From assembly GCA_964234715.1 (NCBI GenBank), contig OZ174287.1: DNA of 64,000 nucleotides; one strand, 5' to 3'. This document shows positions 1-64,000 of this stretch, piece by piece (the first letter of the stretch is position 1; each line of letters starts with the position of its first letter). A model generated the notes under the pieces. It saw only the letters and a list, made by a program, of their open reading frames with translations, had not been told where the DNA came from and did not search any database. This DNA is from Podarcis melisellensis (Eukaryota). The position numbers and the translations under genes were made by a program.

Positions 1-188
1 TGCACTACTTATTTAAGAACAATACTGATCTAAGAACCCCTTATTTCAGCCTTAAATGCATTCCAGACTATTATCAGGTAATTTGGAGACTAACAATAAC
101 TAAAATTCTTTAATATCTCTACTTAGGGTTTCCCTACCTTATGTTTCCTGGAGTACCAAAGAACTGAGCCACCAACATGTCTTATTCA

Positions 189-335
189 GAGAATCATAGA
201 AAAGTAGAGCTGGAGTGGACCACATAAATCATCTAGTCTAACTCCTTGCAGTGCAGGAATCTTTTCCCCAACATGCGGCTCGAACCCATGACCCTAAGGT
301 TAGGAGTCTCCTGTTCTACCAACTGAGCTATAGAG
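189..335 (-). mobile_element. tRNA-Lys-derived SINE with CR1-like tail
   Basis: - strand ATAGCTCAGTTGG...GGGTTCGAGCC (A and B boxes) followed by TCCAGCTCTAC...TTCTATGATTC tail. Confidence 0.8.
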
Positions 336-976
336 GTGGGCTTCATATTCCGTTGTCGTGTGCCAGTAAAGAAATGCGATAGCATGATTTGCCCATGTTT
401 CACCAACTGGTCCCCCCCCCCCCGCCAAAATGAATAGACACACAAATATAGTTACATACAAATGCAAATCAATTCTGGAGTACAACTTGTGCCTCTTTTT
501 ACAATATGAGGTAATCTCTATCCCCTGGACTCATATGACACATACTATTTCAATGCTTTCTTTCTGTGCTTTTGGGAAATTATGCTAGCTATTATGTCTT
601 CTATTGTGAGACTGCATTACAATTACCCACAAGCATCATCTCAGTTTCCTTAAAACAGATCTCTTATTAGCACAGCGTGACCACCAAACCTAATTTAGCA
701 CCATACAGTACATGCTACCCAAAATAATGCTAATAATCTAGTTTCTCACTTTGTAGACTAGCCATCCTTTTTGATTTACTTAGAAACAGATGGTGGGGGA
801 GGGAAATCTTTTAAATATTTTATCAAAGGACCCATAGAAGTCAGAACGATACCCAACATTACATTTTTTCAACCACAAAGACACCTTTTTATGCTTATCT
901 GGAGGTTTAAAATCATTTACATTGTGAGACACAAAACCCATCTCTGGTCCCAGCTGCAAGGTCTGAGTTCTCTCAC

Positions 977-3900
977 CTGCCGTTTTAGCTTACGCTCCTT
1001 CTGTGCCCCATAGTAGGTGAGGATCTTGAAACTGGGGCACCAGCGCTTGATCTCCATCTCCCAGTTCAGTATCACGCTGGTGGGAACGATGATCAGGTGG
1101 GGGCCCCAGCTGCCTACAGGAGCACACAAGCACAGCAGAGAAGCTTCCATGACTCTGGAGACCAAGGCTGCCTCTGTGCCTCACTCCTCAGCCACATGCC
1201 CTCCCCTGAGCAAATCCAGCTCTCTCCCCTCCAGAGCTTGCTCTCCATAGCCCATTTGTTCCCAGAATGGAGCTGTTAAAGCCAAGCTGCCAAAGGGAAC
1301 AGTGACCACTAAAAGCACTGAGAGCATGAATTTTGTTACTCCACATCTTAGGAGGTTTAAGATGCCATCTACTGCTTCTAGCAAGGAGCCCATCCTCACC
1401 CTCCGTTCTCTTCTCAAAGTTCCTGACCCACCCTTTTCGCAGGCCAGATGCGCCAGCAGCGAGATCGTCTGGATTGTTTTGCCAAGCCCCATCTCATCCG
1501 CCAGAATACCATTGAGTTTCTTCTCATACATGGTGACCAACCAGTCCAGACCAATGTGTTGGTATTCTCGCAGTGTCCCACGCAACAGATAGGGAATAGG
1601 CGTCTTAACCTACATGGGAGAAGGGCAATATAATTTGCCTGCTTTATTCCAGTGCAATCCCCTGCAGATTCCCTCTGACTCACCTGCGTAGTATCCAAGG
1701 TATAACCTTTGGGTTGCAGGCTTTCTGCTGCAGCTGCTATGTCTGTGATCTCCTTCTTGGGCCCTGGGGCTGGAGTCGAGTCATTGTCTCCCTCGCCACC
1801 ACGATCCTCATCCTGCTTCAGAAGATACTCAACACCAAAGTCCTCCTCCTGGCTCACAGAGGCTTCTTCCTCCCCGCCTTCCATGGCATCCTCTTCTTCA
1901 CTTTCATCCTGCTCACTCTCCACCTCTTCTGTGGAATCTGAAAGAACTAGCAATGTCAGGACAAAAAGCAGCTGACAACTTATCACTATCATCTTTAAAT
2001 CAGTGCCCTACAAACTACACTGCTCTATACAATAAATCATTTGTTATGTGCCACAATCTCCATCAAGACAAATGCAGCATGTTGTTTTTGGGACAAACGT
2101 TTCTTCAAAAACAAAGTCTGATCCCAAGACTGAGGCAAATACTTGAGGACACCTGCTAAGAATACCTTCTGCTATAAAGAGGAGATAATACAGTGGTACC
2201 TTGGTTTTTGAACAGCTTAGTTCACGAACAACTTGGAACCCGAGTGCTGCAAAACTGGAAGTAGGTGTTCCAGTTTTCAAACTTTTTTTGGAAGTCGAAC
2301 GTGCTCCATTTTGACCCCCGTTTCCTGTTGCGCTGCTGATTTGTGTTTCCTGTTGCGCTAATTTGAGTCCCCCCATTGTAATTCAAGCCTTCCGTTTCCG
2401 TGTTTCCTGTTGTGCTGCTACTTTGCGTCCCCCCCATTGTAATTCTGGCCTTCCGTTTCCGACTGCAGTGTTCTCAGGTGATATTTGGAGCTTATATTTG
2501 GTGTTTTTGTTTTTGCTATTTATTTTGTGTTCTTTGTTTTGAGGCTTTTTCAGTTAATTCGCTTTTATGACTGTGTGGATCCCACTTCAGCTACTGAATG
2601 ATTGTGTGACTGCAGAAATGGATAAAAAAACCCATCCAAACAATGCCTATCATCAGTGCAGGTAAGAATTTTTTTTAATTTTAATTTTATTTATTTTATA
2701 GTACAGTGCATTGTTTATTGCTTTCATTTTATGGATCAATGGCCTCGTAAGATAGTAAGATTCATGCTAAATTGCTGTTTTAGGGGTTGTTTTTAAAAGC
2801 CTGGAACGGATTAATCTGTTTTACGTTACTTTCTATGGGAAAACGCGCCTTGGTTTTGAAAGCTTTGGTTTTGGAACAGACTTCCGGAACGGATTAAGTT
2901 TGAGAATCAAGGTACCACTGTAATTACATACAAGATTCGATTGCTTTCCAAAGTTACAAGACCCATTCCCTTCCTTTATACCTGACTGGCTACTGCTGTC
3001 TTCTTCCTCTGACTCTTCCTCATACTCAGAAGTGCTGGGCTCTGAGGCCTCGGATGACGTGTCCGACTCCTCCATTTCAAAGTCTGAGGTATAGGCGCCA
3101 GCGTATTTCTGTAGCAACTCATCCATGGGCAACTCACCTGCCAAAGCGAAAGAAAGCACAAGATTATGCCCAAACACTAAGATAGATAGTTCTCTTCTCT
3201 GATCCCTGATCATATCCTGTTGAAGTGGCCCTCTGGTTCTGTAACTAGCTACAAATTAGAACAGAGGGTTCCATCTTGGAAACCCCAGCCTAGGTTTTGG
3301 GTTTAATGACTTGTTATCATTTCTGAGCTAACCAAACTTGTCCATCAGTTCAAACCAGTCCCCTTTTAGACTTATATTGGCAATACTGCTTTATTTTCCC
3401 ATGGTTGTGGAAAGAAATGGAAATAGACATAGTGCAACCAATATAGGCCCAACTCAGTTCGCCAACAAGTAAGGTTGGTCTACTAAGTTAGATTACAGGT
3501 TCCAGGGCAACTGGAAACACTTGGGGGTAGGGCAAGAAATACAATACTGAGTTGGGGCAGGTGCTTACCCTGGCCCTACGTCCCTTTAAGAGCAGAAATT
3601 CTGGGAACGATGGTTCACAGACCTAGCAGACATTCGGAAACACAATTTAGTAATAAAGCGAATAGTGTTCAGGGCCCAGGGAATGAAAGTCCTGACCCCC
3701 ATTTGCCACCCCAGCCACCATCTGCTTCCGAACCTTCCTTGGCCAGCTCATCCAGCTCCTGGCTGTGATCCACATCTCCTTCCAGCTTTTCTTCTGCATC
3801 TATTGTTTCCTCTTCATCTTCAGCTACAAGAGGAAGGATGCCCTGTGTTACTGCATGAAAGGATTCCAGCGCTGGTCCCTGCCTCAAGTTTCCAACAGTC

Positions 3901-6900
3901 AACCGCAGACCCAAAATAACAGGCTCACCTTCCTCCTCATTGGCAGTGAACTCCTCATCCTCTTCATCGGGCTTCCAGGGTTTTTTATTCCTCTGAGTAA
4001 CGGGCTTTGGCTTCTCCTGCCAAGTATGAGAAAGGGCTTTCAGACCAAGATGGGAGGCCTTTAGCAGTGCATGTGCATGTTACAGAAAGCAGGACAGAAA
4101 TCTGGCAACAAGTATTCTCAACTAACTTAATCTTTCCTGCTATCTACAGCTAGGCCCTTGCCTGTCCAGGCCCAGCCTGATCCATTGCCTGACTGTGTCC
4201 CTTTCCTACCTGCTGGTGATGCCCATTGAAGTGTGACTGAATGATGGTCTGAATTCTGTAGCTGCATAATTCTAAGTAGAGTTCCCTACGCATCTGAACC
4301 CAAGACTTGCCCATAAACCAGCAGCACACCTTTAACTTCCTGGAAGTCTGTTTTTCGTCCTGCTCCTCTTCCTCTTCACTGTCACCCTCCTCCTCTTCAT
4401 CATTTTCAGAACTAGAGGCACAAGGGGGCACGCTGAAGGAGTTCTCCAAAATTTGGGGTGGCAGTGACTGCAGCAGCTCTTCCAGGGGCAGTTCACTCTC
4501 CTGCTTAAGCAACTCAATCTCCCGTTGCTGAGTCTCTGAATCATTCCCTTCCTGCTGCTCTTCTACTTCGATAGTCTCCTCATCATCCGACTCGTCATGG
4601 GGTTGAAAATCCCCATCTGCCAGAGAAGGAAGAGGGGAGTGGTCAGACGCAATTCCTTGGGGCTTACACAGTCTCTCCTCAAAAGAAGCACACATTACAA
4701 TTCTACCATGTTTGGTTGGGCAGGAGGAGGGAATGGGCCTGGAAGTTCCCCCCTGCAATTACATTCATAGGATGTAAGCCATATAGGGGTATCCGTGTTG
4801 AGCTAGCCCTGGATGGGCTGGGGCTGGGCAGTTTCAGAGAAAAGGGTTGAGACTTTTAAGTTTCTGACCTTCATCCTCAGTGAGGTGACTGGGGTGCGGT
4901 GGGCTAGAGGCAGTAGAGCCCGCATGGGAGCCACCGGTCTTGCTGGGAACTGGAAAGGTCTCATTGAGGCTCTGGGTCAGTAGGTCCGAGTATTTCTCTG
5001 TCTGGCCCACTATAAAGTCTAGCTGCAGGTCCAAGGCTTTTTTCCGTTTTTCCTCCAGACGTGATTGCTGCTTGAATTGCACAACCTGAGGAAAAAAGAG
5101 TTTAGGGGGGAAGTCTCCAAGTTCATTCCTGCAGAATGTGCTGCGCTAGAACTTGCTCTTGAGTTAAAGGCAACATGAGCAAAGAGCTACTATCTTCTCT
5201 AAGTCTTCAGTAGCCCTGTGCACACAGTGCCACTCTTTTCTCTGCAACCTTAACCTTGCAAATTTTTCAAAGCTATTAAAAAGCACTTTGTTACTCATGT
5301 AAAAGCAGGAAACCCCACTTTAGTTATTTGGAACAGTAACTCCAATTACAAGTAATAAAAGCAACTGATGTTTTGAGACAGAGCAGAACAATTCATTTCA
5401 CTGCTGTGGAGAATAAACAAGAGTATAATTTGCCTCGCCTTTTTAATACGAATGCAGAAGTGAAGAATGAATGAGACTGGACATAAATATATAACAGACA
5501 AAACCTCCAACTAACTGCATGCTTTATGTGTTTGAAATTCTGGTTTGTTATACTTTATGTATTTTGTCTAAATGAAGTCATTCATATGTGAGTGTATGCA
5601 TGTATGTATATGTGTGTGTGTATATATCTATATATATGTATATATACACACACACACGTTTACCTATACGCATATATTAATTAGAGAAATTCCACCAACA
5701 AACTATGAAGTCAAGAGATTCACTCAACCCTTCTATGGGTGAATCCACAGTATTTTTGATTAGGCAGAGTAGAGGCAACCAGCTCCAGACACCTGGCTCC
5801 AGGTGTGGCTCCTGTATTCAGGAGCAAGGCCTGCATGCTGCTTTTATGATGCCAGACAGATTCCTCACATACCTTCTCTACGTTGCTCCAGAATTGCTTG
5901 ACCTCTTTGGCGATGGACGAGGCAATACGGCGCAGCTTGGCCTGCTCCTCCCGTTTGGCTCGTTCTTCTTTTTGCTTCTGCTCTTCGTGGTGTCTGATCA
6001 CCATGCGCACCACCTGCAAGCAACAAAGGAGAGAAGGATCATGTTAATAATCAGAAGTCTTCACAGATTTCCACGGCTCTAAACAGTCCTTCCTAAATCT
6101 GGGTCGTAGGGAAGAGCTAGCTCCACTTCACTAAAGTGGATGGAAACCCTAGGGGCACACATATTATATTGCTTTTCTGCAACAGCACAAGCCACAAGCC
6201 TGAGGTGTTACAAAATTGCACGATTATGAAATGCCCTTAAACCCAGAGATTGGAATGCATGAGTGAAAACTGACTGAAAGAGATGGGTTAAATGTTTGGA
6301 GATTGGCAGCTGTTTCCATCAAACTCACCTTCCTCGCAACACCCCTCTTCCATCGGCGCTCTTGGGCAAAGTCAGCAGAGAGCCACTGCATCTCCTCGCA
6401 AAGATAATCCCAGTGCACTTTGGGCCGGACTGGCTCAGGCACCTTCGACAGTCGTTTCATGGACCAGAACCCTTCCTTCTTCATTTCTGCGATGCGGTTT
6501 TCAATCTCTGCCTCCTGGAATACATCCCCCAAGTCAGTTAGCCCAAAACACTGTATCCCTGTGAACTGCAGCTTGGAACGACAAGCTAAACAGAATGTTA
6601 ACTTAGATTGCGAATGTTCGTGCCCAACTCAAGAGAGCAGAAGGGGCCAAATGATCCCTGGACCCTGCGTGGCTTACATGCTTGGCCTGCTCAGCAATCT
6701 CCGCGTGTGTCTTGTCCCACATGCTTGCAGGGTCCGGGGAGGTGTACATCCCGGGCGACACAAGGGCTCTGTTCTGTGTCTTGGGAACATCAAAACCTGG
6801 GTGACTGTCCAGCGAGGAGTCGTGGGTGAGATGTGGTGGTGAGATGCTGCCCGTTGAGGCAGGTGAGCCCGAGGAGGCTGGTGACACTGGGTTACTGCCT

Positions 6901-7257
6901 GTCATTCTGTCCGATGCAGTCTGAGATGAACAAGAGGAGACAAACGAGGGTAGAAAATTATTATTGTGGCCTTAAAGGAACCCAACAGCTCTGGGGAGCT
7001 TGTCTAGGTAGAGTATCAGAGAAGAGCATCCCTTGTTCTGACTCTCACAGATGCTCTTTGTAGTACAACGCTCATCCACATACTTCATTAAAGCAGTCAA
7101 AATTCATTCCGAAGACCCCTAATGAACTACAGTGCTTTGAAAAACTGTAATCCAGTAAGCGGCCTCAAAACACAGGGCCTTACACTGGGATTCCCCTCAC
7201 CTCCAACTCTACCTGTGGGTGCAGCGCATGTTGCTGTTGGGGAGGACTGCTCTGCAT
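977..7257 (-). CDS. SRCAP: Snf2-related CREBBP activator protein (H2A.Z-loading remodeller), 5' part; gene continues past the left edge
   Basis: Coding exons with consistent phases: 7257-7201 (alt donor 7213), 6920-6678, 6514-6329, 6013-5873, 5085-4869, 4616-4330, 4016-3929, 3823-3734, 3137-2982, 1937-1684, 1609-1432, 1113-977. Peptides: MQSSP start, HSA domain ([23 protein letters not shown]) and SNF2 ATPase motifs ([36 protein letters not shown]). Confidence 0.97.
2191..2920. mobile_element. Tc1/mariner-pogo (Tigger-like) non-autonomous DNA transposon
   Basis: TIRs CAGTGGTACCTTG / CAAGGTACCACTG, TA on both flanks, internal ~60-bp tandem duplication at 2320-2460. Confidence 0.88.
5598..5656. 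repeat. Compound (TA)/(TG)/(CA) microsatellite
   Basis: Seen directly in the sequence. Confidence 0.9.
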
Positions 7258-8520
7258 TTTAGTTCTCTCTTGCTCTTTGCCTCTCGTCCCAACAGCTTCG
7301 TTTGCGGTTGTAGTGCTGGCTTCCTGCTCCAGTGCATGCTCGGAACCGGCCTCATTCTGGTCAGCCAGCCACTGGGACGAGCCGTCCAGCTCCTGGGTTC
7401 CTTGGCAGCCCAGCCTGCGCTCGGGACTGCCTGTCTCAGAATTATCTAGAGATTCATGAAGAGGAATCAGTCGCATTGTGATCAGAGACAGACTGAAAAG
7501 AACTGAAAGACACCCACTCAAGAACAACCTAAAGGAAGATTTTCAGAGGAAGTGAAATTAAACGTCAAAATGACATTAGCATGCCCTCTGCCTACAATTT
7601 TACTTTCCTTTAACACAAAGGACTAAAGCACTAAAAATTAAAGAAGGAAAGTAATGCACCTTAAAAGCAGCTATTAACTAAAGAGCATAAATGTAAACCA
7701 AACAGTTCCCAGCTGATCAAATCTCATTTCTCACTAGGTTTTTTTCAAAAAAGAAGCTGTGAGTATAAATATGATTTGATTAATGATTACAGTGAAGGGA
7801 GGAGGGGTTCTTTTTTCCTTTTTTGTTGCTGTTGCCAAAATCAGGGCAGCCCCAGAAAAATTTGCTTGGGAGCCGGATCAGGCCCCCCCAAACTGGGGGT
7901 TAGCCTCTCCCAATTTACGATATACAAGAGATCTGGTGGCAGAACCCAGTAGAAAATTAATATATCCAACACAGTAGCTATCAAAAACACAACAGCATTA
8001 GAAAATCTCCGTTGCTAAGTTTGTACACACAAGCAAACATTTTCTGTTACAGAATAAATGTTTGGGTAATGTGAAAAAATGTTTTCTCTCAAAGTTTGCA
8101 TTTAAAACTTTAATATTTAGACATAAAAGATGTAAACCCTGCCTACAAGTAGAGGATTCCCCTATCTTTCTCCACTGGATACATATTCTACTGTTTAGTA
8201 CTAAATGCCTAGACTTTCCAAAAATTTCCAGGGGAGCTATGAACAGATACTGTAAATTTTATTTCATTCCTTTGAGCTGCTTTTTATATCCCTCCATCAT
8301 ATCTCAACAAGCAAATTAAGTTTAGCTGTGGCCAAGCCAGATTCCAGTACATAATAAACTCTGGCCCATCAATATAGATGTTGGTGACAGAAAAAGCATT
8401 TTGAAAAGAAAATAAATCCAACACTGAGCTCAGAAAAACAGCCAAAGATTTAGATTTGCTTGATGTTCCTGCTTAAAACCCTGTTGCCAATTCCCCAATG
8501 GTATTCAGTTTCACCTGTAC

Positions 8521-8594
8521 CTGCGTGAGCTGCGAACTCCTCTTGCTTGTCAGGCTGAACTTCCAGGGTTTCGCTTTCCTGGGGAATACTACAC
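8521..8594 (-). other. SRCAP: SRCAP exon 2 (5'UTR in the canonical form, coding in the predicted long form)
   Basis: Acceptor ttttttttcag|G at 8594; donors CAG|gtacag (8521) and CAG|gtgaaa (8515); open frame RCSIPQESETLEVQPDKQEEFAAHA. Confidence 0.75.
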
Positions 8595-8738
8595 CTGAAA
8601 AAAAATGGAACCGTTAGTCCAGAGAACATTTTGTGTGTGCGCGCGTGTGGTAGATGCACAGCAACCTATTCCTTTAGGTAAGGATCATTCAAACTTGCTC
8701 TTGGGACCCTGAACGACTCTGCCAAAGGGTAGATCAAA

Positions 8739-8872
8739 CCCTGTCTCTCTTTTATTGTTACGCAGACAGCATGGGAATAGCCGGCCCACGGGTTACGGTG
8801 GAGAGTTTTACTGTATGCACCAGCTACCAAATTCAAGCCTATGAAAAGAGGCAGGAACCTGTTTGGGGTGCA
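8739..8872 (-). ncRNA. SNORA30: Box H/ACA snoRNA, SNORA30/SNORA37 family
   Basis: 134 nt, intronic, sense to SRCAP. 5' hairpin closed by TGCACC/GGTGCA and containing ATTTGGTAGCTGGTGC, as in SNORA30 recalled from memory. H box ACAGTA (8814-8809), 3' hairpin CTCTC/GAGAG, ACA box 3 nt from the end (8744-8742). Human SNORA30 is hosted by SRCAP. Confidence 0.85.
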
Positions 8873-9328
8873 GTTTGGTGAACCACTAGAATTATCTCAC
8901 TTTCCCATCCACTTTACAGATTCTGAGTTGTCTAGCAGTCTCCTTTTCACTCACTCCCATGCCTAGGTATCCAGAGCCCAAAATCTTCTCAGTATCTGGG
9001 GCGACCCAGCTAGATGAGTGGAGTATAAATAATAAATTATTTTTATTTTGCTTCCAATGTACCCACCTTTGCTTCAGAAGCGTCAATATTCTGCACGTCA
9101 CCCTCATATCATTATCCCAGGGAAGTTTACTTCCCTTCTTGGCTTCATTCTTTTGAGAGAGATCTACAACCCATTCATCCTGCAAGCTGAGATTTTGCAA
9201 CTCAACTCTATTGCTATAGCATCCTATTAACTCTCTGCTTCTATAGCTCAATTTTGTCCCTAGCTCATAAATAACCCACTATCTCCCAAACCTTTTGTTC
9301 CTTCCCTCTCACTCCACACTTAACCCAG

Positions 9329-12300
9329 TTACCTTGTAATTCTACCTCCCTGGCCTGACCCTGCTGGCTCCATATCCTGCTTCAGCCTCTCAGCCAGCCC
9401 CTGCCCTTCTACTTCCAATCCTGACACAGCCTCACCCTCCACATGCTGTGCCAGCCTCAGCGCCCTCTGTTCAACCTGCCCCAGAATGGAACTAGTCTTA
9501 ACAGAACTCAATGGAATAGTATCAATGGGACTTTCAGCCACCTTCACTCCCTTCACATGCAAACCAGCTGGGCCTTCGCCCCACATTGCCCGCCTCATGG
9601 CATTGTACCTTTTAATTGCAATTCCCATTACCCCATCCCGCCAATCTTTCAACTCTTGCTTTCCTGTTAACAGGCCTGGACTTCGTCTCTCTGCCATAGA
9701 GTCAGGACTGTCTGCTTTTGAGCCATGAACTGTTACAGAGAGTCGAGACACTGTCTGCTTAGATCCCAACACGTCCTTCAGCCAGTGTACGTTGGCTGAG
9801 TGGCTTGTAAGCCCATACACCCTTCTTCCCATCCCAGACACTGGTGGCTCAGGACTTGGTCCTGCTGACTTTACTGCTCCCTGACCTGTCACCATCATGT
9901 TTATTCGTTCTTTTATTCCAGCCCGCAATGGCCCTAAAGAAAGTCCATGCCCGGACCCAAGGCCTGCAGTCCAACCAGAACCTGGTCGTATTGTCGAATA
10001 ATCTTGTGTCAGTGGCCTACCAAGCCATGGCAAGTACATTCCTTCTGGATGTTGCCTTGCTCTGTCATCAACATCCTTGGCCAGTATCTCCAACTCCTTA
10101 ACTATCTGTTCCTGCCTCTGTGGTTCTGCTGGGGTCTGATCAAATCCCTTTCCTGCCTCCTCCATCACAGGAACCTGCTGAAAGCTCTCTATCCTGTTAT
10201 CTGCCTCAGAGAAACATGACATCCCTTCCCGTCCAATTCTGTACCCCATCATAACCACCGGCTCACCTACTTTAACCCTAATTGCACGAGACCTCAATTC
10301 AGCTGATCGTGTCTCCCTCTGATCTAATTCATCCTTTCCCAGTTGCGTACGAGCCTCCTTAATCATTCCCTTTTGCCGAGCCATTGCTGTTAAACTGGTC
10401 ACAATCAACCCTGGAGCCCTGTGCTCCAGCACTCCACGACGGAATCCACATGAGCGTGTTGCCCCTTGATGTGGTACCAGTATTGGCCCTTGCCGTAATC
10501 CTGCCAACCCTGAAATTATTTTCCCCTTCAACTTGCGACGTTCCTCTTGACTTCCTATGGCAGTGCGCTGTGACAAATGTGATGACAGCACTGAGGAACC
10601 TGATTTATTCAATTCAGCCACCTTCAGGCTTGTTTCCACTTGACCTTGGGCCAGGTTCGTATCAGATGCCAACCAGGTGACTCTGGTATCTTCTTCACTT
10701 GGTTTTGCCCTTTGACTCAATATCCCCTCCCTGGAAGGCACGCCTGCCATCTCCTGAGTTGGTCCTCCCAACTGTTCTTCTAATTCTGGGCTCCAAACTA
10801 ATGTCTTCTCCTGAGAGGATACCTTTCTTCCCATAGTACCTTGATGCTGCTCAGTCAACGCAATCTCACCTACACTTGTAACCTCCACTACTGGCCCCTG
10901 AAATGGTTCCACCAGCACCTTAGTATCACTCTGATCCCTGAATAATGCCTCTCTTATTTCTCGAGATTCCTCCCTAGTAACCCTCTCAGTTGAACCCAAC
11001 TGCTTGGCTTCTCCCTGATCAAGTCCTACTTGCTCTTTTGTCTCCCTTTGTTCTGGTTCTGCTAGCTCTCCAACTTTCTCCTGACTAGTTCCTAGTTTCA
11101 CCTCTTCTCCAGGCCCCATCTCCTGACTTTGCACAAGTTCTTCCTCCTGGCCTCCAGTTTCTTCTTGTGATCCAGCTACTCTCACTGGTGCTCCCACCGC
11201 CTCCTTCCTTCCTTCTTCCTGACCCACTGCACTCATCTTTTCTGTTTCCCTCTGAGCTGCTCCTATCACTTGCTCAGCCACATCAAGAGCCGCGTGTATC
11301 ATATCCTCCTTGACAGTCACCTCCTCAGTCTCTACCTGACTTGTCACTACCAAACCCTCCCCCTCAATAAATGCTACATCTCTCTTTGAAGTTGCCACCT
11401 CTGCCTCCCTCTTATCTTCCCCTTCCTCCACTGTGGCTACCATACTGCCAATCTCACCCTGACTTATCCCAGCCAAATCCTCAACTTGCTTTTGATCTTC
11501 TACTGATTCCACATCTTTCTCTGCAGCCACCTCTTCTGCCTGCTTTTCATCTATTCTTGGTGATCCCTGATCCAGTGTTGATGCCATACTTTCTTTTTCG
11601 GTCTTACCCTCAACTTCTTCCTGACTTGCCACCACCAAATGCTCAGCCTTCTCCTCAGCTGCACCTGCCTCTCCCTCAGCAATCACCAACTCTGACCCCC
11701 TCAGATCTTCTTGTAGGACTTCAGCTTTAACTTGATCCATTGATGGTGCCACCTCCTCTGCTTCTCCCCTGCTTGACTTCACCAAGTCTTCAACTTCCCC
11801 CCAACCCTCTGATGATGCCAAATCTCCTTCCACAATCATGCTTTCAGCCTCTCTCTGATCTACTCCAGATACCCTGTCTTCCCTTTCAATTTCCTCACCA
11901 AGTCCCTCCTCACCTGGTCCAACAGTCATCTCCGCCTCCCTCTTACCCAAAACTGGTTCCTCCTCTCCAGTCAACACCTCAATTTCCCCCTGACCTAGTC
12001 CTACCAACTCCTCCTCACCCCTTGCTAATATTGCATCTTCCTCTGCAGTCACTTCCTCTAGCTCTCTCTCATTTACATCTGGCACCTTCTCAGTTTGCTC
12101 ATAGTCAATTGCAGGTGCCACATCCTTTTCCTTTCCAGTGACCTCTAGGATCTCCCCTTGACCCAGTCCTGACAACTCCTCCATTTCTCCATGATTATCT
12201 GTTGATTCGCCTTCTTTGTCACTCTCTCCCACCTCCACCGACTCTGGCATCTTTTCAGCCTCCCCCACTGCCTCATCTTCCCTGACAGTTGCCTCAGCTT

Positions 12301-13030
12301 CCCTCTCTTCCAGTTCCATCAACTTTTCCTGTTCATCTCCCTTTTCAACCCTCTCTCCAGAATCTACATGGTCCTCTTCTACCAAATCCTCTTCTTTCCC
12401 GTGGTCCGGCCCTGCCAACTCCTCAGTCCAATTTCCCCCCATTTCTAGAACCATTTCACCCTCTCCAAGCAGTGTTTCTTCCTCATGAATAAATTCATGA
12501 GTCTCCTGCTGATCCATTCCTTTTCCAGTCTTCCCCTCAGCTTCCCTCTCGTCTGGGCTCCCAAAAACACTGGTTTCCTCCTGATTTGGTTCTCTTGACT
12601 CTTCAACTTCTTCTTTCTCTCTATTACTCTTAAGCTGAAGTTCCTCAAGAATCACTGTCTCCAACTCTTCTGCTTTTCTCAGATATGGTTCAATAATTTC
12701 CTCAGCCTCTTCCCCAGACATTCCTAATGCCACTTCTCTTTTCAGTGCATGCTCAGCCACCCCCCTATCCAGTTTTGCTAAGGGTCCAAATGTATCCTGG
12801 TCTGGTTCCATCAACTCTCCAGTAGTTGGTGCTTCATGTTCTTTTTCAGCCTCCTCTTCTGCCTCTGAGTCTTTAGCCTCTCCCTGTCCCACACCTGTCT
12901 CTGGAAACAATCCAGTTATCTTTCTCTCTGCCTCATTGGGAGGTCCTTCCACTGTGGTCTCTTCATTCACTACAGCCTCCTTTCCCTTCCTATCATCCTG
13001 TGCTTCAGCCTGCCCCTCCTCAGGCTCCAT
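9329..13030 (-). CDS. Giant Glu-rich ORF/exon (1,233 codons) in SRCAP intron 1; candidate alternative first coding exon of SRCAP or stand-alone acidic protein
   Basis: Uninterrupted ORF from ATG 13030 (gtcATGG, in-frame TGA upstream at 13048-13046). Its stop TAA overlaps a donor AAG|GTAACT (exon end 9333, phase 2). Confidence 0.8.
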   Translation of the reverse strand: MEPEEGQAEAQDDRKGKEAVVNEETTVEGPPNEAERKITGLFPETGVGQGEAKDSEAEEEAEKEHEAPTTGELMEPDQDTFGPLAKLDRGVAEHALKREVALGMSGEEAEEIIEPYLRKAEELETVILEELQLKSNREKEEVEESREPNQEETSVFGSPDEREAEGKTGKGMDQQETHEFIHEEETLLGEGEMVLEMGGNWTEELAGPDHGKEEDLVEEDHVDSGERVEKGDEQEKLMELEEREAEATVREDEAVGEAEKMPESVEVGESDKEGESTDNHGEMEELSGLGQGEILEVTGKEKDVAPAIDYEQTEKVPDVNERELEEVTAEEDAILARGEEELVGLGQGEIEVLTGEEEPVLGKREAEMTVGPGEEGLGEEIEREDRVSGVDQREAESMIVEGDLASSEGWGEVEDLVKSSRGEAEEVAPSMDQVKAEVLQEDLRGSELVIAEGEAGAAEEKAEHLVVASQEEVEGKTEKESMASTLDQGSPRIDEKQAEEVAAEKDVESVEDQKQVEDLAGISQGEIGSMVATVEEGEDKREAEVATSKRDVAFIEGEGLVVTSQVETEEVTVKEDMIHAALDVAEQVIGAAQRETEKMSAVGQEEGRKEAVGAPVRVAGSQEETGGQEEELVQSQEMGPGEEVKLGTSQEKVGELAEPEQRETKEQVGLDQGEAKQLGSTERVTREESREIREALFRDQSDTKVLVEPFQGPVVEVTSVGEIALTEQHQGTMGRKVSSQEKTLVWSPELEEQLGGPTQEMAGVPSREGILSQRAKPSEEDTRVTWLASDTNLAQGQVETSLKVAELNKSGSSVLSSHLSQRTAIGSQEERRKLKGKIISGLAGLRQGPILVPHQGATRSCGFRRGVLEHRAPGLIVTSLTAMARQKGMIKEARTQLGKDELDQRETRSAELRSRAIRVKVGEPVVMMGYRIGREGMSCFSEADNRIESFQQVPVMEEAGKGFDQTPAEPQRQEQIVKELEILAKDVDDRARQHPEGMYLPWLGRPLTQDYSTIRPGSGWTAGLGSGHGLSLGPLRAGIKERINMMVTGQGAVKSAGPSPEPPVSGMGRRVYGLTSHSANVHWLKDVLGSKQTVSRLSVTVHGSKADSPDSMAERRSPGLLTGKQELKDWRDGVMGIAIKRYNAMRRAMWGEGPAGLHVKGVKVAESPIDTIPLSSVKTSSILGQVEQRALRLAQHVEGEAVSGLEVEGQGLAERLKQDMEPAGSGQGGRITR

Positions 13031-13399
13031 GACCACATTAACCTTTCACTTATTTCTGGTCTGGTTTCTTGCAAAACTTTGATGGCGCTAAGTAACTGCA
13101 ACCCCTTCCCAACTTTTCAAGTATTATCACTAGCCACCCAAACCCTAGAGCAGTGCAACTGCTCAAGTCCCAGATGATACCCTAATACCCTTTGAACTTG
13201 CCACCATTTCTTAGAACCCTTGCGCCCCGCTAAAAATCAATCCTTGTACTCGCAATCCTGCATTTATTCATTCATTGCACCCTAATCACAAGCGATTCCC
13301 CCTCTGACGCCTAGTTTCTTTCTTTTTCAGCACAAGTTCGATGCCCTTTGATTTCCCCCCACCCTTTAACCCCTTTGTCACCCTTTCCCTCCCACCTTT

Positions 13400-14820
13400 T
13401 CCCTTTGACCCCTTGACCCCGCCCCGGTTTCCCCCAAAACCCTCCCTCCCTCCCTCGCCCTCCCGCCCTAGTCCCCCGAGAATCCCCGCTCGCCCCTCCC
13501 CCACCCGCTGAGAAGTAGGCGGCCGTTGGTTGGTCGGTTTCGCGGCGCGCGAGGAAACGAGGTGACGGGAGGGGCGGGAGGGCGATAGGTGAAGTAATAA
13601 TAGGCCAGCATTGAGAGCGGCCGTTGGCTGGGTAAGCGCGTGCGGCTCCCACATTGGCTCCTTTCTCTTATTTCCCGCCCCACCACTCTCCATTAGTGCG
13701 CCCTCTATAGGTAGGGGAGGGAAATGACCGATGGAAGAGAGGAAGGTTCGGGGGAGGTAAAAGGCCGCGCGCGCGCGCGACCCCCGGCAACCAGGCACAC
13801 GCGCGCGCTCTTATCTGTTTCCTCACTTTTCCCTCCCGACTCGAAGCAGAGACTTGCACCCCTCCAGGGAGGTGGGTGTGAGCGAGAGGAGTAGAGCCCC
13901 GGCCGGTCCGCCATCTTACCTGGGTGGGAGGGGGGAGGAGTGAGGAGGGAGGGGAGGCGCCTCCTGCCCCGCCTCCTCCTGCCGCCGCCTCAGCCCCAGC
14001 GCCGCCGCCTCGGCCGGAGAGAATCCGCCGCCATCCGCGGCCCCCAGGCCTCTCCCGAGCGACTTCTCCCTTTGCGCGGCCTTCGCCGGTGCTCCTCGGC
14101 GCGTCGCCCACCCCTCCCACCCGGATGCTGATCCCTAACCAGGCCCCGCCGAGCCAGACCCGACCCGCCGCGGCAAAATGGCGGCCGCCACCACCAAGCG
14201 CCAGGGCCAGCCCCTCCCTCCTCCCACCGCTCCCTCCACCCGCCGGCCTCGGCGCTTAAGTCTCGCGAGAGCTCGGGTAACGCGAAGGAGGGTGTGCGTG
14301 CGTGGAGAAAGAGAAAAGAAACTCAAACCCAAAGTGTCTCACAGGCGCGTCGCGCGGGAGGACGGCGTCCCGGCGAGAGGCCGCGAGCCAGAAGAATTGC
14401 GGAAGGCGGCGCTCTTCTCCCTCACAATCAGATAGAGCGGGATGCGGGACTGCGAGCCCGCGGGGCGAGGGAAAGGCCATCGCGAGTGAAGGGCATGCTG
14501 GGAAATGGAGTCCTGGGGGATGCTGGGGGTTGGAGTCTCCCTCTCTCTCTCGGACGGAGGGAGGGAGGACTTGATTTGTCTTTCCTCAAAAATTCTTCCA
14601 ATTGTTCGCTGGGCGGGCTGGCGCGACCATTCGAAGGTGCTCAAAACAAGATGCACGTCGCGCTTATGAATGGGAAGAGGCAGCTTTGGCTGGTGAAAAC
14701 ATGCACTTCCCCTAGGACTCGCAGATACTTCGGATGCGACTTTGAAAGTCAGGAAAGTTTCAATGAATATTGTTTACATGGGAGGGTGCTCGCACCGTCG
14801 CGCGAAACGAGGTTGACAAG
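13400..14820 (-). promoter_or_regulatory. CpG-island promoter and non-coding exon 1 of SRCAP
   Basis: Dense CpG; exon 1 donor CAG|GTAAGA at 13920; YY1-type motifs AAAATGGCGG (+, ~14175) and AAGATGGCGG (-, ~13908-13917); CCAAT on - at ~13652. Confidence 0.85.
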
Positions 14821-16043
14821 ACGTTGTTGACAACATTTCGAGCTCACTTCAAAACTTCCAGTGCACTGACTTTACAGGTCATAAATCTGCATTGGGAACT
14901 CCAGAGCTTCAATGAGTTCTGAGTTTGAAACCATGATTTCTCCAAAGGGAACAAATTCCAAATTTTGACGTTAGATGCAAAAGTGGGCCTGGCTAACTTG
15001 GCAAAGGAAGGGGGAAAAACTCATTGGCGTTTAAAGCAAATATGAAAGCTATTTCAAAACCAGTATTTTCATTTTAGATGTAGTATAGACCTTTTCATGT
15101 TCACGTGGTCGAGGCAATAATCCTACACACACAGTTGGCAGTAAACTCTATTGAACTTAATGGATGTTACTTTTGAATAAGCATTTTAGGTTCATGCTAA
15201 AGCCTTCAGCTACCTGCTTATAAACTCATTTTTACCTGCTCTTAATTATGTTTTTTATTACCGTATTTATTGCTTTGATAACTGTAAGTCATAGTTAATT
15301 TCTAAATAAAATAAGGGGACGACGCTTACAAATATTTGCTCTTCTTCACTTCCATTCTAGATAGATGGCTCAGGATTGGGCCTGTCCAACAAACATAAAA
15401 CAATGGGGACAGAGACAGACTATATAATGCAATGTCTACTTGACTTAATATGCAAGAGGCCTATATTCCAGTCCTACCTCTGCCATTGACTAATTGGCTG
15501 CAGTTGAATAAACAAATACTAATGGCTAGCTAGGACACCCTCCCACTTATTCTGAGGGTAAACCAAGTTAATGCTGCAGTCCTAAACACACAGGGATTTT
15601 TAGCAAAATTGTAGCTATATCAAGTACTAGCATCTTTGATCAAGCCAATTTGTAAGTGAATATATGGCAACTTTTAATTTATTTAAACAACTATTCTGTG
15701 TAGCAGGAATAGCTAACCTGCAGCCCACAGGATGTATCCAGCCCCCTCCCCAAGATTCCTCTGTATTTGTCATTATTAAATTGTAAAAAAAACATTTTTA
15801 TTAACTCCTTCCGTAGGTCCCACTGTCATAAGTGATGACAAGAGAGTGAGTGTCTGTCCATTGTCGCCCCCCTCCCCACAAGATATTAAAAAGGATGCAT
15901 GAACCCATGGAAGTTTTGGACTTCTGGATTGGAGTGCTGCTTGGTAAGTTTGTGTGTGTGCTGTTTAAAAAAACCAGTTAAATCTAAACTGATAGCCATA
16001 TAATGTTGCCTTACATTTAAGTCAAACTATAGGTCTATCATGA

Positions 16044-16397
16044 GGGACGTGGGTGGCGCTGTGGGTTAAATCACAGAGCCTAGGAATTGCTGATCAGAAG
16101 GTCGGCGGTCCGAATCCCTGTGACGGGGTGAGCTCCTGTTGCTCGGTTCCTGCTCCTGCCCACCTAGCAGTTCGAAAGCACGTCAAAGTGCAAGTAGATA
16201 AAATAGGTACCACTCCAGCGGGAAGGTAAACAGTGTTTCCGTGCGCTGCTCTGGTTTGCCAGAAGCGGCTTAGTTAGGCTGGCCACATGACCCAGAAGCT
16301 GTACGCCAGCTCCCTCTGCCAATAAAGCGAGATGAGCGCTGCAACCCCAGAGTCGGCCACGACTGGACCTAATGGTCAGGGGTCCCTTTACCTTTAC
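16044..16397 (+). mobile_element. Full-length Sauria SINE (Squam1)
   Basis: Head GGGACGTGGGTGGCGCTGTGGG, internal GTGCAAGTAGATAAATAGGTACC, CCTTTA-repeat tail; 13-bp TSD AGGTCTA(T/G)CATGA at 16031-16043 and 16398-16410. Confidence 0.93.
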
Positions 16398-19273
16398 AGG
16401 TCTAGCATGAGCTAAAGCATTAGTTTTCTATCACTGCTGTACGTAGCTCCGCTTGTTGCAGACACAAATGCAAGCTTTGGAGATTGTGTTCTGGAACTAG
16501 ATTCTTCTGTTCTTAAAACAATTCATTAAAATGCCTTCATCTGTGACATGTTTCTTTCAGATAACTTATTTTCATGATAAAAGGGGGGAAAGCCACACAT
16601 TCCACGAATGACATCCAGTTCTGAAGGAACAAATAGAAACATATGTAGAACTCCTGAGGATGTATTATGAGGACAACACCTCAGAAGGTTTTTACCAAGG
16701 GTTTATAAAATCATTTTCACTATACAATAAATTGTCATAGGATGGTATCCAATTTTAGTCACACTTAGAACAGGGTCAGTTAAATCAATAGACCTAATTT
16801 GGGACTAGGTTGAAATCTGTGTTGGGGGTCTAGAAATCTCAGTGGATATTCAACCCGGAAATAATTTTTATCTTTTGTTATCAACACCACTGAGTTTAAA
16901 GAGGATGTACAGTTTAAGATGCAATACTTACTTGGGAGTAAGTCCCATTGAATTAGGACTGTAGTATTAGGAGCTTCGGGATGTTCGCATGGCAATTAAA
17001 AAAACCCGTGGAAACCTCTTGTTTTAACTTTTTTCACAAGTATTACTTTTGAGACCAGAAATTGTGTTATTGGGAATATTTTGGCAACATATTATGAAAG
17101 CATCAATATTTACTAAATAATCTACGTTTTACAGTGCATATTCTGATTACAAAATATGGGAAGAGTCAGTTTGCCTACTCTAAAGGACTGGCTCCCATTT
17201 GACAAAGGTCAGTTAACAGTAAAAATCACTTGCTATAAACTACTACAGGGATTCTGTTTTTTGGACAATTGGGAACCTTTATTGATCTACCAGTTTTTTT
17301 TAAAAAAAAATCATACAAAACAGCTCATCAAGAATATTGGACATTAGAGATCCATCTCAGTCTTCTGGATAATTCTGTACCACCCCAAAGAGATCATGTA
17401 TCTTTGTGTGTTAAAGATATAAAAATAAACCCATTTTAAAAAGCTGGGAGATACAATCCCAAATTAGATTGAAAACTGCAGGATTCCTGATTTCCTAAAA
17501 GCTTTTGCCACCCAATTCAATTTGTGAATTTGTAAACAGTGGAGTATAAAAGGCAAGAGTAAGGACTACTACACTTTTCCAATACTTCATGTTTCAGACC
17601 TGAGCCTCAGTCCAAACTGAACCAGGCATGTAGGTGGGTTTTTTTGTTTGTTTTTATGTATAAAAAATAAAAGTAACCTAGCATATAGCATTTGGCTAGT
17701 TGCACTGATTTCTGCAAAACTGATCCCTGCATCACCTCCTAGAACATGATAAAATCTCTAAATCTGTGGCTTGGCAGTGGAAAGAAATGTTCATTCTTAT
17801 TAAGGTGGTTTTAAAAGAGACTTTGGATTCCATTCATTGTCACTCCAGATTCTTTGCTCCCTCCTGGTTGGAAAGAGACAGTACCAAACATTTAGACTAC
17901 TAGAAAGCAGAAAAGTACAAAGCAAACTTCACAGACAAGAAACTTTCAATTTTACCTACCTCTTCCATCCTATTCTTATCACAGAGATTAAAAAATTGCT
18001 GCAATGGAGAACTGTTGTGAAATACAAGTAGTATAAACCAAATAATATATATGTCACTTATGTAATCATGGCCATTCAGTGTTTAGTGAGAGTTCCCCCT
18101 TTTTTCCAAGGGATTGCAATGAACAATATGTGGCTTTTGAAGTGAGAATGGAGAAAAATAAGGGTGCAACCTGGTAGTAGTCCCAGCCAGGCTCGTTTCT
18201 GGCTGTAATGCCACATCTTTTATCACTTTCCCCCAGATTCTACCAAACAGCCTAGGGCATTAAGATAGGGTTACCAGATGTCCCCATTTCCCAGAGACAC
18301 TCCCCGGATTTACAAATCAGTCCCCATACAAAATCCATTGAAGTTGAAAAGTGTCTCCAGATTCATTGAAAAAAATTGTAACCTTACGTTAAGGAGTTGG
18401 AAGGGATGTGAAGCAAAACTCCAGAATCAGAGATCTCAGGCTGGTGATAGCCAGGGGATTTCCCCAATGGCAACAATTCCACACTGCCAGCTTAGTTTTA
18501 TAATATACCAGGACGGTACAGGATTTGGAGATGTCTGCCCCTTCTGTGTACTTTCTCAACATTAGGAAGTGTTTGTGGTAGAGGTGTCGAAGACTGACAA
18601 CTACTGGTTTGAAAGCGGATTATGGATGGGTCCCTTGCCATAAACAACTAGGCTACGAGCAGCATCAATGGCCTACTTCCTCCTCTACTCATTTGGCATG
18701 ATTTATCATACTAGGGCAACTCATAATAATGAGAATCCAGCCTTTAGGGTAAAAAGAGAAATCCTTAGGGCTTTTAGTGCTGCTTAGAGCAACAATCAAA
18801 TCTAGCTCAGTGTTCAATAGTTGCTAGCAAAGTGAGATCCCACACTTGGGCGGGGAAACCTCTGGGTATGACTGGTAGGGGTTACCTGTAGACCTGCCCA
18901 AATTTACCTTAGTGTCTTGGCATGGCTTATAGCAATGCAAAGTGAGAGGCACCAAAACATACTTTGTCCCAACTTCAAAGGAGTTCCGAAGTCTGTCATG
19001 CAGGTATCTTGGACCATTTGATTTTGCCCAACTCCCTGGCAGGTGTTAGCTTTTAAATGGGCATTTCTTAAGTTGCTCTCTGGGGTGTGGGATCATGCTT
19101 TGGAGAAAGGGCTTTGTCTGCTGGGCTCTAAGTCTAGGACTTGTGCAGGAACGATTAACGGTGGAGGCAGGAAAATGGAAAACCCACTTTCAATTTCAGG
19201 CAGCCACTCGCACTGGTTTATCACTCTGTCCCTAAAGCAAAAGGGTGAGGGAAGAGGGAGATGAAAATGAGGC

Positions 19274-19279
19274 TTTATT
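19274..19279 (-). terminator. Probable FBRS polyadenylation signal
   Basis: AATAAA on - strand ~1.2 kb after the stop, following AU-rich 3'UTR elements near 19900-19960. Confidence 0.6.
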
Positions 19280-20471
19280 TCTCTTCCAAAGCAAAAACAC
19301 TGTTGACGCCAAAGTGTTTCACCTCCTGTAAAACCAGTGTCCTACTTCCATACCGTCACAATTGCTCTGGAGATGTGATGCTTGTGGGGGAATCTTGATC
19401 AAATAGTGTACAGTTTGGTTCCAAGTCTTGTTCCCTTTCATCTTTTAAAGGGCTACAAAAATTATACTCGTCCAGGGTGCCAGCCTCCCTTTCCCAGAGC
19501 TCCAGTTTTAATCGAATAGTGTCCTGCTTGCAAGAGATGGGGCTAAACACCCAGGATTCAAGTGAGAAAGATTGTAGAAGTCTTGTGCTTTCCCCTCCTC
19601 TTCCTCCTGCCCTCCTTCCCGCCAGCCACCCAAAGACACACGCACACACCGAGGAATCCAGAAGCACCAGTTTGGGGTTTAATTAACCAACCTGGGGAAG
19701 AAAAGGGGCACTGGACAAGTGCATTGCACCCTCCTCACTGCACCTTTCCGAAGAGTTACAGAAGGAGGAAAGGGACCGGGAGGTGGAGAGGGTGCGGATA
19801 CAGGTATAGAAAAGAGCAGTACAGTAAAAACAAGGGGAGCCGTGGGGGGAGGACAGGAGAAGAGGGAGAAGTCACTTTTAAAATCACAATCTCAAACCTT
19901 TTATAAATGTACAAAAAAACCTTTTCCCCCACCTGCTTGGGGCAGAATATATAAATATTTACACTGCCTGGCAGGGGGAGGTGCCCCAAGATACAGCCCT
20001 CCCCCTTCCCCTGAAAGCAGCTTTCCCATCAGTCCATTGAGGGAGAAGAACACGCCCCAGAGCCATTTCAGCCCAGCAGGAATACTGGAAGCAGACACAA
20101 AACCTGTTAGGAAGAGGGATCTGGGAAGAAACCGGGACCCAAAACCGGGGCACACCAGCCCCTCGACTCCTGCCCTCCCTCCGCCACAAACACCTCTAAA
20201 ACAGAGACATCACACCCCGTATCTCTTAAGCCCCAACCTGAGCTTGGAAGAGGTTCCAACTATTCATAGCTGAAGGAGGCGAAAGTCCTTCTGGGAGGGG
20301 TGGCTGGGTGCTCCTCAGGTTAAGGCAGCAGGAAGCTGCACTCTTATCCCTGCCTGACAGGAAGGGGATGGGGGGCTCGGTTTCTCTGCCCAGGGCTCAC
20401 GCTGACCCCACCAGTCCACTGGAGACAAGGGAAGCTGCTTGATAGAGGTGCGCACATGTCCCAGAGCACCA

Positions 20472-37011
<16,540 letters not shown>

Positions 37012-37668
37012 GGTTCCCCCCTTGAGGTACAGAGAATGTGTCGTGTTGTGTCCTGTGGATACTGCAGACACGCAAGGAGGTGGGGGGGGGGACACTCTTC
37101 ACCCTTCCCCAGCCAGTTGCATTGCAGCTGCTCTCAACTGAGCCCTTGTTCTTCCACAGATGCCACTTGGAAAAGCAAGAACGAGGCTCCCCTCTTCTTT
37201 TCCGTAAAAAAAGGGGGTTTGTATTTCGTGGCCAAAACAAAAAATCCTTGGCCTTTACACCTTACAGTTGTCAGCAACCTTTCCTTGATTTACATTTAGA
37301 GAGCCCACTCAACACAAGAGGATCCTCTTTGCTCTGGGAAAGTCAAAGCCACTCTCCTTTCATTCAAGTTTAATTCCCTCTCAAGTGACAGGGATGGCAA
37401 CTTCTGTTTTTTTTCTGCTTGTTTTTGGTCTTTGCCTTAAAGGCAAGACCATTAAATTAAAAAGAATTAAATACTTTCAACATAGAACTCTAAGACGCGG
37501 AAGGTGATCCAATAACTTTTTCTTCCTTTACATAAAATCAGCCCCTGCCAGTGCACAGAGATCTCTCTAACATGGAGCCTCCTGTTTGGGTGAGGAAGGA
37601 AATCTGTCAAAACACCCTCGCCTTGGACAAGGGTTTTACATCCCTCCAACTGTGACACAGTGTGCCTT

Positions 37669-37670
<2 letters not shown>

Positions 37671-37709
<39 letters not shown>
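37671..37709. repeat. (AT)n microsatellite upstream of the FBRS ATG
   Basis: About 19 perfect units. Confidence 0.95.
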
Positions 37710-37712
<3 letters not shown>

Positions 37713-37799
37713 TGTTTGTAAAATCCAATTTTAAAACAAACCCCAGCGCATGGCAACTTTCTTGCAGGTTGAAGGAAGCCTTTGCTTTAAGTGCCTATC

Positions 37800-39350
37800 T
37801 GTGTGGGTTGTTTTTTTCCGAAGATGAACCGCGGAACTGTCACTTTCGACTTTCCCTCAGGGGAATTGGGGGTTCGCCCCCGACGGAGCTGCCAGCCTGG
37901 GCAGCCTCCCCTTTAAGACTGCGGAGGTGGCTCCTGCCAACAATGGCAAGCGGCTTCCGCCCAGAGGGCAACTCACTTCCTCCGCTCGGCCGAGGGCTCC
38001 CCGCGAGGGAAGCGGCTCCGCGGGGCCATCTCTTCTTCTTCCTCTTCTGCTTTCCCGGGAAGCGACACCTTCTTCCTCCTCCTCCTCGCGAACCTCCGGC
38101 CTCCCGGATTCCTCCCACAGGGTGTGACCTTGCTTTTAAGGGTCCGGATCTCTGTGTCTCAATTTCCCCTTTAAGGGTGTTCGATTTTGAGTCCGCCACA
38201 CATTTCCTGCCAAAGCATGGCCTCCCCTTTAAGAATGTGGATTTAAAGTTCTCCCTTGTCAGGCACCGACTCTCCCAACGACCGGAATGAAAAGCCCTCC
38301 GAGCATTTCTCTTTCCTCCTTGTCAGCTTGCGCTGCCCTTTAAGGATCCAGCGTTCAAGGTCCTCCGGAGAAACCCGAATTTCACCTTTAAGGGCCACCC
38401 CTCCCTCTCAGCCACAATGAGGGCCCGAGAAGAACTCCCCTTTAAGAGGGCCGAGCTCCCTTTAAATCCATTGACAGGCGCTGGCGGTTGGAGGGGGGGG
38501 TTGTTGTCCTCCGGCTGAAAGTGCCCCCTCTTCTCGCGGCCCCCCCAAGCTGTCCCTTTAAGAGCGCCGGCCGTTGAGGGGGCTTTTCAACTCACCCCAC
38601 CTTTTCGCCTACGTCCAGGCTCGCGGCAAGCGGCCCCGCGAGCCCCTGGCGCTGATTGGCTGCGAGGCTGGTACCCTCCGCTATCGTCGCGGCCCCCCCA
38701 CAGCTGATTGGCCGAAGCGGTGAGGTGAGTAAGGATGGGGGAGGGGTGGCTGGCTGGCTGGCAGGGTCCGGCTGCAGGGAGGGAGGCCGGCAGGCGGGCT
38801 GGCGTGGCGCTGCCGTCCCCCTCGCGCCTGGGTGGGGGGCCCTCTCGGCTGGCCGTCCTTTGCCCCCTCCCCGCTCCGTCTCCGCGGCTGCCCCCCGACT
38901 CTCCCTCTCCCTCTAGCAGCCTCTGCCGGATCCCCTTCGTCTCTGCGCACGGCACGCAACTCCTCCCACAGCGTCATATCCCTCCGCCCTCTGCGTTGAT
39001 GGCACCATTTAAAAAATCCCTCCGCTGGAAAAAGAAAAGGAAATAGTCCCTTCGGTTAGCCTCTGTTTCCGCCCACCCGCCCCTTGGAGACTGTTCGAGG
39101 TGGAGGGTGTTCCCTTAAACCAACACCCCCGCCTTCAGAGTCACTTCCGTCCTCCGCAGGGTGACGTCATGGTTTCACGGAGACAAACGTGATGCAATGA
39201 TGTCATACTTTCTTCGCAGCAACCTCGCACGGTGATGTTATAACGCCAGCGCGTGATGTCATAGGGCTCGGCGCCACACGCCTCTGCTGTAGCAGACCCT
39301 TGAGGACGAAGGAGAACTTGATGACGTCACAACACTACCATGTGATGCCA
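37800..39350 (-). promoter_or_regulatory. CpG-island promoter/5' region of FBRS
   Basis: CpG-rich; two CTGATTGGC (CCAAT) boxes at ~38652 and ~38704; GC box at ~39076; ETS CTTCC at ~39144; CRE/ATF cluster 39162-39350; candidate donor GG|GTGAGT at 38596. Confidence 0.8.
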
Positions 39351-40639
39351 TCCTCCCGTAAGGGAACTGTTACTTTCCAAGCTCCCGCATAAAGTAGTAC
39401 TTTTGAACCCTTCATTCAGTAGAGGATTGTCTGCGTTGTCTGGCAGAACTGCTCTGGGATTTTTTACAGGGGTATCTCTCAGCCTTGATACTATTCCACT
39501 AGCAATAGCCCTGCACTGAATTTCAAAAAGCATTTGTTAGAAAAAAAATTGTTATCCACTTTGGTCTGATGAAAGTAGCTAAAACTATGATGAAGCAGAT
39601 ATGATCAATCCTTCTGCATTGTTTTTTTTTTCAGAATTCAACGTATTTATTTATAATAGTTAAGACTTTGATCAAGGAATACATTCTACATTAGTACTTT
39701 GACAGAAGTTTATATTGCACTGTGACTGTAAAGAATTAGAAATGGGGGGGGCATTATCAACAACCTGATTTAGAGTTTAATTAAAAACTGGAGCTTGCTC
39801 AAAGGAAGACCTCCAGTACAGTGAGGGGGAAGGAAATCAAGTCCAATTAGAAAAATAGGTAGGTATGCAGAGGAGGGTTAGTTTAAGAAGAAATAGAGCA
39901 GCAACTTTTGAATTTTTGAATTGCTATTACATAGCGCAAATTCATTTCCTGTCATTCAGGGTAGATCCAAACTAACAGCTTCAAATTACAAGAAAGGACA
40001 TTTCAATTAAACATTATAAAGAACTTACTGATGATATGAGCTGTTTTAACCACAGTGGATGGAGCAGTCACAGATTTTGTCTATCAGCTGACTAAATGTG
40101 TTTTGAGGTCCCTTCTATTATTCTAGATGCATACTTGTGTTTAGATAACCTAAGTCTTTGTGGTCCTTTTGCTTTATACCTTGAAGACAAAGTCACTGAA
40201 CTCTGGAAGGACTTCGTTGTTGCAGTCTGTTGAGATGCCCAATTCCATGCATGTCTAAACTGGTGTTGTAGGATCAATTTCAGCTGATGTGGCCTGACGA
40301 TGTGGGCAGGGTGCTTGCAGCAATGAGTCTAACTACCGTATGTGCTCTCTTGCTCCTTGCCCTCATTTGCTAATAAAAACTAGCAGAAAATATGTGAGTG
40401 GGCGGGTTCAGAATGTAGTTAATGCATGTCTGTTTAAAAGGGTGGTCTCCAGTGTTCTCAACAAACCAAGGGCACCCTGGACCCTCTGATGCAGAGTAAC
40501 TACCAACCAGTTGTGTATTATTAGTAAGGTGCCTAGAGAAGGTTGTAGCATAACAACTGCAGGCATTCCTCTCCCCAACACTAGAACTTGTGGATATCCA
40601 AAGAAGCTGAATATTAAAACTTTATTCTCAGACCCTGCA

Positions 40640-42070
40640 GTCACTGAAGTCCTTATTTGTATGTCTTCTGCACAAGAGGTCCAGAGGGTGGCAACACAAG
40701 AATGGGCCTTTTTTACAGTGGTTTCCCATTGTGGAATGCTCTCCACGGGGAGGCTTGCTTGGCACCTTCATTACATATCTTCAGGCAACAGGAAAAAACT
40801 TTCCTCTATAACCAGGCCTTTGGCCTTTTAACTATTTGTGGCCTTTTAGAAGTGGATGGGGTGTTTTTAATGTATTCTCTCTTCCTCTTGGTTTTAATGT
40901 ATGTATGTAGGGTCTTCTGTCTGTTTGGTTGTAAGTTGCTTTGAGTTGCCCTGGGCAAGATAAAGCAATTAACAAAGTCACCAAACAATGATGATGATAG
41001 ACAAATGGAAATACTTCACACAGCACATAAACTATGGAATTCGCTCCCATAAGAGGAATTCAGTTTCATTATGAGACTGAATCAGCCTTGGTGGCCCCGA
41101 TGGAGGACTTCTACTGAGAGCAAGGCACAGGGAGTATAACCATTCTCCTCCTTCTGAAGCTCTTGGTGGCTTTTTATATCATTGACCATGGCATTCTCCT
41201 GGACCAACTCTTGTGAGCTGGGTATTGGAGGCACTGCACTGCAGTGGTTCTGATCCTATCTGCAGGTTTAGGTCCAGAGAGTAGCAGTTGAAAAGATACT
41301 TATTGGTGCCACAGTGGTTTTACATTATGGTGCACCACAAGGCACCACTTTATCACCAATGTCTTTTTACCATACGTGTAAAGTTGCTAGGAATTTTGGG
41401 ACAGGATGTCATCAGTATGCCAACATTCTGCTCTACTTCTTTTATACATACATCTGATTCAGGTTAGGCTGTACACACCCTGGACCAGTGGGCTGAATGA
41501 ATCGCAGTAAGACCAAGGACTGTGGTTGAGTGGTTCCCATGTCCAGGAGGCAAATTGTCTGTTCCAGACTCTCCCTTGGGTGGTTTGCATCTTGAAGGTG
41601 CTCCTGGATCCGTGTAGTCTCAATGGCCAGGAACTCCATCTATAAGCCTTTGTCTGAGAGGACAATTCCTGGATTGGGATAGCTTGGCCACTGTGTGTCA
41701 GATGTTTGTAAGCGCAACATTATACAATACAGTGATGCATCCTAGATGAGGCTTTGATTGGGTTTGGTCCAGCAGCTGGGACTACTAAGGGTACCACATT
41801 CTGCTTGCCTTGTTTCTTCTACAAGAGGGCATTTAATGTGTCTGCACCTAGGTTCTGTAACTCCCTATTACCATGAAGCAAACACCACAAGTACTTTGTT
41901 TCAGATGCCCACTTAAGCCTCTTCTGCTTGCTTTTCCAATGCGTTGTTCAGCCAATAATTTATTGCGTATCACCATCCAGATGTTGGCATAAGTTTTGTG
42001 TGCTCTTTTATGGGTATGTTCACAGCCCAGGTCCTTTGTATACTGTGCAATATTAAAACCTGTAAATTAA
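40640..42070 (+). mobile_element. Decayed L2/CR1-clade LINE fragments
   Basis: Degenerate RT motif resembling LLDLSAAFDTIDH at ~41145-41190, a VPQG-like motif at ~41330, and LWNAL-like 3' ends at ~40730 and ~41850. Confidence 0.55.
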
Positions 42071-43172
42071 TAAAAGCAGGCCAGACTGAGAGGAAGCGAA
42101 GTCTGAGATACACAGCGGAGCAAGGTTAGCAAAAAATGCAACCATCCCCACCCAGCAAAGCACCTGAGGGCAAGGCCTACCAAATGACCCTGTAGCAAAG
42201 GTAATAAAAAAATACTGAACAGAAGCAAAAGTACAGAATGAACGTAGCCAAACCTAAGCCTTGAAGAGTTTGTTTCACCCACAGCAGTATGGAGGGAAGG
42301 TGTACCATGTTTATTTAACAAGTTTTATATAGCATCAAAACCTCTAAGCAGTTTACATAACTATAGACAGGGGGACCTTTCTCCTGATGCACATGTGGAG
42401 CAGCAGAACTTTTGTCAGGGCTTCAGAGTCTTGCAAACTTTGACCAGAGCCTACTGTACTGGGATAAAAGCTGATCAATAAATCCTAAGTAGTCAACTAA
42501 CAAGAAAAGGCATTTTCCAGTTGACAAACGGACCAAAGAAAGGCCTGCGAGAGTGAATAGGATGGAAATGTCTCCACTCCCACTCAAAACCTGTCAATTT
42601 GATAAAATGAGATGTTACTGTTGCAGTACTAACCATGAGAAATCAATCAGACACACTGTCTTTTCCTGTAACGAATGACGGAGTGAATTTCACCAATGTC
42701 AACTCTAGACTATGGTAGTTTTGAAGGTGAACGTACCACCTCAAAACAGATTTTAAACTGGGCACAGCTACTGAATTTGCACAAAATGCACCCCAGACTT
42801 CACAAATCCACATATTTTGTTACTTGTTGTAGCCTCTTATACATGTACAATTGTAGTACAACCGGGTGCAGTTCACTCAACTTCTTTCTTGCCATTTGAT
42901 CCCGCATCACAGCAATTTTGCTTTTTGCCATAGCCAATGCACCTACCACCATTCCTGGTAGGAGGCAACATTGGCTGGGGAAATTAATTTATTGTGGCAA
43001 TGATATATGATCCGCCGCTTGCTATGGATTTTCATTTTCTGGTCGCTATGCCCTTGTTCCAAGGCAAAATTATCTATTGCGGTCTCCCTTAAAGCTGCAT
43101 TCAGGGTCCCACCAAGGCCAGTTAAGGAGCAACTGGCAATATGTGGTTTTTTCCTCCCCCCAAGATACAAAG

Positions 43173-43178
43173 TTTATT
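43173..43178 (-). terminator. Probable PRR14 polyadenylation signal
   Basis: AATAAA on - strand ~0.9 kb downstream of the stop. Confidence 0.6.
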
Positions 43179-44063
43179 AGAAATATAGATTAATAAAAAA
43201 TGAAAACCAAAAACACATAATTCCTAACAAAACAGTTGATCCAAGCTAGGAACACCCAGAGGCCTTGATCCAGAGATGCAAAGGCATTCTCTCAGCATTC
43301 CCAGCCGCCCATCCACTGTCTGTGCTTAAACAGGTGGACACGTCCCCATTGCCCAGCCTATTGCTACATCGTCTCTTCCTCCACATCATCCCGTGCCATA
43401 ACAAAAACCTGCTCCTGCTGATTCTTTCACATAGTCCCTTTTTTCTTTATCCTTCCCATCCAACAGGCACATCGGTTCTGCATTCCTATTTGGTTTGATG
43501 GCGGTGGCCGCTCCAAAAAAGGCAACTAGGCCCTCACTTGGCTAGGCCCATCCCTTGCTGGCCTAAGTCTCTCACAGAAGGCACAACAGCGCTGGGCACT
43601 AGGTGCTCCTCCCATGCGCGGAACTGGTGGTATGACTGGGCGCAGGAGGAAGAGTGCAGAGGGCAGGCAACTCTGGGGCACCACAAACATTCTTCCCCTT
43701 CCACTTGCGAGCCAAAGAGCCAAGCAATTGGGGACTCAAGCGGTGCCAGAGCAGGCAGCATGTTGGCTGGGCCAGGTGGCACAGATAGGCACCCAGGCAC
43801 TATTTTCAAAGCAGCAGAGCTTGTGGCTTGGAGACTGATCAAGGGAGGAGGAGGAGGAGGCAACAGGCACAGAAGGCTGGTTTGATGGGGAACTGGAGAA
43901 TAAACAGCACCACAGGAGAAACTTGGAGTGGTATTGGTGACTTTGGTAGAGTTTTTTTTAAAAAAACAACAACAACACCAGCAACCTCTTTTGCTAGTTA
44001 AACAGAGGAAGTGGTCTTGGGCTCCTCGGGGTGCTGCCCTTCCTTCTAGCCTCTGCTCAGATC

Positions 44064-51390
<7,327 letters not shown>

Positions 51391-52337
51391 GGCCTGTCTC
51401 AGAAGGGAGACACCCCACCCCTTCCTGGCATCAGGAAGGTGGCCGCCCCAGAACAGCCCACAGGGTCTTCATTCCTCACTTCTCTGCTTCAGAAAAGGAA
51501 AAAACCAGAATTAAAATGACTGCATTCCCATGGTCCCCAGATATAGTTCTGCCTTTTAAAGCCAAATGCTACTTTAATCCGGATTAACCTGGAATGTGTA
51601 ACACCACACCCAGATTGTCAAAACCTTCTGCACGGATGACAAATCACAATTCTCTTTACTAGCTGGAGAAAACTTCACATTTACTACTGAACTAAGCAAA
51701 GGATGGTTAAGAGGGCACTCCTGTTCTTGTCTACTCAGAAGTAGACCTCTCTCCCCTGGGTTCAATAGGACTTCCTCCCAGCTAAGTGTGTGTAAGCATT
51801 GAACCCTATGTGGGTCAGGGGAGTACACAGCCTGACTAAAAACCTCTTAGCAATGCCACCCCCTCCTTTCTGAAGGACCAGCAGGCTCAAACATGCATCC
51901 CTCCAATGGTACTGAACAAGACACAGAGGCCAGCATGAGAGCTTATTAGGTTTCCCCTCAGAGAAGGTAATTATAAATCATTAGGAGCCATGCAAATAGC
52001 ACCTTAGCAACAACTAAAAAACGCCCTTCCTTCACAGAGATTCTCCAGGGCTACAAGACTAGAAGCTCAGGTAGGAAGGGAAAATTTCTCAGTGGGAGAC
52101 AATGTGTTGCTTCTACAGATCCCTCCACCCAGGGAAATGGGCAAAACCAAGCAGGCACTTGCCAAATGGGGGGCAGCAAATTAAAGGTGGGGGCTAGAAA
52201 CAGAAGCACCACAAAGGTATGTACTACAGCAAGCAAGGCAGAAGGAAATCCAAGCTAGAAAACACACTCCACGGCTTTTAAAAGGGCTCAACAGGAAGGG
52301 GGAACCTGTTGCCCTGCACTGTTGCTGGTCTACAGTA

Positions 52338-52466
52338 CATAGACTTGTAACTGGAAGGGACCACAGGCATCATCTAGTCTAACCTCCTGTGATGGAGGAA
52401 TCTTTTTGCCCAACGTGGGGCTCAAACCCACAACCCTGAGATTAAGAGTCTCCTACTCTACCAACT
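52338..52466 (-). mobile_element. Second copy of the tRNA-Lys/CR1-tail SINE
   Basis: Aligns by eye with 189-335; a tail-only copy lies at ~56042-56109. Confidence 0.75.
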
Positions 52467-54679
52467 GCCCTTGCTGGCAAGAGCTAATGGCAGTTGGGAG
52501 TCCAACATCATGTTCAGGGACATGGGTTGACCAACTCTGCAACACAGATACACACTAAAGGCAGGCCAACGTTTTAGTGGATTTACATTTCCGCACATGA
52601 CAGGAGCCTTGCTCAGACATTTGTCTTGTCTGTGACCTTCCTCACATTTGACATCTCATTAGGGATTATTCTCAAAAGTTACCCCTGGCAGGAAGAGGTC
52701 CAGCAAGACTGTGGGAGGAAGGGTAGGAAATGCCGAGTAATGCCGGGTGATAAAACTCAAGCCAACAAAAGCGTCTCAAGTCATGGCAAGATGAAACAAA
52801 TAAGAGGCAAGCAGCCAAGTGAGCAGAGGGTAGGTGATTTTGCTGGGGCTACTGCCAGTGGCAATATTAGGCTGTTTCAGACCATATTTTCTCAGTAGAG
52901 TCCTGGACTAACCAGCCTGGAACAGCTGCTTCCTTCAGCAAAGACACTGTGATCTCAGCCATCCAAATATTTTCCTCCCAGTTTTAATATTTATTAGGTA
53001 TTAGCAGCATTTATGGGGGTTTTAAAAATCCACTTATCCAATTTTCTGTTTTGCAGCATAATTATTCCCTGGGTCTCCTTAACTATGGAAGAAGATGGCA
53101 GGCAAAGATGGGAGTTCTGTCCCTTGGACATAGAGGTACAGTGTAATCAACGATCCTCCTCAAAGCTTGATCAGCAAAGATAACAAGGAATGCAAAAGTG
53201 CCATGGCTCTGAACAAGAAAGAAAGCGACTTCACTATCAGAGAATGAGGGTAAAGGATACCTTAACTGAAAAAGAAACTATAGGTCCCAGCTTGGTTCCA
53301 AAAGCCTTAAAACTATCCAGAGAAGGACAAGACCTCCTGACTGAAATTAATCAAAGCATAGCTAAAATGCATGAGGATTTGCTTCAAAATGGGATGCAAA
53401 AATAAAACCATTAGCGGCTAGCATTGTTGATCTGACAGCCTAAATGGCAGATACCTGCAAGTGAGGCCATGAATATGGGCATTGAACATCAAAGCAGCCT
53501 GGACTGACTTCAAAGAGAACTGAACATTTCCCCTCAAAAGGGGTTTTATTGGGGTTTCAGACAAGTAGAAAGGTTAAAAGTCAATAGTCTTCAGAAGGGT
53601 TTTGGGTTTGATGGGGAAAATTTACAAAGCATACATGGAACTGTAAAAACTGAGGGAGGAATGCTGAAATACTACTGCAACTTATAATTTTTCAAACAAT
53701 TTTTATCATAGCAGATGGTAATTAAAATTATATTACTAACATCACAGGGGTCTAGGCTCTTCAATGAAGGGTATTTGCAGAATTAAATCATAATAACCTG
53801 ACTCTCTTTTTTGTATTACAGCAAATTCATTTAAAATAAATTAATTGCAATGTTTTTGCACCAAAAAAATGTTTTCATGGAAATTAAGCACTACTCTGTT
53901 ACAAAACACATTAACTTGAAACAACTGACAAGAGGTATTAAAAATTTTGAACTAAATCATTCTGTTCCATCTAAAACATGGAAAAGCAACACAAATGTGA
54001 AGAATTGCCAGAGATTTTGTAAAATTTTACCAGGGAAGAGTAGAAGTAGAAATGTCAGAAACTGGAAAAATAACTACAATGCAATTTGTATGCCCAAAAC
54101 AACTAGCAAAAATGGATATACCAAAAGAATAGTTTTATTTGAGCTTCTGTATATCCTGTTTGGTTTATTATTATCGATTATTTGTTTGCATTATAAAACA
54201 TATATTTGTATTGTGTATTATTTGAATTATGAAATAATATGAGCATGGGGCATCCAAAAAGTATAAAACAATGCATCTACATAAGAATATGAATCATTGT
54301 CAAAATATAATATTGACTGTCCTTGACTCTTCCTGCCACACTTGTCATCCCCTCATGCCACACCCTTTGATAACCACACACACAAATGCATATTAAAAAC
54401 CTATGGAAGTGGAGACATCATCCCATCTGCTCCTGCCTCTCACCATCCCTGGCGATGGACCCTTGGTGTATACAAAAGGTGAGCATGTGCGGCATGTGGA
54501 AAAAGGGAAACCATAACCCAGGGCTGCACCTGACCCAATGATCCCTCCCAGAACTGGATTTCAGTGGCAATTCTAGGATGCTGGAGGAAAGGGGTCTGCC
54601 GTTTATTCAGGATCCCTTTCTCTCCCCCCCCCCCAAGTCCTGCTTCGCAGCCTAGGCTCACCCCACACACAGGTAAGCA

Positions 54680-55900
54680 CGGGCACCGTCAGGCCCCTTT
54701 CTCTTGGGGGTCGCCTCCTAACTATCCCCACCGCTTCAAGATCCGTCCCCTTTAGCTCTCCCGCCGATTCCTCCCTCACTGACCTAAAAGGGCCGGCTCC
54801 AGAGGAGGAGGCGGTGTGGGGAGGAAGAGCCTGCCTCCGATTACCTGTCGGCTCCTCATCCACCCCCACCCCCCGCGCCCGGTGCTCTGCCCTAGGCAGG
54901 ATCAGCACCGCTCCCTGGCGGGAGGAAAGGCAAGGCGAGTAGAGGCGGAGGCTGCTCCTCTTTCCTCCGAGGGAGAGCGGCAGCACCAGGCAGAGGAGGC
55001 GCCGGGTGGACAGTCCCTCCGCGCACCCCTGACAGCCGGGTGAGGTGTGGGGCTGGACGGTGCCCACCTCCGACTCCTCAGCCGCTTCCTCCAGATCCTT
55101 CCGCCCTTCTCCTCCCCACCCCACAAAAAACATCCAACTTCATGGAGGTCCCCCCGCCCCAAATAGCTGCCCCCCACATGGTGGCCTTTTGCTCCTTCCA
55201 CCCCCTCTCGATCCTCCCCACAAGTTGCCCCCTCCCCGCCCCGCAATCCGCCAGGCGCGCCCGACCCGACACCGGCCGGCCACCCCACCCGGGAGCGGCG
55301 CCCCCCTCGCCCGCCCCATCCAGGTCTCACCTCCGCCGCCTCCCTCCCTTCCTCGGGCTTCTCGCCTGCCTCAGGCAAACAAACTGATAAGCACCCGCAT
55401 CTCAATGTGAAAAAAATAAAATAAATAAAACTACTCCGCACGCTCGACCCCGCCTTTACCGCCTCCTCTCTCCAACTCACCAGCTCGCCCTCTTCCTCCT
55501 CCCCTCGCCCTTCTCCAAGCAGCCGCTGGACAGTGCCCGAGCCGTCTCCACATGCAGCCCACCCAATGGCCATGCGTCTTGTTAATGGTCCCAACCAATA
55601 GGCGCGCGGTTTCTTTACCGGCGTCTGGTAGCTACAGCGCCGCCATCGCTGTTCAGGGCAACAACAAAAAAAGTTGGTCGTAGACTTTTTTGAGTTTGTG
55701 TTGCAAAAGGAAGCGGTGCGACCGCCTTCTTCGCTAAAAGGCGTCTGCGCCGTTGAAGTCAGCAGGCCCGCCATCTCAAGAAAGGGCAGGGAATGAGAAG
55801 AAAATAGGAAGGAAAACGTACAGGGCGGTAGCCATTTTGGGTGAGGGCAGAGTTTGGTTGGCGCCGTTTAAGACGCCGCCATTTGAGGGGAAGACCAGAA
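54680..55900 (-). promoter_or_regulatory. CpG-island promoter and non-coding exon 1 of PRR14
   Basis: CpG-rich; donor GAG|GTGAGA at 55331; CCAAT boxes at ~55563 and ~55595; four YY1-like GCCAT cores (~55641, 55770, 55831, 55878). Confidence 0.8.
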
Positions 55901-57299
55901 ATCCAGGCTTTAAAGAAACCGTGTTTCCATTTTCCAGTTGGATGCGATGAAATAAAGAATAGTAGTTTCCTTGGTTCCTTCCTTTAGGGAGGTCGTTTCG
56001 TCATACACGCGGTTTTTGAGGGAGATTAATCTGTATTAAATTAGAATTATAGAATTATAGAGCTGGAAGGGACCCCCAAGGGTCATCCAATCCCCTGCAA
56101 TGCAGGAATAAGTTCGTTGTAATGCAGTGCAAAACAGCACACACACATAAAGACTAGTTTAATATATTCTTATTATTTATTAAATTTCTATGCCACCCTT
56201 CATCCGAGGATCACATGGTGGTTTACAACATAAAAACACAAAAATACATAACATAGTAACAAACAAAATAATACTGCCTCCAACACACGCAGTTTAAAGG
56301 GCTATATATTGTTTAATTAGCCAAAGGCCTAGGAGAAGATGAATATCCGCCTGGAGGAAAAACATTTGTGTTCATATTTTTTAAAAAATGTTGAGGTATG
56401 AAGTGCTCACCATCTTGCCAGTTCATTCCCTCCACACTCCTAGGCATGTTTGCTCAGAAGCAGGCTTCTGCGTCAAAGGAGGCCTCCAAGACATAATGAT
56501 CTTAGCCAAGGAATCAGACCGACCAGGATCTATGCATATTCCCCCTCATCTCTCTCTGAAAGTAGTAGTGATGAGTAAAGGTGCACTCCTTACCCCCATT
56601 TACCAGATGGAATTCACCTAGACCTATTTTTGAGTAGACATGGTAGGGATTGCCAGCTTAGCTTGGGTTAGAAAACGCAGGGGGAGGAAACTGATTTTCT
56701 AGATCCATTTCAACCTGGGTTTCAGCCAGGTTTCGGCACAGACAGAAACTGCTTCCAACAGAAGCAGTTTCCAGGCCCCATTCAAAGTACTGGTTTTGAC
56801 CTATAAAGCCTTAAATGGCTCCTGACCACAATACCTCAAGGACTGGCTCTCCCCATATGAACCACCCAGCAGCACCCTGCAATCATCCCCCAAGGCCCTT
56901 CTGTGTGTGCCTCCTCCAGAAGAAGGTAGTAATATGAGAATGGGCCCTTTCTACAGTGGCTCTGTTTGTGGAGTGCCCTCCCCAAGGTGGCTCGAATGGC
57001 ACCTTCATTATATACACCTTTAGGTGCCAGGCACTGATTAATATCCTATATCATTTTAAATGTGTTTGGGGGGGAGGGGAGTTATTAGTTTGTGGTCTTC
57101 TTGTCGTTTTTGTAAAACATTTTGTGCTTCATCTTCCATTTTTATGTTTTGAACCACCCTGAGATTGCCCGAATGAAGGTACCATTCATTTTCCCCCATG
57201 TGACCCCTTCCCAGACGTTGTTGGACTGCAATTCCCATCATCCCTTGCCATTGGCTATGATGGCTGAAGCTGATGGGAGTTGGAGTCTATCAGCATCTA

Positions 57300-57780
57300 G
57301 CGCGCACCGCGTTGGCTATACCGCTTTACCGGTTCTAAATGATAGCTGCCTCCGCCCTCCTTCATCTCTAGGATTCACCCGTCCTCTGCTCTCAGGATCA
57401 ATGGGTTTTATTTCTACCCAGACCTTTTCTTTCAAATGTCACCCGCTTGGGGAAACTACGCCTCCCAGGATGCCGCGCAGAGCCAGCCCTCTTCCTCACC
57501 GCGCCTTGCCCTGCGTCGGCTGAGTAGGAAAGTGCGCGGCAAGCGCGGCGGTCGTCCGGGCTGCCCCTCGCGCCGCTCTCGGCCCGCTTGCTGCCCCTGC
57601 TATGGCGGCAGGGGCTCCCTCGGCTGTTCCTGCCCGCAGCCCCCCTCGGTGGCTCGGAGGCCCTGCAGACGGCTCCGTGTACCTCCTCCTGCCCGTCCCT
57701 GCTGGAAGTGCCCTGGTGCTAACACCAGGTGAGCATGGGGGGGGGGGTACAGACGGAGGGTTTGCTCGGAAACCGGGGCT
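57300..57780 (+). promoter_or_regulatory. CpG island at the zinc-finger gene 5' end
   Basis: Local CpG enrichment around the ATG-containing exon. Confidence 0.7.
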
Positions 57781-59461
57781 AAACCTGACCCAGGGATCTG
57801 CCCTAGAATAGCATTTTTAGCCAGGTCTAAAGTCTGGATCTTGAAATGTCTGCCTATGTGTTAGAAAGTGGGAGATGGACTCGTGTTTGTTTGTGTGCGT
57901 GCAAGGGATAGATGAAACTGCAGCAGCAGGTTTCCTGAGTAACACTGCAAGCCTAACCCCATTTACCCGAAAGTAAGCACCACTGAATTCCATAGGCCTT
58001 AATTCTGGGTAGGCATGGTTAGGAGACTACGTACTGCAAACCCCACGAAAACCCTTAACACTGTTTTTCTCTTCATATGGATGCAGCCTACATATTTCTT
58101 AAACCAGGAGCTTCTTGGTTCTTGTAGATATCACACTGTCTTCCTGTGCATTTTTTCTTCCCAAGATGTTTTTCAGAGGGATTCCTCATCTTGCAGCGCT
58201 TAACCCAGGGTGGGGAAACCTGTGTCCTGCCAGATGTTATTGGACTCTGATCAGCCCAGCCAAGATGGCCAATGGTCAAGGATAGTGGATGTTGTGGTGC
58301 AGTAGCATGTGGCGGGCCAAAAGCTTCTCCATTCCTGCCTTATTCTGCCTCACACTACCTAAGAGTCAGAGAAGAGTCTGGGCACAAGCAGAACCATGGT
58401 GGAGAGTGGGTGCAAAATTGTGCCCGGGTTGACACCTGCCTCCCCCCACCCAGCCACTGAATGTGTGTGGATTAGGTTCTGTTTCAAAACCAAGTGCTTA
58501 ATTTGGTGATCAAGCCTCTTTTCTGTCTGCAGCAGATGGAGCAAATTCTGCCTGGATTCTGTCTCTCCCTGCAGAGAGCAAGAACAAAGTGGAAAACCCA
58601 CAGGAAGATGGTGCACAGCCATGTCCCATTTCCTCAAGTAGCTCCAGCGGGAGTGGAAATAAGAAAGGAGGCTCTGCGAAAGACCAGCCGACTTTTTGTA
58701 AAGGGGACTTGAATGACCCTATGTGGGCCTTGTGTGGCAAAACAAAATCCTACAAATGCCCCGACTGCGGGAAAAATTACCGCAGGAGCACAGACCTCTT
58801 GAGGCACCAGAGGACCCACACGGGAGAAAGGCCTTATCTGTGCCTGGACTGTGGGAAGAGCTTCAGTCGGAGTTCAATCCTCCTGGAGCACCAGAGAATC
58901 CATACAGGTGAGAAGCCATACAAATGCAGCCACTGTGGGCAAGGATTTAGCCAGAGCTCCAACTGTAAGCAGCATGAGAGGACTCATGGGAAGGAGAAAA
59001 GGAGCGACCCAATACACTGGGGATCAACTTGGCAAAGGACAGAGGTTCAGAGGGGTGGGCCTAAAAGCCTGAAAAGAATTGATGAAGGTGCAAGAGCTGA
59101 GCTTGGACTTGGATCTCAGTCTCCAGGGGGAAGTTCCTCGTGGAGCTCAAAGATGGTGATGAAGTATCAGAAAAGCCATAGGATGGAGAAGCCCTACAGG
59201 TGCCCTGAGTGCGGGAAATGCTTTGCACGCAGCACAGATTTCATCCGGCACCACATTACCCACACAGGAGAAAAGCCCTACACGTGTGTGAAATGTGGCA
59301 AGAGTTTTACGCGCAGCTCAGTCCTCATTGAGCACCAGCGAATCCACACGGGAGAGAGGCCCTACAAGTGCCGGCTGTGCGGAAAGGGCTTCAGTCAGAA
59401 CTCTAACCGTAACCAGCACGAGACAATCCATCAGGCTAAGAAATCTCCTGACACTTCCTGA
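57602..59461 (+). CDS. C2H2 zinc-finger protein with six fingers in two triplets; no recognisable KRAB or SCAN
   Basis: Exon 1 57602-57728 (ATGGCGG in a CpG island, CAG|GTGAGC, phase 1) joins in frame to acceptors at 58533/58536 or 58575; stop 59459-59461. Canonical CxxC...HxxxH fingers with TGEKPY/TGERPY linkers. Confidence 0.88.
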
Positions 59462-61331
59462 GTGGCAATGGAACTTGTTACTGGGGTGTGGGACTCACTA
59501 GAATCCACTGGGCTGGGGAGAGGGCCTGAAGCGCAAGTCCAAGCGGGTGCAGATGTCCCAAGGCAAATTTGAAGCTACTGTTGGAATCCAAATGGAAAGT
59601 CCAAGGCTGCAAGTTTATGCCCACTTACTTGGGGGTAAGCCCCACTGAATTAAACGGGACTTACTTATGAGTAGACATGGGTATGATTGCAGCACTCAAG
59701 TGGTATAGGGGCTTATTTTTATATGAGGTGATTTGCTGCAGAAACCATGAGGAAAACACATGTATCTATGAAAAACCTTATTATTGACACTGAGAGGAAA
59801 TAAATTAATTTTGTTACAAATTATAATATTCTTGTTAATTGTTCTGTGCACCCCAAATGTAAATTCCACTATGTTCAGTGGAATGAGTGCCAGATTTAGG
59901 GTGGTACAGGTGGGTCCCACACAGGGTGCCAAGCCAAGGGGGAGAAAAATTGAGAATATCCATAATTGAGAAGAATCATTTGGGGGTACCAAAATTTGGG
60001 GGTGGCCATATTACAAAGATTACCAAAATCCACCTCGGTGGAACTTACTTCTTCCATTCAGAAGTTACACCAGGTAAGTGGGCACAGGAGAGCTGCTTGT
60101 TAGAAAACCATTATAATTTAAATAAAAGAAACAATACGGAAAAGGAAATAGTACCAGCAGGTGATCTTTTTCTTTCCCATATAGTGATCATTACTAATGA
60201 CTGCTGGTACTTAACTCTGCTCTAAAAGATACCGAGAGTGTACAGCCTGATCATATTTCATACAGTCTACAGGAAACTGCAAGAAAGTAGCTTGGGTTTC
60301 ATCACTTCATGGTGGTTGTTTTTAGATTAGAGTAGTAGAAACATTTGCTTGATTAGTTTGGACAAAACTTATCTTGCATTATACCATTTCCTGGCCAAAC
60401 ACACAATCACTGCAGCATTTTCTTTTCTTTTCCCATCAGTGAATTTGTTCTGTTATATTTGTACCCTCTTTCACTATATATGTCTTGCTAAAAAAATTTC
60501 TATTTTTTTTTAACGAAAGCTAAATCTGCTTATCCCATGGTCCTGAAAATAAAAGTGCCTTTGAGGATGTGCATGCCACCGCAATCTTTGGGCAGTGTGA
60601 AATTACAGGGGTTCCAGGCGTTTCCTTCAGGAATGAGGCACAGTGGGGACTGTGGTGTCTTTATGACATATGGTTTATTTACACATATATACGACCTGAG
60701 CCTATGATGGAGGGGTGCACAGCATTAAAGCCCCAAGGAGGTCCTGCTTCTCCCACAGCCTTGGATTCCAGCATAAATCAGGCCTGGCTCTCGCTCTCTC
60801 TGCCCTTGCAGCCTGTAGTTTTTGCCTGCAGCTTCTAGCTCATATCCCTCAACTCTGGCCTTTTGTATTTCTAAGGAACAGACAGTTGAGGGAGGCAAGC
60901 CCACAATTTTTAGCGGGCCATCACCAGGCTGGCCTGGCTATTCCATGCTGGGTCCAGGCATTAGGAGGAGGTCCAAGCATTCAGACCACCCCCTCTCCTA
61001 CCAAACTCCTAACACTACAAATATGAGGGTCACATCTGTTGCTCTCCCGACTTTTACCTCTTGCTGTGCCTACTTTTTGCCTCTGGCCCTGCCCATCATT
61101 GATATGTCGCCCCTACAAGGTTGCCCATGAAGTAATGCCATCAGTCCTCAGACTCATGGAAGTTCCCCACCCTGGTCTAGGTGGGGATAGGTTCAGATCC
61201 CCACCCTCATATGAAGCTGACTGGGTTACCCTGAGTCAGTCACTCAGCCTATTCCAATAACTGATAGGGCTGGTGAAGGATAAAATGGGCAGGGGGGTGG
61301 GGAGAATCTTCTATGGGTCCAGCCATTCCTG

Positions 61332-61965
61332 TGTGATAGGAATTTTATGGTCTTAGATATATGGCAATGTTCATAACCGCACATACATAGATCAACACAG
61401 GAAGGCCAACCTGGAACCATTTTGATTCCTAAACTGACCAAATGTTTTCTCTGCAAGGTCAAACTGGAAAAGTCTCCCCATTGTCTCTTTCCTCACAAAT
61501 CCTGTCTTAAGGACACATTTAAGATATGAATAAGGTGTGAGCCTGTGACCTGGCCTAGGAAATAAGTATTTTACCACTACAAAAGAATGGCCAGGTTCCC
61601 CAGGAAATCCAATCAAGTAACTTGCCAGACAGGAGATAAACAAGGACAAGAGAAAAACAACATTTAAATTTCTGTGATGTAGGTGGGATGTTTCTGGGGG
61701 TGGTCTTGATCTAGAGGATGGGAATTTCAAAAGTCTTTATAAGCCCTTGCACAGCAATTTTGGGGGTCCTCCTCCTCTCCTGCGTGTGAGGGGAGTACCC
61801 TGTTGCAACAGATCAATAAAGATCAGGCTTACTAGCTGCTTTGCTTCTCAATATTCTCTGGTTGGCCTCTGTTCTTTTCTCCTACCTATAGGGAACCTAT
61901 GTAAGGACTCTATATGGGCTCTTGGATACCCCATAAGGGAAAAGGGCATATTTTTATTTACAACA
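61332..61965 (+). mobile_element. Solo LTR (634 bp), ERV1-like
   Basis: TGTG...AACA termini; exact 4-bp TSD CCTG (61328-61331 and 61966-61969); TATA-like TTTATAAG at 61736; AATAAA at 61815. Confidence 0.85.
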
Positions 61966-62199
61966 CCTGCATCCTCTCCTGCTAAGAGTTCCAGCTTCTA
62001 TCACACACGGTAATTGCCGCCAACCCCTTTTCTGACGACAGGCTTTTGTGCCATTTTAACAGCAGCACAACAGGCAGAAATCCAGCAGGTGCTATTTTAC
62101 CTCTTACTTCAGCCTATTATTATTATTTGGGGGAATACACACAATTTCTGTTGTTGAAGAGGGCTGTGTGTCATACACCTTGCCCCCCAAGCCCCTTAG

Positions 62200-63250
62200 T
62201 GACTAGCCTGCTGATCTCCCTCCGGGCAGTGGAGTGTCCCGCTGTCCTTGCCCTCAGGCAGCGAAATGTCTTGGGCCGACCTTTGCTCCCAGGCATGTTC
62301 CCATGCACTACTCCCGTGTTAACGGTGCACCTTCCGGATTCGAACGGACGAGAGGCGATCGTTACGCTGCACATTCTCGGAAGCAGCATTCTCTCCCCGC
62401 CTGCCCCGTCCCTATTCCACGGCGCGGTTTCTGCAAGAGCTCGGTTGCCACGAGGAAACACGTTCCTCCGGGGTGGCCTCTAGTAGAAGCTCCGGATCAG
62501 AGGCTCCGAGCTTCCCTCTCTTCCTCGACGCCCCCGCCCCTATTTCAAAACCCGAATACTCGTCGCTTGCGGGGCTGGAGAAGGGTGGGAGGGAGGGAGG
62601 AGGACTCCTGGGTCCGCCCCCTACTCGCGTCTGGCAGGAACAGGCGCCGCTGCTGCAGTTGCCACTCTCCCTGTCTTGCAGACCTCTCCACCAATGAGCG
62701 AGAACGAGGGAAGGCAACGTTGGCGAATCTGCGAGGCGCACCGCCCCTCCGCCACCCTCCTCTCGACGTCTAACATTCTCCCCGTCGTCGTCCCCCCCCG
62801 GCCCTCGGAGCTCCCCCTCCCCACTCAGCAGGGTCTCTTCTCGGGGAGGGAAGAGGCGCAAAAGCGCAGCCGGAGCCGATTCCGCCGCCCATCTCGAGGC
62901 GCTTGCCAAAGGGCGAGGAGCCTCCGGATCCCGTTGATCGGCTCTGCTAGCCACCTCTGCGCCCTCCTCCGCATCATCATCATCTTCATCATCACCCTCG
63001 GCAGCCCCACCATTCCTCCCCTGCTCCAGAGAGGCCCGGGTGAGTGGGGAGCGGAGCCAGCCTGGGTCGCAGGAAGCAGTCACTCCTTGGCTCAACTTCC
63101 TTCCCGGACTTGGTACTGGCCCCGGGTGGGGAATCCGGCTCCCCTTCCTTACCCAGCCCCTTATCCTGCTGCCAGCTACCCTAACTCTCCATAGGGACGT
63201 GGCGGAGAAAAAAGGGTGTCTACCACGTGGGTTGCCAGAAGCAGCTGTTG
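62200..63250 (+). promoter_or_regulatory. CpG island with probable 5' exon of the next gene
   Basis: CpG-rich, GC boxes at ~62533 and ~62613, strong donor CGG|GTGAGT at 63039. Confidence 0.65.
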
Positions 63251-63906
63251 CTTGGAATAGAGAGGTGTGTGCATCACAACACAACCCCCCCCCCCTTGGA
63301 TTTCTAAGACGTAATTAGGCTAAACTTACGGAGCTAGTGATATTAGCGAGCAGACACACGCCAAGACTGAGAGACAAAAGAGGTAAGTTTTAAGAGCTCC
63401 AGACTCCTGGGGGTTGCGGGGAAGGGTGGGTCTTATTTGAGGCCATGGCCTGCACAGGGATCCCTCTGCAGTTGTGATACCTACACATTAGTGCTGTGTG
63501 CTTCTGAGCTTGTGAAGGGTGCATAAATAAGCCAGTCGTTCTCTATGAAGACAGCACTTTGCATCAGGGATTAGTGACAGGATTTCCAGACAGACTTGAG
63601 TCATATCATGGCCTCATCCATCTTCCCATACTATATTCAAACCAAGTGGACTCATCCATGTTCATTGGGGGCTGGGGGCAATAGGAAAATAGATCTAAAT
63701 ATCTCCTGAATCTAAGCTAGGTGGCTGGCCTCACAGGATAGTTGTGAGTCAAAAAAGCTGCACTGACTTGTAGGGGGTTTGATGGTCTACAAATAAGAGT
63801 TGTTTAAAGAGGACTTAATTTTCTAATAACTATGCTTAGGGTGGAGAGCCTTGGTCACTTACCTTTGTTTCTCCCTCAAAAGCCACTCACTTCCGCACTT
63901 AAATTA

Positions 63907-64000
63907 ATGATGGATGAGGACAAGGAGGACATGAAAGAAGAGAAGTCAGAGGGGATTCCTATATCTGGCACACCAACAGAGGTCAAAGATGGGGGTGTGG
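63907..64000 (+). CDS. Possible first coding exon of an unidentified gene, truncated by the window
   Basis: Acceptor ttgtttctccctcaaaag| at 63882, then ATGATGG and open frame MMDEDKEDMKEEKSEGIPISGTPTE. Confidence 0.35.
   Translation, partial: MMDEDKEDMKEEKSEGIPISGTPTEVKDGGV

Follow-up and report, generated by a model that had tools for sequence, protein, structure and literature searches.

Introduction

Among the closest described counterparts of the locus examined here is GNAS, whose XL-alpha-s product comes from a large alternative first exon joined in frame to shared downstream exons, and where both the junction and the protein have been documented experimentally. Two classes are also relevant: same-strand genes nested in, or lying upstream of, a host gene and connected to it through composite terminal exons or read-through chimeras, and orphan genes for disordered proteins. 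A preliminary description of a 64,000-nucleotide stretch of Podarcis melisellensis DNA (assembly GCA_964234715.1, contig OZ174287.1; hereafter the window) had proposed that SRCAP has a GNAS-like first exon, in which a long acidic open reading frame (ORF) splices through two upstream SRCAP exons into the canonical ATG. The two loci share a long ORF with its own start 5' of the canonical start, on the same strand and ending at a donor of fitting phase. We re-examined this ORF, the exons that would link it to SRCAP and its relatives in other squamates.

Results

The ORF is a coding sequence maintained by selection

The ORF has the same orientation as SRCAP and sits in the intron that separates non-coding exon 1 from exon 2 (Table 1). 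The coordinates and arithmetic previously given for the ORF, exon 2 and the exon 3 leader were all reproduced on recomputation. Its ATG (13030-13028, minus strand; context GTC ATG G) is preceded by an in-frame TGA at 13048-13046, and the 3,698 nt from 13030 to 9333 form 1,232 codons without a stop; the two remaining sense frames hold 88 and 94 stops, and composition predicts one roughly every 16 codons. The sense strand is rich in purines. We found no tandem repeats in the ORF and no second copy within the 64-kb window (blastn, tblastn), which answers in the negative the earlier question of whether it belongs to a repeat family.

Table 1. Positions of the ORF, its parts and neighbouring SRCAP features in the window (a slash marks an exon boundary).
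Feature	Positions	Strand	Details
SRCAP non-coding exon 1, CpG island	13920..14180	(-)	5' end approximate; donor CCCAG/GTAAG, exon end 13920
CCAAT (13657-13653) and TATA-like TATTATTA (13602-13595)	13595..13657	(-)	Candidate promoter of the ORF exon, from motifs
ORF, single exon, 1,233 codons	9332..13030	(-)	ATG 13030 to AGG 9334-9332, then TAA 9331-9329
Acidic N-terminal region, residues 1-780	10691..13030	(-)	pI 4.2, 29% D+E, degenerate L-x-G-L-G-Q-G-E motifs
Conserved basic C-terminal region, residues 822-1233	9332..10567	(-)	pI 9.9; from alignment and dN/dS
AAG/GTAACTG, splice-donor consensus holding the ORF stop	9326..9335	(-)	8/9 consensus positions; exon end 9333, phase 2
'Exon 1b' segment	9067..9107	(-)	ATG 9107; donor CAAAG/GTGGGT, exon end 9067, phase 2 relative to the ATG
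AATAAA, candidate polyadenylation signal of a stand-alone ORF mRNA	9042..9047	(-)	284 nt after the stop; from motif
Candidate SNORA30-like H/ACA snoRNA	8739..8874	(-)	Intron upstream of exon 2; Rfam RF00415
SRCAP exon 2, 74 nt	8521..8594	(-)	Acceptor TTTTTTTTCAG/G, donor CAG/GTACAG; 74 nt in all species examined
SRCAP exon 3 leader, 188 nt	7258..7445	(-)	Directly 5' of the canonical ATG 7257 (MQSSP); 188 nt in all species examined

The frame has been kept open in relatives. All nine indels among lacertid ORFs were multiples of three, which was not the case for many flanking indels, and none of the roughly nine stop-creating substitutions expected between the window and Zootoca was seen. The ORF was intact in three Podarcis species, Zootoca, Candoia, Pseudonaja, Thamnophis and one snake contig; Phrynocephalus has one 1-nt shift, possibly an artefact of assembly. 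Lizards and snakes have kept the MEPEEG start (purine at -3, G at +4), and the TAA stop stood at the identical position in 10 of 10 sequences. Within lacertids, dN/dS was 0.67-0.99 and ORF nucleotide divergence was near that of introns. Between lizards and snakes, dN/dS in the C-terminal region was 0.33; frame-preserving indels and dN/dS below 1, both anticipated beforehand, were therefore borne out. The ORF is a real coding sequence under selection, and selection maintains its open frame.

The two parts of the protein evolve differently

The product had been described as mostly acidic, which is right for residues 1-780 and wrong for residues 781-1233, whose pI is 9.8. The acidic region differs in length between species, aligns with big indels and low conservation, and gave lacertid dN/dS values of 0.35-1.2 per 200-codon block; the N-terminal two thirds are fast-evolving, prone to indels and probably disordered. 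The C-terminal region (~410 aa) has a mean column identity of 66% and invariant motifs that include KGKIIxGLAGLRQGPI, MGYRIGRE, WLGRP and KDWRDGVMG. Over its ~400 codons, lizard-snake comparisons yielded dN/dS of 0.32-0.36 at dS ~1, with differences distributed 115:98:164 over the three codon positions.

Searches for a known fold or family were negative: no Pfam family matched the whole ORF or seven C-terminal sequences, the best hit of a PDB profile search was irrelevant (E = 0.03), the ESM Atlas gave no usable match, and metagenome contigs scanned with the C-terminal profile contained no relative. An AlphaFold2 model of the C-terminal region had a mean pLDDT of 33.6, too poor for a fold search. 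From composition alone, our best guess, weakly held, is that the protein may be a disordered acidic binder of basic partners.

Annotations in other squamates give a stand-alone protein

Among 1.84 billion representative proteins searched, homologues occurred in squamates only. Lacertids, iguanians and snakes all have orthologues, and the evidence so far points to a gene confined to squamates. The order FBRS-ORF-SRCAP, counted where the upstream flank has an annotated gene, was found in Zootoca, P. muralis, P. lilfordi, Candoia, Pseudonaja and Thamnophis, and in Phrynocephalus the ORF is followed by SRCAP. In every relative's annotation available (Podarcis muralis, P. lilfordi, Zootoca, Candoia, Pseudonaja, Notechis, Thamnophis, Anolis sagrei and Phrynocephalus, plus UniProt for Micrurus) the ORF gives a stand-alone product of 1,000-1,363 aa. 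Annotated products that reach the C-terminal end, full-length lacertid and snake products included, use the same stop codon, the exceptions being Anolis sagrei, two short isoforms and the frameshifted Phrynocephalus model. RefSeq holds five isoforms of the protein in Pseudonaja and three in Notechis, and UniProt has an entry for Micrurus; the origin of the short 'ADV*' isoforms (Pseudonaja, Notechis) was not traceable in genomic sequence.

The orthologues LOC114583697 (Podarcis muralis), LOC132593046 (Zootoca vivipara) and LOC134495752 (Candoia aspera) are listed in RefSeq as 'uncharacterized protein'. They agree with the window ORF in length class, synteny, start and stop, and the P. muralis and Zootoca proteins are 93% and 85% identical to it; the exact sequence of the window ORF is absent from the protein collection. 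Other orthologues are named 'titin homolog', 'A-kinase anchor protein 12-like' or 'retinitis pigmentosa 1-like 1', names that look like low-complexity artefacts of the glutamate-rich region. A literature search returned nothing on this gene or on an XL-SRCAP isoform. The earlier remark that no description was known holds for the papers searched, but the ORF was already in RefSeq as an uncharacterised LOC gene. Our verdict is that it is an uncharacterised squamate gene at the 5' end of SRCAP.

Flanking elements and the segment 3' of the ORF

SRCAP exon 1 has a GC content of 0.65-0.70 and is ~90% identical between lacertids and the boa and agamid. The CCAAT/TATA-like pair lies 260-320 nt 3' of the exon 1 donor and ~570 nt 5' of the ORF start; both motifs are kept in the window, Zootoca, Candoia and Phrynocephalus, in surroundings that vary. 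A conserved acceptor was not found 5' of the ORF's ATG, and in this respect its exon behaves like a first exon. Past the stop, the position of AATAAA is taken by ATTAAA in Candoia and Pseudonaja and by GATAAA in Thamnophis and the snake contig.

Between the stop and this signal lies the exon 1b segment, whose ATG is the annotated start of the 3,479- and 3,478-aa SRCAP of P. muralis and P. lilfordi, respectively (mapped to the window from the annotated coding-range starts L002:13921 and L003:13924). The 9067-type donor is kept in lacertids, two iguanian-like lizards, the boa and one snake contig, and is deleted in Pseudonaja and Thamnophis. Zootoca lacks ATG 9107. Among species, the stop and this donor are 213 to 266 nt apart, a distance that is not a multiple of 3, indicating that the stretch after the stop is non-coding. 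Given the missing ATG in Zootoca, the out-of-frame length changes and the donor deletion in Pseudonaja and Thamnophis, we rejected an N-terminal extension of SRCAP from ATG 9107 (in Candoia, from a shifted ATG) as a conserved feature.

A block at 8874-8739, in the intron 5' of exon 2, is strongly conserved across squamates. It matches RF00415 (SNORA30/SNORA37) over the full model length at 31.9 bits (E = 0.004), short of the family's gathering score of 90. Four human and cattle papers mention both SNORA30 and SRCAP.

The stop codon lies inside a conserved donor motif

The ORF ends as ACA AG/GTAACT, its TAA (9331-9329) occupying donor positions +2 to +4. The phase 2 donor previously placed at 9333 is present and conserved from lizards to snakes: AAG/GTAACTG was invariant in 7 of 8 squamate sequences (carried by lacertids, an iguanian-like lizard, the boa, an elapid, a colubrid and another snake), compared with 3 invariant columns out of 45 in the flanks. 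The agamid Phrynocephalus reads CAG/ATAACGT, having lost the donor GT and kept Arg and TAA. The Micrurus protein ends in Met instead of Arg, which implies a changed base at donor position -1. Coding for a terminal Arg and a stop does not by itself account for the invariance of the 10-mer; a functional 5' splice site would.

The exons leading to SRCAP are open and do not evolve as codons

Joined at this donor, the ORF, exon 2 and the leader (3698 + 74 + 188) would place 3,960 nt, or 1,320 codons, before the canonical ATG. In every species examined, the frame required for this path is free of stops from the start of exon 2 to the end of the leader; the two junction codons were read by eye. By shuffling, the probability that it is open by chance in both linking exons was 0.034; the combined chance of the phase match and open linking exons is roughly 0.03 x 1/3, with the donor match not counted. 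The preliminary description had considered the phase matches and open 'UTR' codons unlikely to be fortuitous; the shuffles agree, but two of the three frames are open anyway, making this mild evidence. The second of the tandem exon 2 donors, lying 6 nt beyond the first, occurs in the window and is unconserved in snakes.

The proposal had also implied coding-type evolution of exons 2 and 3, which we did not find. Exon 2 had no indels, and the proposed frame and one other were open in 7 of 7 sequences; its 18 variable columns were split 6:6:6 by codon position, with pN/pS of 0.83. The leader, 90-92% identical between lacertids and the boa and agamid, had two of three frames open, pN/pS of 0.61 in the proposed frame and 0.40 in the +1 frame, and variable sites in a ratio of ~8:5:7 by codon position (counted by eye). 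Its pS was ~0.10, against a dS of ~1 in the ORF. With pS of ~0.1-0.14 across the linking exons, their synonymous sites are about ten times more conserved than those of the ORF, which points to constraint on the nucleotide sequence. Judged by these patterns, both linking exons change in the manner of non-coding sequence under nucleotide constraint and not in that of codons.

The longest SRCAP products adjoining the ORF in six genomes measured 3,479, 3,478, 3,355, 3,421, 3,320 and 3,323 aa; a fusion would measure ~4,600. A search for short protein fragments (88-280 aa) spanning the junction found none. With relatives annotating a stand-alone protein and no adjoining SRCAP model above 3,479 aa, the in-frame fusion was not corroborated by the annotations.

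Discussion

Our preferred explanation, held with moderate confidence, is that an independent squamate gene has this ORF as its single coding exon and a stand-alone protein of ~1,000-1,360 aa as its main product. Its exon would be driven by its own CCAAT/TATA-like promoter within SRCAP intron 1, and its mRNA would end at an A-rich polyadenylation signal ~230-285 nt past the stop. Two U1-type donors just 5' of that signal, one overlapping the stop and the other at 9067, may compete with polyadenylation, and we propose that some transcripts consequently continue into SRCAP exon 2; any fusion protein made in this way would be a minor by-product. The stand-alone annotations, the conserved start and stop, purifying selection and synteny count in favour of an independent gene, as do the missing donor GT in Phrynocephalus, the linking exons without a codon signature and the non-coding 3' flank. 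Counted against it are the invariance of AAG/GTAACTG and the phase match with open linking exons, both of which fit a fusion. Moreover, in an mRNA spliced at the 9067 donor the ORF stop lies far 5' of the exon junctions and nonsense-mediated decay is expected; such transcripts should be unstable, which is a further point against this explanation.

The weightiest alternative, which we regard as possible but on balance doubtful, is that the locus has two selected outputs, the stand-alone protein and, through the 9333/9332 donor, an SRCAP isoform with ~1,320 additional N-terminal residues (XL-SRCAP). Its donor matches 8 of 9 consensus positions and its 10-mer has not varied despite dS ~1 and freely varying flanks; the phases are compatible and the required frame is stop-free in every species examined, no indel was ever seen in exon 2 or the leader, the ORF exon behaves as a first exon with no conserved acceptor 5' of its start, and colubroids that lack a 9067-type donor have nevertheless kept the one at the ORF end. 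On the other hand, none of seven annotated genomes contains a fused product, though fine splice variants within the ORF are resolved there; this evidence consists of protein records and coding ranges, and annotation pipelines may split or filter rare or tissue-specific junctions. The linking exons, with pN/pS of 0.6-0.8, evenly spread variable sites and constraint at the nucleotide level, also speak against XL-SRCAP, as do their two open frames out of three, the GT lost in Phrynocephalus and the terminal Met in Micrurus. The fusion itself is therefore possible, and we are inclined to doubt it. The same reserve applies to the switch that it would entail, in which the unspliced transcript would give the stand-alone acidic protein and the spliced one the 1,320-residue SRCAP extension, the choice being set by U1 versus polyadenylation. 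A further alternative takes the ORF exon as a long alternative 5' leader of SRCAP, joined through the 9067 donor; as a giant upstream cistron, the ORF would then tune SRCAP output, either by being translated or through decay of the transcripts that carry it, and the protein would be secondary. SRCAP coding ranges that start 167-222 nt past the ORF stop (P. muralis, P. lilfordi, Candoia), inside the segment ending at the 9067-type donor, suggest that transcripts do join this segment to exon 2, and the donor is conserved in most lineages. But the C-terminal 410 aa are under clear purifying selection at the amino-acid level, which indicates that the protein matters, Pseudonaja and Thamnophis have an intact ORF and a deleted donor, and the in-frame ATG of the 1b segment is unconserved and missing in Zootoca; we consider this explanation improbable. 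That the ORF is a frame without a product, open by chance or decaying (a young pseudogene, a repeat or a stretch rich in purines), would fit the purine-rich sense strand, the lacertid dN/dS of 0.67-0.99 and a divergence near that of introns. It is refuted for practical purposes by the composition, which predicts a stop roughly every 16 codons, by the 88 and 94 stops of the other two frames, by frame-preserving indels, by the non-repeated nature of the ORF and by the intact, syntenic orthologues of lizards and snakes, between which dN/dS is 0.33.

SRCAP, a central chromatin remodeller, thus harbours at its 5' end an old, conserved and entirely unstudied lizard and snake gene, carried in databases under misleading names derived from similarity. 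Its stop codon, inside a 10-nt donor motif unchanged since the lizard-snake divergence, is a concrete and testable puzzle. If the donor is used, squamates would have a giant SRCAP isoform with a built-in acidic, possibly histone-binding domain, which would bear on the regulation of H2A.Z exchange and provide a clean example of a stop-codon/splice-site switch. If it is not, the locus would illustrate how an open 'UTR' frame and a phase match can arise in nucleotide-constrained leaders without coding function.

Compared with known systems, the locus departs from GNAS XL-alpha-s in that its stop codon lies inside the donor, its relatives annotate a stand-alone protein, the exons linking it to the host gene lack coding-type evolution, and it is known from sequence alone. 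It resembles orphan genes for disordered proteins in its squamate-only homologues, the missing Pfam and PDB matches, a low-confidence model and a fast-evolving acidic part; unlike them, it is old (lacertids, iguanians and snakes) and has a 410-aa region under purifying selection, and its age and this region argue that it is not a young de novo gene. With same-strand nested or upstream genes that form composite terminal exons or read-through chimeras, it shares a position between host exons 1 and 2, donors just 5' of a polyadenylation-type signal and a host coding range annotated right after the nested stop; it differs from them in that we infer the use of either donor and of the polyadenylation signal, and in a stop-overlapping donor that is unusually conserved for a by-product site.

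Selection on a coding sequence within SRCAP intron 1

On its minus strand, between SRCAP exons 1 and 2, the window contains an open frame (hereafter the ORF) that runs for 3,698 nt from its ATG without an in-frame stop, against 88 and 94 stops in the other two sense frames, and on a purine-rich sense strand whose base composition predicts one stop per ~16 codons. The window holds no N base, and re-reading its minus strand we found the coordinates and arithmetic of the preliminary description to be correct. Frame-preserving indels and a dN/dS below 1 had been proposed there as signs of coding selection, and the ORF shows both. In comparison with P. muralis and Zootoca, 9 of 9 ORF indels had lengths divisible by three, ranging from 3 to 108 nt, whereas many of those in the flanks did not. 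None of the 213 ORF positions that differ between the window and Zootoca creates a stop, while ~9 stops would be expected from the ~4–5% of random substitutions in this sequence that do so. Amino-acid constraint is weak among lacertids (dN/dS 0.67–0.99); between lizards and snakes, the dN/dS of the conserved C-terminal 400 codons was 0.32–0.36 (dS ~0.9–1.1, dN ~0.31–0.36), with codon-position differences of 115:98:164, the usual third-position excess. The ORF is not a repeat, which had been raised earlier as a possible refutation. Selection thus acts on the ORF as coding sequence. It is a conserved stand-alone coding unit that has a start and a stop of its own, and the stretch beyond the stop is non-coding.

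Positions of the features in the window (a slash marks the exon-intron boundary)
Feature	Position	Strand	Description
ORF start ATG	13030	minus	Context GTC ATG G; in-frame TGA 18 nt upstream
ORF end, donor-type site	9333 (exon would end here)	minus	ACA AG/GTAACT; phase 2
ORF stop TAA	9331-9329	minus	Positions +2 to +4 of the donor at the ORF end
Second donor	9067 (exon end)	minus	CAAAG/GTGGGT; island of conservation shared by lacertids, both iguanian-like sequences, Candoia and one snake contig
SNORA30-like H/ACA snoRNA	8739-8874	minus	Intron upstream of SRCAP exon 2; full-length Rfam match, 31.9 bits, under the gathering score
SRCAP exon 2	8594-8521	minus	74 nt
SRCAP exon 3 leader	7445-7258	minus	188 nt before the canonical ATG (7257)
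Out-of-frame ATGs in the leader	7355-7353 and 7337-7335	minus	Conserved; open the +1 frame
Candidate second promoter	13595-13657	minus	Conserved CCAAT and TATA-like TATTATTA, ~50 nt apart
Auts2-family (FBRS-like) region	~16400-23400	minus	Collinear with the 3' part of the gene
C2H2 zinc-finger ORF	58589-59458	plus	Pfam zf-C2H2, E = 2e-34
Two 290-aa ORFs	54902-55774 and 62412-63284	minus	No Pfam match

Squamate homologues and conserved gene order

Searched exhaustively, a set of 1.84 billion representative proteins yielded relatives from squamates only, to which word-based searches added more; the resulting taxonomic limit of the gene (with regard to geckos, skinks and non-squamate reptiles) is based on annotated proteins only, and the window's own ORF protein sequence is absent from the protein collection. 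Homologues were present in the lacertids Podarcis lilfordi (98% identity), P. muralis (93%) and Zootoca vivipara (85%), in the snakes Candoia aspera, Pseudonaja textilis (five isoforms), Notechis scutatus (three), Thamnophis elegans and Micrurus lemniscatus (a UniProt entry), and in Anolis sagrei and Phrynocephalus forsythii, and two more contigs carry the ORF. All are annotated as stand-alone proteins of 1,000–1,363 aa (with short isoforms of 882 and 910 aa). In lacertids and snakes the proteins start with MEPEEG, and the full-length products share the same final codon. Wherever a fetched locus had an annotated gene in its upstream flank, the order was FBRS-like gene, ORF, SRCAP, the upstream neighbour being the Auts2-family gene whose 3' part is collinear with ~16400-23400 of the window; Phrynocephalus has the ORF followed by SRCAP. 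We found no paper on the ORF gene or on an extended (XL) isoform of SRCAP.

Several RefSeq isoforms of Pseudonaja and Notechis (protein records P0013, P0016-P0020, P0012 and P0015) have 10–30 codons removed inside the acidic region, in an exitron-like manner, and a RefSeq short form in these snakes ends in ...SLRADV, with a 3' end that the genomic sequence does not explain. In the Phrynocephalus forsythii assembly (locus L005, ~12990-13250), a 1-nt frameshift lies ~85 codons before the ORF stop, past which the conserved frame resumes and reaches the usual TAA, so that the annotated 1,028-aa protein has a spurious tail; the frameshift is either real decay under relaxed constraint or an assembly error.

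The ORF protein matched no Pfam family, and neither a PDB relative nor a usable Atlas match was found. Residues 1–780 are acidic (pI 4.2, 29% D+E), with degenerate L-x-G-L-G-Q-G-E motifs and a length that differs greatly among species; residues 822–1233 form a basic region (pI 9.9) that is well conserved and rich in invariant motifs. AlphaFold2 gave the conserved region a mean pLDDT of 33.6 and a few predicted helices, from a 7-row alignment that does not by itself prove disorder. To judge from its composition, the protein made on its own would probably be acidic and largely disordered, with a conserved basic tail.

Elsewhere in the window, the snoRNA-like block is conserved at ~90% across lacertids, snakes and an agamid. 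The two 290-aa minus-strand ORFs may represent related zinc-finger copies read in an antisense frame; taken with the zinc-finger ORF, they suggest that zinc-finger genes are clustered in tandem upstream of FBRS.

Relation of the ORF to SRCAP

The preliminary description had proposed that the ORF is spliced in frame, through SRCAP exon 2 and the exon 3 leader, to the canonical MQSSP start. Checked exon by exon, by reference, both linking exons indeed lack a stop in the matching phase, and the total is 3,960 nt. Use of the donor at the ORF end would thus yield a product in frame with SRCAP; that it is used at a meaningful level is possible, but we consider it less likely than not. This site agrees with the 5' splice consensus in 8 of its 9 positions, and the 10-mer AAG/GTAACTG is shared without change by the window, Zootoca, an iguanian-like contig, Candoia, Pseudonaja, Thamnophis and a further snake contig, despite flanks in which only 3 of 45 columns are invariant across the same sequences. 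Coding for 'Arg-stop' leaves unexplained why the A at -3 and the CTG that follows the stop are invariant, and the sequence is most simply read as a functional U1-binding site; yet Phrynocephalus, with AGA TAA CGT, keeps the arginine and the stop and has lost the donor GT, in an assembly whose nearby frameshift points to relaxed constraint there or to imperfect sequence. In favour of the fusion, the ORF exon also looks like a first exon, because the squamate comparison revealed no conserved acceptor upstream of its ATG and because CCAAT and TATA-like motifs lie ~570 nt upstream of it, downstream of the SRCAP exon 1 donor; this block may be a second promoter, and conserved GC-box and CCAAC-type blocks reach further, up to 13850. 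On the 3' side, however, the distance from the ORF stop to the next conserved donor varies out of frame (213 to 266 nt), making this stretch non-coding, and an A-rich polyadenylation-type hexamer occupies a conserved place 230–285 nt past the stop (AATAAA in lacertids, ATTAAA in Candoia and Pseudonaja, GATAAA in Thamnophis and a snake contig), both of which argue against the fusion.

Across the linking exons, every lineage is free of indels and keeps the required frame open, but a second of the three frames is open in each exon as well, and shuffles give a chance of 0.34 x 0.10 = 0.034 that the required one is open. Nor do these exons change in the manner of codons, with pN/pS of 0.83 in exon 2 and 0.61 in the leader. 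In exon 2, the 18 variable columns are spread evenly across the codon positions (6:6:6); in the leader the split is ~8:5:7, as counted by eye on the alignment. Annotation, known here from protein records and coding ranges rather than the underlying mRNAs, also keeps the two genes apart, none in seven genomes joining the ORF to SRCAP although small internal splice variants of the ORF were resolved; the longest SRCAP products recorded beside the ORF in six genomes have 3,479, 3,478, 3,355, 3,421, 3,320 and 3,323 aa, and none approaches ~4,600 aa.

In P. muralis, P. lilfordi and Candoia, the annotated SRCAP coding range starts at an ATG just upstream of the second donor and reads exon 2 and the leader in the frame that the fusion requires, giving models of 3,479, 3,478 and 3,421 aa. 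This ATG is not conserved, being absent in Zootoca and shifted in Candoia, and the GTGGGT of the donor is deleted in Pseudonaja (locus L008, ~13500-13530) and Thamnophis (locus L009, ~13190-13215), while the boa and another snake contig retain it; in Pseudonaja and Thamnophis, any splicing of the ORF exon to exon 2 would have to go through the donor at the ORF end. In our reading, the extended models arose when the longest-ORF rule met a leader that happens to be open. They do suggest that transcription in some cases extends from sequence immediately past the ORF into exon 2.

Nucleotide constraint on the linking exons and a proposed mechanism

Apparent synonymous divergence was ~0.10–0.14 in exon 2 and the leader, compared with ~1 in the ORF, which indicates constraint on the nucleotide sequence itself. 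Both linking exons are conserved far beyond the neighbouring coding sequence; the leader is 90–92% identical between lizard and boa or agamid, without indels, and the first codons past the canonical SRCAP ATG are more variable than it. The pN/pS of the leader was lowest in the +1 frame (0.40, vs 0.61 in the frame of the fusion). This frame, opened by the two out-of-frame ATGs, remains free of stops beyond the canonical ATG and through the rest of exon 3, and may represent an overlapping upstream ORF regulating SRCAP translation.

As the most likely mechanism, we propose that the ORF would be transcribed from the CCAAT/TATA-like promoter within SRCAP intron 1, and that its mRNA would normally be polyadenylated ~300 nt past the stop. 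The two donors just upstream of the polyadenylation signal would compete with 3'-end formation, so that a fraction of the transcripts would continue into SRCAP exon 2.
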